Shown: positions 1-64,000 of the stretch, in pieces
How positions within the stretch are numbered: position 1 is the first letter of the stretch
Layout of the letters: each line of letters begins with the position of its first letter
From: Escherichia coli O157:H7 str. 2011EL-2287
GTDB taxonomy: Bacteria > Pseudomonadota > Gammaproteobacteria > Enterobacterales > Enterobacteriaceae
Assembly: GCA_000614405.2 (NCBI GenBank)
Contig: GCA_000614405.2_3612.1
DNA: 64,000 bases
Direction: 5' to 3' (one strand)
The notes under the pieces: generated by a model
Databases searched by the model: none
What the model saw: the letters and a program-made list of their open reading frames with translations, nothing else
What the model was told of the DNA's origin: nothing
Translations under genes and position numbers: made by a program

Positions 1-13
1 GGGAAGTAAATTT

Positions 14-2077
14 ATGGCATCTGCATACAACCGTTTCGGTGAGCCAAACCCGAAAGCAACTAAGTATAAAAGTGGGGGAAGTGTGAAACGAGACTATCGT
101 GATGAAAAAGAAGTTGAAACTGTAGAGACTGTTTTAGAAAATACTAAAATTGTCCCTGTCCCACAACAAAATATCGGTCTGATGGCTGCACAATATTTTG
201 GTGTGCGATCAGCATTGTCCCAAGAAGACGGTGTGACAGTCACTGCAACATATTTCCCATATTACGACCGCTACGGAAATCTGTCTGGTTTCAAAAAGCG
301 TGACTGGACTATTCCTAAAGAGCAAAGGGGCCATTTCTCCGTTGTTGGCATCGTAAAGGCCAACTCCCAGATGTTTGGTCAAAAGCTGTGTGCATCTTCC
401 AACAACCGTAAGCAGATTAACGTTTGTGAGGGAGAAGGTGATGTTATTGCAGCATGGCAGGCTGCATATCAGATACAAGTAAAAGGGATTCTCACCAACG
501 CTAAAGCCCCGGCAAAGGTGAAGCAGTGGGCTAAAGAGGTCCAGGACGGGATCGACGCAGTTATCAACGGTGGTGATCTGGCAGGAAAACCCTGCCTGCC
601 TTTTGTTGGAATTAACTGTGGATGTGCAAACGCAGTAGATACTTTTGCAAACAATGAGAAGTTTATCCGTAGCTATGGAACAGTTGTGCTGGCAATGGAT
701 AACGATGCAGCTAACGAGGTAGAGAAGCAAAAACACGTCATTAAAGGTGTTGAGGCCACGCACAATATCGCAGCATTTTTGATGGCTGATAACGTTTACC
801 ACGTAGAATACCCTGGTGAAGTAAATGACCCTGACGGTGTAAAAGATATCCGAGACATGCTGAAGGCTAAAAAGCTGGAAGATATTGTCAACATGTTCCG
901 GCACCCTGTTAAATATGTGCCTGATGCTGTGTCGGATTTAGAAGACTTCTCTATCGAGTCTTTGCGGAAAAAGACTTCCAACGGGGTAGATATCAGTGCA
1001 GAGTTCCCAAAACTGCAAAAAATGCTAAAAGGCTTGCACAAAGGGACACTCGTAATGCTTACAGGTCCATCAGGCGGCGGTAAAACAACCGTGGCTAAAA
1101 AACTGGAACACTGTATTGCAAGATACCTAATGGACCCGACATGCCCGAAGGCCGATGACTATGAAGAGGATGATCGTCTATGCATGATCCATCTTGAGGA
1201 GGATCCAGAGGAAGCAATTAACTCCTTGTATGCAAACCAGTTAGGGTTTGATGTTAAAGAGTTTGTTGAAGATCCTAGCCAGTTTTTAACTGATCAAGAA
1301 CATGCAGAGATTCACCAATCATGGGCAAAAGCTGGAAAAATCAAAGTGTTCAAACATTTCGGGTCTATTCCAGTGGACGAGTTGATTACCAAGCTTAAGC
1401 AAATGGTCTGCCTATACCATTGTCGCTATATTGTGCTGGATCACCTGTCTATGGTAATTTCAGGGCTTAATGTTAAAGATGAGCGAAAAGAACTGGACAT
1501 GGCTATGACTCAGCTGGCTGCGTTTTGTAAGCAGTTTAACGTGTTTATCTTGGTGATCGCTCACCTCAAACGTACAGAGATTGTGCCTCCTAAGGACAAG
1601 GATGGTAACCCATTACCTTTCTGGTATCCTGTGCGAAAAGAGAATTTGCGAGGATCGGCTGGGCTTGAACAGTTGAGTTGGGTAGTCATAGGTGTCGAGG
1701 CCGAAGAAATGGTGGATCGTTCTCGTGGGCGTGTCCGTCTGGTAGGTCTTAAAAACCGTCCAGCAAAAACTTTAGGTATTGCTGACACTTTAGTTATGGA
1801 CCCACATACAGGTAAGTTCCATGATGCCAGTAATTGGTACTGGGACAAAGAAATGCAGATGTTTACAGACGGAGAAGGTGGGGAGATTGTTTGGAGACCT
1901 CAGGCCATGTTTGAGGACCAAGAGCATGCAGTTGTAGAAACACCTATGGGCAAGGTTGTAGCCGATAAGGTTGTAACTCCTACTATTAAGCCTGTTGACA
2001 CGCAGGAAGACCTCCAGTACGATGATCCATCCTCTGATCCGGTCCCCGGTTTTGAGGATGATGAAACACCTTTTTAA
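14..2077 (+). CDS. DNA primase-helicase (TOPRIM primase domain fused to DnaB/T7 gp4-like helicase); frame is open to the window edge so the N-terminus may lie upstream
   Basis: 687-aa ORF; primase motifs NVCEGEGD and VLAMDNDAAN; Walker A GPSGGGKTT; acidic C-terminal tail ending EDDETPF; GGAAG SD before ATG at 14. Confidence 0.85.
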   Translation: MASAYNRFGEPNPKATKYKSGGSVKRDYRDEKEVETVETVLENTKIVPVPQQNIGLMAAQYFGVRSALSQEDGVTVTATYFPYYDRYGNLSGFKKRDWTIPKEQRGHFSVVGIVKANSQMFGQKLCASSNNRKQINVCEGEGDVIAAWQAAYQIQVKGILTNAKAPAKVKQWAKEVQDGIDAVINGGDLAGKPCLPFVGINCGCANAVDTFANNEKFIRSYGTVVLAMDNDAANEVEKQKHVIKGVEATHNIAAFLMADNVYHVEYPGEVNDPDGVKDIRDMLKAKKLEDIVNMFRHPVKYVPDAVSDLEDFSIESLRKKTSNGVDISAEFPKLQKMLKGLHKGTLVMLTGPSGGGKTTVAKKLEHCIARYLMDPTCPKADDYEEDDRLCMIHLEEDPEEAINSLYANQLGFDVKEFVEDPSQFLTDQEHAEIHQSWAKAGKIKVFKHFGSIPVDELITKLKQMVCLYHCRYIVLDHLSMVISGLNVKDERKELDMAMTQLAAFCKQFNVFILVIAHLKRTEIVPPKDKDGNPLPFWYPVRKENLRGSAGLEQLSWVVIGVEAEEMVDRSRGRVRLVGLKNRPAKTLGIADTLVMDPHTGKFHDASNWYWDKEMQMFTDGEGGEIVWRPQAMFEDQEHAVVETPMGKVVADKVVTPTIKPVDTQEDLQYDDPSSDPVPGFEDDETPF

Positions 2078-2135
2078 TGTTTAACAAAGAGTGGGAGGGG
2101 TAGTACAACCGCCTCCCCTTTAAGGAGAACTGTAT

Positions 2136-4565
2136 ATGAGCATGTGGTCGTTCGACTTTGAGTCATCCGGTTTGCTGGAAGACCCAGATCTTTATTATCA
2201 CTGCGGCCTGTTTAAAGAGCTGAATAAGAACCGTTTTATGCTGTTCCTTCCTCTAAATGACCGCACACACTACTCCGAGGAGGATATAGAAAAGGCTAAG
2301 AACTTCATTCTGGCAAAGAAAACTCTTTATAAAGATTTTGAAGTTCGCATAGCAGATTTTTCAGAGTTGGAAGGTTGGCTTACAGGAAATTCTGACTGGT
2401 CACCAACAGCTTTGAACTGCCATAACTGCTACAGTTATGACTTTATGCTGATGGAAAGATTATCTGGTATTCATTTTGATATGTTCCGTGATCCTAAATG
2501 TATGGGGACTATCAACGATCACCAGGTTAACCTGTTTGATACGTTGGCGATGAGCCGAATCTTGTGGCCTGATCGCCCTTTACCAAAAGGTTGTCCGGAC
2601 TCTGTATTCAACCCGGTTACTAAGAAAATGCAGCCTGTTGGTCCTCACGGCCTTATGGCATGGGGCTACGCCCTTGGTAACCAGAAAGTTCAAATTGATG
2701 ACTGGCGCGATCTTCCGTTATGGAAGTATGTGGATCGTGTATTTGAGGACGTTATCATCCAGGAGCTGCTCTGGAAAGAGCTGGTAGCGGAATCAAAAGG
2801 TGTATTCTACGGCAAATCTGACATGCAGAACTTTATGTACGATCCTGCCAAAGAGAAGCCGAAAGGGTTCAAGAAGATCACCTGGAAGAACGCATTACGT
2901 CGAGGCATGTTGCAGCACTTCCTGATGGAGCTGCAGGCCCGTCAGGGTGTATACTTCGACATAGATGGAGCTATTGCTTTACGTGACCGTTGCGATGCGT
3001 GGATGAAAGAAATCGCTGATCGTGTTGAACCACAACTGCCTTTAAAAGAGCTGTTAATGTCTCAGCGGCCCAAGTTCCCTGAAAAGCCGTTTAACCAAGA
3101 TGGGACAATCTCTAATAATGGTTGGAAATGGTTAAAAGATAAGCTTGGCTATCCTGTGGACATGAGTGCTTTAGAGTTCAAAGCCCCACCTAAGCGAGCA
3201 TTTACCTCTACAGGAGATGTCAGTAAGATGGGGATAAAATGGTGTGAAGAGATGGGCTGCAAAGACCACGATAAGATGGCTGATTTCTTGAGAGGCTATA
3301 TTAAGGGCACCTCCACACCACAACCTTTACCTAAAGAGCTGATGGATCAGGCAATAAGCGATCTGCAGCAGAAGCGAATGCCTGACTGCAAGATACCTAT
3401 GAAAATCAGCAATCAGGACGATATTAAGCGATACCTGATCAGTGCTGGTTGGCTTCCGACAATGTGGAGAACTAAGGATGTAACTAAAGACAGCAAGAAG
3501 AAAGCTTTACCTGATGCAGATGTTGATGCACGAGTATATGCATATATGGACGAGCTTTTGGAGTCAGAGTATTGTGACCTAATTATCAACTTCTGGAACA
3601 AAACTGATGCTAAGTTCCAGACAACCGTGCACAAGTTCCGAAGCTTTCCTAACTCCGAAAGGATTAAAAAGGAAGTATTCGGGAAAATACGTAGAAAAGC
3701 TAGGGCACTTATTACTTCTCCGCAACTGAAAGATACGTTTGGACACCTGTGTCCGAATCTTGAAAAATTGAACGGAGAGATGGCTAAAGATATCGTCTTA
3801 TGGTTATCATTGCGAAACCGCAGATCGGTCCTTGATCCACTCAAGGAGGATAAGGTTGACACTGGTCTTCTTAATCACCCACGCTTGAAGATTGACCATA
3901 AGCTTCCTGCTAAAAGTTCTGGGCTAACAAACACTTCCAGACAGAAACACAGTATTTGTGCAAACATGCCTAAACCATCTCCTAAAGTGGTTATGGGTAA
4001 AGAGATGCGTAGTCTATGGGGTGTTCCTCCGGGATACTTTGAGATCGGTATTGACGGGTCCAACTTAGAGCAGCTTATCGGAGCTTGGGGTGCCTTTGAG
4101 TTCGACAACGGCTTGTATTATGATGTTGTAAGTAACGGGGACGCACACCAAAACAATGCTGAGGCATATACAAAAGTAGCAGGTAGAGAGGTGTCTCGTA
4201 ACGACGGTAAACCTATCACGTATGGGGTTATGTACGGGGCACAAAAAGATAAAGTTGCAGACATGCTGGATATCTCTCCAGAGTTGGGACAAAGGGTAAT
4301 CGATGCACTCTGGGATGCCAACCCTGGTCTTAAGGGGCGCAAAGAGGATCTGGAGAAATTCTGGGAAGCAACAGGTAAGAAGTTTATCTACTCTTTTGAT
4401 GGTCATGCTATCTGGACCCGATCTAAACACTCTTTACTTAATGCATACCAACAGAATGGTGGTGCATCGCTGTGTGACTTAGTTGGGATACTCATGCACC
4501 ACCAAATGGTGAAGCGTGGGTGGTACGATGAAGGTGTTCGTCGTATTATTTATTACCATAAATAA
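2136..4565 (+). CDS. DNA polymerase, family A, exon 1 (3'-5' exonuclease domain plus polymerase motifs A and B); ORF as read stops 2 codons into an intron, true exon end about 4559
   Basis: Exo I FDFESSG; motif A IGIDGSNLEQL; motif B RNDGKPITYGVMYG; ends ...RRIIYYH exactly at the His of motif C (HDE); SD AAGGAG upstream. Confidence 0.88.
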   Translation: MSMWSFDFESSGLLEDPDLYYHCGLFKELNKNRFMLFLPLNDRTHYSEEDIEKAKNFILAKKTLYKDFEVRIADFSELEGWLTGNSDWSPTALNCHNCYSYDFMLMERLSGIHFDMFRDPKCMGTINDHQVNLFDTLAMSRILWPDRPLPKGCPDSVFNPVTKKMQPVGPHGLMAWGYALGNQKVQIDDWRDLPLWKYVDRVFEDVIIQELLWKELVAESKGVFYGKSDMQNFMYDPAKEKPKGFKKITWKNALRRGMLQHFLMELQARQGVYFDIDGAIALRDRCDAWMKEIADRVEPQLPLKELLMSQRPKFPEKPFNQDGTISNNGWKWLKDKLGYPVDMSALEFKAPPKRAFTSTGDVSKMGIKWCEEMGCKDHDKMADFLRGYIKGTSTPQPLPKELMDQAISDLQQKRMPDCKIPMKISNQDDIKRYLISAGWLPTMWRTKDVTKDSKKKALPDADVDARVYAYMDELLESEYCDLIINFWNKTDAKFQTTVHKFRSFPNSERIKKEVFGKIRRKARALITSPQLKDTFGHLCPNLEKLNGEMAKDIVLWLSLRNRRSVLDPLKEDKVDTGLLNHPRLKIDHKLPAKSSGLTNTSRQKHSICANMPKPSPKVVMGKEMRSLWGVPPGYFEIGIDGSNLEQLIGAWGAFEFDNGLYYDVVSNGDAHQNNAEAYTKVAGREVSRNDGKPITYGVMYGAQKDKVADMLDISPELGQRVIDALWDANPGLKGRKEDLEKFWEATGKKFIYSFDGHAIWTRSKHSLLNAYQQNGGASLCDLVGILMHHQMVKRGWYDEGVRRIIYYHK

Positions 4566-4835
4566 CATTGTGGCTTCATAGAGTAATCTATGTCGAATAA
4601 CCTCTTTAACTGCGGGAAGCCTAAACCTTATGGCAAGGTAATCCGCAACGAAGCGCTCAAAAGAGCGAACGCTCAGAGGCCATTCCGAAAGGAAGTAGAC
4701 CAGCAAGTGCGGTCGAAATGGGAGGATTCCTGTGGTTGCTTATCATAGGAATATGAGATGGTCCGATCCTACGTGAAAACGTATGGCTATGCACGTAATG
4801 GTGCGGGGTAGCTTAACGACCTACCTGAACTATTG
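4560..4835 (+). ncRNA. putative group I self-splicing intron (no homing endonuclease ORF) interrupting the DNA polymerase gene
   Basis: 276-nt gap between pol exons; preceded by U, ends in G; contains AACUGCGGGAAG and AAUCCGCAAC resembling group I P/Q core elements; flanking exons restore YYH-DEY (motif C). Confidence 0.6.
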
Positions 4836-5189
4836 GATGAGTACCAACTTCAGGTCCCTGACACACCTAAGTATAAGACTGTGTACACCTTCGACACAAT
4901 TGAAGAACTGGAAGCATTTAAGGCAGAGCAGGAAGCCAAACTTCATGTGTTCGACGGTCATAAGTACAAAAAGGCACGCAAGGATGAAAACGGAAACGAG
5001 GTGGTTGACAGAGACGGAAACACGGTGTACGATCCTATCCTGAACGATGACGGAAAGCTTGAACTTATCTGGAGCCCTGTGGGCGAGATGGTGGTACATT
5101 GCTTCTGGCAAGCTTCTAAAATGATGGGAGTCCCGTTCCAGATCACAGGTGAATACTTGTGTGGTCGTAACTGGGGTGATTGTCACTAA
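4836..5189 (+). CDS. DNA polymerase, family A, exon 2 (motif C Asp-Glu onward to C-terminus)
   Basis: In-frame continuation DEYQL...; C-terminus GRNWGDCH matches Pol I/T7 gp5 GxNW..H terminal motif. Confidence 0.75.
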   Translation, partial: DEYQLQVPDTPKYKTVYTFDTIEELEAFKAEQEAKLHVFDGHKYKKARKDENGNEVVDRDGNTVYDPILNDDGKLELIWSPVGEMVVHCFWQASKMMGVPFQITGEYLCGRNWGDCH

Positions 5190-5238
5190 TGTAAACTATC
5201 AGCACAGGGAGGTGCTGTTGAGCAAAGAGGAGACTTTT

Positions 5239-5523
5239 ATGGTAGTAGAGCCAACAAAAACATTTACATCCATGACCATTCCTGTTATTATGCAGGTGGA
5301 GTGTGTTCAGGTATCTCAAGTGTGGCCTGGCACCAAAATCCCAACAGGGCCTGATTTCTTTCAGGTTGGGAAAGTGTACAATGTCTGGAAGGCACCAGAT
5401 TGTTACCCTTTCATTAAAGATGACCGTGGGATGCTGTGGTATCTTGGAAATGACTTGACACTGCACCTTGGGAATGCTATTATTGCAGTATTCAGACTTA
5501 ACAAGAAGGAGACCGATCAATGA
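5239..5523 (+). CDS. hypothetical protein
   Basis: ORF with SD AAGAGGAG before ATG 5239. Confidence 0.5.
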   Translation: MVVEPTKTFTSMTIPVIMQVECVQVSQVWPGTKIPTGPDFFQVGKVYNVWKAPDCYPFIKDDRGMLWYLGNDLTLHLGNAIIAVFRLNKKETDQ

Positions 5524-5747
5524 CAACTTTGGTTAAAGCTACTTTTGTAGAAGAAAAGATGACAGACCTGTCCTTCTTTAAAGAAGGAAAGACCTACGAG
5601 GTTTATTACGATAAAAATCGTGCAAACAAGATGATTAAAGACGAGGAAGGGATTGCCTGGTTTATCTCCCATCTGGCAAACGGTGAGTATCATATCTACG
5701 GAACCGCCCTGCTTGCCAAGTTTGTAGCTGTTGAAGAGGGCCTATGA
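5520..5747 (+). CDS. hypothetical protein
   Basis: ORF, ATGA overlap with upstream gene. Confidence 0.5.
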   Translation: MTTLVKATFVEEKMTDLSFFKEGKTYEVYYDKNRANKMIKDEEGIAWFISHLANGEYHIYGTALLAKFVAVEEGL

Positions 5748-5938
5748 AAGTAAAGTATCTGGCTGAGGGTATGAGTAGGTATTTCACCCTTGGTGAAGAA
5801 TATTGGCCCTTTACAAGCAACGGCGATGTCTACGTGAAAGATAATTTCGGCACGCCGTGGTTTCTGCACTCTAATGGGTTGGGATATTCCATTTACTGCG
5901 GTGCAGTGAACAACACAACTCTTGCAGAGTTCGTTTAG
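5744..5938 (+). CDS. hypothetical protein
   Basis: ORF, overlapping start/stop with neighbours. Confidence 0.45.
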   Translation: MKVKYLAEGMSRYFTLGEEYWPFTSNGDVYVKDNFGTPWFLHSNGLGYSIYCGAVNNTTLAEFV

Positions 5939-5948
5939 AGGAGGTAGG

Positions 5949-6320
5949 ATGTTAGTAAAAGGTACCCACACAGTCAAACAACGTATCGAAGTTGAGATCG
6001 ATGACTGCGAGCTGAAGCATATTTTACGGTCATGTTCTAACGTTTTGCTACTCAGTATTCTCCAGGAGCGAGCGGAGAACGAGTTCTTAAATGCATTGGC
6101 AGGCCGTCCTGGTGACTTCTGCGTGCGTAAACGTGAAGGTCATAAGTCATGGTTGTGGGAAATCGATGCCGACTGGGATTACCACAAAAATGAGGGTATA
6201 GATGAGCCTATTCGTGAACTGACGGACAAAGAGATTCAGATGTACAATGAAGTTTGTCATTGGGCAACACGCCAACAAATTTACCTCGACCCTGTGTGGC
6301 TGATTGAAAATAGCCATTGA
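5949..6320 (+). CDS. hypothetical protein
   Basis: ORF with SD AGAGGAGG before ATG 5949. Confidence 0.55.
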   Translation: MLVKGTHTVKQRIEVEIDDCELKHILRSCSNVLLLSILQERAENEFLNALAGRPGDFCVRKREGHKSWLWEIDADWDYHKNEGIDEPIRELTDKEIQMYNEVCHWATRQQIYLDPVWLIENSH

Positions 6321-6396
6321 CAAGAAGTAAGATTAGATATAAGATGCTTCACACAAACAGAGCGTTGATTTTTAAATAACTAAGGAGACTGCCAAG

Positions 6397-6651
6397 ATGA
6401 AAATTACTTTGAAGCCAGAATGCGTTGCAAATGACCGAGCTTTTAAAGATTGCACAGTCGGTGCAATTTATGAAGCAGAGTTTTGTGAGAACCCTCTGGT
6501 AAAAGCCCTTCTGGAAGAAGGGGCCCCTTTATCACAAGAAGAGATCGATGAGCTGGAAAACTCAGCACAGTGCCTTACCTTTAAAGATGATGAAGGAGAC
6601 TCTGTCTGGTGCACTGTTAATGAAGTCGTTTTTGTAAAACCTGAACATTAA
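6397..6651 (+). CDS. hypothetical protein (paralog of 6715-6987)
   Basis: ORF with SD AAGGAG; shares KP..FKDCT...KDDEGD..C motif with next gene. Confidence 0.55.
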   Translation: MKITLKPECVANDRAFKDCTVGAIYEAEFCENPLVKALLEEGAPLSQEEIDELENSAQCLTFKDDEGDSVWCTVNEVVFVKPEH

Positions 6652-6714
6652 TACTTGACAACAGCGATAGGACCTAATACAATGGTCCTATCAAAACGAA
6701 AGGGGACCACAACA

Positions 6715-6987
6715 ATGACCAAACAATACCAACGAATTAAAGCCAAGGTTAAGCCAGACTATCTGGAGAAGGACTCTGCTTTTCGGGACTGCACAGCTGA
6801 CAAAGTTTACACAGGGGCCGTCCTGTTGAACGATGAACTTGAAGTAGATATTCTTGGTAAAGAGGCCACTATTAAGGACGACCAAGGCGATTATGTTTGC
6901 TGCACCACACGGGAGCTAGAAATCTTAGAATACTTCGGTGAAATCTTCACCTCTCTTGATGATTACTTAGATGACGAGGAAGCGTAA
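6715..6987 (+). CDS. hypothetical protein (paralog of 6397-6651); start could be 6655
   Basis: ORF; SD-like AAAGGGGA before ATG 6715; paralog motifs. Confidence 0.5.
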   Translation: MTKQYQRIKAKVKPDYLEKDSAFRDCTADKVYTGAVLLNDELEVDILGKEATIKDDQGDYVCCTTRELEILEYFGEIFTSLDDYLDDEEA

Positions 6988-7376
6988 TGAAAAATATTTG
7001 GGATATTGATATCTTTGAAGCCTCTAAGCTTGACGGTGCTGATGGAGTGATTATGGTGTCTGATGGCAAGGCAACACTAACTTCCGGAGATATCATCTAT
7101 GCCTTGGACGAGCTGGCGCTTCTGAAGTCTACCGGTAACACTCTAGAGGAGCGTCTTCAAGGCTTCGCCTTCAAAGAAGGCACAAATACCGCCATGATGT
7201 GCACCACACGGACAGTTCAGGTGGGTAACGGTGTCTATATGATCATTGCTGTGTGTCCTAAATTCAGCAACGTCAACAAAGATGATACTGACGCTGTCAA
7301 CGATGTGGTTGTTCTCTTCGTTGGTGACGCTATGGCAGATCTGATGAATGCAGGAGAGGCAGCAAATGAAGACTGA
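6987..7376 (+). CDS. hypothetical protein
   Basis: ORF, coupled start. Confidence 0.5.
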   Translation: MKNIWDIDIFEASKLDGADGVIMVSDGKATLTSGDIIYALDELALLKSTGNTLEERLQGFAFKEGTNTAMMCTTRTVQVGNGVYMIIAVCPKFSNVNKDDTDAVNDVVVLFVGDAMADLMNAGEAANED

Positions 7377-7668
7377 AAACATCACCCCCGCAGGGTTCTT
7401 AAAAGTATACCGTGAACTGCTATACACTACAGAGGACAGTATTCTAGAGTATCCAGAGTATCTTTTGCTGTATAAGTATCTGCAGGAGGCTGGTGAAAAT
7501 CTGCCAGTTAGTGCAGAAGGTGGTCCGAACTGGATATACAGCGCATGGAGAAAGGTTGACATTCTCCCAGACCCAGGTAAAGATATGGTAGTTTGGCAGC
7601 TTATCAACAACATCGGGATTCCAATCTTTGATGAAGCTGTTAAAATCTATTTTGAACTTGACGATTAA
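7366..7668 (+). CDS. hypothetical protein
   Basis: ORF with SD GGAGAGG before ATG 7366. Confidence 0.5.
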   Translation: MKTENITPAGFLKVYRELLYTTEDSILEYPEYLLLYKYLQEAGENLPVSAEGGPNWIYSAWRKVDILPDPGKDMVVWQLINNIGIPIFDEAVKIYFELDD

Positions 7669-7685
7669 TATCAGGAGACCTTAAG

Positions 7686-7931
7686 ATGGCTGAAGTAGTT
7701 GCTCGCGCAGGACAGAAAGTACGTTGTGTGGAAGTAGGTTTTGGTGGCAAAGGGTGTCAAAACTTGACTCAAGGTAAGGAATACGCTGTTATTTCTGGTG
7801 GTGGCGACGAGAGTATTGTGTTCGAGGGCCACATCCTGGATGCTGAAAACTTTGAAATCTTTGACGACGATGGAGATCCGATCACCTGCCTGCTGGACGG
7901 GAATTGGGGAACTTTCGAAGTGATTGGCTAA
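7686..7931 (+). CDS. hypothetical protein
   Basis: ORF with SD AGGAGA upstream. Confidence 0.5.
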   Translation: MAEVVARAGQKVRCVEVGFGGKGCQNLTQGKEYAVISGGGDESIVFEGHILDAENFEIFDDDGDPITCLLDGNWGTFEVIG

Positions 7932-8014
7932 CAAATACCTATTGTAATTTACAGAAGGGGATGCTAAAATAGTGTCTCCTTCTATGTTGTTCAAATAAAA
8001 TCGGAGATTCCATA

Positions 8015-8380
8015 ATGGAACAAATGAACGATCAAGCGTCGGTTGCGATGAACGAGCAAGAACAACCTCAAGAATTTTTCTTAGGGTTAAGTAAAGATCA
8101 AGTGTCTCTTCTGCTAGTGCTTTCTTCTTTCATGGGAAGACTTCAGGAGCTCACACAACAGCCAGAGGCTGAACAATTATTCCAAGCTTTGCGTGAAGAA
8201 GAAAAATATCGTCGTTTGGACTATGCCTTAGGTTGGGTAGCTCAACAACGGGATATGCTGATGGCCCTCTCTGGGACCACAAGTTTTGCAATGGGCCTGT
8301 TGGCTCAAGTTCAGGACAAATTAATTCAAGCAGGGTTCGCACACACGGCAAGCACTAACGAAGAACAAGGAGACAAATAA
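8015..8380 (+). CDS. hypothetical protein
   Basis: ORF with SD GGAGA upstream. Confidence 0.5.
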   Translation: MEQMNDQASVAMNEQEQPQEFFLGLSKDQVSLLLVLSSFMGRLQELTQQPEAEQLFQALREEEKYRRLDYALGWVAQQRDMLMALSGTTSFAMGLLAQVQDKLIQAGFAHTASTNEEQGDK

Positions 8381-9606
8381 TGAGCGTTATTCAACAATTC
8401 GCTAACCCAATGAATCCGCGTGAAACTGTTTTACTAGCTCACGGCATGATTAAACGTGTTAGCATCAAGCCTATTAAAGGTGCTGATCCTACAACAGGTA
8501 TTAAAACCACTGTGTGGCAAGGTAAGAAAATTGAATCCAGCCACACCATCTCTTTACTGATTTCTGAACTGGATTCCTCTGATAACCTGCTTCAAGGTGG
8601 TGAAGAAGTCTGGATCAGCATGGGTGATAAGCTGCTTAAACCCGGTCATCAAGACTCTGTCTCTGTTAAGATTGATGACAAGTGGGAAACCGTAACGCCA
8701 GGATGGATCGTAAATATCCCTTTGAAGGCAAACGAGCATAACGGTAAGACCTATTACAAGGGCTCACTGGCTAAGATGGTTAAGCTGGGTGCAGGAGAGG
8801 CTCCAGCAGCGACTCAGCAGCAAAAACAGCAACAAGGTGCACAATCACAAGGCCAGAAGCAGAAACCTCAGCAGAATGCCAATCAGGACGTTTTACGCAT
8901 CTATGGTGATGTGACTCAGATTGTTGGCAACGTGGTTACTGTTAATGACCACAAGATTGGCGAAGGTGCTATGGTTGTAACTGATGAGCAGCTTAAAGAC
9001 CTGGTGGTAGGTGGTCGTGTTGCAGCCATTGTTGACAAAGACACCGGAAACATTATCAGTGGTTTCAAGGCCTATCCTCCTAAGGCAGAGAACGGCACTC
9101 AAGGATCTGGTGGCAAGCGTAAATCCTCTTACGACCCTATCGGTGTGGAAACGGGGCATAGCATCAATGCGTTGCAGATCATCCTGGATCGCGGGTTTAA
9201 GGTAGACGACCCACTGGGCGTGGCTAAAACACTGCACGTAGTCACCATTGAGCTTAAGAAAGAGTATGCTCAAGCCACCAACCGAACTGAAGATGAAGTA
9301 GGTGCCAGTGTCGGTAATGCGGTGTTGAACGCTTGTCGCCGTATTGACAAGAAAACGAAAGTTGATGATTTTGCAGCGGCAATTACTGCAGAAGCAAAAG
9401 ATGTCTTGACTAATCTGGCTGAACCGTTGTACGATTGGATCAAGAACGGTGCTGGGTCAACCGACCATCAAGAACCTCAGGCTGCCAAACAGGAAGCAGC
9501 TCCACAGCAAAACACTGTAGACGCTCCTCCTGTAAATGATGCGGAAGATGACCCAATGGATCAGAATCCAGCACAGTACGCCTTTGATGATGACATCCCT
9601 TTTTAA
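8380..9606 (+). CDS. ssb: single-stranded DNA-binding protein (SSB-like) with Gln-rich linker
   Basis: 408-aa ORF ending AFDDDIPF, the hallmark acidic C-terminal tail of bacterial-type SSB. Confidence 0.7.
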   Translation: MSVIQQFANPMNPRETVLLAHGMIKRVSIKPIKGADPTTGIKTTVWQGKKIESSHTISLLISELDSSDNLLQGGEEVWISMGDKLLKPGHQDSVSVKIDDKWETVTPGWIVNIPLKANEHNGKTYYKGSLAKMVKLGAGEAPAATQQQKQQQGAQSQGQKQKPQQNANQDVLRIYGDVTQIVGNVVTVNDHKIGEGAMVVTDEQLKDLVVGGRVAAIVDKDTGNIISGFKAYPPKAENGTQGSGGKRKSSYDPIGVETGHSINALQIILDRGFKVDDPLGVAKTLHVVTIELKKEYAQATNRTEDEVGASVGNAVLNACRRIDKKTKVDDFAAAITAEAKDVLTNLAEPLYDWIKNGAGSTDHQEPQAAKQEAAPQQNTVDAPPVNDAEDDPMDQNPAQYAFDDDIPF

Positions 9607-9668
9607 CAATTAGTTAACATAGCCCTGCCCGAAAGGGTGGGGCATTTTTGTATAAGGAGATCTGAAAA

Positions 9669-10085
9669 ATGACATTAGAAGATATCATTGTTAAACCTGA
9701 GAACTATGACCAATACAACCTGTCAACTCAATCTGTAGACCTCGGATGCGCCACAGTCAGTGCATGGCTGGTTAACGGAAAAGAGCTTGACGAGTGCCTG
9801 GAAGCACACATGTCGGTGAATAAATTTCTTGATGAAAATACCCACTGGATAGAGGGTGCAGGAGTATATGCTTCATGGTTGGAGAGTATGGGATTCGACT
9901 ACCAATCTGAAGAGGGGTGGTGGAGCTATTTAGCTGTCTGCCCAGAGACGCTGCAATGCTTCATGAAATATTCTGAAGATTTGGAGTACCGGGCGGTGGT
10001 TGATAGTGCCATTGCCCGTTATAGCCGTAAACCTTTTTCCCACGACATTAAAACTGTGGAAGAATTTGTTGAAGTTTTCTGTTGA
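9669..10085 (+). CDS. hypothetical protein
   Basis: ORF with SD AAGGAGA upstream. Confidence 0.5.
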   Translation: MTLEDIIVKPENYDQYNLSTQSVDLGCATVSAWLVNGKELDECLEAHMSVNKFLDENTHWIEGAGVYASWLESMGFDYQSEEGWWSYLAVCPETLQCFMKYSEDLEYRAVVDSAIARYSRKPFSHDIKTVEEFVEVFC

Positions 10086-10181
10086 CACAGGTTGAAAGGT
10101 GTGCAATTATAACTTCATATAACGGGAGGACGCGATGAACGAAGAAAACTGGGATGTATAACTAACAGGAGGCCACTGCCC

Positions 10182-10379
10182 ATGATTTATCGAATCCGTG
10201 TAAGAGAAGACGCACCAGGCTGTTACTTTGACTGGCGTGGGTGGTGGTTTCTCCACCCAATGGATGGACTCACAGATAGAATGCTGGATGCTGCCCTTTA
10301 CACAGATACCGACATAGAATATAATCTCTATCTGAAGGACGGTATAGATAACGGCCTGTTTGAAGCAATTCCTGTGTAA
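10182..10379 (+). CDS. hypothetical protein
   Basis: ORF with SD AGGAGG upstream. Confidence 0.45.
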   Translation: MIYRIRVREDAPGCYFDWRGWWFLHPMDGLTDRMLDAALYTDTDIEYNLYLKDGIDNGLFEAIPV

Positions 10380-10447
10380 GAGACTGTGATAACTATGTTT
10401 TATGATCTTCCTGTAGCGCCACCACCTGTTGAACCCGGAGAACTAAG

Positions 10448-10873
10448 ATGATCTATGAAATGCCAAAACTGATTCGTGACGATGCCCAAAACGCTCACAC
10501 CATTATTATGGGCAAACGCATGGATATTATTTGTCATAAAGATTTCTGGGAAGGAAGTTACTTCACAGAGTATTTTGGTAAACTGGACAATGGTCTGCTG
10601 ATCCAGTTCTACACCGATGCGGAAAACAATATCTGCTGGGAGTTCGAAACTGAAGATATCCATAAACTTTTCACCTTCCTCGGTATTAAGGTTGAGGCCA
10701 AGTTTGAAGAAGGTGAGTGCGACGATTGTGGATTCTACGAGGTAACAGATTTCTACCTCCCGAGCGGTGAGAACCTTTACTATGAAAGCCACTTCGGTAA
10801 CTCCAATATGCCACAGTGCTGGACTGAGTTTTTTGAAATTGCGGAAGAGGAGCTGGCATACCGTGATTATTGA
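10448..10873 (+). CDS. hypothetical protein
   Basis: ORF with SD GGAGA upstream. Confidence 0.5.
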   Translation: MIYEMPKLIRDDAQNAHTIIMGKRMDIICHKDFWEGSYFTEYFGKLDNGLLIQFYTDAENNICWEFETEDIHKLFTFLGIKVEAKFEEGECDDCGFYEVTDFYLPSGENLYYESHFGNSNMPQCWTEFFEIAEEELAYRDY

Positions 10874-11321
10874 TACTGTAGGGGGAGATCTAATCTCTCT
10901 TTTCAAGAAAGGGTCGGGCCACATGATCCACGGTTGTAACTGCTTTCACACAATGGGTGCAGGCATAGCGAAAGACATTGCCCGTGAGTTCCCTCAAGCA
11001 CTGGCAGCCGACAAAGAGACTGCTTATGGTAATCTAGACAAGCTGGGTATGTTTTCTTGTTGGGAGCATTTTGCCAAGAACAGGGCCGTATATGGAATCA
11101 ACCTGTATACCCAGTTCTACCCAGGGCCCAATGCTGAATACTTCTCAATCATGAAAGGTTTTGAGCGAGTCAACGAGGTATTCAAAGGTGTGTCATTGCC
11201 GTTCTACATTCCTAAAATCGGATGCGGTATTGGCGGTCTAAAGTGGGAACATGTAGAAGATGTAATTAATCTTGCAACCACAGATATTGATGTGGTTGTA
11301 GTAGAGTACAAAAAGTGTTGA
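10863..11321 (+). CDS. macro domain protein (ADP-ribose binding/processing), probable GTG start
   Basis: IDTVGGDLISLF...HMIHGCNCFHTMGAGIAKDIAREFP matches macro-domain core; GAGGAG SD 9 nt before GTG 10863. Confidence 0.6.
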   Translation: MIIDTVGGDLISLFKKGSGHMIHGCNCFHTMGAGIAKDIAREFPQALAADKETAYGNLDKLGMFSCWEHFAKNRAVYGINLYTQFYPGPNAEYFSIMKGFERVNEVFKGVSLPFYIPKIGCGIGGLKWEHVEDVINLATTDIDVVVVEYKKC

Positions 11322-11572
11322 CGACCATCTTCTGAGGTGATATAGTCTCCACAACAACTAAGAGAGGAGAGCACTGTGGAGACTAAAATCTTAATTCTTG
11401 CTGTGGTAGATACAACCGAAGGAGCTATATTCGAATCTGCAGGAGGGTATTTCTACCTACCATACGGAAAAAGAACTTCCGAGCCAAGTAAAGATTCAAT
11501 CCGCAAAGTGTTCCCGTGTGCTTTCTGGCTGGAGATTTTGGTATAAGATTGCAGAGGATTTGGGAGAGAATT

Positions 11573-11767
11573 ATGAGAAACAAGAAAGAGCTTTACTCTG
11601 GTGAGTGGATCAACGATCAACAGGTGGGAGAGGTAACCTGCTTCCGATGTTTTACCAGGTACAATCTTAAAACTGCACCAAAAAGTGTTCCAAAGACTGA
11701 TGGTTATTACATAAAAGAACCTTATTGCCCAAAATGTAAATGCCGATTATACTGGAGTAACCTGTAA
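11573..11767 (+). CDS. small zinc-ribbon protein
   Basis: ORF with SD GGGAGAG; two CxxC pairs (CFRC, CPKCKC). Confidence 0.5.
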   Translation: MRNKKELYSGEWINDQQVGEVTCFRCFTRYNLKTAPKSVPKTDGYYIKEPYCPKCKCRLYWSNL

Positions 11768-11830
11768 AAGATTGACATCTGAAAACTGCAGTGTATAATA
11801 TATGCATAAACTAACAGAGAGTGATGTATT

Positions 11831-12022
11831 ATGGTAATTTTTAACCGGGATGGTATCATAGTTAGACAGCACCCGTTCCTTGAATACTATCAAATTGAGC
11901 AATGGTGCTACGGGGATTGCAGTCACTCCTATGGGCAAAGTTGGGGATATCGTACAGTTTTTGAATCCACAGACCTTGACAAAGTAAGACAGAAAGTTTT
12001 AGAACTTATTAACAACAAGTGA
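11831..12022 (+). CDS. hypothetical protein
   Basis: ORF with SD GAGAG upstream. Confidence 0.4.
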   Translation: MVIFNRDGIIVRQHPFLEYYQIEQWCYGDCSHSYGQSWGYRTVFESTDLDKVRQKVLELINNK

Positions 12023-12029
12023 GTATGAT

Positions 12030-12362
12030 ATGGTAACATTAGAAAGACGTAAAGCTATCGCCGCCACACTGGCAGACATCTTTTGGGAGTGCAATTTAAA
12101 AGATACTAGATATTGTGGCGCATCTGTAGATGCATTGTTCCCACGGCCTACTATTGTTGCAATGGGCAACCTGCTCGATGTGGTATATGGAGCATGGGAC
12201 AAGGAAGGTGGATTCTATATCTGGCAACCTGACTACGGGACTTGGAAAGAGGTTAGTGGTTCTTCGGACTTCACTCCTGCAGTGGCTAAAATGGATGGCT
12301 GGAAAATCTATGTCGGTAACGACATGGAACTGAAAGGCGAAATTGTTTACTGGTTACCTTAA
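12030..12362 (+). CDS. hypothetical protein
   Basis: ORF. Confidence 0.5.
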   Translation: MVTLERRKAIAATLADIFWECNLKDTRYCGASVDALFPRPTIVAMGNLLDVVYGAWDKEGGFYIWQPDYGTWKEVSGSSDFTPAVAKMDGWKIYVGNDMELKGEIVYWLP

Positions 12363-12383
12363 GAAAGTCCAGGAGATAAAGTT

Positions 12384-12629
12384 ATGAACAAAGGGTGGAC
12401 ATTTGTAGACGGCGTTAAAAACATGCCTCTAGGAAAGTATATTGTAGCCATGGCAGATGAGAATGGCAATGTGGATTTCGGAGCTTGCGAGGTTGTTCTT
12501 GCAGGATCTGGTAACTATGTGGACAAAACCGGGATAATTAACGGTCAGTTCTACTTTGATCACAACCCTGTTGTAGCGTATATGGCTATGCCAGAGTTCA
12601 AGTTCCCAAAGGAGGGTGCAGATGTTTAA
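12384..12629 (+). CDS. hypothetical protein
   Basis: ORF with SD AGGAGA upstream. Confidence 0.5.
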   Translation: MNKGWTFVDGVKNMPLGKYIVAMADENGNVDFGACEVVLAGSGNYVDKTGIINGQFYFDHNPVVAYMAMPEFKFPKEGADV

Positions 12630-12819
12630 GCTTAAATCTGCATGGAACATCGCTGTGGGGGACGAGATCCGTATCCCAGGTGGAAAGACCATTATGAAGA
12701 TATCTCGTATCGAGTACGAAGGTGATCGTGTATTTCATATCTTTGCAGAGGATGGTCGAGAAATTTATATACAGGCAGGCTCTCACATCTATATTCGTAA
12801 GAAAGGGGACGACAAATGA
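12616..12819 (+). CDS. hypothetical protein
   Basis: ORF with SD AAGGAGGG upstream. Confidence 0.5.
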   Translation: MQMFKLKSAWNIAVGDEIRIPGGKTIMKISRIEYEGDRVFHIFAEDGREIYIQAGSHIYIRKKGDDK

Positions 12820-13145
12820 CAGAGATCATCATTTCAACTGCAGGGTATGTGTTCCTGACAATCATTGCACTGACCATTCTGGTGGTGGTATATGGAATTG
12901 TTATTCTCCCTATTCTTGAGACAATTAGTTTGTGTCGGTGTTGGAGAAAGGCTTACGGTCCACAGCCGTGGAAGGACTGGCCCCACCTGGTGCACATAGC
13001 GTTCTCTTATGCTTATGATCACGCCAGCAGTGCATGCATAACCGGGTATCACGCCCACAACTGGAGCTGGGAAGGGTTGAGGAAATGGAATGTTACAAAG
13101 ACCATACCTCTGCGCATGTACAAACCTAAAAACAAAGACAGCTGA
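12816..13145 (+). CDS. hypothetical membrane protein
   Basis: ORF; hydrophobic N-terminal segment LTIIALTILVVVYGIVILPIL. Confidence 0.5.
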   Translation: MTEIIISTAGYVFLTIIALTILVVVYGIVILPILETISLCRCWRKAYGPQPWKDWPHLVHIAFSYAYDHASSACITGYHAHNWSWEGLRKWNVTKTIPLRMYKPKNKDS

Positions 13146-13740
13146 TACTTGAAAATTCCTGGCATATCAAGTATAAGGGGGATTTCTAAAATGGATTTCC
13201 TCCTTTTGATATTTCACCGGGCCGGATATTTTAAAATTCTTAGAAAATCAGAAAATGGATCGAAAACTAAAATGGATTTTTCAGAGTAGGCGCGACAAGC
13301 TGAATAACTCATCCTATCGTTTGCACCATATTCCAGACCACCATTATAGATTTCCCGCACATGCTTACATCTCGCTACTAGAACTTCCTCCACTTACCCT
13401 TGACCTTTTATAGCAATAATCCAACCACTATCTTGAAGTTGCGGTGCAGCTTTCCAGGTACTCGATCTGTTTTTCGTTTCAAAGATTGAATTTTCTGAAA
13501 ATTTTTCTCGATAAATTTCTCAGTACTCGATCTGTTTTTCGTTTTCTGAATCGGATTTTCTGGAAATCGCTCCGGCTCTTGGCCTAAACTTTTTGGGGAC
13601 GAAATCGATTTTTCGTTTTCAGAAATGGATTTTTAAAATTTCTATATGGGAATATTTTAGTGGATACTATTTTATAGGAAATTGTTACGGAGGGTAATTA
13701 GCGTGCTAATTAAATTTATTAAATGCGAGGAGTTCTCATT
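13146..13740. repeat. ORF-free AT-rich region with iteron-like direct repeats (candidate replication origin or control region)
   Basis: AAAATGGAT(T) motif at least 4 times; 22-bp direct repeat GTACTCGATCTGTTTTTCGTTT twice (about 13459 and 13523); GATTTTCTGGAAA-type repeats; no ORF with SD. Confidence 0.5.
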
Positions 13741-13748
13741 TAGAATTT

Positions 13749-13766
13749 TGAATGATAATCATTCTC
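13749..13766 (+). promoter_or_regulatory. Fur-box-like operator 1
   Basis: TGAATGATAATCATTCTC, about 15/19 match to GATAATGATAATCATTATC consensus. Confidence 0.4.
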
Positions 13767-13865
13767 GTTTGCAGAATAACGGGCAGGCCCGGTGATTGTC
13801 TCCCGGCCCCTACTGCCCCGGCTTGTTATTATAGTAACACACAGGACAAAGAAAGCAAGAAGTTT

Positions 13866-13902
13866 TTGCATAAATTTTTAGACGATAATGATAATCGTTC
13901 TC
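13866..13902 (+). promoter_or_regulatory. sigma70-like promoter (TTGCAT-N18-GATAAT) overlapped by Fur-box-like operator 2
   Basis: GATAATGATAATCGTTCTC is 17/19 to Fur consensus and overlaps the -10 hexamer, the classic Fur-repressed architecture. Confidence 0.45.
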
Positions 13903-14164
13903 ATTTCATGCAGCGCCCATCCCCGGTGGTTGTCTCCCCCGTCACCGGTGCCTGCCGTCCTTTCGATAGGTATATTTTGCCACCTGGCGGGGCCGCTGTC
14001 AACACTTTTCAAAAAAAAAAATTTCTAACCTGATGCGCTGACCGCTGCAACCTGGCGGGGCCAGCCTGGCAGGGCCTAACTGACCAGGTAGGAGAGAATG
14101 AAGGCTTGCAAACCTGGTGGGCCTATGCTATAGGATAGGTAACAATTGAAGAGGAGGTACAAAA

Positions 14165-14341
14165 ATGGAAGGTAATATGATCCCCCTGGAAAATGTAGCT
14201 ATTAATGACGCTGAGGCTATCGCCCTGGTTGAAAAGGCTATGGCGGGAGCGTTGGAACATAAAGAAGAGTACGAAAAAATGATGGTTAACCTGGCAGGGG
14301 CGGCGGCTGGAGAATTCTACCCAAAAAATAATTTTAACTAA
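14165..14341 (+). CDS. hypothetical small protein (58 aa)
   Basis: ORF below track cutoff; strong SD GAAGAGGAGG 7 nt before ATG. Confidence 0.5.
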   Translation: MEGNMIPLENVAINDAEAIALVEKAMAGALEHKEEYEKMMVNLAGAAAGEFYPKNNFN

Positions 14342-14344
14342 TGG

Positions 14345-14373
14345 TTGACAGCTCGGACAGTTCTTGTTATTCT
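14345..14373 (+). promoter_or_regulatory. sigma70-like promoter
   Basis: TTGACA-N17-TATTCT upstream of gene at 14429. Confidence 0.5.
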
Positions 14374-14428
14374 TATCCTCGCAAGGTGAACAACACCACA
14401 CCAATTAACAGAGAGGATAAAAAAAATC

Positions 14429-14626
14429 ATGAACGCCTACGGAATTAAAGTACGTCGCAACACTCGCCAGGTGGTCACCAATCAAGTGATTTGCCGGGTG
14501 GATGTAACCATCAACAACGGGCAAGGCCTTTATAAATTTCGTCGCGGTCATAGCTATACCCTGCAACAGCTTAACCGTTGCGCCCTGACAAAAGGTCAGA
14601 TCAACCACTGGTTTAATAAAAAATAA
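14429..14626 (+). CDS. hypothetical protein
   Basis: ORF with SD GAGAGGA and own promoter. Confidence 0.55.
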   Translation: MNAYGIKVRRNTRQVVTNQVICRVDVTINNGQGLYKFRRGHSYTLQQLNRCALTKGQINHWFNKK

Positions 14627-14628
14627 TG

Positions 14629-14657
14629 TTGACATATGGTCTGACACAAAATACACT
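14629..14657 (+). promoter_or_regulatory. sigma70-like promoter
   Basis: TTGACA-N17-TACACT upstream of gene at 14690. Confidence 0.5.
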
Positions 14658-14689
14658 GAAATCGCAAAAGACACTAAGAGGATAAAATC

Positions 14690-15088
14690 ATGAAAACCAC
14701 TACCTTTAATTTTGATAATGCGGACTTTTCTTTTTCTGATGTCAAGAACTGCCGCCGTGATCGTGGATTTTACAAGGCTTATAATCTGGTGGGCCTGGAC
14801 GATGACAATAATTTGCACGAAGTAGCTGAGATCCGGTATTATGCCGCCGCCAGTGGTAACACTCACTACTGCGTGTTTTGGATTCACGACAACAAGAACA
14901 ATAAGTACGGTTATACTGGCGGCAAGGCGAGCGGTCACGGTTACGATAAAGCTAACGCAGCACTTGAGAGTGCATTAAATGCTATGGGGATCACTGCCGA
15001 CGGCTGGATCTACGAAGAAGAGTTTTTGTCGGCACTTGCTGACCACCTGGGCTATAAAAAGCACATTGTGACATGCGCCCACGAATAA
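14690..15088 (+). CDS. hypothetical protein
   Basis: ORF with SD AAGAGGA. Confidence 0.55.
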   Translation: MKTTTFNFDNADFSFSDVKNCRRDRGFYKAYNLVGLDDDNNLHEVAEIRYYAAASGNTHYCVFWIHDNKNNKYGYTGGKASGHGYDKANAALESALNAMGITADGWIYEEEFLSALADHLGYKKHIVTCAHE

Positions 15089-15094
15089 AAATCA

Positions 15095-15151
15095 TTGACA
15101 CGCTGCAAAATTTAAGTAAACTAGACACAAAAGGCGGGAATGTTTCCCGCC
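15095..15151 (+). promoter_or_regulatory. sigma70-like promoter followed by leader stem-loop GGCGGGAATGTTTCCCGCC
   Basis: TTGACA-N16-TAAACT; 7-bp GC stem in leader; not followed by a U tract. Confidence 0.5.
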
Positions 15152-15170
15152 AGCACAAAGGAAAAAGATC

Positions 15171-15575
15171 ATGAATAAGAACGTACGCCGCATCATGAAC
15201 GAACTGGCAAACGATGAAAAAATTATTGACATGCACTTAGTGAACATTTGCCGCCGTTGTGTAACCTATAACAACCGCGCCGCAAAAGCGCGTGAGATGA
15301 ACGCAAAAGGCACCTTAAAGCCCTTCCAGGTGGTGGTAAAGGCCATTAAAGATGTAGCTAATACGGCAAACCAGGTACAGGGGAACACCAACGAGAGTAC
15401 CAATATTGATCCGGCTTACATCATGAAACGGATCCGGACCTGCAAGAACAAAGAGCAAGTGTATAACGTCATAGACTGGTTGGATTCCATGGGCGACGTG
15501 GTTTATAATAGGTTTTCTGCAGCCATTGAGATCCAGCTAGACAGGTTGGACGGGAAAGTACTAAAAACTTATTGA
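15171..15575 (+). CDS. hypothetical protein
   Basis: ORF with SD AAAGGAAAAAG. Confidence 0.55.
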   Translation: MNKNVRRIMNELANDEKIIDMHLVNICRRCVTYNNRAAKAREMNAKGTLKPFQVVVKAIKDVANTANQVQGNTNESTNIDPAYIMKRIRTCKNKEQVYNVIDWLDSMGDVVYNRFSAAIEIQLDRLDGKVLKTY

Positions 15576-15577
15576 GT

Positions 15578-15622
15578 TTATTTTTAGATGGCCTTGACTC
15601 CAGGGCCATCGATAAAGTAAAC
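15578..15622 (+). repeat. about 45-bp intergenic repeat element, copy 1 (TTATTTTTAGATGGCCTTGACTCCAGGGCCATCxATAAAGTAAA)
   Basis: Near-identical copies at about 16197, 19942 and a divergent one at 16533; each directly follows a stop codon; contains imperfect hairpin and TTGACT hexamer. Confidence 0.6.
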
Positions 15623-15655
15623 TAATCTCAGTTAAGCGAAAAAGGGGGCTTTAAG

Positions 15656-15775
15656 ATGGGCACTACACGCCAATACACAAAGGTAACTATTATCGTCTGC
15701 GTTGTCGGTTACATCCTGGCGCAAATGTTAATGAGTAGCGCTAACAGTTTTGCAAAATTTTTCTTAAATTTTTAA
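15656..15775 (+). CDS. hypothetical small hydrophobic peptide (39 aa)
   Basis: ORF below cutoff; SD AAAGGGGG; hydrophobic core VTIIVCVVGYILAQML. Confidence 0.35.
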   Translation: MGTTRQYTKVTIIVCVVGYILAQMLMSSANSFAKFFLNF

Positions 15776-15854
15776 TTGACAAGCTAACTTAGATCGGTAT
15801 ACTTAAACCCGTAAACGGGAAAACTTCCCAGAACACACAAAAGGAGAAAACACC

Positions 15855-16196
15855 ATGACCACTATGACCGCCGCAGAAAAAGCTATTCAGGTTGCCGCAC
15901 TGAAAAAACAGATCGCAGACCTTGAGAACAAGATCGATACCTTTGAAATCGACGAGGACAAGTACGACGAAAACTATGATGAATGGTTAGACGAGATCTA
16001 CGGAGAAATCATGATCGGAAACATTTCTTTTCTTCCGTCGCGTATCCTCAAGGAGCTAGATCCTATCGCTTACCGCTGCGGATTTAGCGACTACATCGAC
16101 AGCCTGGATATTGAGGACGATGAAGAATACCAGGAATTACAGACAGAGTTAGAAGAAGCAAAAGAAGAGCTTGCGGAGCTGGAAGAAAACGAGTAA
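15855..16196 (+). CDS. hypothetical acidic protein
   Basis: ORF with SD AAGGAGAAAA and upstream TTGACA promoter plus hairpin. Confidence 0.55.
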   Translation: MTTMTAAEKAIQVAALKKQIADLENKIDTFEIDEDKYDENYDEWLDEIYGEIMIGNISFLPSRILKELDPIAYRCGFSDYIDSLDIEDDEEYQELQTELEEAKEELAELEENE

Positions 16197-16244
16197 GATT
16201 ATTTTTAGATGGCCTTGACTCCAGGGCCATCAATAAAGTAAACT
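16197..16244 (+). repeat. about 45-bp intergenic repeat element, copy 2
   Basis: See copy 1. Confidence 0.6.
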
Positions 16245-16285
16245 TTATACTGTTAACACTGAACTAATGCATAGGAGTTAAAACC

Positions 16286-16531
16286 ATGGCAGCACTAATC
16301 ACCAAATATTATGCCCCTACCAACACCAAAAGCGCCCGTATCATGGTAAAAGGCTTCGGACGTAAAAAGGTTTACACCTGGGATTATGCCTTAGACACGG
16401 AAGACAACTACACCAACGCGATGACAGATTTTATTAATGAGCTGAACACGCGGATCTTGACAAATTATAAAATTACCGATATTGCCTATATAGGGGAAGG
16501 CGGGATCTGTTTTGTCGGTATCGTCAAATAA
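16286..16531 (+). CDS. hypothetical protein
   Basis: ORF with SD AGGAG. Confidence 0.55.
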   Translation: MAALITKYYAPTNTKSARIMVKGFGRKKVYTWDYALDTEDNYTNAMTDFINELNTRILTNYKITDIAYIGEGGICFVGIVK

Positions 16532-16532
16532 G

Positions 16533-16580
16533 CTGTTTTTTCGGTGGTCCTGGTAGCAGGGCCATCTATAAAGATAGTTT
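16533..16580 (+). repeat. intergenic repeat element, divergent copy 3
   Basis: GGTGGTCCTGGTAGCAGGGCCATCTATAAAGATAG resembles copies 1, 2 and 4. Confidence 0.4.
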
Positions 16581-16606
16581 ATCAACACAATGAAAGGAGA
16601 AAGTAC

Positions 16607-16960
16607 ATGATCAGCGGGGCAAGTTTTATTATTGGCGCTATTGCTACGGCTTTAATTGTAAACAAGATCCAATCTAAAAACGAAAAAGAGAGCAACGCGC
16701 TCACAGAATACCCATTTTGGGTATTCAACGACAATGAAGACTACATTATCAAGTACAAGAATGAGAAGGGCGACCAGGTAACACCGCGACCGATCCCGGC
16801 TTACAAGATGCAAGAAACACTATACCGCCTAAAGGCTGGAGGCGCAAAAATCGTAGACTTTTGGGGATATGATTGCAAGGATCAGGAGGTTATAAAGCGC
16901 CGTATCCGGGCTATTCAGGCCAATATTGAAGTTAGCAAGGGGGGAATATATGAAGATTAA
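16607..16960 (+). CDS. hypothetical membrane-anchored protein
   Basis: ORF with SD AAAGGAGAAAG; N-terminal hydrophobic segment. Confidence 0.55.
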   Translation: MISGASFIIGAIATALIVNKIQSKNEKESNALTEYPFWVFNDNEDYIIKYKNEKGDQVTPRPIPAYKMQETLYRLKAGGAKIVDFWGYDCKDQEVIKRRIRAIQANIEVSKGGIYED

Positions 16961-17147
16961 TTTTGAGAAGATTGTAAAGCGATCTCATGATTCCGAAGAG
17001 CTGCCGGAACGACGCCAGCGTAACAATAAACTGAATAAGCCGAAAAGATTTGGGAAGATCTGGCGAAATCACTATGATCGCAAATTACCCAGCCTGCTTT
17101 TGGAACGTGAACGACAAGCGGAACGATACCGCCACAAAGACAAATAG
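16950..17147 (+). CDS. hypothetical basic protein
   Basis: ORF with SD AAGGGGGG. Confidence 0.45.
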   Translation: MKINFEKIVKRSHDSEELPERRQRNNKLNKPKRFGKIWRNHYDRKLPSLLLERERQAERYRHKDK

Positions 17148-17155
17148 CAACCAAC

Positions 17156-17182
17156 GCCCCGCCATTGTGCGGGGTTTTTTAT
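17156..17182 (+). terminator. rho-independent terminator
   Basis: GCCCCGC-loop-GCGGGG hairpin followed by TTTTTTAT. Confidence 0.7.
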
Positions 17183-17393
17183 TTCTATCCTACGAATAGC
17201 GCCCCTGGTTGGCCCCACAAACGCCACAAAAGCCCCTACCTATGCAATCCCCTTTATTAACCTGAAAACATCACCCAGGGCCGTTTTATGGTGTTAAAAA
17301 ATATCATTGACAGTGATTTTATTTAAAGCTTGACACCTTGGAATAGTCCGGATATACTAACCACATCAAAGCAAGAAGGAAGGAGTAAACGCC

Positions 17394-17654
17394 ATGCGTA
17401 AATTAAAAAATTTTGATAAAGTTGATGTTGTCCTGAATAATTTTTACTACTGCAATAACAAGGCCATTTGGTGGCGTGATAGTTCCACCGATAAAGTCAA
17501 GGCGCGCTTTCTCCAGGGGCACTGGCAAGGCCGTCCAGTGATTAAAATCATGGGGCAATTGGTAGCGTTTAAAAATTGCCGCCGTGTTGATGACGTTGAA
17601 GAGATTTTAAGCATTTTGCGCCACAATAATTTAAAAAATAGTGTTGACAAGTAA
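17394..17654 (+). CDS. hypothetical protein
   Basis: ORF with SD GAAGGAAGGAG; upstream TTGACA-N17-TATACT promoter. Confidence 0.55.
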   Translation: MRKLKNFDKVDVVLNNFYYCNNKAIWWRDSSTDKVKARFLQGHWQGRPVIKIMGQLVAFKNCRRVDDVEEILSILRHNNLKNSVDK

Positions 17655-17700
17655 ATCTCGATAAGTATACTTAAACACACAGGCGGGAAAACTTCCCGCC
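17644..17700 (+). promoter_or_regulatory. sigma70-like promoter followed by leader stem-loop GGCGGGAAAACTTCCCGCC
   Basis: TTGACA-N16-TATACT; GC hairpin near predicted transcript start. Confidence 0.55.
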
Positions 17701-17728
17701 ACTAACAAAGAAAATAGGAGAAAATATC

Positions 17729-18352
17729 ATGACCACCGTTAACATTACCACAGGTTACAATTTATCTTTCGACGTGCTGACCGATGAACAAAAAGAAAAA
17801 GCTATTGAAATGGTCCGCGAAAGAGAAGAACACAGCGGGGATAACTTTTTTGCAGAAAGTGTAATTGAAGACTATAAAGAACATATCTTTCCAGAGTATG
17901 GCCTTGAAGATACCAAGGTACATTGGTCCGGCTTTTGGTGCCAGGGCGACGGCGCGTCAATCAGTGCGGAAAACGTGGATTTAGAAAAATTCTTGCGTAA
18001 AGTCAAGTCTCTGACTAAATTCCGCTCAATTCGTCACTTGTTCGGCACAATGCACGATGGCGAGCTATCCGCAAGTGTTGAGCGTGATCCATATAGCCGC
18101 TATAGTCACGAAAATACTGTGAGCGGGTACATCGATACTACATGGCTAGACCTGACAGCCAAGCAAGAAAGTAAGGTTGAAGAGCTGGAAGAGTTGATCA
18201 CCGAGAACGTACGGGAACTATCCCGCAAGGTTTACGTAGACCTGGAGCAAGCTTATCTTGAACAATTTACTACCGAAAACCTGATCGGCCTTATCGAGGC
18301 CAATGATTGGCGGTTTGATGTGGATGAATATGGAGAGATGAGTTTTTCATAA
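17729..18352 (+). CDS. hypothetical protein
   Basis: 207-aa ORF with SD ATAGGAGAAAA. Confidence 0.6.
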   Translation: MTTVNITTGYNLSFDVLTDEQKEKAIEMVREREEHSGDNFFAESVIEDYKEHIFPEYGLEDTKVHWSGFWCQGDGASISAENVDLEKFLRKVKSLTKFRSIRHLFGTMHDGELSASVERDPYSRYSHENTVSGYIDTTWLDLTAKQESKVEELEELITENVRELSRKVYVDLEQAYLEQFTTENLIGLIEANDWRFDVDEYGEMSFS

Positions 18353-18442
18353 ATAAAGTGTTGCAATAATCTAAAAACCTGCTATATTAAAACTCAAGGG
18401 GCAAGACGTTTGCCCCCCACACAAAACAAAGAGGAAAACATC

Positions 18443-18823
18443 ATGAAAAACACTACTAAAGCTATTGACACCGTCATGTTTAACCTGGTTACCTTTCGCG
18501 AGGATATGAAAGATCTTCCACGTGAAACAGTGTGCGATCACATTGAAAACTATCGCAAACTAATCAAAGAGTTGCCTTTAAAACGTGATCAGTATGCGGC
18601 TAACGCCATGCTTAATGCCATGATCAAAAAGATGATCCAGTGTGATTTAACTCTGGCCTATGACTATGCGGGTGGTCGTTTTGCAGTATACAATCAGCCC
18701 GTGCCCGGTATGGGCACCACCGAAGAATTGCACGCGTTAAATCTGAAGCAAGATGTATGGGATAACATGCCCCGCGTGGTGGTGTGGGCAGAAAGCGGAA
18801 AGATTTACGGCGATAATTTTTAA
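18443..18823 (+). CDS. hypothetical protein
   Basis: ORF with SD AAGAGGAAAA. Confidence 0.55.
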   Translation: MKNTTKAIDTVMFNLVTFREDMKDLPRETVCDHIENYRKLIKELPLKRDQYAANAMLNAMIKKMIQCDLTLAYDYAGGRFAVYNQPVPGMGTTEELHALNLKQDVWDNMPRVVVWAESGKIYGDNF

Positions 18824-18887
18824 TCAGGTAACAGGCGGCATATTTGCCGCCTTATTGTTAAACAGAGTTGCAAAAGAGGTACATAGA

Positions 18888-19259
18888 ATGGAATTTATTA
18901 TTTTGGCTGTAGTAGTTGCCTTGTTCAACGCCTGGATAGCTGGCAAAATAGGTAGATCCGCTTTTCTATGGTTTGTTATATCTATTTTCCTGGGAGTGGT
19001 TGCAACCATTGTACTAGTTATCCTTGCAATTGTTGACAAGGATAATAATAAGAAGGGTAAAGTATTTTCCGACCTGTATGACGCCCAAACTTTTGTTAAC
19101 GCCTATTATAGTGATCTTCCGGTCTCCTTGCGCTGCAGCCTGGCGCAACAAGTTTTTGATGAGGCTAAAACCAGAGATCAAGCCCATGAGATATGTTTAA
19201 CTGAGGCGGATCGCCTATTTGAGAGGAATAGAAAATATGTGGGCCAGCCGTTTAAATAA
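18888..19259 (+). CDS. hypothetical membrane protein (two predicted TM helices)
   Basis: ORF with SD AAAGAGG; hydrophobic N-terminal half. Confidence 0.55.
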   Translation: MEFIILAVVVALFNAWIAGKIGRSAFLWFVISIFLGVVATIVLVILAIVDKDNNKKGKVFSDLYDAQTFVNAYYSDLPVSLRCSLAQQVFDEAKTRDQAHEICLTEADRLFERNRKYVGQPFK

Positions 19260-19482
19260 TACCACGTTAATTAATCCCTTTAATGAAGATTTGAAGCCAG
19301 CCGCCTGGCGTGATGGATTCAATAACGAACGCTTTATTTTCAGGCCTGATCTTGAGGAATTTTATAACAATGGATCGAACAACGACAGAGATAATTTTTC
19401 TTGTGATGTGCGTGGTGATGGTACTCCTGGGGGACATTGTAAACCACGTCACTACTACCAGGAGGAAAGGGGGAGACGATGA
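19237..19482 (+). CDS. hypothetical protein
   Basis: ORF with SD GAGAGGAA. Confidence 0.45.
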   Translation: MWASRLNNTTLINPFNEDLKPAAWRDGFNNERFIFRPDLEEFYNNGSNNDRDNFSCDVRGDGTPGGHCKPRHYYQEERGRR

Positions 19483-19598
19483 CAACCAAGGATAAGCCCC
19501 GCACCGATAAGGTGCGCCAGGTTATGGTATGGCTTGAGATCATCGCCCTTGAAATATTGTTAGGGGTAGGAATGTACTTTATTGCTATAAGTAACTGA
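19479..19598 (+). CDS. hypothetical small membrane peptide (39 aa)
   Basis: ORF below cutoff; SD GGAGGAAAGGGGGAG; ATGA overlap with upstream stop; hydrophobic C-terminal half. Confidence 0.4.
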   Translation: MTTKDKPRTDKVRQVMVWLEIIALEILLGVGMYFIAISN

Positions 19599-19602
19599 TA
19601 AC

Positions 19603-19630
19603 GCCCCCGATCATGGGGGCTTAACTTTTT
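19603..19630 (+). terminator. rho-independent terminator
   Basis: GCCCCCGA-loop-GGGGGC hairpin followed by T-rich tract. Confidence 0.6.
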
Positions 19631-19737
19631 CAAAAAATTTTTCTTCCAGGGTGTTGCAATCTGGTCCGCAATATGGATAATAACAATCAACGGGGAAACA
19701 TCCCCACCAACACAAAAACCAGAAAGGAGAAACAAAA

Positions 19738-19938
19738 ATGAGCAACAATATCCGCGTTATTAACTTCAAAAAAGAAGAAAAAATTGCCGTGCTGATTGAC
19801 GGTCAAGAAATCTTCAAGGGCGACTATGAAGATCATCAAACGGCGATTAGTATCACTCGCGTGATTGGTTACCATAATTTTTACCCCCAAGGCGCTGAGG
19901 CGGCGGTTAAACGAATCAAAGAGATTGTAGGCCTGTAA
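19738..19938 (+). CDS. hypothetical protein
   Basis: ORF with SD AAAGGAGAAA; upstream TTGCAA-N16-GATAAT promoter and GGGGAAACATCCCC hairpin. Confidence 0.55.
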   Translation: MSNNIRVINFKKEEKIAVLIDGQEIFKGDYEDHQTAISITRVIGYHNFYPQGAEAAVKRIKEIVGL

Positions 19939-19941
19939 AAT

Positions 19942-19988
19942 TTATTTTTAGATGGCCTTGACTCTAGGGCCATCAATAAAGTAAATTT
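19942..19988 (+). repeat. about 45-bp intergenic repeat element, copy 4
   Basis: See copy 1. Confidence 0.6.
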
Positions 19989-20031
19989 AAACCCTGTTAA
20001 AATACCACGCAGTTAACAAGGAGTGATAGAC

Positions 20032-20331
20032 ATGTTTATCCAGGCTAATAATCTTTATTTCTTTGATGGTCAGATCGTAGATGGTGTGGAAGTGGAGATC
20101 ACTGGGTGCCCTGGTGGTCAGGCTATGACTTTTCGGAATAATGCCTTTGATGATTCTCATATCGTTATGAGAATGGAAGTTACAAAGCTGGACGACAAGA
20201 AAACGCTCATTGACTATTCCGTGAAAGATCATCCAGACTACCACATGATCTATGGTGATTTGTGCATTGTTGACCGTGACAAGGTGGGCGGCATTGTGAT
20301 CGCTATTGTGAACGATGTTTTCTCTGTATAG
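20032..20331 (+). CDS. hypothetical protein
   Basis: ORF with SD AAGGAG before ATG 20032 (GTG 20023 alternative). Confidence 0.5.
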   Translation: MFIQANNLYFFDGQIVDGVEVEITGCPGGQAMTFRNNAFDDSHIVMRMEVTKLDDKKTLIDYSVKDHPDYHMIYGDLCIVDRDKVGGIVIAIVNDVFSV

Positions 20332-20389
20332 TTCCGGCAAATGATGCAAAATAAGGCCCCTAGCAGGGCCTGCAGCGATATAATCACAT

Positions 20390-20423
20390 AAAGGCCATGC
20401 GGTTGCATGGCCTTTATTATTTT
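20390..20423 (+). terminator. rho-independent terminator
   Basis: AAAGGCCATGC-GGTT-GCATGGCCTTT hairpin followed by ATTATTTT. Confidence 0.7.
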
Positions 20424-20552
20424 GGCGTTACAACGGCCTCCAAGGCGCTTAAAAATTTTTTAAAGAAGTACTTGCATCAAGCCCTACAATATGGATAATA
20501 GTACGTGTCAGGGGGCGGCCCCCAATCATTAACAGAAACAGGAGTTAAAACT

Positions 20553-20837
20553 ATGGCTATTGTTACCGCTGGCGATGTAGTAGAAATGGAAGCAAAATAC
20601 TTAAAAGCGGGTATGCATATCCTGCGCAACGATCTTGAACTGGTCTTGACAATGGTTGACTATAACCCAGGGCAAGATTATCCAAGTGTTGACTACTTTT
20701 TTGAGTATGTTGATGAAGAGTTGAAAGAGGATGAGGCCTATTGCGGTGAGTTCTGCAACTTCTTTTGTCCTGATGAGGTTGTAAAGGTTATCTATCAACC
20801 TGGCGTAGCTTTCCCGCTGCACGCTATCAATAAATAA
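20553..20837 (+). CDS. hypothetical protein
   Basis: ORF with SD ACAGGAG; upstream TTGCAT-N16-GATAAT promoter and GGGGGCGGCCCCC hairpin. Confidence 0.55.
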   Translation: MAIVTAGDVVEMEAKYLKAGMHILRNDLELVLTMVDYNPGQDYPSVDYFFEYVDEELKEDEAYCGEFCNFFCPDEVVKVIYQPGVAFPLHAINK

Positions 20838-20899
20838 ACCTGGCGGGGCCGAAAAGGCCTCCGCCTGAAATTATGAAAAATAAAAAGAGGCAAACTATC

Positions 20900-21130
20900 A
20901 TGATGGAACAAATTAAACGCGCTGAGGCTATTAATGGCAATGTGATCTATTTTGTCAGCAATAACGAAAAAGGCGTACCATATGCGGCGGTAATAGTACA
21001 GCCTGACGGCGATTATTGGTTTACTGTGTACGGCGCTTACTCTTTTGGGCGTCCAGTGCATGATAAAATTTTGAAAGTAGCGAACCCTACCGGGAAGAAT
21101 ATCACAGCAGAAAAATTTTTTGAAAAATAG
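20900..21130 (+). CDS. hypothetical protein
   Basis: ORF with SD AAAGAGG. Confidence 0.5.
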   Translation: MMEQIKRAEAINGNVIYFVSNNEKGVPYAAVIVQPDGDYWFTVYGAYSFGRPVHDKILKVANPTGKNITAEKFFEK

Positions 21131-21185
21131 TTGACATGGCCTTATAAGACTGTAGAATATAAATCAAAGGGGGCAACAAGCCCCA
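21131..21185 (+). promoter_or_regulatory. sigma70-like promoter followed by leader stem-loop
   Basis: TTGACA-N16-TAGAAT, then GGGGGCAACAAGCCCC hairpin and CACAAAGAGGA leader. Confidence 0.55.
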
Positions 21186-21210
21186 CCAACCACAAAGAGG
21201 ATAAAAAATC

Positions 21211-21390
21211 ATGGCTATTATTGCAAAGACTGAGATCGTAGGCTTAGATTCTATTCTCCTCGCATATGAGGAAGCTATAGAAATGTATGTGGTTTCCTAT
21301 GGTGAATATATCCGTGAATATAAATCTATTGATCTGGCTTTTGAATGTTATATTCGCCAGGTTAATAAAGCGTACGATGATTATCGTTAA
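21211..21390 (+). CDS. hypothetical protein (59 aa)
   Basis: ORF below cutoff; SD AAAGAGGATAAAA; own promoter. Confidence 0.5.
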   Translation: MAIIAKTEIVGLDSILLAYEEAIEMYVVSYGEYIREYKSIDLAFECYIRQVNKAYDDYR

Positions 21391-21480
21391 AATAGCTTGA
21401 CAACAAACAACCATCTAACAAAGCATAATACATAAGGCGGTGGAATGGTCCGCCACCTGGAACAAGAAGAGGAAAACAAG

Positions 21481-21585
21481 ATGAAACAGAAATTAATTGA
21501 TGCGGTGATCCTGGTTATTGCCCTGGGTATTGGCCTGATTGCAACCATGTCTAATATGATCTTGTCTTCCAACGGTATCGGGTGA
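21481..21585 (+). CDS. hypothetical small membrane peptide (34 aa)
   Basis: ORF below cutoff; SD AAGAGGAAAA; hydrophobic. Confidence 0.4.
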   Translation: MKQKLIDAVILVIALGIGLIATMSNMILSSNGIG

Positions 21586-21594
21586 GGTTGGCAA

Positions 21595-21810
21595 ATGATC
21601 ACTAACAAAACAGGCAAAACAGAATTTTTACGCAACTTACAGATCGGCAAGCCTGAGATCTGGTATTGCACTAAAACACCACGTGACGAAATGAAAGACT
21701 TCACCGCCACGCTGCAACGGGTAAAGATATCCATCACGCAGAAAAAGGCCTTATTAGTGGTGGAAGGTGAGATCCCCCAAACCGTTGTTATAGTTGAGCG
21801 TACAGCATAG
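21595..21810 (+). CDS. hypothetical protein
   Basis: ORF with SD GAGG upstream. Confidence 0.5.
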   Translation: MITNKTGKTEFLRNLQIGKPEIWYCTKTPRDEMKDFTATLQRVKISITQKKALLVVEGEIPQTVVIVERTA

Positions 21811-21901
21811 TTTAATTTATACCGATACCCGAAAATTAACCAACAAAGCATAAACAGGCGGTTACCGCCGCCTTAAACGTAGCAGAAAGAGGATAGACAC
21901 A

Positions 21902-22186
21902 ATGAAAAAGATGATCGCAGCGGTTGCCCTGGTTGTTGGACTTAATGCGCCTGTAATGGCTAAAGAGCTGGCAAAAGAGGTTAATCTAACGGATATTCAT
22001 GCCGTCAATCAAATCGGGGTTACTTATCGCTTATGCCTTGCCGCTAAAACTTTCCAGGACGGCACGACAGAGTACTACGGATTCGAGGGTATCCGGTGCG
22101 GTGAGCTTGCTCGCGACCTTAAGGAAGATCCAGACCTGGAAGATCTGCCCATCACCGTAAACGGTAAAGCTTACGTAAACCGTTAA
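21902..22186 (+). CDS. hypothetical secreted or periplasmic protein
   Basis: ORF with SD AAAGAGGA; N-terminal signal-peptide-like MKKMIAAVALVVGLNAPVMA. Confidence 0.55.
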   Translation: MKKMIAAVALVVGLNAPVMAKELAKEVNLTDIHAVNQIGVTYRLCLAAKTFQDGTTEYYGFEGIRCGELARDLKEDPDLEDLPITVNGKAYVNR

Positions 22187-22188
22187 CC

Positions 22189-22323
22189 ATGAGAAAGATA
22201 ATCATCACCTTGGGGATTGTGGCGGGATCGCTGGCGCTCTTTCCCATTATGGTTAGGTATGTGCTGATCAGTATTGTCCTGGTAGTCAGTGATCTATTGG
22301 AAACGGTTGGCACCTTGTTTTAA
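22189..22323 (+). CDS. hypothetical small membrane peptide (44 aa)
   Basis: ORF below cutoff immediately after upstream stop; hydrophobic; weak SD. Confidence 0.3.
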   Translation: MRKIIITLGIVAGSLALFPIMVRYVLISIVLVVSDLLETVGTLF

Positions 22324-22342
22324 AGAGCGATAAAAAAAAAAA

Positions 22343-22534
22343 ATGAATGTCGAACAAGTTAGAAAGGTATTGGCGGTACTGCGTTATCATAATCATAGAA
22401 AGGTCATAGACGATCCTGATTATGTCGATTCAAACCTGGAAGAGGATACACTACAAGCCATAAGTAACATGCAAGAATTGCTAAAGCGCATGACAGAGAA
22501 AAACCGACCGGACTACATAGGCGAAAAAATATAA
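22343..22534 (+). CDS. hypothetical protein
   Basis: ORF. Confidence 0.45.
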   Translation: MNVEQVRKVLAVLRYHNHRKVIDDPDYVDSNLEEDTLQAISNMQELLKRMTEKNRPDYIGEKI

Positions 22535-22549
22535 TATTTATAAACTACA

Positions 22550-22580
22550 AAACAGGGCTTGCAATGGTCCTGTTTTTTGT
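22550..22580 (+). terminator. rho-independent terminator
   Basis: CAGGGC-loop-GTCCTG hairpin followed by TTTTTTGTT. Confidence 0.65.
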
Positions 22581-22744
22581 TATACTTATTCCACGGCAGG
22601 CACCTGGCGACGGGGGAGACAATCACCGGGCCTGCCTGTCATATAAGAACTATAAAAACCGTTGACATCTGCCATGGGGTGGGGTAACATTTATCTTGAA
22701 GGGGCAAAAGTGCCCACACAACACCCAGGAGAGAGGAAAACATT

Positions 22745-23017
22745 ATGTCAAGCTGGATTAATCAAGAAGTCGAATCACGTTTTAATGCTATATGGGATCT
22801 CATCGAAAAAGAGGACGGAACATCAAGCCCCTACCTCAACAATTTGGAATTCCATTTTGTGGAAGCGATGAACGCAGAACATGATCACGAAGGTGGCGCA
22901 GATGAGTTCGCTAAAGGTTATGGCTTTAACAATGCCAACGAAATGATCGAGGCGGTAGTACTCCAGGCTGAGGAAGATTATCAATTAAAAACGCTTGAAT
23001 TCTGCCGCCGTAAGTAA
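22745..23017 (+). CDS. hypothetical protein
   Basis: ORF with SD AGGAGAGAGGAAAA; upstream TTGACA promoter and hairpin. Confidence 0.55.
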   Translation: MSSWINQEVESRFNAIWDLIEKEDGTSSPYLNNLEFHFVEAMNAEHDHEGGADEFAKGYGFNNANEMIEAVVLQAEEDYQLKTLEFCRRK

Positions 23018-23077
23018 TAAGATAATGACACGGGCCAAAAGGCCCACTAATCAGAACCACACAAAGAGAGAAAGAAA

Positions 23078-23296
23078 ATGACAACCCGTAAAATTAAAGT
23101 TGTTTGCATTGAATCGACTGGGGGCGCTTTTGTAGTTGGTCAGGAATATAATGCGGTTTTAATGGGTACGGATTGGAAGGTTAAAGGCCTTAATGGTTAC
23201 GAGTACGGCACTACTTGCGGCTTGCGTGGTCGAATCGGATACGTGAGTTTAGACAATAAAGAAAAATTTGTTTTCGACACCCTTGTGAGTAAATAG
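23078..23296 (+). CDS. hypothetical protein
   Basis: ORF with SD AAAGAGAGAAAG; GGGCCAAAAGGCCC hairpin in leader. Confidence 0.5.
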   Translation: MTTRKIKVVCIESTGGAFVVGQEYNAVLMGTDWKVKGLNGYEYGTTCGLRGRIGYVSLDNKEKFVFDTLVSK

Positions 23297-23373
23297 CATG
23301 AATTGCTAAAAACTGATCTGCGAACTGCTGTATTATCAACTAATCAAAACGAACCACATAAAGAGGAAACATC

Positions 23374-23637
23374 ATGAAACGTCTGGATCAGCTTAAACTA
23401 GTTCAGTACATGGCCTACAAAGTTCTTGAAGTCCAAAAAGGTAGCAAAAAAGAGGTTTGCGAGAAAGCTTATAAGATCTTTACCCGCAAAAAAGATGACT
23501 GGATGCTACGCCAGACCAAAAAGGCTGACATCTTGGGGTACCTGGAAGAAGAGATCCGCCTTGAAGAGCAAGAAGAGATCCGCCGCAGTGAAGCAGATTA
23601 TCAGGCAGCCTGGGAAAACTGGATGAATAACAAATAA
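23374..23637 (+). CDS. hypothetical protein
   Basis: ORF with SD AAAGAGGAAA. Confidence 0.5.
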   Translation: MKRLDQLKLVQYMAYKVLEVQKGSKKEVCEKAYKIFTRKKDDWMLRQTKKADILGYLEEEIRLEEQEEIRRSEADYQAAWENWMNNK

Positions 23638-23782
23638 TACAACAAGTTACATGGTCAGGGGGGCAATAAAGCCCCTTGATCACATAAAAATTATGCTATC
23701 CTTATTGACAAGGATCGGCAGTTTTGCTATATTCTTTTTTAAAGGGAAGTTGTAAGAAAATTAACTAAGAGGTAAAAACACC

Positions 23783-24202
23783 ATGAACATTAAATCTAAT
23801 AATCCGGCATATAGCTTTGATAACGCTTTTTGTCACGGTCCGGCGGCGAAAGGATTCGAAATCGATGGTAAACTAATTATTGTCAATGTTGACGGGGAAG
23901 AGGTTGCAGTATATCCGGTGGCAGACGTAAAAAGCCGTTTACAATGCCGCATTGATGTTACCGCCTATCAGCTTGATCCGGTCCGCATAGTTGCCCTGGT
24001 CCTGGAAGAAGAAATTAAAGCCATGCACCATAGCAACAGGTTTATTGGTGACGCTCAGGATAATATGAAGGTGTGCCGCCATAAAGTTAATGAAGTGCTT
24101 AAAGAGTACGGCTATAAAGATCTTATGATCAAACGTGATGAAAAATTCCGGTACCGTAACGACCTGGCAAATCGGATTTTTGAAATATACGAATCATTAT
24201 AA
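23783..24202 (+). CDS. hypothetical protein
   Basis: ORF with SD AAGAGG; upstream TTGACA-N17-TATATT promoter. Confidence 0.55.
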   Translation: MNIKSNNPAYSFDNAFCHGPAAKGFEIDGKLIIVNVDGEEVAVYPVADVKSRLQCRIDVTAYQLDPVRIVALVLEEEIKAMHHSNRFIGDAQDNMKVCRHKVNEVLKEYGYKDLMIKRDEKFRYRNDLANRIFEIYESL

Positions 24203-24220
24203 TTTTTTAACTGAATTATC

Positions 24221-24246
24221 AAGGGGCTTAGGCCCCTTTCTTTTTG
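24221..24246 (+). terminator. rho-independent terminator ending the plus-strand gene array
   Basis: AGGGGC-TTAG-GCCCCT hairpin followed by TTCTTTTTG. Confidence 0.7.
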
Positions 24247-25156
24247 TCTGATCTTCCCCCTACCATAAACGGCCCTACCTGGCAAGTGGAATAATTGACG
24301 AGCCATCAACCCCACACACTGTACAAATATACATGGAAAATAACTATTGCATAATTTTTCATTGTGTGGTAGCAAGTCCATTTTTACCCGTTTTCTCTCC
24401 CAAAAGTGCACGTAATGCCGCTATTGCACAAATTTTAACCTGATGCACATCTCCAATATCTTGTCAACAACTAAAAATCTTTATAAGTCATACACTTACA
24501 CAGCATCGAAAGCGTGTTCTACGCGAAAAATCGAGTATAACTATAGCCGCCAGATCTCAGAATTCACGTACGCACGCCATTCTATAGCCTGCAAAGTATT
24601 TATTCCAACCACAGAATAACGGAATAGTCAATACCTGCATAAAATAATTATTCGTGTAAACTGCATAACATAAATCAGCTCAGGTGTCAACATTTTTCGT
24701 AAACAGTCCGAAATTATCACGATGAGTTATCATAAACAGAGAAATCTTTAGTCGTCTAATGTTTACTGTACATTACTATATTGACTGGAATCATTAGATG
24801 ACTAATAGAAAGATAAGAAATAATTAACAATACAATTATTTTATCTGTAACAATAAGGCAACTATGCAAACGAATGGCATGGCGCGACGGAGTCGCGACA
24901 TAATATAAAAGCAGTAACCATCACCCCCGTGATAGTTTGTCTGCAATCTATTAATCAGATCATAGTTGCCTTGTATTTAGTTAATCATGACATAACAAGC
25001 AAGGCAACTATAGATCTGCTAATAGTTGCCCTGCTTTTATATTATGTCATAGAAACACCCGAAGGGGTGACCAAAGGTCACCTGGCATAGCCAGTGAAAT
25101 ATTGTAAACAAGTTAATTATTGTCATGCAAACGAATGGCATGGCTTATCATCTCTG

Positions 25157-25350
25157 TGTAAACAGTTTGTTTGTAAACAGTTTATACGTGAACAGTTAAC
25201 TATGTAAACTATTGAGAATGTAAACAGTAAAGGAAGTGAATAGTAAGCGAGTGAATATTAATAGCGTGAATAGTGACAGCGTAAACAGTCAGGCATGTCA
25301 ATTAAGTCTAAAGTGTCAAAGGTGTCATATTATGTCACCATTATGTCAGA
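25157..25350. repeat. array of short degenerate tandem direct repeats (GTAAACAGT / GTGAATAGT units, then TGTCA units)
   Basis: About 9 units of GT(A/G)AA(C/T)AGT at 12-17 bp spacing, then about 6 TGTCA repeats; no coding potential. Confidence 0.6.
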
Positions 25351-25609
25351 CAAGTTTTTCTCCTCTTTGTCAAGTGCTGCATGAAAATTTACAATCTGGT
25401 ATGGTAGCATTTTTGCGGCCCTGTTTACATTCAGTTGTGTATGTATAAGCCTTGTTGTGTGGGCGTTTAGACGTCTAGACGGTTGGAAGTCTACAGGTCA
25501 ATATCTAATCTATTGGTTGCTAACTATATCCCACACAAATAGTAAGAAATATAATTGTTATGTGTGTAAACTGTAACTCATGTTATCAATCCCTGTATGG
25601 ATCGCCAGT

Positions 25610-25637
25610 GGTGCGCATAATGGGTATTATGTTAAAT
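25610..25637 (+). other. dif: dif-like XerC/XerD site-specific recombination site
   Basis: GGTGCGCATAA-TGGGTA-TTATGTTAAAT: both 11-bp arms identical to E. coli dif as recalled, 2 differences in the 6-bp central region. Confidence 0.7.
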
Positions 25638-26765
25638 TGCCCGTAATGATAACAGTTCTCACAATGATAGGTATTCTCATTCACCCCACAAGATAGGTTG
25701 CAAATGTTGTGCCACTGTGTGAACGGCCTCACCTATTAATTTGCCTCACTGCCTCGATATTTGAGAATTATTATAAGAATGAGAAGTATTCCCATTCCGT
25801 CCGCCTGGCAGCACTCCTGTCGGTCAGGTCAAAATCGTGGTAGAATTGGGCCTATTCAGATATTTCTGGCTGACTCTTCAGGTCTGTGTGGGAAAAGCCA
25901 ACCTCTCCGGCGGGGCAGGGGGAGGTCAATTAAAAAATTTACGTGGTGTATGAAGCGCTCTTCAGGTAAGGCAGGTATTATGGGATGAAACCCTCTTCAG
26001 GCAATGATATTTGTGGGTGTGATATTTGCTGGAAAGCCAGATATGACGGGACTCCCGGCGGGGCAGGGGTAGTACAGACAGGGAAAATATGGGGATGTAG
26101 TTGGGTGAATTGATCGGGCAGGTAGAGTATGGAATATGTTACAAGTATGTTAAATATGGAGGTTGAATATCTGTAGGATTTGTGTGTAAAATCAAAGACT
26201 TAAGGGGTGTTGTGGTATTTTCTATAAATAATTCAAGTTTAATAGGCAATATTTGTCTCTATCCGCTTTGTGTGGTAAACAGATTCAGATTAGATTGGTT
26301 TACAAGTGTATACATAATATACAAATTAAAGATACAAGAAACCCCCCTCCCCCCTTCGGCTACCATTCACCTTTTCCTCTGACTGGTACTTAAACACTTA
26401 TTCAGACTCTTCAGGTTATCACCCATATATCATATGGCAGTGACTGGTGTCCTCCGGCCCCTCTTTCGTCACCCGTCCGCTTCGCCATGCTAATGCCATA
26501 GCTAATGGTTCGGTTGTTCACCCTGTTCACTCAGGTGTATCTCTATACCCCTTCAAACCGAAGAGAACAGAAAACCCGAATTACTCGGTAAAAGAAAAGA
26601 GAAGAACTTAATTTTATCAGGATAGGCAAGAATGTCAAGGCATGACTGCTCACTAAACAAGCAAACAGTCATGTGTGGGAGGTAAGTGATTGTGGTGGTA
26701 GGAAATTTAGTTGAAAGATGTGTTATAGGTGCTTCCAGCACTTTAGCCGGGCAGCTAATTGTGTG

Positions 26766-26981
26766 TCAGTCCAGCGGTTCATCCTCTACTTCACTGAAAT
26801 CAATGTTCATGGTCTCTTCCCAACCATCGATCTCAGCACAAGAGTGGAGTTCTTTAGGGTTTACTCCCAAAGCCTCAGCAACAGAGTCTATATTTAACAC
26901 CTCTGGCAGGTATGATTCATCGAATTCAAGGTAAATCAGGCCACGAGTGTTGTCAGCTCCACCAAATATTTCTATCTTCAT
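26766..26981 (-). CDS. hypothetical acidic protein
   Basis: ORF; last gene of the minus-strand transcription unit. Confidence 0.5.
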   Translation of the reverse strand: MKIEIFGGADNTRGLIYLEFDESYLPEVLNIDSVAEALGVNPKELHSCAEIDGWEETMNIDFSEVEDEPLD

Positions 26982-27102
26982 AAAATCTCCTCTGGGAATG
27001 AAAGTGTGAACAGGGTTTTATACGTTCTAATGCACAGGAATTATACACGTTTGCCTCTTCAGGCCATGCTTTAGCATGAGGAACCTGTGTGGGCTCGGTG
27101 CT

Positions 27103-27516
27103 TCATAGTCTACCACCTCTGAACTCTTCGTGCTCAGGCATAATAGAGAACCAGATATCTACGATGTCCTCCCACGTCAGGTCATCAGCCTCAGGATCTG
27201 TCTGGGACGAAGATGAAGAGTCCTCAGAATCTAAGTTTTCCTCTTTAACTGGCTCATCCAAGGGACATATGGTCACTCCTTCGGATGTCTCTTCAGATGC
27301 ATGTGTGTTGATCATGTTCCACCCGTGAGTATTCCGGCAACAGCCGCTATGGAAGTAATGATCATCAGGATCACCACTAAAACTTCGGACAATGTTCTCA
27401 TTGTGTATTCCATATTCTCCAAATGATGTGTGGATATTATCACTGGAGCGGCAATGTGTCAACAGAAACGCCGCGAGGGTTTGGTTAAAATCCGAGCGTA
27501 TGGTGATTTGGGTCAA
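27103..27516 (-). CDS. hypothetical acidic protein (start uncertain; internal ATG at 27315 has better SD)
   Basis: ORF; Ser/Asp/Glu-rich. Confidence 0.4.
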   Translation of the reverse strand: MTQITIRSDFNQTLAAFLLTHCRSSDNIHTSFGEYGIHNENIVRSFSGDPDDHYFHSGCCRNTHGWNMINTHASEETSEGVTICPLDEPVKEENLDSEDSSSSSQTDPEADDLTWEDIVDIWFSIMPEHEEFRGGRL

Positions 27517-27675
27517 AACGGACGTGCGTTCTCGCTACGCTCGAAAAAGAGAGTTGTTTGTAGGAAGCTCTTAAACGCTCTGTAAGGAGATTATCTGTCC
27601 AAGGTATGCAATCGTGCACCAGATAAAGAAAAGGACGCCACAGAGCGTCCTAGGTGTCTTAAATTTGATATTTTG

Positions 27676-27987
27676 CTATACCCATGAGGGCTTATCAAGG
27701 TTGGAGTAGCTAAAAGGTGTCAAAAGGTGACTGTCAAAATCTCTCAAACTATCCAAATCTTTTTCCTCGTCCTGACACCATCTGTGCCTACATTTATTGT
27801 TGTAGTGCATAGAATGCATAGCGTTCTGCAACTTAACAGGCACAATTGATTCAGGAGTAGTTAGTATTGTTGGGTATGCCAGAACCACCTCAAACAGTGG
27901 AAACACATCGAAACTAAAATCTACCTCTGCAGAGGTTGATGGCATGTAGGAGTATTTAGCCGTCTTTGTAGACATAATCCACCTCAC
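27676..27987 (-). CDS. hypothetical protein
   Basis: ORF, coupled to upstream gene. Confidence 0.5.
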   Translation of the reverse strand: MRWIMSTKTAKYSYMPSTSAEVDFSFDVFPLFEVVLAYPTILTTPESIVPVKLQNAMHSMHYNNKCRHRWCQDEEKDLDSLRDFDSHLLTPFSYSNLDKPSWV

Positions 27988-28310
27988 ACAGGTTTGATAA
28001 TACCTTCACCGAATAACTCTTCATATCTAATCTTATCCGGATCCCACTCCTGGATAATTTCGAAGACAATATCCAACCCTGGGATAATCACTTCTCCAGT
28101 GTCAAGTTTGGCAAGAACAAAACCAGAAGGCTGAATGGTTTCCCAGTTGCGACGATTGGAATAGAAGACCTCGAAAATATCACCGACCTTGATCTGTTGA
28201 TCAAGATGTTCAAGGTTCTCTTTCATGTAGACGCAGCGTATTTTTCGTGCAGGCCATAGACCACCTGCATCGCGTTCATTCAATTCTTTTACAGTGATCG
28301 GTATACTCAT
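27984..28310 (-). CDS. hypothetical protein
   Basis: ORF with SD GGAGA. Confidence 0.55.
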   Translation of the reverse strand: MSIPITVKELNERDAGGLWPARKIRCVYMKENLEHLDQQIKVGDIFEVFYSNRRNWETIQPSGFVLAKLDTGEVIIPGLDIVFEIIQEWDPDKIRYEELFGEGIIKPV

Positions 28311-28330
28311 CTCAAATCTCCTTCATAGAT

Positions 28331-28362
28331 AGTAAAAAGAGGGGCCCAAGCCCCTCTCTTTG
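28331..28362 (-). terminator. rho-independent terminator-like hairpin (minus strand)
   Basis: AGAGGGGC-TTGG-GCCCCTCT followed by TTTTTAC on minus strand. Confidence 0.5.
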
Positions 28363-28365
28363 TCA

Positions 28366-28671
28366 TTATTCTACAGAGCGTTTGAACAGAATGTCTGCCT
28401 CGGACATGTGCTCAACCTCTTCTTCGATTTTAGCTCGACGTTTTTCAGCCTCATATCGAATATCGAACTCGGTAGCCACCAGAGATTTGATGAATTTAGG
28501 AGAATACAGATGATCCTGCTTCTCAACAAGAATGATATCCTTGATGGCATCTTTCAGATCTTTAATCTGAAGTTGGAGTTCCACCAGTTCTTCGATTGTT
28601 TTGCGAAGGCGATCACGCTCTGCAGTGTCAGAAGGAAGAGAGGTGAACAGTTCAACTTTAGATTTAGCCAT
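28366..28671 (-). CDS. hypothetical protein
   Basis: ORF with SD AGGAGAC. Confidence 0.55.
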   Translation of the reverse strand: MAKSKVELFTSLPSDTAERDRLRKTIEELVELQLQIKDLKDAIKDIILVEKQDHLYSPKFIKSLVATEFDIRYEAEKRRAKIEEEVEHMSEADILFKRSVE

Positions 28672-28699
28672 AGTAAGAGTCTCCTTATGTTGTTTTAAA

Positions 28700-28951
28700 T
28701 TAACGTTCTACAAAAATACCGTTCAGTTCAATAACCAGGAATTTCTGGTCTTCACTATCGTCTCGTGCCAGCACCTCACAGACGTATCGGTCATCCCCAT
28801 CATCATCGCAGTCAAATACAAGACTGAGGACTTTATCATGATAAACCTTCGCCACTACCGCCTCGTAAGTATTGCCGATTGTGAATCCAAGATAATCTCC
28901 GATGCATTTGACAACAACATGGTCGCCAGCATTCAAGTCAATCTTCGTCAT
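28700..28951 (-). CDS. hypothetical protein (ORF extends to 29017; ATG 28951 has SD AGGAG)
   Basis: ORF. Confidence 0.5.
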   Translation of the reverse strand: MTKIDLNAGDHVVVKCIGDYLGFTIGNTYEAVVAKVYHDKVLSLVFDCDDDGDDRYVCEVLARDDSEDQKFLVIELNGIFVER

Positions 28952-29106
28952 TACTGCGCTCCTTGGGTAATAATACTGTATGTAAAACTTTAACCAGAGA
29001 TGTGAATAACGCCCCAAAACACACCGATAGCGCTAAAACAGACAAGGCCATCATTAAAGCTTCAGTAAAATCTGTCATTCCTCACCTCTTGTTAGTCACT
29101 ATACTA

Positions 29107-29370
29107 TCATTTATCCTTACCGTCAAGAACTTTTTTAAATCTTTCAGGGATATCTCCCGTTCTTAGATAGTTCATGACCTCACAAGGTTCCCACTTGAAT
29201 TTCTTACAAAGCAGGGCGGCTGATATTGTCTCATTGCGAAAAGAAAGGATATTAATATCCCATTCTGAGAACCCCAACTTCCGAAGGGTAGCTACAGAAA
29301 TCCTCACCGCAACCCAGCAGCAAAAACATGCAACAAACGCCACTGCTATAACCCACATCAGGATGTTCAT
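29107..29370 (-). CDS. hypothetical membrane protein
   Basis: ORF; N-terminal TM segment ILMWVIAVAFVACFCCWVAV. Confidence 0.5.
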   Translation of the reverse strand: MNILMWVIAVAFVACFCCWVAVRISVATLRKLGFSEWDINILSFRNETISAALLCKKFKWEPCEVMNYLRTGDIPERFKKVLDGKDK

Positions 29371-29459
29371 ACAAGCACCTCACTGAAATACAAGACACAG
29401 TGTTAAGGTTACTGACCAGCAAATAATTAACAGTGCCGTTGCAACCTTGGCAAGATTTA

Positions 29460-29747
29460 TCATAGTGCCTCTAAGATTTCATATCCTTCGGGTCGGAATA
29501 CAAGCCACTCCGTGGCTCCGTTTGGTCGATACGCTTTATACAGAACAACCTGATCTCGGCACATGCACATAGCTACATAGTTTTCATCCACACCTGCAGC
29601 CTGCATTGCAGCTTCTTCTCCGGCAACTGCTTTGCTTACAACCTCCTTGGTAGGCAGGTGTGCGATCAGCTCGTCACCATCATTAATTCCAAAATGGCTG
29701 AGCTCTCCATTGGTATCTTTAATCTTAATCTTAACCAGATCTTTCAT
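29460..29747 (-). CDS. hypothetical small acidic protein
   Basis: ORF in tightly coupled operon. Confidence 0.5.
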   Translation of the reverse strand: MKDLVKIKIKDTNGELSHFGINDGDELIAHLPTKEVVSKAVAGEEAAMQAAGVDENYVAMCMCRDQVVLYKAYRPNGATEWLVFRPEGYEILEAL

Positions 29748-30076
29748 TAGTCTTCCTCCAGGTTCAAAGGCCCTAAGATTTCATATGCCAGATTAGAAGT
29801 TACCAGAGGGTCTTCTGCATCTTTAGTATTATACCACCCGTGAATAACCAGAGTCCCACTCTGTTTCATATCCAACTGGAACTGTTCTGCAGTTTCCTCA
29901 TCCATCTCTAAGATCTCCATGAGGTATTTGATGTTAGGAAGGTATGCAGCTGTTACAGTTCCCTCCACCAAACCTTCGGGCCAACCTACATCTGGATGAC
30001 AAGTAGGAACCAGGTTGGTCAGCTTAATGGTGTACGCTTTTTCTGCACGAGCCTTCAGTAACGGGTCAATCTTCAT
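29747..30076 (-). CDS. hypothetical small acidic protein
   Basis: ORF; start/stop overlap with neighbours. Confidence 0.5.
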   Translation of the reverse strand: MKIDPLLKARAEKAYTIKLTNLVPTCHPDVGWPEGLVEGTVTAAYLPNIKYLMEILEMDEETAEQFQLDMKQSGTLVIHGWYNTKDAEDPLVTSNLAYEILGPLNLEED

Positions 30077-30426
30077 TATTCGTCCTCCTCTTCGGTGCCT
30101 GCTTCCAGTAATAAGTTAAGAATATCTTCTGCACAAGGCTCATAGAACTCTTGGCCTTCATTATCGATGATTTTGTAGTCATCTCCACGAATAATCAGAG
30201 GATCACTCTCAAAATTATCGAGACCTTTAACAACGACAACACGATCGATTGCCATCATTGTAAGAACTTTATCAACATCTTCCTCTGCTACACCATACTG
30301 CAGCAGAATGTCTTTGGTAGGAGGAACAGCATCCACCACAACACCGTTACCAAAACCTTCCGGCAATTTAGATAAAATATCTTCCGGAACCGCATTCACA
30401 TCAAAACCGGTAATTTCTACTTTCAT
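30076..30426 (-). CDS. hypothetical small acidic protein
   Basis: ORF; start/stop overlap. Confidence 0.5.
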   Translation of the reverse strand: MKVEITGFDVNAVPEDILSKLPEGFGNGVVVDAVPPTKDILLQYGVAEEDVDKVLTMMAIDRVVVVKGLDNFESDPLIIRGDDYKIIDNEGQEFYEPCAEDILNLLLEAGTEEEDE

Positions 30427-30687
30427 TTACAGCACCTCTTCGTCGACTACTTCATAAAAATGGCTTGGGATTGCAATAGCGTTCTCACCTTCACCTACAA
30501 ACACAGTTCCGTCAAGAATCAACATCATAAGAATTTCTGGAATATCCTCTTCCGGAACGTTGCCAAAACCTTTAATCAGCGTGTAGGTTGGAAGATTTAC
30601 CTCTAAGATGTCACCATCTTTAGAACGGAAATCTACACCGTCCTGAATCTCTGCCGTTTCAAGGTTTTTCAATTTAATCTTCATCAA
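30427..30687 (-). CDS. hypothetical small acidic protein (MKIKL family)
   Basis: ORF with SD CAGGAGAC; minus-strand TTGACA-N17-AATAAT promoter upstream. Confidence 0.55.
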   Translation of the reverse strand: MMKIKLKNLETAEIQDGVDFRSKDGDILEVNLPTYTLIKGFGNVPEEDIPEILMMLILDGTVFVGEGENAIAIPSHFYEVVDEEVL

Positions 30688-30763
30688 TCGGTCTCCTGTC
30701 TTGTTAAGATGAAGGTATTATTTCACACAGGGTTGGCGTTGTCAACACCTGTGTGCAAGAAAA

Positions 30764-31159
30764 TTACTGAAACAGTGCGGATAAATTACCTTCTGGTGGA
30801 AACTTATCTGCCAAAAACGGTGTTAGCACAGTAGCCTTCTGAAGATCTGGGGTCCACTCGTTGTTCAGAACATCCCAGTAGTACGCAATGTTGCTGTGTG
30901 GGTGCCGCATTACGAACTTTTTCCCTTCGTAGTCATCTGAAACCTCTACAGAAGAAATAACAACAGAATCTTCAAGGGTTTCTTCATAGAAAGATCCACC
31001 TTCAAATTTCCAACGAGATGCAAGAGCCCCTGCCTTGAACGCTGCAGATAACGGACTGTCGGCAAGAACATACATTTCTTGCACTCTGTCGCTGCGATCT
31101 TTGCTTCTTACGTTGTATACAGTATCTGAGCTATACTCAACACGGTATAGTCTTACCAT
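30764..31159 (-). CDS. hypothetical protein (paralog of 32970-33368)
   Basis: ORF; shares H(P)..YW....W(T)P motif with 32970-33368. Confidence 0.55.
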   Translation of the reverse strand: MVRLYRVEYSSDTVYNVRSKDRSDRVQEMYVLADSPLSAAFKAGALASRWKFEGGSFYEETLEDSVVISSVEVSDDYEGKKFVMRHPHSNIAYYWDVLNNEWTPDLQKATVLTPFLADKFPPEGNLSALFQ

Positions 31160-31491
31160 TACCGCACCTCCTCAATAACTTCCACATCTGAACCTACCAC
31201 AAATGCAAAAGGACAGGTTTCATGAAAGACATCCGGATCGCCGCCAAGCTTGCTAACAATTTCTCCACCACTAATAAACACAAGCTCACCGATATTCATC
31301 AGATTGCTGAAATAGTATCCATAATGATTAAAGAATGCAGCAGGGTCAGGTAAACTAGTAGCCTCAAGTTCTACATCGTTTGAGATTACTTTCTTATCAT
31401 AACCTCTCGCCTTCTGAGATGCAAGATCTGCAGAATCTTCAGGCGACCGGAGATGCACAGGAATTGTTTCACCAATAAATCGTACTTTCAT
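31159..31491 (-). CDS. hypothetical small acidic protein (MKV family; ORF extends to 31518)
   Basis: ORF; SD GGGTGAG before ATG 31491. Confidence 0.5.
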   Translation of the reverse strand: MKVRFIGETIPVHLRSPEDSADLASQKARGYDKKVISNDVELEATSLPDPAAFFNHYGYYFSNLMNIGELVFISGGEIVSKLGGDPDVFHETCPFAFVVGSDVEVIEEVR

Positions 31492-31495
31492 ATTC

Positions 31496-31759
31496 TCACC
31501 CAACAACCATAGCTTCAAAAGGAGTCATGAACGAATAAACGGCATCATCATCTGCTTCAGGGAATGCTCCCAAAGACTTCATGTCTGAGCCCTTGACAAA
31601 TACAAGGTTTTGATCAAAAGCTTCTTGGGGATCAATCCGATACATATCTCGTAGAATATCGCTTACCTCCTCATCAAGAGGTGAGTATGCTGTGCACGTT
31701 TTTCCGATCAAGCTTTGAGAATCAGGGTATCCACCTGAAGTTTTAAAATAAACAATCAT
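31496..31759 (-). CDS. hypothetical small acidic protein (paralog family, KGSDMKSLGA motif)
   Basis: ORF. Confidence 0.5.
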   Translation of the reverse strand: MIVYFKTSGGYPDSQSLIGKTCTAYSPLDEEVSDILRDMYRIDPQEAFDQNLVFVKGSDMKSLGAFPEADDDAVYSFMTPFEAMVVG

Positions 31760-31854
31760 ATAGTATCACCTCTGGCAAGAGATGGGGATTCCTTTCCCAC
31801 AAATAATTACAAACTTTTCTTTTTATTGAGAGAAGTATGCTAATCCAAGCAGGA

Positions 31855-32124
31855 TTACTCTTCTACAATCTCATACACATCAGGAGTTACAATCAACTCT
31901 TCTCCGTTACCCGGTGCAACAAACACCACCAAGCCTTCAGGTGTGTGCTTTTTAGCCATCTCGATAACATCTTCCCGCAGAGCTGGCTCCATCAGATCAA
32001 AACCTTCACCCAGGGCATCACGAACCACCTTCATATAGTCCACTGGTTGTGCTTCAACAATCATGCCTTCAACCAGTCCACAGTTTTTGTCTGCCAGCTC
32101 AGTTTTGAATAATTTAATTTTCAT
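31855..32124 (-). CDS. hypothetical small acidic protein (MKIKL family)
   Basis: ORF with SD GAGGAGAC. Confidence 0.55.
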   Translation of the reverse strand: MKIKLFKTELADKNCGLVEGMIVEAQPVDYMKVVRDALGEGFDLMEPALREDVIEMAKKHTPEGLVVFVAPGNGEELIVTPDVYEIVEE

Positions 32125-32150
32125 TTAGAGGTCTCCTCAATTATTTGATA

Positions 32151-32252
32151 TTAATAGCCGTAACCTAACACATTAACTACAATTGCGATTGCAAACATAA
32201 TTTCAAAGCATGCAATCTCTACATTTGGGACTAATTTCTTAATCACACCCAT
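32151..32252 (-). CDS. hypothetical small hydrophobic peptide (33 aa)
   Basis: ORF below cutoff; SD GAGGTG 7 nt upstream. Confidence 0.3.
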   Translation of the reverse strand: MGVIKKLVPNVEIACFEIMFAIAIVVNVLGYGY

Positions 32253-32261
32253 TGTAGCACC

Positions 32262-32579
32262 TCATTCTCCAAAGTCAATCTTTACTTTGCCTTTCCCCTT
32301 ACCTTTCTTTCCACCACATTTAGCCAGCTGACGTGCTGCAACATCTACCATACGGTCAGTTGCCTCGTAAGCATCACTGCCTTTAGCTTTGGCAATAACT
32401 TCTTTTCCAGAATTGTCAAAAATGAACGCCATAACTTCCTGGTGATCATTTTCAACTTTTACACTCACACGTGCATAGTTGGCAGAGGGGTGCAAACGCT
32501 CCAGCTTAGACATTTTGTGGGAAATGAAAGACACCATACCTTCAGTGATTTCTACGTTGCCAGTGATTTCAATTTGCAT
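32262..32579 (-). CDS. hpf: ribosome hibernation promoting factor homolog (HPF/YfiA/RaiA family)
   Basis: MQIEITGNVEITEGMVSFISHKMSKLERL...VSVKVE...DAYEATDRMVDVAARQLAK aligns along its length with E. coli HPF (MQLNITGNNVEITEALREFV...KLARQLTK); SD AAGGAAC. Confidence 0.75.
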   Translation of the reverse strand: MQIEITGNVEITEGMVSFISHKMSKLERLHPSANYARVSVKVENDHQEVMAFIFDNSGKEVIAKAKGSDAYEATDRMVDVAARQLAKCGGKKGKGKGKVKIDFGE

Positions 32580-32626
32580 AACGTGTTCCTTTTAAAGAAG
32601 AGGGAATAACTCTCTCTTTGAAAACA

Positions 32627-32655
32627 ATAATACTATAGCTGAAGCGTTGTGTCAA
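32627..32655 (-). promoter_or_regulatory. sigma70-like promoter for the HPF homolog (minus strand)
   Basis: TTGACA-N17-TATTAT on minus strand about 50 nt upstream of the hpf start. Confidence 0.5.
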
Positions 32656-32661
32656 CAGTTT

Positions 32662-32952
32662 TTACAGATTGTTGTCGATAGTATTTAAAATATCCACAGC
32701 AAGATCTGCCATTTTTCGAACATACTCTGCAAACTCAACAGAATCCTTGATCAAAGAATTTACAGGGTCGTACCCTAGAGCGTTCAAAATGGCTGCAGCA
32801 TCTACAACCTTTTCATCATTTGCAAAGATCTCTCCGTCAAACTTATAGGTCCATTTTGAGTCAATCTTGGCAGGGCATGGCTGGTCCATGCTTGTTACAC
32901 CATCGTCTTTAACCTCTCCTGCGTTATCAATATTCAGAACTAAATCCATCAT
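32662..32952 (-). CDS. hypothetical protein
   Basis: ORF. Confidence 0.5.
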   Translation of the reverse strand: MMDLVLNIDNAGEVKDDGVTSMDQPCPAKIDSKWTYKFDGEIFANDEKVVDAAAILNALGYDPVNSLIKDSVEFAEYVRKMADLAVDILNTIDNNL

Positions 32953-32969
32953 AGTGGCACCTCACTGTT

Positions 32970-33368
32970 TCAGTTTAGCTTTTCTTCAACAACCCCATAG
33001 CTCGGGGCAGAGTCAAGAGCTTTTTGGTTTAAAAGTGGTGTAGCAGAATCTGCAAACGGTGTCCAAGTTTTTGTTCTGGCATTCCAGTAATGCTTCACTC
33101 TGGAATCTGGATGCACTATAACAAAAACTTTTTCACTTGTCAACACATTAATTTCTTCTACACCCTTGCTGATAATTTCTCCGTCATAGCCCCCAGTCTG
33201 GTATCCTTCGTACCAGGTTCTTGCATAGGCATAGCCAGCCTGCCAGCATGCAGCCTCCTCCGAGGTGGAGACTACGTAGAAGTCTTTCTCAAATTCTGGA
33301 ATACGCCCTTGCTTTACGCTCCAAGCTCCGCGAATTTTCATTGTAACTTTAAACAGTTTATTTTTCAC
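32970..33368 (-). CDS. hypothetical protein (paralog of 30764-31159)
   Basis: ORF; VIVHPDSRVKHYWNARTKTWTP versus VMRHPHSNIAYYWDVLNNEWTP. Confidence 0.55.
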   Translation of the reverse strand: MKNKLFKVTMKIRGAWSVKQGRIPEFEKDFYVVSTSEEAACWQAGYAYARTWYEGYQTGGYDGEIISKGVEEINVLTSEKVFVIVHPDSRVKHYWNARTKTWTPFADSATPLLNQKALDSAPSYGVVEEKLN

Positions 33369-33380
33369 AACGGTTACCCA

Positions 33381-33635
33381 TCACAGCTCTACAATATCTG
33401 CATCTGACCCTACCCCAAAGGCATAATAGGACTCTTCCCCGAAATAATATTCAGGTGCACCAGCGGTGATCAGGTCTGATCCCAAGATAAACACCACGTT
33501 GTGGCCTACATAACTGTGATGTTGCCGCACAGGATCATCCCACGGCAACCCTTCAAAGTATACCGCAGGAACGACCTTTCCATTCAGGAAGGATTGTCCC
33601 AAGTAGACGTTAGAATCAAGAATTTTAACCTTCAT
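33381..33635 (-). CDS. hypothetical small acidic protein (MKVK family)
   Basis: ORF; MKVKILDSNVYLGQ...SDLITAGA. Confidence 0.55.
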   Translation of the reverse strand: MKVKILDSNVYLGQSFLNGKVVPAVYFEGLPWDDPVRQHHSYVGHNVVFILGSDLITAGAPEYYFGEESYYAFGVGSDADIVEL

Positions 33636-33852
33636 GATCGTCCTCCACTACCTCTACATCCTCACCTAGGGCAAAGTTGTAGGTCCACTGACTGTCAAAG
33701 CATTCCTGAGATGCACCAGCGGCAATAAGATCTGCTCCTTTTATTTTTAAAAGGTCAGGGTAATCTTCGTTAGGGACAGCAGTAAACACTTTTCCTACTA
33801 AAGGCTCCTGACCAATATAGAAGCTTGAATCTAAAACTTTAACTTTCATCAA
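33625..33852 (-). CDS. hypothetical small acidic protein (MKVK family)
   Basis: ORF; MMKVKVLDSSFYIGQ...ADLIAAGA. Confidence 0.55.
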   Translation of the reverse strand: MMKVKVLDSSFYIGQEPLVGKVFTAVPNEDYPDLLKIKGADLIAAGASQECFDSQWTYNFALGEDVEVVEDDHEG

Positions 33853-34136
33853 CGGTCTCCATCAGGTGGTTGTGGGACGTAAACACTGTTACGAATATCG
33901 TCCGCAGTATAGTAATAAGTGTCTCCAACCCTATCTCTGGCTGCAATGTACTCTGCTATACCAATAAGTGCCATTGATTTGGTGGCGTATCTTCCCCACT
34001 CGTTAGCTCCCCAGTAGAATTTAGACCAATAGGGAATAAGACCGAACAAATATACCTTTTGACGAACTTCCCAGTAAGTGCCTTTCCCGACAAGTTTAAA
34101 CTCAACTTCACCACTGTTAATCTTTTTCATTATCAA
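33849..34136 (-). CDS. hypothetical protein
   Basis: ORF, ATGA-type coupling. Confidence 0.5.
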   Translation of the reverse strand: MIMKKINSGEVEFKLVGKGTYWEVRQKVYLFGLIPYWSKFYWGANEWGRYATKSMALIGIAEYIAARDRVGDTYYYTADDIRNSVYVPQPPDGDR

Positions 34137-34429
34137 TCTCCCTCTACCGTGGTCGGATTGTCAGTAATAAATTGAGCATTAGCTGGAGGTACGCCTGACA
34201 TTTTCCACACGACCATAAGTTTGTAACCAGGCACTCTATTAAGCGCAGATCGAGTAGAGTTTGTGCACGTATACTTTCGCTTTCCAAACCCGTTCTCCAT
34301 CATAATCCAGTACCCAGTATCTTTGTCACCAGGTATTGGTAGACCACCTTCATCAACCCACTGAATGGACCACGGCACGATGGCTACAGCTTTATATTTA
34401 AACTTTTTAAACCACTCAAAAAGTTTCAT
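34133..34429 (-). CDS. hypothetical protein
   Basis: ORF. Confidence 0.5.
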   Translation of the reverse strand: MKLFEWFKKFKYKAVAIVPWSIQWVDEGGLPIPGDKDTGYWIMMENGFGKRKYTCTNSTRSALNRVPGYKLMVVWKMSGVPPANAQFITDNPTTVEGD

Positions 34430-34524
34430 AATTCAGCCTCGCATAGACATAATCACTATAAACAGGCAAACAATGAATCCGAATGCCACGCCACCCATAA
34501 ACGTTAATATTGATGCAATCATAG

Positions 34525-34710
34525 TCAATCAGCCTCGCTTGGCAACTCTTCCACCTTAACATGCCGAAAAGTGTTACCGTAATGGTTGATCCATGACATC
34601 AGCTCACTTTCTTGCTCTTCCTCTGGAATGAACTCTCGAATACTGACAAGTTTTAAGAAAACCCAATCACAATCTGCACCCATTCTACCAGACAGACAAT
34701 AGTGCTTCAT
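34525..34710 (-). CDS. hypothetical protein
   Basis: ORF. Confidence 0.4.
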   Translation of the reverse strand: MKHYCLSGRMGADCDWVFLKLVSIREFIPEEEQESELMSWINHYGNTFRHVKVEELPSEAD

Positions 34711-34729
34711 AAAAACCCTCCATCCTGGT

Positions 34730-34930
34730 TTAGAATACTGCCTCTTTTAATGATCCAAGGCGCAGCAGGTGTGAAATCTGATCCACATTCATGGTAGATT
34801 CAATCTCCTCTCCTTTGAAAGGTTCTCGGCAAAACAGTACTACATTCGGGTTTTCGCTACGCACTATATAATACAGATCGTTCAAATCATTCTCATAGTA
34901 GGTATTAAATTTAAGAATTTTGTCACTCAT
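34730..34930 (-). CDS. hypothetical protein
   Basis: ORF. Confidence 0.45.
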   Translation of the reverse strand: MSDKILKFNTYYENDLNDLYYIVRSENPNVVLFCREPFKGEEIESTMNVDQISHLLRLGSLKEAVF

Positions 34931-35184
34931 TTTCTACTCCTCTTCTTAGATTTTTGGGGAGAAACGCTTTCTGCAATACGAGACAAACGTTCTTCTGAAG
35001 CCTTGCCTATTCCAGGTTTTTTGAGTGGATTATCTTTATGACCACAATCCAATTGGATATCGGATACCTCTCCAACCTTGTAAGTCAATTCTAGCAAAAG
35101 GTTGTCGTCCTTGTCAAATGTTCTTACGATAAATTTTTTATCGTTCTCCTGAACTTCATATCTGGTACCTGCAGTATACAGCAT
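34927..35184 (-). CDS. hypothetical protein
   Basis: ORF. Confidence 0.45.
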   Translation of the reverse strand: MLYTAGTRYEVQENDKKFIVRTFDKDDNLLLELTYKVGEVSDIQLDCGHKDNPLKKPGIGKASEERLSRIAESVSPQKSKKRSRK

Positions 35185-35199
35185 GGTGCGATATCCAGA

Positions 35200-35547
35200 T
35201 CATTGAGCCTCCTTCTGCTGCAACAGCATTAACTCTTTGTTAGAGATCTTTACTGCTGTTTTTATTGTTCCATCTTTACGGAACCACGACCAGAACTCTA
35301 CAGTGTCTCCACTATCAAGCAAAGCATGCCCATGGTAGAAGTCTTTGTCCTTGGACAGTTTCTCATCTATGTCTGCATCGACACATTCGTGATCCATAGC
35401 ATTTTGCCTGAATGCATCGGTTATGCCAATGCACGCCTTGCTCTCAAGACTGGCATATCCGATATCTTTTAATTCAGTTTCCCAAACCCAGAACCCTATA
35501 AAAGCCACAACAGCTACCCACATTAATATCGATTTAATCTTTGACAT
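35200..35547 (-). CDS. hypothetical membrane-anchored protein
   Basis: ORF; N-terminal TM segment ILMWVAVVAFIGFWVW. Confidence 0.5.
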   Translation of the reverse strand: MSKIKSILMWVAVVAFIGFWVWETELKDIGYASLESKACIGITDAFRQNAMDHECVDADIDEKLSKDKDFYHGHALLDSGDTVEFWSWFRKDGTIKTAVKISNKELMLLQQKEAQ

Positions 35548-35607
35548 TCTCTCTACCTCTTTCTTAATTTGTTTAATTATGGCACATCCTTTGTGCCTTG
35601 TTGCACA

Positions 35608-36069
35608 CTACTTAGACAACAGTTCAAAATAGTGCAAAATTAACAGAAGTTGAATTACGCCTAGCACAACGGCAAGTATGTTAATCTTAGAATCAAAAAA
35701 CTTCTTAACTTTTACCCTAAAAGGCTCCTTGATGTCCTTTACGATCCTATTTATAGATGATTTCATATCCCTGATTACCATCCTAAACATTAGAGACGGA
35801 TCTTCCTTCTCTGTAACAGAATCGAAAACATACTCTCTTCGGTCATAAGGACCTCCAGATCTGCGTATTAACCTCTCCACAGAGACCTCGTACGACACAC
35901 CTGTAACGTAATCATCTATGATAAGTAGTGACGGGTCTTTATCGTCCAAGGGTATTAAAGTTATCTTTCCAGATTTTGTTAAAATTTCTCCTTTTTCAAG
36001 CAAGGTGTACCAATGCTCTCTACCAAGATTGTTGAGGCACGTTTTTACATATTTAACAAACATCGTCAC
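35608..36069 (-). CDS. hypothetical protein
   Basis: ORF. Confidence 0.5.
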   Translation of the reverse strand: MTMFVKYVKTCLNNLGREHWYTLLEKGEILTKSGKITLIPLDDKDPSLLIIDDYVTGVSYEVSVERLIRRSGGPYDRREYVFDSVTEKEDPSLMFRMVIRDMKSSINRIVKDIKEPFRVKVKKFFDSKINILAVVLGVIQLLLILHYFELLSK

Positions 36070-36269
36070 CCCTCATCGCACGTCTGATATAACCACTCTA
36101 TGAAATCTTGATACCATTCGCCCTCTGAGCGCTCCGTAGGCCAATAATCTTCACCCTCTCGTGCATTAAAATCTGAGTATTCAACTTTCCACTCCTTTAC
36201 CAGCTCGTGGAGAAGGTTTTCAGCCTGCTCTAAAGATTTATTTTTTGCCATTGCTGTCTCCTTTTTCAA
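36066..36269 (-). CDS. hypothetical protein
   Basis: ORF with SD AGGAGAC. Confidence 0.45.
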   Translation of the reverse strand: MKKETAMAKNKSLEQAENLLHELVKEWKVEYSDFNAREGEDYWPTERSEGEWYQDFIEWLYQTCDEG

Positions 36270-36470
36270 GATAGTTATACATCAGAACTGCACCACCTAA
36301 AATGGCTACCAGTAACAATACCCCAGATAGCATCTCAATAAACATGGCTTGAAACACTGGAAGGTCTCCCTAAATTAACGCACCATTTTAAATACATGCT
36401 CTTTTCCCATAAAGGTGCCTGGCTAAGATCTGCGTAGAACGCAATCTCTTTAAGAACAGTATAAACAGTT

Positions 36471-36707
36471 TTAGGTGCGGTCTCCATCCCTACTCTCCTT
36501 TTTCTCCTTACGGATATTCTTGTAGTAATCAACTAGGCACATTATTACAATGAAGATAACAATAGGCCAAAAAGGTGCAGCAGTGATGATGGTGATAAAA
36601 TCATCAAACTTCACCTTTCGTCTAGCTACGATGCATACACCTGTCAAGAATACCGCTGTTATAACGGCTATTACCAGGTAACCTATTAGCACAGCATTTA
36701 TACTCAT
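36471..36707 (-). CDS. hypothetical membrane protein
   Basis: ORF; two hydrophobic segments. Confidence 0.5.
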   Translation of the reverse strand: MSINAVLIGYLVIAVITAVFLTGVCIVARRKVKFDDFITIITAAPFWPIVIFIVIMCLVDYYKNIRKEKKESRDGDRT

Positions 36708-36738
36708 TAGTCCTCCCTTTTGTAGGTTAAATTATATA

Positions 36739-37272
36739 CTACAGATGGTTGCTTATGGTGTCAAGAAAATTATCTCGTTCTTTCTCGGAGTTTTCACGGG
36801 TGTAGCTGAAAAACATATCTAGAATAACCTTATTGATATATTCCAGCTCCTCTGTGTTCAGGTACTTAGCAGGATCTACAATGACATCCCAAATATCATA
36901 CAGACCACACTCATGATATCCATAACGCCACTCAATTGTCAAGCTGAGCGGCAAATCTTTACCGTCACAAACAACCTTCCATCTACATATGTTGGTATCT
37001 GGGCGTATCTGTGCACGGTATACCTGTACAAAATCCAATTTGAATTTGAGGTATTCGTCATGCAATTTAAGCACAAAGCTCTCGATTTGTGGAGACACTT
37101 TTGCAGCAAACTGTGCGTATTTGTATTTGCACTGGATGATCTTTCTGCGTTTTGCAGTTAAATTTTTTGCCGCCAGTTGTTCTTCAGTGTATCTCCACCT
37201 ACGATCAACAAACGCAACAGGGTCTTTGTCCCCATAGAGGTCTTCCCAGTTAATCAGAAGCATACCTGTCAC
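36739..37272 (-). CDS. hypothetical protein
   Basis: 177-aa ORF. Confidence 0.5.
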   Translation of the reverse strand: MTGMLLINWEDLYGDKDPVAFVDRRWRYTEEQLAAKNLTAKRRKIIQCKYKYAQFAAKVSPQIESFVLKLHDEYLKFKLDFVQVYRAQIRPDTNICRWKVVCDGKDLPLSLTIEWRYGYHECGLYDIWDVIVDPAKYLNTEELEYINKVILDMFFSYTRENSEKERDNFLDTISNHL

Positions 37273-37502
37273 TCCTCCACAACTTCAAGGCCTTTACCGC
37301 CTCGCTCTGGCAGATTACTTAAAGATAGGTAATACATATAATCAGGAGAGATCCTGCCAGACTCTGCACCTGCAGATAGTAAATCTTTTCCCTTAACCAT
37401 GACAACATTATCGTTTGCAGATAGTCGTTTTGCTTCCACAATTTTACCAACGCAGTCAACCAAGGAAGGGTACCCTAAATCTGTAAGAAATTTAACTTTC
37501 AT
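37269..37502 (-). CDS. hypothetical small acidic protein (MKVK family)
   Basis: ORF; MKVKFL...GKDLLSAGA...EVVEE. Confidence 0.55.
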   Translation of the reverse strand: MKVKFLTDLGYPSLVDCVGKIVEAKRLSANDNVVMVKGKDLLSAGAESGRISPDYMYYLSLSNLPERGGKGLEVVEE

Positions 37503-37541
37503 GCTACCTCCTACTTCTACCGTCCCTGGTAAGATAAATTA

Positions 37542-37940
37542 TTACTGAACAAAGCGCGGAGCTGGGAAGGATAACTCTTCTAAAGAGAAGATTTCATTCC
37601 CCACAATCCATGTTGCAGGATCATCTGGGTTGACTGGATAGATAATCATCACCTCGTCAGTGTTACATACCCGCTTTTTACCTGTGGAGTCATCAGCAAC
37701 CAGCATGCGCGGTTCTTCAGAAATGCACAGGTAGCCTCCTCGGCCCACTGTTCCTTCCACAGGGTCTTGCCCTTTGATCACGATGATTATCTTCTCTCCT
37801 GAGGCGATATTACCTTGCACACTCACCGTTTGACCAACCTTGGATGTGCCAATCTTAGTGACTTCGAACATTACATCCCGAATTACTGTTGCATAATCGC
37901 CAGACACTTTCTTACCTTCTTTAGTGATCTCAATCTTCAT
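37542..37940 (-). CDS. hypothetical protein
   Basis: ORF. Confidence 0.5.
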   Translation of the reverse strand: MKIEITKEGKKVSGDYATVIRDVMFEVTKIGTSKVGQTVSVQGNIASGEKIIIVIKGQDPVEGTVGRGGYLCISEEPRMLVADDSTGKKRVCNTDEVMIIYPVNPDDPATWIVGNEIFSLEELSFPAPRFVQ

Positions 37941-38209
37941 ACACTGGGCTCCTTAAATGAATCTATGTAATCAATTAAATCCCAAGCATCCCTATGACCT
38001 GTCAGAGGGTATACTTCTCCAAGAGGGATCATAGCAATAAGTCTATCAAAAACCCAATCTGGACGCAACATTTTATGGTGATACTCCCACTCACCTTCTA
38101 CAGACTTTTTCTGAGTGATCAGGATCTCTGTGTAGTGTTTCGCCTGTCTTGAGTAGATTGAGAATGACTTGTACATAAATGGCCCCCTCTTGTTGAAAAC
38201 AAAATACAC
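37937..38209 (-). CDS. hypothetical protein
   Basis: ORF. Confidence 0.5.
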   Translation of the reverse strand: MYFVFNKRGPFMYKSFSIYSRQAKHYTEILITQKKSVEGEWEYHHKMLRPDWVFDRLIAMIPLGEVYPLTGHRDAWDLIDYIDSFKEPSV

Positions 38210-38211
38210 TA

Positions 38212-38526
38212 CTACCAGGTCACTGTCAAGTAGGCAACCGTGTTATTTTTCTCTGGAGAGATGCCAACAACATCTACCTGTAGACCTCCTGCCCTCAAAT
38301 CCCCAACAATATGCGGGAAGTAATCTGAGAGATGCGAGGGTAGATTTATCGAAAATCCGCATCCCAGAAAGCCTGCTAACGCTTTATTTTGTATCTCCCC
38401 TACAATCGCATCATAAATGGAGTTAAGCTCGTCAGGGAGCGTTACAGGACGTTTTAGCGCTAACTGGTGTAATTTGTCCTTAGCACTCATTTTCATTTCA
38501 GGTCTACCTCTGGTGGTGCCAACCAC
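38212..38526 (-). CDS. hypothetical protein
   Basis: ORF overlapping the end of the upstream methyltransferase gene. Confidence 0.45.
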   Translation of the reverse strand: MVGTTRGRPEMKMSAKDKLHQLALKRPVTLPDELNSIYDAIVGEIQNKALAGFLGCGFSINLPSHLSDYFPHIVGDLRAGGLQVDVVGISPEKNNTVAYLTVTW

Positions 38527-39026
38527 ATAAATGGCGGCAAGCCTAAACGGTTTTTCTTATCCCACACAAAATATGCATATGCTTGCCCGTCAGTTCTGCC
38601 ATTTGATTGAAATGACGGACGCTTAGATATTGTGATCACAGTGGTAGGTGCATTATCAAGCCACCATTCAAATCTGGCTTTGCTTTCCAGAAAATTAAGA
38701 CGTAAAAGCATAATAACTACGTCAGCATCTTTCAACGCCTTGTCTACAAACTCACGAGCCAAGCTGTATGGTGGGTTGGTGATAATACAGTCAACATGGT
38801 TGTATTCTGTATTCAGATAGTCAACACCTTCTTGGATTTCTCCCCATGCAGATCCTAACGGCATACGGGAGTAGAACACACCTGAGGCACTATTCCTGCA
38901 AGGCTCTAAGTAGGTCCAGTCTTCTGGGAACGGAATAAGGTCATACAGCCCTTCTGCACACCACTCCGGTGTCACATACTCATCGTAGGCGTTACGTTGT
39001 TCATCAGGTTTTCTAGCACAAGTCAT
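38493..39026 (-). CDS. DNA methyltransferase (N6-adenine or N4-cytosine class)
   Basis: Catalytic motif IV ITNPPY. Confidence 0.7.
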   Translation of the reverse strand: MTCARKPDEQRNAYDEYVTPEWCAEGLYDLIPFPEDWTYLEPCRNSASGVFYSRMPLGSAWGEIQEGVDYLNTEYNHVDCIITNPPYSLAREFVDKALKDADVVIMLLRLNFLESKARFEWWLDNAPTTVITISKRPSFQSNGRTDGQAYAYFVWDKKNRLGLPPFMWLAPPEVDLK

Positions 39027-39047
39027 GCAAATCTCCAGATCATAAAA

Positions 39048-39067
39048 GCCCTCCGAAGAGGGCTTTA
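39048..39067 (-). terminator. terminator-like hairpin after the ClpP-like gene (minus strand)
   Basis: AAGCCCTC-TTCG-GAGGGCTT followed by TTATGATC on minus strand. Confidence 0.4.
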
Positions 39068-39077
39068 GAATTAATGT

Positions 39078-40127
39078 TTAAACTTCTTCGACAATTCCTG
39101 CACCCAGGATTTTTTCATTGAGCTCTTTTGCTGTTTTAATAATATTATCTACCAGACGCTTGCGAGTCTTATCTTTCACCTTAACCTCTTCACCGCCGTT
39201 CAGAGTAGTCTTCAATTGAGACAGAATATCCTGAAGTTCAACGACAGAGAATCTCTGCAGATCTTCTGAAGTAATCTCACCCAGGGCAATTCGGACGGTC
39301 TCGCCACTTTCCATCTGCAGATTCAGGAACACAGTGTGAACATCACCTTTCGAACCACCCGCTTTTGCAGATTCAACAGCATGAACTAACTCATCTAAAG
39401 ATGTGCACTGGTGAATCTCCGGAAGACCTGCTTCACCTAACACGCCTTCTTCATCACCTTTTGCCAGAAGCTTTTTCGGTTTTTGTCCGTTCTGGATGCG
39501 TTGTATGTTGCCTTCATCCAGAATAATAGCTCCAGTGCGTGCTGCCAGCTCTTCTCCGTCCAACCACACTTCGCCACCAGCTGTGATGGATGCGATCTCA
39601 TCTTCTGTCAGCACCCCACCGTAGTATTTTTCGATTAAGCGTTCGAAACGTTTTTTCCAGTAGCTGACCTGAGTATTCATGTTCACACCGTTACCATAAG
39701 TGCCACCTTGGTAGTAGTGGAACATAAACTCTGTGTCCGGAGCCACAGTGCGTTCTTTGCAACCCAGCCATAAGATTGTTCCCGCAGAGCAGCACATCCC
39801 TTCAGCATGTGCAACAACGCTTGCCTGAGACTCGCGGAATGCCTGCAGATAAGCCATTGCAATGTGCACGCAACCCCCAGGACTATTGATGATCACCCGA
39901 ATGCTTTCTTCCGGCTGAGCCATACGGATCGTCTGCAGACGAGACATATGATCTTGTAAGTCTTCCAAATCGTCGATATAAAGAACGTGGTCAACAACTG
40001 GTGTTGGGTAGCTGTATGTTTCCATAATACCACCCGGCATACCGAACATTTTATTACTCATAGGTTCGAAACCGTTCTGTTTTTCTTTCATGCCGTGTAC
40101 CATGGTGCTACGAGGTGTTAAATTCAT
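39078..40127 (-). CDS. ClpP-family serine protease homolog with about 150-aa C-terminal extension
   Basis: INSPGGCVH motif and ClpP-like Ser (CCSAGT) context; 349 aa. Confidence 0.65.
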   Translation of the reverse strand: MNLTPRSTMVHGMKEKQNGFEPMSNKMFGMPGGIMETYSYPTPVVDHVLYIDDLEDLQDHMSRLQTIRMAQPEESIRVIINSPGGCVHIAMAYLQAFRESQASVVAHAEGMCCSAGTILWLGCKERTVAPDTEFMFHYYQGGTYGNGVNMNTQVSYWKKRFERLIEKYYGGVLTEDEIASITAGGEVWLDGEELAARTGAIILDEGNIQRIQNGQKPKKLLAKGDEEGVLGEAGLPEIHQCTSLDELVHAVESAKAGGSKGDVHTVFLNLQMESGETVRIALGEITSEDLQRFSVVELQDILSQLKTTLNGGEEVKVKDKTRKRLVDNIIKTAKELNEKILGAGIVEEV

Positions 40128-40187
40128 GAGAAATCCTTAATATTGGAAGTTGAAAGCTATTTATTTAAACCTGATTCACATTTACCT

Positions 40188-40499
40188 TTATTTAGCAATC
40201 ACTATAGAGTACTTACGATTGTCAGAAGCATCGCAGCTCAATGATTGCCAGTCTACCACATACCACGTATCATTGTCAACAATCACTTTATCGCCTGTTC
40301 TGTAGCAGGTGCTGCTTTCAATAATCCGAGACTCGATAAAGAATCTGTGTCGGCGCTCACGTAGCAACGCTAAGTTGATTATATTGCCACCACTGTCCTT
40401 GATCCATACATTCTTGGATCCTTTATATGCCAGAATTGTCTCGCCGTTATAGACAAACAGGCAGTATATTTTATTTAGTTTCTCTTGTATTGTGGCCAT
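40188..40499 (-). CDS. hypothetical protein
   Basis: ORF. Confidence 0.5.
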   Translation of the reverse strand: MATIQEKLNKIYCLFVYNGETILAYKGSKNVWIKDSGGNIINLALLRERRHRFFIESRIIESSTCYRTGDKVIVDNDTWYVVDWQSLSCDASDNRKYSIVIAK

Positions 40500-40602
40500 A
40501 CTATCTCCTTCTCCTTGTCTTGTCCGATAATAATATCTAAAGCTTACCTGTTTGTCAACAACTGTTTTAGATATTTAAGGGTGGAATAACCACCCTTCTG
40601 TA

Positions 40603-41391
40603 TTACTCGGAAACAGGGGTCCAAATATGATTTGCACGATCCTCTATAAGATTGAGAGCAATCTGACGACCCAACCCGGAACGAACGACATCGTCTGGAC
40701 TATCAAAGCTGATCATTCCAACCTCGGGATCTGGATGACGAGTAAAGAAATCCGTCACCCATGCAAGGCCAGATTTACCAGGGATGTCACGTTGACTATT
40801 ATCGCCCATAATTACAAGGGTGGCCTGATCAGAGATCCTTGTAATAATTGACAACATTTCTTCAGGGTTAGTTTGCTGTGCCTCGTCAATCAGGACAAAG
40901 CATCGCTCATCGAAACTACGACCACGAATGCTTTCAACTTCACAAATCTCGATACGGCTGTTCTGACCATCTCCCAGCATTGCGGCAAAAGCACCTTTGC
41001 CAACACGACGACAAATAGTGTCCATCATGCTTCGAAGATAGGGCCACAGTTTTTGCATTGCATTCCCTGGTTTAAATCCTGAAGTCTTTCCTGTCTGAAC
41101 GTAAGGACGTGCAACAATGATCTTATCAATCTCGTTCTTACGCAGAAGATCACCTGCATATGCAGATGCCATGAATGTCTTACCGGATCCAAACACACCG
41201 TTTACAATAATAATCTTACGTGACCCTAGATAATCAAGATACTTTTGCTGCTTCTTATTCATTGGTCGGAGAGCTGGAGCAGTGTGCTCTCTTTCGTCAG
41301 CAAATTTCTCAGCAGCCTTACGCAGGCGATCAGATTTGCGAGCCTCTCTAGCTTCATCACGCATGCGTTTTGTTTCTTTAGCTCGACCCAT
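40603..41391 (-). CDS. phoH: PhoH-like ATPase
   Basis: Walker A GVFGSGKTFMA; Walker B-like VLIDEAQ; 262 aa. Confidence 0.75.
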   Translation of the reverse strand: MGRAKETKRMRDEAREARKSDRLRKAAEKFADEREHTAPALRPMNKKQQKYLDYLGSRKIIIVNGVFGSGKTFMASAYAGDLLRKNEIDKIIVARPYVQTGKTSGFKPGNAMQKLWPYLRSMMDTICRRVGKGAFAAMLGDGQNSRIEICEVESIRGRSFDERCFVLIDEAQQTNPEEMLSIITRISDQATLVIMGDNSQRDIPGKSGLAWVTDFFTRHPDPEVGMISFDSPDDVVRSGLGRQIALNLIEDRANHIWTPVSE

Positions 41392-41429
41392 GTTGGGACT
41401 CCTTTCAGATTGAGATGTGCCAAGTACTT

Positions 41430-41780
41430 TTACTGCAACAGTTTTTCAATAGCCGCTTCCATGCTGCTTGCAACAGCCTGAACTCGGATATTCATCTCTT
41501 CTTGGTGGATCAGCTCCTTAAGCTCTTTAATGGTAAATTCTTTAGAGAAACCTTCCACCATAATCTTGTGTAAGGCTTCTTGCGTGTCTACTTGCAAGAA
41601 CTTTTCCAGTTTGTTGGCAGAGGCTTCTAAATCAGCCCGAATGCGAGGGTCATCTGTGCGATTCAGCATTAGGCGTAAGCCATCAAGATTAGTAGAAATA
41701 GCGTCTGCATGTTGAGTAACTAACCGTGGCAAAATGAGATCTACAAACTTATTAGCCAAATCGATACGTTCTTGTGTCAC
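41430..41780 (-). CDS. hypothetical protein
   Basis: ORF. Confidence 0.5.
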   Translation of the reverse strand: MTQERIDLANKFVDLILPRLVTQHADAISTNLDGLRLMLNRTDDPRIRADLEASANKLEKFLQVDTQEALHKIMVEGFSKEFTIKELKELIHQEEMNIRVQAVASSMEAAIEKLLQ

Positions 41781-41954
41781 TGTTGCACCCCCTCTTCATC
41801 CTCATGATGTTTCTTTTCACGCTTGTGTTTTTTCTTGAGCTCAAGCGCAATTTCTTTTTTGTACGCCTTCTTCAAGGCTTTTTTAGCCATTTGGCACCTC
41901 CTCTGCTTTCATTTTACGATAATTATACCTATCTAAACAAAGCTTTGTCAACAG

Positions 41955-42428
41955 CTAGTCTACCTGGACCCAACCGCCTGATACTTTTTTAAACATTCTT
42001 TGGTTATCACTGCCTCGGAACGGTTTCTTGGTTGGTAAATCTTTTACATACTTACCGTCAATGATGATATCAGCCAGTTTAAGAACATCACTAGAGATAT
42101 GGTCAAATGTGAACCCAGTATATACAAGAATAGTTTTCTTGTCACCAAATTTTTCCTTAATTTTCTCCATCAGGCTAATAATATCTGGCTCATTATAGTA
42201 TGCTAAGGGTTCTCCACCCAGCAGAGAGATACCGCACACAGACGGGTTATCTAAATCTGACAAGATTTTTTGCAAGTCTTCTTCAGTAAACTCTCTTCCC
42301 TTATCTTTTGACCAAAATGCCTGATTAAAGCAACCAGGGCAAGCGTGTGGGCACCCAGATACCCACAAGGCAGTTCTAATACCTGGCCCTTCGGTGTAAG
42401 ATATTTCTGTGTATCCGGCAATATTCAT
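41955..42428 (-). CDS. nrdG: anaerobic ribonucleotide reductase activating protein (radical SAM)
   Basis: CPHACPGC radical-SAM cysteine motif; 157 aa; adjacent to nrdD. Confidence 0.8.
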   Translation of the reverse strand: MNIAGYTEISYTEGPGIRTALWVSGCPHACPGCFNQAFWSKDKGREFTEEDLQKILSDLDNPSVCGISLLGGEPLAYYNEPDIISLMEKIKEKFGDKKTILVYTGFTFDHISSDVLKLADIIIDGKYVKDLPTKKPFRGSDNQRMFKKVSGGWVQVD

Positions 42429-42541
42429 AGATACTCCGCATCACATTTAGGGCAATGCCAAATAAAATCGTCCAGTGCCTTGCACCAACGAAGATTGCAA
42501 CGACAACCACACTTGCAAATTTTATAAATACCTGTAGACAT
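42425..42541 (-). CDS. small cysteine-rich protein (38 aa, 8 Cys) translationally coupled to nrdG
   Basis: ORF below cutoff; strong SD AGGAGG 6 nt before ATG; stop overlaps nrdG start (ATGA); CKCGCRC...C...CPKC. Confidence 0.5.
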   Translation of the reverse strand: MSTGIYKICKCGCRCNLRWCKALDDFIWHCPKCDAEYL

Positions 42542-42604
42542 ACTGTACCTCCTAGCTCACTGTGTGTCAATAATATGCCACATCCTTGTGGCTTTTGTCA
42601 AGTA

Positions 42605-43867
42605 TCAGCAACCACAACTTCCGTAGTGCTTAACCCGTTCTATAACTTCCGCTTGCTTACCTTTATTGTAAGGACGGGAGTTTGGACTAGACAGGTACCC
42701 GGATACACGTCTGATCACACTGATCGTTCCCTCTTCATGGTTTCCACACTCTGGGCATACGAATCCCTTAGCTGTTGCACTGAACTCACCAGAGAAACCA
42801 CACTTAAGACATTTATCCACAGGCTGGTTGATACCAAAATACATAATGTGTTTATATCCAAAATCAACAAGAGCTTCCAAAGCATCTAAGTTGTTTTTCA
42901 GATTTGGTGTCTCTACGTATCCGATGTTGCCACCAGAGGAGATCATAGCAAAACCTTCCTCATACGCCCACTTATCAAAAGGAGAGCTATTGATCCATAC
43001 TGGCTGATGGAAACTGTTGGTGAGATATTCATGCTCGTGCTTCAACACTTCAGGATATTCACGATCCAGACAGGTTGCAGCTTTATAGCATAGACTCTCA
43101 GAAGGGGTGCCGTACAAGCTAAACGCTAGTCTACTTTCCTTCTTGTATCGCTCACAAGCATCTCTCATGTGCTGAAGTATTCCAAGAGCTAAAGCCTTGT
43201 CACCCTCCCTGCCCAAAATCTGACAGGTTTCATACACACCAATATACCCAATACTGATGGAAGCGTACCCGTCATAGAAGAGTTTATCAATACTCTCTTC
43301 AGGATCCAGGCGAGCAAGAGCGCCTTCACACCACATGATAGGGTTCTGCCCTGCCTTTGTTCCTTTTAGACGGTTAACCCTTACAAGGTGAGCCTCGTAT
43401 GCAAGATCCAGGTATTCGTCAAGAACTGCAAAGAAATCAACACCTTCCGTTTTAGCTTTTGCCGCAATCATTGGCAGGTTAAGGCTAACAACGCCTAAGT
43501 TAAATCTGCCAAGGTATTTCTCCTCGCCTGTTTCCAAGTCATTATATTTGCTAAGAAAACTCCGGCAACCCATGCTCGTTACTTTACCATCTGTCGAGCC
43601 TGTCACTTTACGATTTAGTGGAACAGAAACAAAGTCAGGATAAATCCGCTCTGCAGAGCATTCCAGAGCTAATCGTTTCAAATCATAGTTAGGATCTCCA
43701 GGGTTCATGTTGACACCCTCTTCTAGGAAGAACAGCACTTTAGGGAACACAGGTGTGATACGTTCTTCACCAAGACCCATTTTGTGGACTTTCAAGTAAT
43801 TTTTGGTAATCATTCTACCAAAGACCGAGGTATCCAGTCCTAAACTTAATGTGATAAAAGGGGTTTG
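42605..43867 (-). CDS. nrdD: anaerobic ribonucleoside-triphosphate reductase, exon 2 (C-terminal part with glycyl-radical and Zn-ribbon motifs)
   Basis: Frame open upstream of first ATG (43813) back to 43867, encoding QTPFITLSLGLDTS; glycyl radical motif RRVSGYL; CxxC...CxxC ribbon. Confidence 0.8.
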   Translation of the reverse strand, partial: QTPFITLSLGLDTSVFGRMITKNYLKVHKMGLGEERITPVFPKVLFFLEEGVNMNPGDPNYDLKRLALECSAERIYPDFVSVPLNRKVTGSTDGKVTSMGCRSFLSKYNDLETGEEKYLGRFNLGVVSLNLPMIAAKAKTEGVDFFAVLDEYLDLAYEAHLVRVNRLKGTKAGQNPIMWCEGALARLDPEESIDKLFYDGYASISIGYIGVYETCQILGREGDKALALGILQHMRDACERYKKESRLAFSLYGTPSESLCYKAATCLDREYPEVLKHEHEYLTNSFHQPVWINSSPFDKWAYEEGFAMISSGGNIGYVETPNLKNNLDALEALVDFGYKHIMYFGINQPVDKCLKCGFSGEFSATAKGFVCPECGNHEEGTISVIRRVSGYLSSPNSRPYNKGKQAEVIERVKHYGSCGC

Positions 43868-44124
43868 CGGTCCCCACCCTTATGTTTCCACAAGGCCAGA
43901 CTATCTCTTGCCTGAAATCACACCGTGTGATTCTTAATCAGACCTCTGCGTTTCGGAATCTTCCATAATCCCTACACCAAAAGGTTAGTCGTTACAACCG
44001 CCTCACTCCTTGTGAAGCTAGTCACGGGATTGGCATAGCTTGAGCCTTAGCGTTCCCCGTTAGCCAGCGATCAGCTGACCCCTCATACTGAGGTTAGCAG
44101 AGTTTTAAAACGGCCAGTTTGTTA
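43868..44124 (-). ncRNA. putative group I intron interrupting nrdD
   Basis: 257-nt gap between nrdD halves; follows U of GGU, ends in G; minus-strand segments resemble group I core elements (AAGAGAUAGUCUGG, AACGACUAACC). Confidence 0.55.
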
Positions 44125-44985
44125 ACCGTTGACAGAAGTTAACGTATTGATTTGATAGAGCAAAGTCTGCATGCTGTCAAATACGTCTTTATCTGTCATT
44201 TGCATTGCAACAGTCTCAGCATCTGGCAACCAATGTTCTTGGCAAAATTTAAGGTTCTTCTCATAGGTCGCTTCAGCATACTGTGCCAGATAATGATCAA
44301 TATGGCTCATAGTCTGACCCCCATATTGAGCACTAGCTACTGCACTAGAGATTTGGCTAAGGATTGTTGTTGCAACCCCTATTGACTTCGGCTTACTGAC
44401 ATGGGCGTTACCAATGTTGAATCCGTTTTCCAACATATCTGGATAATTTACCAAACAACAGTTTGTTAACGGACTGATCAAGTAGTCAAGATCATGCACA
44501 TGGATGAAGCCTTTATTGTGCTCTTCTGAGACACGGTCTGGCAGGATCTGTGTTGATGCAAGGTGTTTGCTAAGGATGCCTGCAAGCAGGTCACGATGAG
44601 TGTGTACATGATTGGTAGGCTTATTTGCGTTTTCTTTTGTAAATTCATCACAAGTGCGATCCAAGAAGCCACTAATATCTGCAAGCAGTTTTCCACCTGC
44701 CTCTCTGTTATTATCTCTTGTCTGCCTATACTGGATGTATTCTCTGGCTGCACATTTTAAACCCATATCCATAAGAGCGTCTTCAACAAGGATATGGATA
44801 TTTTTTACAGAGATCGTGCACTGGTCGATTGGTAGATTGTTAGCAACAACTTCATTAACCGCGCAGGCGATCCGGTAAGCTTCTTCTTCAGTATGTCCAG
44901 ACTCAAGTAAGGCGGACTCTGCCGCCTTGATCACCTTAATTCCGTTATAGAACTCTTCTCTACCGTCCCGTTTTACAACTTTCAC
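44122..44985 (-). CDS. nrdD: anaerobic ribonucleoside-triphosphate reductase, exon 1 (N-terminal part; ORF as read includes intron-encoded stop, exon end about 44125)
   Basis: 287-aa ORF ending ...YQINTLTSVNG, a conserved NrdD motif that continues as QTPF in exon 2. Confidence 0.8.
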   Translation of the reverse strand: MKVVKRDGREEFYNGIKVIKAAESALLESGHTEEEAYRIACAVNEVVANNLPIDQCTISVKNIHILVEDALMDMGLKCAAREYIQYRQTRDNNREAGGKLLADISGFLDRTCDEFTKENANKPTNHVHTHRDLLAGILSKHLASTQILPDRVSEEHNKGFIHVHDLDYLISPLTNCCLVNYPDMLENGFNIGNAHVSKPKSIGVATTILSQISSAVASAQYGGQTMSHIDHYLAQYAEATYEKNLKFCQEHWLPDAETVAMQMTDKDVFDSMQTLLYQINTLTSVNG

Positions 44986-45260
44986 TTTTTCTCTCCAAAA
45001 CCATTCTTAACAAAAGAGATGAAATCGTCAGCACCGCCTATATGGACACTGTCAAGATCGCTCTCTAAGAAGATCTGCGGCAACGTTCTAGGGACGATTG
45101 GACTACACTTCTCAATAAGCTCTTCTTTTGTATAGCCCTCGCCAAGTGTCTTATATACAAAAGGCAGATCTTTGCTGACTGCAAATTCTTTTGCTCTTAC
45201 ACAATGTGGGCAGTTATCTTTACCGTAAATGATAAAGAAAAAAGATTTTTCACAGCTCAT
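44982..45260 (-). CDS. glutaredoxin/NrdH-like redoxin
   Basis: CPHC active-site motif; 92 aa; adjacent to nrd genes. Confidence 0.7.
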   Translation of the reverse strand: MSCEKSFFFIIYGKDNCPHCVRAKEFAVSKDLPFVYKTLGEGYTKEELIEKCSPIVPRTLPQIFLESDLDSVHIGGADDFISFVKNGFGEKK

Positions 45261-45263
45261 ATA

Positions 45264-46352
45264 TTAAAACTCCCAAATTTCTTCTTCAGCGTCGTTAACA
45301 GTTGTGTTGACGCGGTAGTCGGTGTTCGACATTTCCTGGTTAGCCGTCTGTTGCAATGAAGGTTTCATCCACACCTGCATAAACGGTAGCGGGTCCTTTG
45401 TTGGCGGCACAAAGTCTTTGTCAATGCCGTAGTAATCATAAATCGGTGAGCAGTTATAGTCAACCCATTCTTTAAGCAACGGTGAGTTAAGACCTATAAT
45501 CGCTCTTCCTTCGCTGAAAATATAGTCACTCCAACCGTACTCTTTGGTTCGTACTTCATCAAGAATCTCTTTTAACTCCCCTTTTATCTCAAGGAAGCTT
45601 TTCTCCCATGCTGGATCATTAAGCAGGATATCAATGATGGCAAAATCACCTTTCGAGTGTAGCATTTCGTCAAGCATGATTTTTTGAACAAGCTGCGCCA
45701 CCTGAACAAAAATACCCTGTTCAGCTACTGCGAAAGTGCATGCAAAACTTGCAATAAACTCAATACTTTCCAGGGCTAAAAGTGCAAAAAGCGCTCTAAG
45801 AATGCATTTCCGCACAATATCTTCTTCAACACTAGAAGGATCCAGTCGGTATTTTGCACCAATAACCTCAAGCTCTTGCATGTATTTGACAATAACGCCA
45901 GATCTGCTCAGAACGTTTTGGTTTTCCTGAATCTCTTCTATAATCTCACGGGCATTGGGGAGGCATTGTCTAACAATCTCTGAGTAAGTTAGTGCGTGAA
46001 GAACTTCAATCTCTGACTGTTTCATCAATAGAGTGAAAAGCTCACTATTAGTGATGAATGGTGAAAAGAGGCAGATGATTGATCTTGCCGCAACGCTATC
46101 AGCTTCCCATTGCCACATCAAGGTCTGCACCATCACATCATAAGTTGACTTGGAGCATGTTACAAAATCTGAAATAGATTGCGACAAATCCACTTCATCC
46201 TCTGCCCAGTCTTGTTCTTTTTGTTTTTTGTACAGTTCGAACAGTTGTGGATATTTTTTGTTGATAGAGTCGTACATACCCATTTGCTGTCCCAGAAACA
46301 GTGGATAGTCACCAGTTTTATGAGCGGTGTTCTCAGCATTAAATACAGCCAT
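45264..46352 (-). CDS. nrdB: ribonucleoside-diphosphate reductase beta subunit
   Basis: 362-aa ORF adjacent to nrdA; acidic C-terminal tail ending EEIWEF. Confidence 0.8.
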   Translation of the reverse strand: MAVFNAENTAHKTGDYPLFLGQQMGMYDSINKKYPQLFELYKKQKEQDWAEDEVDLSQSISDFVTCSKSTYDVMVQTLMWQWEADSVAARSIICLFSPFITNSELFTLLMKQSEIEVLHALTYSEIVRQCLPNAREIIEEIQENQNVLSRSGVIVKYMQELEVIGAKYRLDPSSVEEDIVRKCILRALFALLALESIEFIASFACTFAVAEQGIFVQVAQLVQKIMLDEMLHSKGDFAIIDILLNDPAWEKSFLEIKGELKEILDEVRTKEYGWSDYIFSEGRAIIGLNSPLLKEWVDYNCSPIYDYYGIDKDFVPPTKDPLPFMQVWMKPSLQQTANQEMSNTDYRVNTTVNDAEEEIWEF

Positions 46353-46391
46353 TATTCTAACCTCTAAAATGGGGCCGAAGCCCCTTTAAAA

Positions 46392-48707
46392 TTATAGTGC
46401 ACAGCTTTCGCAATACGGATCTTCAACTGAACTATCTGCAATCAAAGGATAGTTCTTTCTGGTTTCATCTTCAGCCTGTTTCTTGGCATGAAGTTCCTCT
46501 GCCAAGGAGTCACCAGCACCAACCCTAGAGTTTAAATAATACCATGTCTTCATCCCGAATTTAGTGGCACGGATAAGGTACCCTAGCTGCTCCTTCATTG
46601 AAATTTTACCATCTTTCAACTTGGTGTAGTCTATGTATAAATCCGCGCTGATTGCCTGACCTGTGAATTTTTGAATCACAGCATACATATCGATCATGTC
46701 GTTAGTATCAACGTCCCAAGCCGAGGTGTAATACTCTTTCAACTCATCATAGTCAGGAACGATAAACAGCACCTGCCCTTGTGGCGATTTTTTAAAGATA
46801 ATGTGCTCACGGACAGGATAAACCCCATTAGTGGTGTTTGTTGCCAGCGAAGAGCTTTCATTAGGCATATATGCTTCAAGAACGCTATTACGTAGCCCAC
46901 CATTTTCAATGATTTCTTTACGTAACCCTTCCCAATCCTGTTTAAGAGAAGGATCTTTCACCACACTATCGACCTCTTTGTTATAAGTGTCGATTGGTAA
47001 CCAACCTTCTGGATATTTTGTTTTATACATCCACTCGCAGACACCACGCTCTTTTGCCAACCGTAAACTTGCCTTATGCAAGCTGTAGCTGTGAAGTTCT
47101 GCAAGATCGTGAACAAGCTGTTTACTTTCAGGGGATCCGTAAGTAACCTTGTGGCTGGCAATAAAATGTGCAACATTGGTAAGGCCAACCCCGATGGATC
47201 TGCGTTTTTTAACAGTGCTCTCCATATTTTCATACGGATATGTCATGATTTCCATAACATTGTCAATCATAAGCACCGTGTAATATGCAACATCCTCATA
47301 CTCCTCTGGGGTAACCCTTCCAGCTACAAGGGATGACAGGAAGCACAATGCAACTTCGCCATCATCAACATCGTGCTTGAAGATATTACGCATATCTGAA
47401 TAGCCTTTTGTCGGGAGGGCTATTTCTGCACACAGGTTACTTGAATAGATCACATCTTTAAAAGGTGTATGTCTATTCATCTCGTCTGTCCAGTATACGA
47501 ACAGCCTTCCAACCTCAGTACGCTGCGTGAGCAGTTCAACAGCAAGATCTCTAGCTCGGATCCATGTTTTAGGAATACTGTCATCTTTAGCGATACGATC
47601 AACCTCTGCATCAAACTCCTCCATAGACATGGTGAAGATACCTTCATGCAGTTGAGGCGCGTGCTTATAAGAAACAAGCATCCAATCTAAATTCTTAGCC
47701 ACACGGTTGATAAACGACCTATTAATACCTATAGAGTAGTCCATGGTGTTGATTCTTTTTGAAGCAACAGTCATAGGGTTTCTCAAACGGATTAGCTCAT
47801 CAATCTGCGGGTCTAGTGCAAGGAATGATACTGTTGCAGAACCGCCACGTGATTGTTGTCTGTTCTCCTTAACCCCAGCATCAATACCTCGATAATATGG
47901 AATCTTACCCATGTGTTTAATAGTGTTACCACGAACACCATCGCCTGCAGATCTTGATGATAAATAGTAGCCGATACCTGCTTGGTTAACCGTCATTGTG
48001 TACGCAACTTCACGTGCCACACCAATAGATTTTGCTGTATCATCAGCTTTTATTACACAACAAGATGCATACCCTGTCTTACCTGTGCGCAGCCCGTTTA
48101 AGTACGGTGTCGGGGCATTGATCTTTAAGTCGGATAGATAAGTGTATAATTTTACAACATCGTTGATACGACGTTCTTTCGGCATATTCTTCATGACAGC
48201 CATTGCTATTCCCATAAACATCATCTGGGGAGATTCAAACAAGGTGTCTTTAAGAGTATCCTTGATCCCGTATTTGTCGCGAAACTGTTTAAGGACTGCA
48301 TAGCCATAACCGAGATCTTTACTGTGGTCAATAACAGCGTCTAAAGTGTTTAGCTCGGTAAAGCTATAGCCCATATCCTCCCAATACCCTTTCTCAACCA
48401 TGGTATTGTAAAATGATGGTAAGGAAGGGATCTTTGTAAACCCCCCAAAAGCCTCTTTATAAATCTGACCAATAAGAACACGACCAGCCATACGGGAATG
48501 TGCTTCGTCTTTACGGCTAACACAGGAGTCTATGATAGCTTGGTTAACTTCTTTGGTTGTACATCCATCATACAGTCGTTTGTATGCATCCAGTGCAATG
48601 TGTGACCAATTGCCGTTACCGTCGTCACCGAAAATAGCGGCCTTATTTAAACGTTCTGGATCGAATGCCACTTCACATCCGTTGCTTTTAATTACCTTGG
48701 TGATCAA
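46392..48707 (-). CDS. nrdA: ribonucleoside-diphosphate reductase alpha subunit
   Basis: 771-aa ORF (E. coli NrdA is about 760 aa); C-terminal Cys pair (YCESCAL). Confidence 0.85.
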   Translation of the reverse strand: MITKVIKSNGCEVAFDPERLNKAAIFGDDGNGNWSHIALDAYKRLYDGCTTKEVNQAIIDSCVSRKDEAHSRMAGRVLIGQIYKEAFGGFTKIPSLPSFYNTMVEKGYWEDMGYSFTELNTLDAVIDHSKDLGYGYAVLKQFRDKYGIKDTLKDTLFESPQMMFMGIAMAVMKNMPKERRINDVVKLYTYLSDLKINAPTPYLNGLRTGKTGYASCCVIKADDTAKSIGVAREVAYTMTVNQAGIGYYLSSRSAGDGVRGNTIKHMGKIPYYRGIDAGVKENRQQSRGGSATVSFLALDPQIDELIRLRNPMTVASKRINTMDYSIGINRSFINRVAKNLDWMLVSYKHAPQLHEGIFTMSMEEFDAEVDRIAKDDSIPKTWIRARDLAVELLTQRTEVGRLFVYWTDEMNRHTPFKDVIYSSNLCAEIALPTKGYSDMRNIFKHDVDDGEVALCFLSSLVAGRVTPEEYEDVAYYTVLMIDNVMEIMTYPYENMESTVKKRRSIGVGLTNVAHFIASHKVTYGSPESKQLVHDLAELHSYSLHKASLRLAKERGVCEWMYKTKYPEGWLPIDTYNKEVDSVVKDPSLKQDWEGLRKEIIENGGLRNSVLEAYMPNESSSLATNTTNGVYPVREHIIFKKSPQGQVLFIVPDYDELKEYYTSAWDVDTNDMIDMYAVIQKFTGQAISADLYIDYTKLKDGKISMKEQLGYLIRATKFGMKTWYYLNSRVGAGDSLAEELHAKKQAEDETRKNYPLIADSSVEDPYCESCAL

Positions 48708-48934
48708 TTTGCTTCCTCCACTTCACTAACGTATTTATCAAGGCAGGTATCAGTATCTTGCTGGATAAAAGTATCCTCTTCTACAGAGATATTTATAATT
48801 TTACCTGTATACTCGTCATAATAAACATCATCATACATTTTAATATCGTTTGTCAGGCCGTTGAACCAAAGCCAACCAACATATTCTGCCCGACTTGCAA
48901 AACCAAGATCCTTCCACTTGGAGTTATGGCTCAT
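48704..48934 (-). CDS. hypothetical protein (ORF extends to 49012; ATG 48934 has SD AAGGTGGTG)
   Basis: ORF. Confidence 0.45.
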   Translation of the reverse strand: MSHNSKWKDLGFASRAEYVGWLWFNGLTNDIKMYDDVYYDEYTGKIINISVEEDTFIQQDTDTCLDKYVSEVEEAN

Positions 48935-48944
48935 CTTCACCACC

Positions 48945-49445
48945 TTAGCTTTCAATACCGAATAATTTTTCCAGGCGATGCAGATCTTCAAAATTGAAAG
49001 GTTCATCAACAATATGAATATCTTCAGCCTTTTCAGATTGTTTTGTATACTTTCTTACATTAACACGATCCTCTACGGGGATATCATACGGGAGATCTTG
49101 AACAAGCATTGCCTCACCAGGTGCTTTATCCACATCTAAAATATCTACACCGTTATACATTTGCGGGTATCTAAAGTCTGCACGCATAACACCAGCAAAT
49201 ACATCTGCCTTTCGATAATGTGTTGGCTTATTTTTGCATCGAACGTTTTTTCCACGAAGAACATCAATACTTTTTAAATCAAACCCTACGGCAAAGAGTG
49301 CAGCTCGGAGACCGTTTCGTGTGCGAACGTTAAACCCGGGAACGGTAGATAGGAAATCTAAAGTAACTGAAATAAATGTCTTTTTAGGAATCATAACATT
49401 ACTCATATCTGTCTCCATTTCTGGCTCACTAACAAAGTGAGCCAT
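48945..49445 (-). CDS. hypothetical protein
   Basis: 166-aa ORF. Confidence 0.55.
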   Translation of the reverse strand: MAHFVSEPEMETDMSNVMIPKKTFISVTLDFLSTVPGFNVRTRNGLRAALFAVGFDLKSIDVLRGKNVRCKNKPTHYRKADVFAGVMRADFRYPQMYNGVDILDVDKAPGEAMLVQDLPYDIPVEDRVNVRKYTKQSEKAEDIHIVDEPFNFEDLHRLEKLFGIES

Positions 49446-49504
49446 TATTATAGATTATCTAATACTATTAGTCAACACAAAAATTACCTATCGCTGTGAT
49501 AGGA

Positions 49505-50488
49505 TTAACCTTTCACGAAGTGGTTATTAAGCAGTTGTCTGTGCTGAACCCACCCACAAAAGTTGGCAGACCAGAATTTACCATCACGATCTTGATGGGT
49601 TACACCTTCCTGCCAAGTACTGATGTCTTGTGTGATTTCACATGAAGACAGGTAGTAGTTTAAACGTTCCATTGCGTTATCGTGATCCATAGGTGTTGCC
49701 TGGTGCTCGTAAGGGCTTGCATGAATACGATCCCCACCAATCAATTTTTTAGCCACACTGTCTGCCTTTTCAAACGTGCTGTCAATATTTCGATAAGATA
49801 CTTGTGCACAGCAACTAGCACTGATAGACAGAGCTTCTTTAGTATCGAGGATGCAGAGCTTTCCTTCTGTGTCACGTACAGCGTAGTTAAACTCTCCGTC
49901 CAAATAAACGTGCTCTACATATGGGGTGTGCCATTGACCCGGTTTAAGGATCTCAGGGGTGCTATTCACAAGAGCTTCCCACATGCAATTAGCCAACATC
50001 TGAATCGTAGGATCCGCATCGTGCCAGCAACGGAGGTGGAAAAAATTATTCCACTCGGTGCTTGTTACAACTGTTTTCATGCGTTGAAAAGGCTCCACTA
50101 AGCGGTTACATACTTGCTTATGGTAACCAGCAAGGGCGAACTTCTCTGCATGCCAAGCGGCGTTTTTTGCAGCTTCTTTCCAAAATTCTTCAGGAGTTAA
50201 CTCCATGTCAGTGTACTCTACACGGATCTTTTGATCGTGTTCTCCACCATCTTCCATCCCTCGCTTATTTACACCGAAGCGAACTGGCATTGCCGGATTC
50301 TCCACAATCTGTTGCAGCATCTTGCCGACAGGCACTGCACGGGAAGACATGGCGTTTCGGCTGAACACTCGATGTGTCATAAGCTCTGAGTGAATAATTC
50401 GAGGATACTCTAGCTCAAAAGTGGTGATACGCTTACCTTTCTCGGAAATGCTGTCAGCAATGATCTTTGCAGTGCACAGTTTTAGCAT
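49505..50488 (-). CDS. thyX: ThyX-family protein (flavin-dependent thymidylate synthase-like)
   Basis: THRVFSRNAMSSRA matches ThyX signature RHRxxSxNxxSxR; 327 aa is longer than canonical ThyX. Confidence 0.6.
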   Translation of the reverse strand: MLKLCTAKIIADSISEKGKRITTFELEYPRIIHSELMTHRVFSRNAMSSRAVPVGKMLQQIVENPAMPVRFGVNKRGMEDGGEHDQKIRVEYTDMELTPEEFWKEAAKNAAWHAEKFALAGYHKQVCNRLVEPFQRMKTVVTSTEWNNFFHLRCWHDADPTIQMLANCMWEALVNSTPEILKPGQWHTPYVEHVYLDGEFNYAVRDTEGKLCILDTKEALSISASCCAQVSYRNIDSTFEKADSVAKKLIGGDRIHASPYEHQATPMDHDNAMERLNYYLSSCEITQDISTWQEGVTHQDRDGKFWSANFCGWVQHRQLLNNHFVKG

Positions 50489-50688
50489 TATTTAGCTCTC
50501 CTTGTTTTAATTTTGGAAATTTCGTCTGGGTTTATGTTAGCCTTAAATGCAAGGTATCTGTTGAACATATCGGAGCACATGTCTTGGGTGATCCTGGAGG
50601 CATACACCAGCTTGCCACCCAGATCATATACCTCCAGCCAGTCACCGTATCTGACTACAGGATCGCCACCTTTAGAACATCTGCCCAT
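50488..50688 (-). CDS. hypothetical protein
   Basis: ORF. Confidence 0.45.
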   Translation of the reverse strand: MGRCSKGGDPVVRYGDWLEVYDLGGKLVYASRITQDMCSDMFNRYLAFKANINPDEISKIKTRRAK

Positions 50689-50689
50689 T

Positions 50690-51283
50690 TCAAATACCTT
50701 CTAAAAACTTTCCTATTTTATACCAGCTATTAGTGGTATAGTCAACACTGACCTTTAACTCCTCGAATTGCTCATAAGGTGTGTCTTTTAGGATTTTAAT
50801 AACTTCAGGTCGTGAAGCGAATTGGTTCAGGTATTCATGCCTGTCGTCAATTATAACATCTACAGCCACATTACCTTTGAAATGTGTGGCGTAGAAGCCG
50901 TGACCCTGGGTGTGATCATCCAGATCCATAAAATCACTGGTCCAACGCTTTAAGAACCTTGATTTAGATGCAAGGTGACCTTTCTTGCATACCGAGATAA
51001 ATGCGAGCTTGTGACCGCGAGCCACCAAATCTTTCATAACCTCAATAGCCCCCTCTTCAGGCTTAAGGAAGTCGTAGAGGAACGGATCACTCCAGAAATC
51101 AAAAGGTCCTATGATGTTTTCTTTGGGGCGATCAGGCCAATACTTTGACAGATCGTAATACATCAGCCCATTAGAAGGTTTAACGACTGTCTTACTGGCT
51201 GGACCATACAAACGCTCCAACCACTCCCACCATGCTGTTCCTGAATCTACCAGTGTCAAATCTACATCAATTCCGATTAACAT
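50690..51283 (-). CDS. HAD-superfamily phosphatase (putative 5' nucleotidase)
   Basis: N-terminal HAD motif I IGIDVDLTLVD. Confidence 0.55.
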   Translation of the reverse strand: MLIGIDVDLTLVDSGTAWWEWLERLYGPASKTVVKPSNGLMYYDLSKYWPDRPKENIIGPFDFWSDPFLYDFLKPEEGAIEVMKDLVARGHKLAFISVCKKGHLASKSRFLKRWTSDFMDLDDHTQGHGFYATHFKGNVAVDVIIDDRHEYLNQFASRPEVIKILKDTPYEQFEELKVSVDYTTNSWYKIGKFLEGI

Positions 51284-51891
51284 TCTTCTTGGGCCTCTTT
51301 AGCATCAATATACTTGCACACAATCTCCGATGCACATTCCCAAGGTGCACCTTCAGGATTTACAACATCGAACTCAATCCCTTTTATTCCGTTCTTTTCC
51401 AGACTTAGATAGGTTCTGGAATCATTTCCCCAGTCATATCCGACACGGTGAATACGGAACAACAACAGATCTCCACCTGTGCTGTATGCGTACTCACTAA
51501 GGCATGCCAGCTCCTCTTTGAATCCACCATCGGAGTAAACAACAACCCCTTTACCTTTAGGGAAATCTTTCTTCAAGGATGTGACTGCGGCCTTACCGAA
51601 AGCATCTTCACCAAAGATAGGTTTAATCAGATTTTCACTACAATGGATCATCCACTCTCGCGGAGAAACATGCTTACCGTCTATCATTAAGAAAGGGCAA
51701 GGCTCTTCTTTGTAGTGGCGGTCATAAAGTGCATTCCAGAGTTGAGGAGTTACACCAGCTGCCTTAATTGCCACGCTGAAGAGCATCTCCTTAACCTCAC
51801 GATGGTGTGAGTTAGGAATAGCTTCCAACAAGAGATCTGCAATGTGATCCTTACCACTGCTGGGTGGGGCGTTAAGAACAATAATATCCAT
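51277..51891 (-). CDS. putative deoxynucleoside monophosphate kinase (P-loop kinase)
   Basis: N-terminal P-loop LNAPPSSGKD; nucleotide-metabolism neighbourhood. Confidence 0.5.
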   Translation of the reverse strand: MDIIVLNAPPSSGKDHIADLLLEAIPNSHHREVKEMLFSVAIKAAGVTPQLWNALYDRHYKEEPCPFLMIDGKHVSPREWMIHCSENLIKPIFGEDAFGKAAVTSLKKDFPKGKGVVVYSDGGFKEELACLSEYAYSTGGDLLLFRIHRVGYDWGNDSRTYLSLEKNGIKGIEFDVVNPEGAPWECASEIVCKYIDAKEAQEEC

Positions 51892-52094
51892 TAAAAACCT
51901 CCGTGGTATTCTTCAACTGCATCAATAATACTTTTACACTTATCTACCAGCTCGTTAGCCACTACAGCATCGTCTTCCCAAACAGCCTCCTCAATCTGAT
52001 CAAGCAATGATCGCATCTTACTCATCATTTCTGGGATAAAGTTTTCTGAAAAGCTGTCTGGAATTGTTAACTCTAGTGTCATTTCGGTCTCCAA
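51891..52094 (-). CDS. hypothetical protein
   Basis: ORF. Confidence 0.45.
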   Translation of the reverse strand: METEMTLELTIPDSFSENFIPEMMSKMRSLLDQIEEAVWEDDAVVANELVDKCKSIIDAVEEYHGGF

Positions 52095-52109
52095 TCATAC
52101 TATGCGTTA

Positions 52110-52568
52110 TTAGAAGTTTGTTTTTACACGTCCCTTCTCATCAACCTCGTTGTTAGCTAAAAGCGTTACAAAGTCTGTGAAACGAACATGAAGAACCCTT
52201 TTCTTATCAAGGTATCCTAAAGCCACCCCTGAGAAATTTAGCATCAAAGGGGCTAAAGAAGCTCTGGCACTGAAATGCTGTTGTTCTACCCTTCCAACAC
52301 CCTTAGTGTAGGATGGGTTAAGATTGTAAGTTCTGAATCCCAGTTTTGTTGGAGCTTTAGAATTAAAAACGACTTTATAGCGTTTCTTACTCAACTTATG
52401 CTCCAGGATAAGCATTCCCTTATCACCTTTGATAAGTTGAAAATCTGTAAAGTGCTCTTTTAAGACGAAAGGTAGTGCCAGTCCCATCGCCTGTCCTCTT
52501 TGTACCGCTGTCTCACCAAAAGCTTTTGCATCAGTAAGTTCTTTGGTCAAGTCTATGCTTTTGATCAT
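52110..52568 (-). CDS. hypothetical protein
   Basis: ORF. Confidence 0.5.
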   Translation of the reverse strand: MIKSIDLTKELTDAKAFGETAVQRGQAMGLALPFVLKEHFTDFQLIKGDKGMLILEHKLSKKRYKVVFNSKAPTKLGFRTYNLNPSYTKGVGRVEQQHFSARASLAPLMLNFSGVALGYLDKKRVLHVRFTDFVTLLANNEVDEKGRVKTNF

Positions 52569-53379
52569 ACCTGGTCTCCAAAATGTATTGTAGTTCTTTC
52601 TTACCTATACTCTTCATTCCAGCAGTCTTACCTGCTTCTTCTTGAAAAGAAGAATAGCATTCAGCAAACACTCTGTCAACACCGTTAACTAAAGATTTTA
52701 TGAAATATGTTGATTCTTCAGATTTTGGGTCATCATCCCCCAATACTTTTCCAGCATTATACCCAACACGTCTTACACAGAAGTCGTAGTCATCTGGTGT
52801 GCTAAAAGAAAATAACTTATTCTCTCCAATCTCTACAGGATCCCTATTGCACGCCTTTTTCTCCCAAATTTGGAAAACACATGGCACGTCATAAGGTTTG
52901 CCATTAAGTAAAAACGAATTCTTAGGGCACCTTTCGCTGTAGACAAGGTGCATCGACATGTCCAGTTTGTTTGCAAAAAATATTTTTTCAAATGTCCGTG
53001 GCAAGATGAAGGCTATAGCCCCTCCAAGCTCTAGCAATGATGCACAATGGTTAAAGAATTTGCAAGCTAAGGATGAATTCTTGCCAAATGGTGGGTTACC
53101 TATGAAGACATCTGCCTTGGGATGCACCTCCAAGAAGTTTGCCTGAATGCACGGTGTTGGTCCTTCAAATTCAGGATCTGGTACTAAATCGTACGACAGT
53201 ATCTCTGAAAATAGTTTTGAAAAAGAACCCCTTCCAGCAGAAGGCTCAACGTATGCACAATTCCCATACTTATCTTTTACTTTACCAACAAGATATTCTG
53301 CATACTCAGGGTTTGTGTAGTATTTGTCGTTGGACTCTTTCTTGCTCAAAGTGCCTCCAAAAGGAAAAGGGAGGCGCAA
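52531..53379 (-). CDS. DNA N6-adenine methyltransferase
   Basis: SAM motif VEPSAGRGSF and catalytic motif IGNPPFG. Confidence 0.7.
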   Translation of the reverse strand: MRLPFPFGGTLSKKESNDKYYTNPEYAEYLVGKVKDKYGNCAYVEPSAGRGSFSKLFSEILSYDLVPDPEFEGPTPCIQANFLEVHPKADVFIGNPPFGKNSSLACKFFNHCASLLELGGAIAFILPRTFEKIFFANKLDMSMHLVYSERCPKNSFLLNGKPYDVPCVFQIWEKKACNRDPVEIGENKLFSFSTPDDYDFCVRRVGYNAGKVLGDDDPKSEESTYFIKSLVNGVDRVFAECYSSFQEEAGKTAGMKSIGKKELQYILETRYDQKHRLDQRTY

Positions 53380-53394
53380 GCCTCCCTATAATTG

Positions 53395-54378
53395 TTAGAT
53401 TATCTGAATCAGGGTATTTTTCATTTCTTCTCTGGTGCGGATGTTGTTACGGTCACGAACAACAGATCCACAACCTTCGCAGCGGTATGTTTTAAATGCA
53501 CTCAGTTGAGTATACGCCAAAGCTTCTTCCTCGTGAAGGTGTTCTCCACCACAGCGTGGGCAACGAACTTTTGGCTCCTCATCCTGGTAGTACAATGACA
53601 TGTTGGGGTGCTGCTTAGCAAACGGGCGAGCCAGCAAATACAGGCCTTCCAGAGATAGGATATCGCCAACATTGTACTCCCGCATCTGTTTAAACGCCTC
53701 AAGATCACCGTGAACACACTTGATCCACATTTCAAATGTGTGGTCAATCAGTTTCTGTCGGGCAAGTTGGAAGTATTTGCATGCATACTCCAAAGTGTTT
53801 GCATTCAAACGGAATGCCTTCTTGATCATTTTAAGGGTGTCAACCTCTTTGTAGGGGCTTGTTGGAGGCAATCCGTGAAATGCAAATCGTTGGTTGGCCC
53901 ACCCACAGTCAAAACCTGAATTGTGGGCTACTGCGACATCACATTTATCCAGATAATACCACAAATCCTGAATCAATTCGAGATCATTGTGAATATCCTC
54001 ATCCCACATTTTGTAATCAGGAAGAGCGCAGTCAACCACACTAGGACTGTCTAACCACTTACCTGCGAAAGTTAGCATGTAGGGCATAATTTCAATACCG
54101 CAGGTTTGAATGTTGGTCTTATAGTGCCCAAAGAACCAGCCGTTTGTTGGAGATGTCTCTGTATCATACACCCAAACTTTAGCACCTTTGTGCTCTTCAA
54201 GGAAGCGCTCCGTTGCTTCTCCTACAATCTCTGACATATTCTCTTGTGCACGTTTAAGCTGTAGTCGGATCCAGCTCTCACGTGACTCACGGCCTAAAAA
54301 TTCACGAGCAATTTGTCTATTAGTGTATCCCTGTTGCTTTAGTGTTAAAATTTGCTCAAGAGTTAACTTTGTCATCAT
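53395..54378 (-). CDS. DEDD-family 3'-5' exonuclease with N-terminal HTH and C-terminal zinc ribbon
   Basis: Exo motifs VYDTETS and AHNSGFD; CPRCGG...CEGCG. Confidence 0.65.
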   Translation of the reverse strand: MMTKLTLEQILTLKQQGYTNRQIAREFLGRESRESWIRLQLKRAQENMSEIVGEATERFLEEHKGAKVWVYDTETSPTNGWFFGHYKTNIQTCGIEIMPYMLTFAGKWLDSPSVVDCALPDYKMWDEDIHNDLELIQDLWYYLDKCDVAVAHNSGFDCGWANQRFAFHGLPPTSPYKEVDTLKMIKKAFRLNANTLEYACKYFQLARQKLIDHTFEMWIKCVHGDLEAFKQMREYNVGDILSLEGLYLLARPFAKQHPNMSLYYQDEEPKVRCPRCGGEHLHEEEALAYTQLSAFKTYRCEGCGSVVRDRNNIRTREEMKNTLIQII

Positions 54379-54390
54379 CGTTAAGATTCC

Positions 54391-54612
54391 TTAGTAAAAC
54401 TGAAGAATGTCTTTTAAAGCGAAGTCACGATATTCGCCCTTGTCTACATCGAAGGCACGCATCAACCACTGCTCTTCTTTATGATACTCTGTAGAGCCAA
54501 ACCATAAATTAGGCTCAGTAACGCAGCGATCTGCAACAACACCTTTCCAGTTACGGTATTTCATCCTGATCAGAACTGAATCGCAAGGATTGAATACCTT
54601 TTTCATCCCCAT
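54391..54612 (-). CDS. hypothetical protein
   Basis: ORF. Confidence 0.45.
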   Translation of the reverse strand: MGMKKVFNPCDSVLIRMKYRNWKGVVADRCVTEPNLWFGSTEYHKEEQWLMRAFDVDKGEYRDFALKDILQFY

Positions 54613-55156
54613 AGAAATCTCTCTCCTCAGTTTTCTTTATAAACTCCTGCATGTAGAACTCAATAGCCTCATGCTTGGTGCACTCCGGATTAATGACAAG
54701 ATTGAGATCTGATTCTGCTCGTGCAATGATCGTAGCTTTAGAGCATCTCCTCAAGAACTTTGTCATATCATCTCTGTAGTTTTTGTGGAGCGGGAAGTCG
54801 CTGTAGTCTTTCTCCAAATAGTCAGCCATCCGGCGCAACGCCTCTGATAAACTGCAATCTGTATACTCGTTACAGTATTTCATCCAGTATTTAAGCACAT
54901 ACCCCTCAAAGGTATTAGTGCATTGGGACAAAACACCCCTGCAACGACCAGTCAGATGGTCATGATCCAAACAAGGCTTACGAAGTGGCTCGCACAAGAT
55001 AGGATCAAGACCATCCTGCTCCTCTGACAATTCTTTTCGAAAGTTGGCTATGTCCTTAGAATCTTTTAACCACCCGTTATGAACGGGGGCTTTGACAGCT
55101 TTCTTTCTTATTTTACGCTTTGCGATAATCCCTCCAGATGCGCCCTGCCTATCCAA
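54551..55156 (-). CDS. HNH-motif nuclease-like protein
   Basis: CEPLRKPCLDHDHLTGRCRGVLSQCTN resembles HNH core. Confidence 0.5.
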   Translation of the reverse strand: MDRQGASGGIIAKRKIRKKAVKAPVHNGWLKDSKDIANFRKELSEEQDGLDPILCEPLRKPCLDHDHLTGRCRGVLSQCTNTFEGYVLKYWMKYCNEYTDCSLSEALRRMADYLEKDYSDFPLHKNYRDDMTKFLRRCSKATIIARAESDLNLVINPECTKHEAIEFYMQEFIKKTEERDFYGDEKGIQSLRFSSDQDEIP

Positions 55157-55737
55157 TAAGCATCTGCGAGATCGGCCTTACCTTGTACCAAATTGATCCC
55201 ATCTAGGAACCCAGGTTCAGATACTTCGCAGGCCTTAACCATCAACTTTTTATCCATCGTAACAGGTTTCTTCACAGTATGCTCTTTACCTGTCTTTTTG
55301 TCAAGCTTTTTCTTCTCCTCGAAAGCAAGTTCCTCAGGAAGATGACCACGAGCAAACTTTTTGGCAGTTGTTGGTGTCACTGTGTGGACCTTAAACAGGC
55401 CGTCATTTTCACAATCAGCTAAGGCATCCCAAAGCATAACTTCAAGACCGTAAAACAACCCAGCCAGTTCACGTGTGGCATCCCCGCGTGATCCAAAGGA
55501 AAGCCCTTCCATAACTACAGTGTCAACGCCGTGCGTGTGGATATAATATCTGACCTGTTTGCAGATCCAGTCAATACGCTCAGCAGCTGTTGCAAAAGAA
55601 ACCGTCCCTGGTTTCTTCTCTTTTGCAGATGAGCTTTGAGTTCGTAACACAACCTTATGAACAGGCTTTCCATCGTCCCATACAACGCAAGCTGTGTGTG
55701 TCAACGACTGGTCTATGGATAATAGACGCTCTCTCAT
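55108..55737 (-). CDS. RuvC-like Holliday junction resolvase
   Basis: LSIDQSLTHTACVV (RuvC motif I-like), VVMEG, ADLADAYWIGRAH (catalytic Asp/His region). Confidence 0.6.
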   Translation of the reverse strand: MRERLLSIDQSLTHTACVVWDDGKPVHKVVLRTQSSSAKEKKPGTVSFATAAERIDWICKQVRYYIHTHGVDTVVMEGLSFGSRGDATRELAGLFYGLEVMLWDALADCENDGLFKVHTVTPTTAKKFARGHLPEELAFEEKKKLDKKTGKEHTVKKPVTMDKKLMVKACEVSEPGFLDGINLVQGKADLADAYWIGRAHLEGLSQSVK

Positions 55738-56069
55738 GCTTCCTCATCCTCCTCTCCTTCATCAGGAGCATAAGCCTTATCTTTGAACAGGACGAGAGAG
55801 CAAAGCTTAACATCTGTTTCCACACTGGTGAACATGCATAACCGCTCTCCCTCAATCAGCTCACAATCCTCTTTTAAAACAGCAGACCATACACGGTCAT
55901 CTGCGTAATCATCCGTGTACAGGATATATGAAATGGTGTCATCTTCATACAACCGCCACATACCTGTGGCAACAATAAATGTATTTTTTGTTTTAATGGT
56001 CCCTGTTGTATGATCATCCTCAAAAACAGCTTCCATAATTGCATTATCTACAGAATTTTTAGTCATCAA
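55734..56069 (-). CDS. hypothetical protein
   Basis: ORF. Confidence 0.5.
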   Translation of the reverse strand: MMTKNSVDNAIMEAVFEDDHTTGTIKTKNTFIVATGMWRLYEDDTISYILYTDDYADDRVWSAVLKEDCELIEGERLCMFTSVETDVKLCSLVLFKDKAYAPDEGEEDEEA

Positions 56070-57205
56070 ATTGCTCCAACATTTCTAAGAACGTTAACAA
56101 GTTTTGTTTGATCATTGAATGTTCGCTTCATATACAAACAGTCAAAAATTATACTCATCCATTGACCTACGGAGATTCTACGATCAATACCATTGAAGTC
56201 AGTATACTTAACAACACCTTTCGGGAACCACTTCTTGTACTGATCAATAATAGCCACCCACATCTCCTTTGGAGTGCTGCACTGAGACAGTAGGTAGAAT
56301 GCTGAGGCATCTCCGAACTTACCCTTACCGATAAGTCCTTGATACGGCTTGATGTTGTCAGCAGAGTCACCACACAGCATTTGGTATCCGAAGAACAGCA
56401 TTCCGTAACCACCAACCTCTCCATTAGGCTTCATGAAGATGTTCCCCATACCGTTATCGATCAGCATAGGGGTTTCCCTTACAAAATCTCCCTTATCGTT
56501 TCGCATGGGATCGAACACAAGCCCCGGTAGTGTTCTTTGGTCCTTATCAATAGAGATAATAAACTTGTTGAACTTACCTGTTTTTTGGTAGTGGTTCCAA
56601 CCTTCAAATTGCTGGATAGCTAACCAGTCATCAGCCTCGATACCGTTGATCACTTGAGCATTATACTGCTTTTGGAGATACTGTCTTGCATCTCCAAGCA
56701 GCAGTGGTCGAAGAGTATTGTTACGGTTGGCTTTGTATCTTTCCGGCATTGGAAGATCTAGTCTGAAGTTACCTGTGCCTCCCAACACCCCGACACATCG
56801 CTCTTCCGGAATACCAAGATAGTTAAGAACTGCATTTGCCTTACATTTTATTGTGTGCAAGCAGTTCTCTACAGGGTCAGGTGTTTGGATATCCAAGACA
56901 TCAAAATCTTCACGTGTCCACGGAATAAACTCCTTACCAGACTTTTTACATGCGGCTTCACGGTTGGTATTCTCAGCTTTTAGCCAACCACCAACGGTGT
57001 TCTTCTGCCGCCCCCAGAACTCTGTTCGTGTTTTAAACATCTTCTTACGTCCGGAGGCTTTGTGTGTTACCTCAATTGTCCTTTTTTCACAACTTGCTGC
57101 AGCTTGATATGCAACCTGATCGAAGTCATAATAAACTATAGCGTCAGGTTCAAGAAGATCAGCCAGACAATCTATGGACTCAATAAGTGGATATTCTCTA
57201 CTCAA
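56066..57205 (-). CDS. 5'-3' exonuclease / flap endonuclease (T4 RNase H / T5 D15 family)
   Basis: GIEADDWLA and LCGDSADNI motifs typical of FEN-family nucleases. Confidence 0.75.
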   Translation of the reverse strand: MSREYPLIESIDCLADLLEPDAIVYYDFDQVAYQAAASCEKRTIEVTHKASGRKKMFKTRTEFWGRQKNTVGGWLKAENTNREAACKKSGKEFIPWTREDFDVLDIQTPDPVENCLHTIKCKANAVLNYLGIPEERCVGVLGGTGNFRLDLPMPERYKANRNNTLRPLLLGDARQYLQKQYNAQVINGIEADDWLAIQQFEGWNHYQKTGKFNKFIISIDKDQRTLPGLVFDPMRNDKGDFVRETPMLIDNGMGNIFMKPNGEVGGYGMLFFGYQMLCGDSADNIKPYQGLIGKGKFGDASAFYLLSQCSTPKEMWVAIIDQYKKWFPKGVVKYTDFNGIDRRISVGQWMSIIFDCLYMKRTFNDQTKLVNVLRNVGAI

Positions 57206-57506
57206 AGACCCTCCTGTTAGTTATTCTGCAAGATGGTTGGATGCTGTAATGGAATGCATCATCACTCTCTGCAATAAGTGACTCAACATCCCAATACTTT
57301 TCAAAAAGGAACGGATTAGACCCCCAGTGGTGGGTTATTTTCATCAAGGAGTCTGGTATCATATAACCACAGAGCTTAATTACATCGCCAGGTTGAATTG
57401 TGTTTTCATGAAGGTTGCTTGCCTTCTTCAGAATCATACCTTTATGATTCTCGTTTGCATACAACTGGACAATATCTTTATCTTCAACAATAAAAATTTT
57501 AAGCAT
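57198..57506 (-). CDS. hypothetical protein
   Basis: ORF. Confidence 0.5.
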   Translation of the reverse strand: MLKIFIVEDKDIVQLYANENHKGMILKKASNLHENTIQPGDVIKLCGYMIPDSLMKITHHWGSNPFLFEKYWDVESLIAESDDAFHYSIQPSCRITNRRVFE

Positions 57507-57565
57507 ACCTAGTTCTCCTAGTTTATAGATATCTGACCGATAATATCAGATTAATAACACTTTTG

Positions 57566-57859
57566 TCAAGACTTTTTAGTCTTTCTTGGAGAGCTTTTTG
57601 TTGATCTTTTCCTTTTGTGGTAGATTCCAAGTGCAGCGTTTTCTTGGGCGCACGTTTTAACAGTTCTCAGACAAGAGCTTTCAGCTTTAGGCAGGTTTAA
57701 CTCCCACCAACCAAGCCAGTAAAGTTCTGATTCAGACAACTGCTCAGATTCAGCCTTCCGATACAAGGCTTGCATACCCCTGATGATATCGTCCAGAGGT
57801 GTATCGAATACAAAAGCTGTCTTATCGAATTTCTCTTTTACAGATCTCTTAGCCATCAA
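57566..57859 (-). CDS. hypothetical basic protein
   Basis: ORF. Confidence 0.5.
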   Translation of the reverse strand: MMAKRSVKEKFDKTAFVFDTPLDDIIRGMQALYRKAESEQLSESELYWLGWWELNLPKAESSCLRTVKTCAQENAALGIYHKRKRSTKSSPRKTKKS

Positions 57860-58313
57860 GGTAACCCTCTATCCACGAAAAGTCAGTCTTCCATTCTGGA
57901 ACTTTACTAAGCTCACGCCACTCTGCAAAGCAGTCTCGGTAATACGCCTCTGCCATACCTTTGGTGATCTTATTCACCTTAGCCAACTGATTAACTGCCT
58001 GAGCATACTTTCCACGGATATTTGCTAACCCAGGATGCACCGATGTGTGACAATCTGGGCACAACGCTATCAGTCCGACAAGCCGGATCACTCCCTCTTC
58101 GAAAGTGTAAAGTTCATGACACTCCACTGGATGTTTGCTGCCTTTACCGCCGCACACCTCGCAAGTGTAGTTTGCCTCTCTGTAGCACTTCTTACGGATC
58201 TTATCCCACTCACTCTTCTTCACAGCGTTTCGGAGGTTATTATACCAAGCTGTTTCTGGGATCAGTTGCACAATAAGCCTGCGTTCAGACCTCATTAAAC
58301 GTCCGTCTTCCAC
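57849..58313 (-). CDS. HNH endonuclease
   Basis: CEVCGG...H..ECHEL...ALCPDCH HNH zinc-finger nuclease motif. Confidence 0.65.
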   Translation of the reverse strand: MEDGRLMRSERRLIVQLIPETAWYNNLRNAVKKSEWDKIRKKCYREANYTCEVCGGKGSKHPVECHELYTFEEGVIRLVGLIALCPDCHTSVHPGLANIRGKYAQAVNQLAKVNKITKGMAEAYYRDCFAEWRELSKVPEWKTDFSWIEGYLDG

Positions 58314-58322
58314 GTATCCCCC

Positions 58323-58544
58323 TTATTCAAAGAAATGGGTGCGAGGGCAGGAACCTGCCTCGCCTTGTTTCACAAGCTCGTAGAGCTCACCTTGGCTTGT
58401 CTCATAAAGGCAAATACGTTTACCATTGTCCCGATACACATCGACAAGATACGCTGTTTCACCCGCAAACACGACACCACAGGCCAGACATGCTGCCATG
58501 AACAAAATTGCCAACAGAAAATCTTTCATGGTTAAACACTCCAT
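58323..58544 (-). CDS. small secreted or lipoprotein-like protein downstream of the endolysin
   Basis: Signal-peptide-like N-terminus MKDFLLAILFMAACLAC with Cys after hydrophobic core. Confidence 0.5.
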   Translation of the reverse strand: MECLTMKDFLLAILFMAACLACGVVFAGETAYLVDVYRDNGKRICLYETSQGELYELVKQGEAGSCPRTHFFE

Positions 58545-58592
58545 AACATTTTATGAGGTAACAATACCACGTCCGTGTGGTTATGTCAATGA

Positions 58593-59063
58593 TCAATCCA
58601 GGACAACACCGCCTGCCTTTTTAAACACCTCGATCAACTTCTCGATCTTCTGTTCATGCTGACCATATCCAGCGCCGGGTAACGAAGCCCAGCGGGAACG
58701 GCATTTGCGGATAGCTTCGTGGATACGCCCTTCGTCAATGTCGGCGAGAGCCTTGCACTCACGGATCAGTTGCAACGCAATCTTGTCCTGACTGGCAGGG
58801 CCAAAATCTGGTAATCCTAACTGTTTCATGTAGTGTTTAGCAAACTTCTCCAAAACCTGGTAACGCCCAGCAGCGGAGGAGGTAAGTTTAGCATTTAGCT
58901 TAACGTAAACACCCGGATGCTTGCTGTAATCGCTGAACAGCTTGCCGCCGACTATGACATCGTACCCCCGATCCTTGGTAGGTTGTCTACCATTATCTGT
59001 TCCTTCCGAATATGCGATCATATCCAAGAAAGCTTTTCGTTGAACATTTTTATCAAGTTTCAT
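58593..59063 (-). CDS. endolysin, lambda R-like lytic transglycosylase
   Basis: QRKAFLDMIAYSEGTDNGRQPTKDRGYDVIVGG...GRYQ...WASLPGAGYGQHE closely matches phage lambda R as recalled. Confidence 0.85.
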   Translation of the reverse strand: MKLDKNVQRKAFLDMIAYSEGTDNGRQPTKDRGYDVIVGGKLFSDYSKHPGVYVKLNAKLTSSAAGRYQVLEKFAKHYMKQLGLPDFGPASQDKIALQLIRECKALADIDEGRIHEAIRKCRSRWASLPGAGYGQHEQKIEKLIEVFKKAGGVVLD

Positions 59064-59187
59064 TTTTCATACTCTCCAGTTTACTCATAACTAACCCGAT
59101 CAACAACACTGCATAGTGTGGTTATGTAGGTGCCAATTGAAAAACCATCATTCAATTGGCTACCGTTACCTACTAAACCATCCTACA

Positions 59188-60471
59188 TCATTCCAGAACC
59201 TCCCAAGTGTCTGGGTTAACATTTCGGACGCAGATACCGACAGGGAATTGGTAGTTGTTGTCTTCTGTCCTTGCTTGATATTTGAAGGTGACAAACTTGC
59301 CGATCATTTCCTGCATCCTGTCATAGCTACGCTCCTCGTGCGTGCCTTTCATCTTCATTTTAACAACAACACCTTCCTTGTCAACACAGATAAGAACACC
59401 TTCATCATTCTTATCTTTCTCAACGTCAATAACTTTCACCTCTGCGTCGTTGAACTTTTTCCATTTCAATGCTTCAGATGTTCGCTGACCATACTCATAT
59501 TTACCACAGAAGTTACGCATAATGGTACCTTCATATCCCTCAGACATAAATATACCAACAGACTCTTCGCACCGATCAACTGTGTATGCAATCTCTGCAT
59601 CAACAACCTTAATATGATCAAGCATCAAAGAAGCAATAGCACCATTTGCCTCCATAAGATCCTTACAGCGTCCAGACTCTGTTTCAGGATCCCACCACAC
59701 CTTATCGCTAGGAATATCGAAAATATGATACTCTAAGTCGTAGCTGCAGTACCCTCCGTAACGCAAATCATCACGAACAGGCTCAACATCAACAGGAATG
59801 TCCATCTTGTTGAAGTTTTTGTATGTTGCTAAACCTGCTTTAATCGCAGCCTGACGGCGTTTTTTATCTGCCTTGTAGTCTTTATCGATCTCGGCCTGAA
59901 TTTCTTCCTGTGTGCGCCACCGTTTAGCAAGAGACACTATTTTCTGCAGAGGCAGACCATGAATATAGAGCTCTCCGTCGAGCTGTTTAATCCCGGTGGT
60001 TAGGTGGAAAGAGCGAAGTTGCTCCAGAAGCTTCCCTTGAATAGGGTAGGACTTATTACCACGGGAAATAAATTTAGGCTCACCATTCTGGAAAACAACA
60101 AGTAGACGAAGGCCATCTAACTTACGCAAGATCCAGCAAGGTAATTTAAGTGCCTTGCCACGCTTCAGGTAGTCATGCACCAACATGGGTAAAAGATCAA
60201 CACCTTGCTCACAATCTTCCATACTCTCCACGTACCCGAGTCGGACCTGTTTTTCCCACTTACTGATCGCTTCCAGCTCGGCCTGTTGCTCAGCTGTAGT
60301 TTCATTAGCGCGACCCACGTTCTTAGGTGTGCAGATCGTCTCTTTGTATTGCAGTTTACCATCAAGCTTGCCAAACTCTACGATAACCTTATCACCATCC
60401 GTGAATACTTTCCACTGTTGGTAGCTGCCATCTTTGTTCAGTGCGTACAGTGTTGTTTTGATCTGATGCAT
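59188..60471 (-). CDS. ATP-dependent DNA ligase
   Basis: Nucleotidyltransferase motif I KLDGLR, motif IV EGTIMR, motif V KWKKF; 427 aa. Confidence 0.7.
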   Translation of the reverse strand: MHQIKTTLYALNKDGSYQQWKVFTDGDKVIVEFGKLDGKLQYKETICTPKNVGRANETTAEQQAELEAISKWEKQVRLGYVESMEDCEQGVDLLPMLVHDYLKRGKALKLPCWILRKLDGLRLLVVFQNGEPKFISRGNKSYPIQGKLLEQLRSFHLTTGIKQLDGELYIHGLPLQKIVSLAKRWRTQEEIQAEIDKDYKADKKRRQAAIKAGLATYKNFNKMDIPVDVEPVRDDLRYGGYCSYDLEYHIFDIPSDKVWWDPETESGRCKDLMEANGAIASLMLDHIKVVDAEIAYTVDRCEESVGIFMSEGYEGTIMRNFCGKYEYGQRTSEALKWKKFNDAEVKVIDVEKDKNDEGVLICVDKEGVVVKMKMKGTHEERSYDRMQEMIGKFVTFKYQARTEDNNYQFPVGICVRNVNPDTWEVLE

Positions 60472-60740
60472 TACTCGGCCTCTTCCTTAAAAATGTTAAA
60501 CATCTCTTCTTTACTCATTACCAGCCAGTCCCCCATAAAATCAACAAGCCAATCACCCTGGTACAAGACTAGGTTACCAAACGGCTCTACAAGCTCACAC
60601 ATGCGACGAAGATCTCTGGTCCGAACAGGTGACGATGTAAACACACCTGTATCAATCCACCGTTGCAGATCAGATACTGATGAAGAGCTTCCGTCAAACT
60701 GGTGTGCTTCTACAGGTTTAGCAAGATTAAATAATGGCAT
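60471..60740 (-). CDS. hypothetical protein
   Basis: ORF. Confidence 0.5.
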   Translation of the reverse strand: MPLFNLAKPVEAHQFDGSSSSVSDLQRWIDTGVFTSSPVRTRDLRRMCELVEPFGNLVLYQGDWLVDFMGDWLVMSKEEMFNIFKEEAE

Positions 60741-61035
60741 TGCAGTCCTCCTTATCTAATAGGTCTTTTATCGGGTAAACAAGCAGGTGTGGATCGTAAT
60801 AATTTATAGTTTTATTCTGCCACACTATGAACTTAATTACAACTAAATTTACCACATCTTTATCTCCATGTAGTCCAACACACAGATTTGTCCATATTTT
60901 GTGGTTGAATACTTTGCTGTCGATGTAGATTTTAGTGTCAAACTTATCCTCTATCCTGCCTATGAGTTTAACCAACTCTTTCATCTGATCCCCAAACACA
61001 GCATCGTTTTCAAGATCTCTAGAGTGCTTGTACAT
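60727..61035 (-). CDS. hypothetical protein
   Basis: ORF. Confidence 0.5.
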   Translation of the reverse strand: MYKHSRDLENDAVFGDQMKELVKLIGRIEDKFDTKIYIDSKVFNHKIWTNLCVGLHGDKDVVNLVVIKFIVWQNKTINYYDPHLLVYPIKDLLDKEDCNAII

Positions 61036-61097
61036 AACTAACTACCTCACTGCATACTTTCCATAATAAGTAAAGCCGGGTAATCCCGGCTATGTTG

Positions 61098-61811
61098 TTA
61101 AATATACTCTGTTACATCCTTGAAGCTCGAAGGCTTCATGATCTTACCTTTACTGTCAAGGAATATGATAACTTTATTACCGTTGTAGAATTCTTCCTTG
61201 GCAACAAAACCTTCATATCGACCATCAAAGCGTCGTTCAAGATCTTTAATCTCCAACTCGATTAGTTGTTCAGCAGGCATATCTGCACTGGCACCGTGTG
61301 AATACCGTAGATGGTTGACCCGTGCAAACTTGCTGTCATTCGATTTGAGAACCTTACGCATCATCCCGCACACATCGCCGCGAAGCTGGAACAGTAAAGC
61401 TGTTGACAACTCCGCTAAGCGGTAAGCTGACGCTCTTTGCTTAGATGTGTTTTTAGCAGCGATCAGTGTATCATAGAACTCACCGATCTTGAACTTAAGA
61501 CCTCGTGGATTATCAAACAGGTTTGACCACTTTTCGTGATTGTCATTAACAAGATAAGCGGCATAACTTGTGACAACGTGAAGATCGCAGGCCTCTTTTA
61601 GCAGGTGATCTCCACCATCACCTTTCTCCAGCTCTTCCAAAACTTCATTGAACTCTTCCTCAATGAAGCTAAGCTGTAATTCGAACGGTGTGTATGATTT
61701 TTTCACTTTAGCTGCCACACGGTTCCAGTTTTCCACCCAGTTGGCAGACCAAAGGTAGTTTTCAGGTTGGGACAGTTTTTCCAGGTTGTCAATTAATTTG
61801 GTATTCAGCAT
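61098..61811 (-). CDS. hypothetical protein (possible MazG-like NTP pyrophosphohydrolase)
   Basis: Glu-rich SFIEEEFNEVLEELEKGD segment weakly resembling MazG/HisE metal-binding helix. Confidence 0.4.
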   Translation of the reverse strand: MLNTKLIDNLEKLSQPENYLWSANWVENWNRVAAKVKKSYTPFELQLSFIEEEFNEVLEELEKGDGGDHLLKEACDLHVVTSYAAYLVNDNHEKWSNLFDNPRGLKFKIGEFYDTLIAAKNTSKQRASAYRLAELSTALLFQLRGDVCGMMRKVLKSNDSKFARVNHLRYSHGASADMPAEQLIELEIKDLERRFDGRYEGFVAKEEFYNGNKVIIFLDSKGKIMKPSSFKDVTEYI

Positions 61812-61824
61812 TAAAGGTCTCCTT

Positions 61825-62586
61825 TTAAAGTTCCATAAAGTTTTCTACGGTCTCAATGAATGTTTTATCAGAGAAAGCGTCAACCGCCCCGTTAAACCAA
61901 ACTGGGATGCCGCGATCCTCATACTGGTAAATATCACTACGTGAAATGCCATTCTCCTCTAGATGCTGTGAGTCGTATTTGTTAACGATCAGCAGTTTGG
62001 TTCCCTTATTGCAGGCAGGGAATAGTTCCCAGTTAAAATTGATAACTGTGTTGGAACAACCTACAAGGATAACCATATCATTGCTAGTGAGAGAAGTCAA
62101 CAGGTCATACATGTCTGTATACTTCGGAGCTACTTCTCCGAAGAACACCACATTAGGCTTAACCCAGATATACTTTCCTGCATCTACCTCAGAGTATCCA
62201 ATGTCCCTAATGACGTTACTTCCTTCATCGTCCTCATAGACTATTTCTGGCAAATACCCGTGGACATGTAGAATATCTTCATGTTTTACACCAGCACGCT
62301 CCAGCAAATCATCTACATTGGTGGTAAGATTGATCACACGGCCAGGCCAGCGGGAATACCACTCAGCGATCCGGAGATGCGCAAGGTTAGGATCAACACT
62401 GCCCAGAGCTACACGGCGTGCATTGTAAAAGTCATGCACCTTATAGTAGTTCTTGGCAAAGGTGTGGATGTTGCACACCTCATCGATGCTGAAATTCTCC
62501 CACATTGCAGTGCTACCAGATCGGAAAGTGGGAATACCAGATTCAGCGCTCAAACCAGCACCGGAGATAATAATCAGTCGTCGCAT
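61825..62586 (-). CDS. Sir2 (sirtuin) family NAD-dependent protein
   Basis: GAGLSAESGIPTFRS, TTNVDDL and HG motifs of the sirtuin Rossmann fold; no obvious zinc-ribbon Cys pairs. Confidence 0.75.
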   Translation of the reverse strand: MRRLIIISGAGLSAESGIPTFRSGSTAMWENFSIDEVCNIHTFAKNYYKVHDFYNARRVALGSVDPNLAHLRIAEWYSRWPGRVINLTTNVDDLLERAGVKHEDILHVHGYLPEIVYEDDEGSNVIRDIGYSEVDAGKYIWVKPNVVFFGEVAPKYTDMYDLLTSLTSNDMVILVGCSNTVINFNWELFPACNKGTKLLIVNKYDSQHLEENGISRSDIYQYEDRGIPVWFNGAVDAFSDKTFIETVENFMEL

Positions 62587-62594
62587 AAGTGTCC

Positions 62595-62975
62595 TCAGTA
62601 GATGTTTTGTTTAATCTCTATTCCAAACTTTTTAAACGAGTCAGCTGCAAGCATGAATTTACGAGCCGCTGATGGATTAGAAGTATGCACGAAAATCTTC
62701 ACGTTGTCAACTACAGGAGGCTTACCAAATACAAATTTTTCCTCTAACATGCAGAAACAGTCGTACCCTTCGAAGACTTCTCCTAAATCGCTGTCAAAAT
62801 GCCACTCAGAAACGCGCCTGTAGAGCTTTCTATTATCGTTAATAAAATCCATGAACTCAGAAGAGTTCTTCAGCCAAAGAGCATCTTGGATTCCGTAATT
62901 TGACGGATCTCTCAAGTCATCCAGCCACACAATCAACTTCTTCATTGCATATAGTCCTCGTTGTGAAAATAGCAA
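62595..62975 (-). CDS. hypothetical protein
   Basis: ORF. Confidence 0.5.
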   Translation of the reverse strand: MLFSQRGLYAMKKLIVWLDDLRDPSNYGIQDALWLKNSSEFMDFINDNRKLYRRVSEWHFDSDLGEVFEGYDCFCMLEEKFVFGKPPVVDNVKIFVHTSNPSAARKFMLAADSFKKFGIEIKQNIY

Positions 62976-63877
62976 TCAAGTATCTCACGGCGTTCCTGCT
63001 CCAGGAGGCAGTTCCACACATCTTCTGTGTAATTGCTACGAATGAAGTTTACCATTCCGTAAAACTCTTCGTCAATACGTTTAAAGATATCATCATCCCA
63101 AATCTTCCAAGCTTTACCCCTCATTACGGCCTTCCGTGCCAAATAGTATGGAGACTTGATCTTCAGCTGCAGGTCATAAGGGTAGTAAGGCTTACGGATC
63201 ATATACCCTTCGCCCATTGTTTCTGCAGCTAATTCTTTTGCATAGCTGAACGGGATTTCACGCACAGTGTGAGGACGTTTTGCACCAAGGTATTTGGCAA
63301 TCCCATCTAAAGCTGCTTCTGGTAGCATTATTCCAGAATCATTATATCTGCAACCTATCAAATATGCGCCATGGTCTTCTTGAACAATATGCGGATCTGA
63401 AGGGTGACAAATTTCAAACATGAATGTCATGTTTTCATTGCCCATAACCTTCTTGATAAGATCTAAATTACCACATTGCTCTTGGATGGTTTCCTTTGCA
63501 AGGTTACAATATGGAGAATCAAGAGACCCGGTTGTTGAGAACAATAGGTCACCTTTATGAGATGATACCACACCAAGGAATCCGTTCTTTTTCTCTACCG
63601 CCGTCACAAGCTTATTGTCAGGCAGGTTGGTGGAGTTTTCTCCCAAGTTAAACACTTTTGTGAAGGGCCATGCCACAACATTCCCTTCATTACCTACAAC
63701 AATGCCTCGGCACTCCAGCAAACGAGGAGACAAATGCCATAAATTGTTGTAAAATACTTTTCTGGCATATTTATAGATCTTTAATCCAAGATCTGGGTAA
63801 TATCTGCTGGTTACAAGACCTTTGTCAACTAGGTCGTCTGCATTAAAATACTTCATCATGCGTTCCTCATTTGTCAT
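62942..63877 (-). CDS. RNA ligase-like nucleotidyltransferase (Rnl family)
   Basis: Motif I EKKNGF, motif IV EGYMIRK, motif V LKIKSPYY. Confidence 0.55.
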   Translation of the reverse strand: MTNEERMMKYFNADDLVDKGLVTSRYYPDLGLKIYKYARKVFYNNLWHLSPRLLECRGIVVGNEGNVVAWPFTKVFNLGENSTNLPDNKLVTAVEKKNGFLGVVSSHKGDLLFSTTGSLDSPYCNLAKETIQEQCGNLDLIKKVMGNENMTFMFEICHPSDPHIVQEDHGAYLIGCRYNDSGIMLPEAALDGIAKYLGAKRPHTVREIPFSYAKELAAETMGEGYMIRKPYYPYDLQLKIKSPYYLARKAVMRGKAWKIWDDDIFKRIDEEFYGMVNFIRSNYTEDVWNCLLEQERREILDCYFHNEDYMQ

Positions 63878-63920
63878 TTTGTCAGTCTATCCTGCCACAC
63901 AAATAACCTGGTGTCAACAC

Positions 63921-63949
63921 TTGAAATTAACAAAACAGTTGGGTATACT
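63921..63949 (+). promoter_or_regulatory. sigma70-like promoter (divergent from minus-strand operon)
   Basis: TTGAAA-N17-TATACT upstream of ATG 63978. Confidence 0.4.
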
Positions 63950-63977
63950 ATCGTTGAAATTAAAACGGAGGATTACT

Positions 63978-64000
63978 ATGTCTAAAATGCTATATATCGT
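63978..64000 (+). CDS. hypothetical protein, 5' fragment (continues beyond window)
   Basis: ATG preceded by SD ACGGAGGA; truncated by window end. Confidence 0.4.

Follow-up and report, generated by a model that had tools for sequence, protein, structure and literature searches.

A zinc-ribbon-less sirtuin in a putative RNA-repair operon of an rV5-like phage and its relation to a macro-domain protein of the same replicon

A phage gene neighborhood containing a sirtuin (Sir2) gene, with rV5 as its prototype, was described by Iyer, Burroughs, Anantharaman and Aravind (Viruses 2022; PMC9503650, section 3.7.3). They predicted that the encoded Sir2 removes RNA 2'-phosphates in an NAD+-dependent manner similar to that of Tpt1/KptA, and the same neighborhood and mechanism were foreshadowed in PMC7824862. 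Tpt1/KptA works in the fungal and plant Trl1-Tpt1-Cpd1-Poa1p tRNA ligation pathway. In the literature that we searched, no biochemical or genetic test of the phage Sir2 clade was found. We analyzed a stretch of 64,000 nucleotides (hereafter, the window), which is DNA of an rV5-like Vequintavirus with approximately 98% identity to GenBank phages; the top genome match was Escherichia phage 241Ecol014PP (98.4% identity), and 121 related records were found. The Sir2 gene and the macro-domain gene of the window are both already annotated in these GenBank relatives; that is, both genes and the Sir2 operon neighborhood are known, and the latter was interpreted in print in 2022. The original prediction for this DNA joined the two genes into one NAD+/ADP-ribose-based module. 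The Sir2 finding is real, whereas the proposed link to the macro gene, which was its new element, is not borne out.

The Sir2 gene (61825..62586, minus strand) encodes a protein of 253 aa, which was assigned to the zinc-ribbon-less, class III-like sirtuins using Pfam SIR2, an AlphaFold (AF2) model, Foldseek and alignment with CobB. The motifs quoted in the original prediction were present, namely GAGLSAESGIPTFRS at residues 9-23, TTNVDDL at 88-94 and HG at 109-110. Pfam SIR2 (PF02146) matched with 94 bits (cut-off 24, E=1.4e-26) over profile positions 1-178 of 180, and PHROG 2162 'Sir2' matched with E=1e-108. The NAD+-binding and catalytic residues aligned to those of SIRT5 and CobB. In both alignments of the clade, G9-A10-G11, S16, F21-R22, N90 and H109-G110 were invariant; G17 and D93 were invariant in alignment A1 and D92 in alignment A2, and the Q of the TQNID motif is replaced by T/A. 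The lack of zinc-ribbon cysteines (CxxC...CxxC) was also confirmed. The protein has only three cysteines (38, 177 and 192), all outside the stretch of ~30 aa that separates HG from KPNVVFFGE and that carries the zinc cysteines in E. coli CobB and in a canonical phage (Patelgo) sirtuin. The zinc-less state was common to 8/8 distant clade members, and a cysteine pair in the zinc segment was not among the conserved columns of a 45-sequence alignment. Meanwhile, the class III Y-x-x-R pair was kept, as Y54/R57 align to SIRT5 Y102/R105 and are invariant in the 45 sequences. The AF2 model had a pLDDT of 89.8, and its best PDB neighbors in Foldseek were CobB, SIRT5 and Sir2Af (TM 0.7-0.84; CobB 0.73-0.84). 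Sequence searches likewise returned the class III deacylases SIRT5 and CobB as the best matches (E~1e-20). Sir2 is a single 253-aa domain without a fused sensor or partner, and it belongs to a phage clade that derives from class III (CobB/SIRT5-like) sirtuins and lacks the zinc ribbon. In the classification by HMM proposed in the original prediction, Pfam SIR2 recognized the protein, whereas it fell below every cut-off of the CobB equivalog and subfamily models (NCBIfam NF040867, NF001753 and others; best score 121 bits, cut-off 243; others 54-101 against 221-395) and matched 0 of the 5,027 PADLOC defense-system models (E<=0.01).

The main rival to a role in RNA repair is that Sir2 acts like CobB, as an ordinary NAD+-dependent deacylase of protein lysines (a deacetylase, desuccinylase or delipoylase), and resets host or phage acylation. 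Candidate targets would include translation, nucleotide-metabolism and repair enzymes, and the operon position of the gene would reflect co-expression or regulation, not RNA chemistry. We consider this role somewhat unlikely. The SIRT5 and CobB matches in both sequence and fold agree with it, the closest NCBIfam models are those of CobB-type deacylases, the acyl-anion-binding FYNARR is identical to that of CobB, and the FGE loop and the catalytic His are kept. Sir2 keeps every class III lysine deacylase motif and its sequence requires no new substrate, which also counts against RNA repair. However, the scores lie far under the CobB equivalog cut-offs, and the zinc module, one wall of the peptide cleft, is replaced throughout the Sir2 clade. 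Among cellular proteins, the nearest zinc-less relatives (Marinobacterium, Haliea and Oceanospirillum; 42-53% identity) were in ordinary metabolic neighborhoods with no RNA-repair genes within 8 kb, as would be expected of a housekeeping deacylase, and this again counts against RNA repair. Because these zinc-less homologues sit in metabolic contexts, zinc loss is weakened as a marker of new function.

The Sir2 gene belongs to a tight four-gene order, in which an Rnl1 gene is followed by the cREC, Sir2 and MazG-like genes, divergent from a pair of kinase and phosphoesterase genes. The first gene (62942..63877, minus strand) encodes an Rnl1-type (T4 RnlA-like) RNA ligase, which matched Pfam RNA_lig_T4_1 (54.7 bits, cut-off 28.3), TIGR02308 T4 RnlA (E=9e-10) and PHROG 562 (E=2e-65) and is annotated as 'RNA ligase' in OR062943.1; a PDB sequence search with this protein gave no match. 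The cREC (cyclic-phosphate-processing receiver-like) protein (62595..62945, minus strand) was identified using Pfam cREC_REC PF20274 (51.6 bits, cut-off 27), PHROG 1479 and the CDS boundaries of OR062943.1. With the annotated ATG start, its gene overlaps the end of the Rnl1 gene by 4 nt, and the mechanical ORF reaches a TTG at 62975. The cREC stop is separated from the Sir2 start by 8 nt, and the Sir2 stop from the MazG-like start by 13 nt. The last gene (61098..61811, minus strand) encodes a MazG-like nucleotide pyrophosphohydrolase, as indicated by PHROG 671 'nucleotide pyrophosphohydrolase' (E=5e-22), the same name in OR062943.1 and RefSeq, and the EEEFNEVLEELE motif visible in the translation; this assignment is weaker because the protein has no Pfam match and no PDB sequence match.

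Directly after the MazG-like stop, a scan for terminator-like elements found a GC-rich hairpin of 7 bp (6 G-C), AGCCGGG-ATTA-CCCGGCT (61074..61091, minus strand), whose T tail is poor and which is a probable end of the transcription unit. The 100-nt divergent intergenic region between the Rnl1 and kinase genes (63878..63977, no strand assigned) contains a promoter-like site, TTGAAA-17-TATACT, at 63921-63949 on the plus strand and an RBS, GGAGGA, both of which are consensus matches only. The last positions of the window (63978..64000, plus strand) are the beginning of a gene for a P-loop (AAA_33, polynucleotide-kinase-like) kinase, which the window end cuts off and which was recognized by its identity with locus L001 of a 98%-identical phage from position 12480 onward. 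In L001, the kinase gene is followed by that of a calcineurin-like metallophosphoesterase, and the respective Pfam matches of the two proteins were AAA_33 (E=1e-10) and Metallophos (E=4e-6). The rV5-like genome also has a cluster of tRNA genes at a distance of 4 kb from the proposed RNA-repair module.

We tentatively propose, with a little less than even confidence, that the Sir2 operon serves as an RNA (tRNA) healing-and-sealing module against host anticodon nucleases, in which Sir2 would be Tpt1-like and the macro protein would act independently. Judging from the gene context, the module would counter host anticodon nucleases and other metal-independent RNases. In the mechanism predicted by Iyer et al., the nuclease would leave 2',3'-cyclic phosphate and 5'-OH ends, the cyclic phosphate would be opened by cREC or the phosphoesterase, the 5' end would be phosphorylated by the kinase, and the break would be sealed by Rnl1. 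Sir2 would then remove the residual 2'-phosphate with NAD+ in the manner of Tpt1/KptA: a phosphate oxygen would attack C1'' of NAD+, nicotinamide would leave, and the ribose 2''-OH would attack the phosphorus. The products would be 2'-OH RNA and ADP-ribose-1'',2''-cyclic phosphate, chemically parallel to the sirtuin deacylation cycle. Finally, the MazG-like enzyme, in place of which other phages have Nudix, would dispose of the ADP-ribose by-product together with cREC. The tight operon, the hairpin after its last gene and the divergent kinase gene support this RNA-repair role, as do the invariant NAD+-binding and catalytic residues and the retained Y-x-x-R, which binds anions. However, the phosphoesterase of the module could strip 2' or 3' phosphates without NAD+.

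The neighborhoods of Sir2 in other phages were compared using 88 loci, which represent 24 lineages (clusters at 70% identity). The Sir2 proteins of distant lineages were only 40-60% identical, yet they again lay beside non-homologous, analogous RNA-end enzymes, which supports RNA repair. The Mydovirus-like phages had the order MPE..Rnl1-cREC-kinase-Sir2..MazG, and the jumbo phages had 2H - Sir2 - Nudix-cREC - PIN-PhoH. In the T5-like phages, HAD_SAK_2 ('Swiss-army-knife RNA repair' HAD) adjoined Sir2, and no RNA ligase was found near it. The three published types of Sir2 neighborhood were thereby reproduced independently. Counted per lineage (of 24), the partners were MazG in 9, NAMPT in 9, PhoH in 7, Rnl1/kinase/MPE in 6 and NMNAT in 5, followed by cREC in 4, HAD_SAK in 3, 2H in 2 and macro in 1. 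The repeated independent juxtaposition with RNA-end enzymes, in ~10/24 lineages, is hard to obtain through co-expression alone and argues against a plain deacylase. Conversely, an RNA-repair neighbor was absent in about half of the Sir2 lineages, including the phi92-like phages, L069, L086 and L087, and this counts for the deacylase and against RNA repair. For the small ORFs on either side of Sir2 in T5-like, Schizotequatrovirus and phi92-like phages, which were considered as possible divergent cREC proteins, no BLAST or Pfam match was found.

Sir2 was inside or abutting tRNA arrays in L067 and L086; tRNA proximity was kept as minor evidence because tRNA genes were near Sir2 in only 7 of the 22 sampled loci. 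KptA was found in ~95 phage records, of which at most 2-4 overlapped with the Sir2 records, and KptA was absent from every jumbo phage listed among the Sir2 carriers. The two record sets are essentially disjoint, in agreement with RNA repair; since only ~2 shared records are expected under independence, this exclusion is a weak test. A single apparent adjacency of Sir2 and KptA was not reproduced by a second query.

NAMPT and/or NMNAT lay within 10 kb of Sir2 in 9/24 lineages and immediately beside it in L069 and L080. Their presence beside Sir2 in these lineages fits an NAD+-consuming, nicotinamide-releasing enzyme. The same linkage could mean that Sir2 is part of a counter-defense set directed at NAD+ and at nucleotide signals. 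NAMPT/NMNAT (NAD+ reconstitution of the NARP2 type), Nudix, MazG and 2H/Acb1-like phosphodiesterases would be the other members, the set would consume, convert or rebuild molecules derived from NAD+, and RNA would not be the substrate; the signals could be immune molecules or ADPr derivatives from Thoeris, CBASS, Sir2 and TIR effectors. We judge such a set to be improbable. In its favor, the 2H protein flanking Sir2 in jumbo phages had its best match to Pfam Acb1 (anti-CBASS; E=1e-15), with a Nudix-cREC fusion on the other flank, and Sir2-carrying phages often have NAD+-restoring genes. Phage Bas30 is a T5-like phage. NARP3 has been described in Bas30, in a paper that covers PnuC/NadR and not phage Sir2 (PMC13464706). 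However, the linkage to NAMPT is equally expected for any nicotinamide-releasing sirtuin reaction, and no NAMPT or NMNAT was found in the 64-kb window, nor was either annotated in the first 50 kb of a RefSeq relative. In addition, an NAD+ consumer would oppose NAD+ reconstitution unless the two were tightly coupled, and no sirtuin is known to degrade cyclic ADPR-type signals, which also weighs against this set.

The second gene of the original prediction (10863..11321, plus strand) lies outside the Sir2 operon and encodes a stand-alone macro-domain protein of the T4 Tk.4 family, assigned using Pfam, DarG models, an AF model and alignment. It has a GTG start and encodes 152 aa, a length equal to that of the RefSeq annotation 'phosphatase'. 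Pfam Macro gave only 25.9 bits (cut-off 22), with the N-terminus covered, and DarG models covered residues 13-149 (NCBIfam, E=9e-12; PADLOC, E=1.5e-12). The model (pLDDT 95.5) superposed on TARG1, Poa1p, DarG and SCO6735 (Foldseek E 1e-9 to 4e-7). Together with the intact active site, these results bear out the predicted identity of the protein. The protein is homologous to T4 Tk.4; with Tk.4 of the T4-like phage JSE, it shares 68% identity. Among 54 family members, Asn26, the MGAG loop, Gln84 and the GxG (GCGIGG) loop were invariant. Gln84 stands in place of the catalytic lysine of TARG1, DarG and AdfM, the role of which has been described for TARG1 K84 and DarG K80 (PMC13309987, PMC9411070). 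SCO6735 needs Asn27 and Gln85 to remove thymidine-ADPr of the DarT type from DNA (PMC9411070). N26/Q84 are matched to these residues by motif rather than by a verified superposition, because the HMMER alignment to 5E3B is shifted there. The N..IAQ motif also occurs in the SCO6735-like Patelgo macro protein, and an H-x-C-N-C motif resembles Poa1p. Compared with DarG, the protein covers only profile positions 8-144 of 338 and so lacks the C-terminal DarT-binding domain, in addition to the lysine. No adjacent darT was found; the neighbors encode small hypothetical proteins and a phage zinc-binding protein. On these sequence features, the protein is predicted to be an ADP-ribose hydrolase of the ALC1-like class, similar to SCO6735, DarG and Poa1p. 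It is probably an independent counter-defense gene that most likely reverses host ADP-ribosylation, e.g., of the DarT type.

The original prediction had allowed for a catalytically dead Sir2 and a macro domain without ADP-ribose-binding residues. His109 and Asn90 of Sir2 and the ADP-ribose loops of the macro protein are intact, so the prediction does not fail on this point. Both proteins thus look active from their residues, and an NAD+/ADP-ribose theme for them is reasonable. The presence of the two genes in the window is far beyond chance, and they do share one replicon, 50.5 kb apart. The gene identities, the missing zinc ribbon and the theme of the original prediction stand, whereas the Sir2-macro module is not supported. 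The recurrent partners of Sir2 are instead genes for RNA-end healing and NAD+ salvage, and Sir2 resembles no PADLOC defense model. In such a module, Sir2 would ADP-ribosylate a target or produce O-acyl-ADPr, and the macro protein would reverse or consume the product, for anti-defense or host modification. We regard this as very improbable. The two genes are on opposite strands and in separate transcription blocks, and they are mostly not co-carried. Phage records numbered ~1,015 for Sir2 and 2,736 for the macro family, with ~370 carrying both and ~2,360 carrying macro without Sir2; ~36% of the Sir2 records carry a Tk.4-type macro and ~64% do not, and ~87% of the macro carriers lack Sir2. With 2,736 phage records for the macro family, its co-occurrence with Sir2 in a large enterobacterial myovirus is unremarkable. 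All sampled T5-like and Sugarlandvirus carriers had Sir2 alone, and T4-like, Felix O1-like, Pakpunavirus and Kuttervirus phages had macro without Sir2. Of the 88 loci, a single one (1/24 lineages) had the macro gene within 10 kb of the Sir2 gene. The macro protein also evolves independently, as the vequintavirus alleles form two groups (95-99% and 80-90% identity), whereas Sir2 is uniform (92-99% throughout). The missing macro coupling of this Sir2 clade was noted in the published survey as well (PMC9503650).

Several observations nevertheless favor a two-component module. Both enzymes appear active, the ~370 records with both genes span several large-genome lineages (Vequintavirinae, Mydovirus-like, phi92-like, Schizotequatrovirus and jumbo phages), and the macro class includes Poa1p, which processes ADP-ribose-1''-phosphate of the Tpt1 pathway. 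A hidden adjacency was sought with a fused Sir2+macro tblastn query, and an adjacent sirtuin and Q-type macro were found only in Streptomyces phages (6-9 records), in which the macro gene directly follows the sirtuin gene. However, that sirtuin is of the canonical zinc-ribbon type (CxxC..CxxC, TQNIDDL) and only 26% identical to the Sir2 of the window; therefore, the Sir2 clade of the window is not involved, and the candidate was rejected. The Sir2-macro link would survive only in a Poa1p-like form, in which the macro protein would at most act in trans to clear ADP-ribose-1''-phosphate. A more far-reaching version of the RNA-repair role follows this line: the zinc-less Sir2 would be a genuine RNA 2'-phosphotransferase and, with the other operon proteins, the kinase and the macro protein in trans, would make up for vequintaviruses a complete analogue of Trl1-Tpt1-Cpd1-Poa1p built from unrelated folds. 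We consider this version unlikely. If true, Sir2 would be the first sirtuin directed at nucleic acids, and no enzyme outside the Tpt1 family would have catalyzed RNA 2'-phosphotransfer before it.

Approximately 1,000 sequenced phages carry a Sir2 of this clade. T5-like, rV5-like, phi92-like and jumbo phages are among them, and these include model phages and members of therapy collections. If Sir2 removes RNA 2'-phosphates, sirtuin chemistry would reach nucleic acids and a new anti-nuclease route of counter-defense would emerge; deacylase activity would instead show that phages rewrite the acylome of their hosts.

Among known systems, CobB and SIRT5 share with Sir2 the fold, GAGxS, FR, N/D, HG, the FGE loop and Y-x-x-R. 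Sir2 differs from them in its cysteine-free ~30-aa beta module, TTNVDDL in place of TQNIDxL, a C-terminal extension and its position in an RNA-repair operon. The likeness to Tpt1/KptA, as proposed, consists of NAD+-dependent 2'-phosphate removal and the location of Sir2 beside a ligase, a kinase and a cyclic phosphodiesterase analogue. However, Tpt1/KptA has the ART fold and Sir2 the Rossmann sirtuin fold; because these folds are unrelated, Sir2 is not a member of the Tpt1/KptA family, and the resemblance is one of functional analogy. T4 Pnk and Rnl1, which counter PrrC, similarly combine an Rnl1-type ligase, a 5'-kinase and a 2',3'-phosphoesterase encoded together. In the window phage, the kinase and phosphoesterase are separate proteins, the latter of calcineurin type and not HAD, and the operon adds cREC, Sir2 and the MazG-like protein, whereas T4 has no such Sir2. 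The defense Sir2 NADases (ThsA, DSR1/2, Sir2-HerA and SPARSA) belong to the same superfamily and use NAD+, but the Sir2 of the window is phage-encoded and class III deacylase-like, not of the divergent NADase type. The two-gene SirTM-macro systems need adjacent, co-oriented genes, unlike the unlinked genes of the window. The macro protein is, like AdfM (PMC13309987), an orphan phage macro protein, without the catalytic Lys of AdfM. Finally, the window is a member of the type 2 neighborhood of Iyer et al., 'prototyped by Escherichia phage V5 and Proteus phage Mydo' (PMC9503650), and comes from the same phage group; it has the same set of sirtuin, T4-like RNA ligase, cREC, nucleotide kinase, MazG and calcineurin-like phosphoesterase, with no adjacent macro gene. 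To that description, our analysis adds the per-lineage counts, the frequent NAMPT/NMNAT linkage, the kept Y-x-x-R, the zinc-less cellular relatives and the quantified independence of the macro gene.

The Sir2 gene (61825-62586, minus strand; 253 aa; PHROG 2162) carried exactly the motifs quoted for it in the original prediction and matched the full Pfam SIR2 profile (94 bits, E = 1.4e-26). Its nearest solved relatives by sequence were the class III sirtuins SIRT5 and CobB (E ~1e-20), and its AlphaFold model (pLDDT 89.8) matched CobB by fold (TM 0.73-0.84). The GAG..S..G loop, F21-R22, N90 with D92/D93, and H109-G110 were invariant or nearly so when the protein was aligned with 8 distant and 45 closer homologues. 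The class III Y-x-x-R pair (Y54, R57) was invariant in the clade, and FYNARR is the same sequence in this protein and E. coli CobB. The NAD+ chemistry predicted from these residues is intact, and the gene is real, correctly identified and probably the source of an active enzyme. The zinc-ribbon cysteines, already noted as not obvious, were absent from every clade member checked in the segment that forms the ribbon in CobB and a canonical phage sirtuin, indicating that zinc loss is a feature of the clade and not a defect of a single gene. In the HMM classification that had been proposed, scores against all CobB equivalog models fell far under the cut-offs, and none of the anti-phage defence Sir2 profiles matched.

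Sequence comparison assigned the window to an rV5-like coliphage (Vequintavirus). Over positions 60500-64000 it shared 98.4% identity with Escherichia phage 241Ecol014PP, and this segment matched 121 phage records at 90% identity or more, most of which annotate the gene as Sir2 or NAD-dependent deacetylase. In both the Sir2 and the macro gene, approximately 25 GenBank records (MG0656xx, 'Campylobacter phage', labelled Campylobacter jejuni) shared 92-99% identity with E. coli rV5-like phages; their host labels look doubtful. The minus strand also encodes a homologue of the ribosome hibernation factor (32262-32579; Pfam Ribosomal_S30AE, E=2e-12), for which RefSeq annotates two RaiA/sigma-54 modulation-like genes side by side in the related phage APECc02, a ClpP-like protease (39078-40127), PhoH (40603-41391; Pfam, 161 bits) and an NrdG-like radical-SAM activase (41955-42428). 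PhoH lies 20 kb from Sir2 here and is a frequent Sir2 neighbour in other lineages.

On the minus strand, an Rnl1-type RNA ligase gene (62942-63877) is followed by cREC, a cyclic-phosphate-processing receiver-like protein (62595-62945), Sir2 and a MazG-like pyrophosphohydrolase (61098-61811), with a 4-nt overlap, an 8-nt gap and a 13-nt gap in that order and a GC-rich hairpin immediately 3' of the MazG-like stop codon. A 100-nt divergent region separates this operon from a P-loop AAA_33 kinase gene, which starts at 63978 and is truncated at the window end; its counterpart in the 98%-identical genome is followed by a calcineurin-type phosphoesterase gene. Ligase, 5'-kinase and 2',3'-phosphoesterase constitute the classical RNA healing-and-sealing set. 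The operon, its domain content and the fact that analogous partners recur in other lineages are direct observations; that Sir2 acts in RNA repair is our tentative reading, somewhat short of an even chance. The reaction of the RNA 2'-phosphotransferase KptA/Tpt1 parallels the sirtuin cycle: in both, attack of an oxyanion on C1'' is followed by attack of the ribose 2''-OH on the transferred group. Sir2 would perform an NAD+-dependent removal of a 2'-phosphate, which the Y-x-x-R pair could bind; cREC and the MazG-like enzyme would clear the by-products, and NAMPT and NMNAT would recycle nicotinamide. KptA homologues were found in only ~95 phage records and essentially never alongside the Sir2 clade, a statistically weak pattern that is compatible with Sir2 substituting for KptA in phages. 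In 241Ecol014PP, outside the window, ARAGORN called a tRNA-like gene of 99 nt whose anticodon (atcc) has four bases, at 16985-17083 of the extracted locus, in the tRNA cluster that lies 4 kb away from the repair module. The GenBank annotation lacks this gene; a false positive, a pseudo-tRNA and a frameshift-suppressor-like tRNA are all conceivable.

We compared 88 Sir2 neighbourhoods (8 GenBank and 80 IMG/VR loci, +/-8-10 kb), which were clustered at 70% identity into 24 lineages. Mydovirus-like phages showed the order phosphoesterase..Rnl1-cREC-kinase-Sir2..MazG, with NAMPT 7 kb off. In T5-like phages, a 'Swiss-army-knife RNA repair' HAD (PF18143) adjoins Sir2, PhoH is 3 kb off and two DUF7415 genes lie downstream. 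These tandem genes, with two repeats each, always come after Sir2 in T5-like phages and Sugarlandviruses (33/88 loci; for example, 9502-10332 in the T5-like phage fp01 locus and 8969-9762 in that of Sugarlandvirus Sealy). MazG-like and NAMPT genes each occurred in 9 of the 24 lineages, PhoH in 7, Rnl1/kinase/phosphoesterase in 6, NMNAT in 5, cREC in 4, the repair HAD in 3 and 2H in 2. Besides the Mydovirus-like, T5-like and jumbo-phage arrangements, two lineages had NAMPT directly next to Sir2. At least one RNA-end-healing marker was near Sir2 in ~10/24 lineages, and about half of the 24, such as the phi92-like phages and loci L086 and L087, showed no informative neighbour. In two IMG/VR loci, Sir2 lies inside an 11-gene tRNA array (L067, 8535-16559) or ~20-150 nt before a tRNA-Thr gene (L086, 10725-10798).

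Jumbo phages showed the order NMNAT-NAMPT..2H-Sir2-Nudix-cREC-PIN-PhoH..MazG, and at locus L069 NAMPT/NMNAT alone accompanied Sir2 among unrelated genes. In CBB (7249-7695 of its locus) and Munch (7513-7959), the 2H phosphoesterase encoded immediately 5' of Sir2 best matched Pfam Acb1, the anti-CBASS family (E=1e-15 to 1e-16), and is 2 kb from a NARP2-type NAMPT+NMNAT pair. Sir2 may instead serve in NAD+ or nucleotide-signal counter-defence. The accompanying NAMPT, NMNAT, Nudix and Acb1-like 2H genes in jumbo phages lend some support to this reading, which we consider unlikely, and an anti-defence island around the jumbo-phage Sir2 is possible.

A generic protein deacylase is the main alternative, somewhat less likely than RNA repair: by sequence, Sir2 is a complete class III deacylase. 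Our cellular genome scan returned mostly ordinary four-cysteine CobB-like proteins, together with epsilonproteobacterial forms and true zinc-less relatives in five marine gammaproteobacterial genomes (42-53% identity). The latter are flanked by amino-acid dehydrogenase, transporter and oxidoreductase genes, and no repair or prophage genes were seen near the five; these metabolic surroundings support generic deacylase activity. Such chromosomal TTNVDDL-type sirtuins occur in Marinobacterium, Haliea and Oceanospirillum (~8001-8730 of each of loci L093-L097). The epsilonproteobacterial homologues keep the zinc cysteines and have the N- and C-terminal features of the phage clade; therefore, they look like evolutionary intermediates.

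The RNA-repair reading has precedent. Iyer, Burroughs, Anantharaman and Aravind (Viruses 2022, PMC9503650) already described the three neighbourhood types found here, named 'Escherichia phage V5' as prototype and noted that the sirtuin has no macro gene beside it; the cREC domain and the NAD+ link were first presented in their 2021 jumbo-phage paper (PMC7824862). The Sir2 finding is thus already known as a computational prediction, and both genes are already annotated. We found no experimental test of the phage clade in the literature searched, where the biochemical function of a sirtuin present in ~1,000 phages is a prediction for which clear assays exist.

The only new element was the pairing of Sir2 with a macro-domain protein in an NAD+/ADP-ribose module, which neither linkage nor distribution supports. 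Using tblastn over 50,697 phage records, we found Sir2 relatives in 1,015 and macro relatives in 2,736; a fused query matched 3,704 places in 3,326 records, indicating that ~370 records carry both genes. Among the matches listed, T5-like and Sugarlandvirus phages had Sir2 without macro; T4-like, Felix O1-like, Pakpunavirus and Kuttervirus phages had macro without Sir2. Both genes occur together in several large-genome lineages, but genome size and host are confounders of this association. A macro gene was found in 1 of the 88 neighbourhoods (1/24 lineages), 5.5 kb from Sir2. The few records with adjacent genes were Streptomyces phages, whose canonical CxxC..CxxC sirtuin is 26% identical to the window Sir2. 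In Patelgo (3001-4157 of its locus), an SCO6735-like macro gene overlaps the stop codon of the zinc-ribbon sirtuin, as in SparkleGoddess (MH590589) and Comrade (NC_048728); a tRNA array immediately precedes this pair, and rIIA/rIIB follow it. We regard the module as very improbable; by analogy with Poa1p, it could be viable solely with the macro protein acting in trans.

The macro gene itself (10863-11321, plus strand; GTG start, 152 aa) was confirmed. Its Pfam Macro match was marginal (25.9 bits vs 22); DarG profiles span residues 13-149, and the confident AlphaFold model (pLDDT 95.5) superposed with TARG1, Poa1p, DarG and SCO6735. It is located 50 kb from Sir2, in the rightward block that follows the DNA polymerase gene, and is surrounded by small hypothetical genes, with a small phage zinc-binding-domain protein encoded 200 nt downstream (11516-11767, plus strand; PF23903, E=1e-21). 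The protein is homologous to T4 Tk.4, whose gene adjoins vs in T4-like phages. Vequintavirus macro proteins in GenBank formed two allele groups (95-99% and 80-90% aa identity), and the window protein shared 68% identity with the Tk.4 of T4-like phage JSE, against 39-46% with other T4-like Tk.4 proteins, whereas Sir2 was uniform across vequintaviruses (92-99%). The macro and Sir2 genes thus differ in evolutionary history, and the macro identities suggest lateral exchange of that gene between the phage families.

The macro gene is real and correctly identified, and its product is probably active. Asn26 and Gln84 were invariant across the family. TARG1 and DarG have a catalytic lysine at the position of Gln84, as does the lysine-type AdfM, a phage macrodomain reported in 2026 to counter DarTG2 (PMC13309987). 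In contrast, SCO6735 resembles the window protein in having glutamine there; its Gln85 and Asn27 are essential, and it removes DarT-type thymidine-ADP-ribose from DNA (PMC9411070). The window protein also shares an H-x-C-N-C motif with the ADP-ribose-1''-phosphate phosphatase Poa1p.
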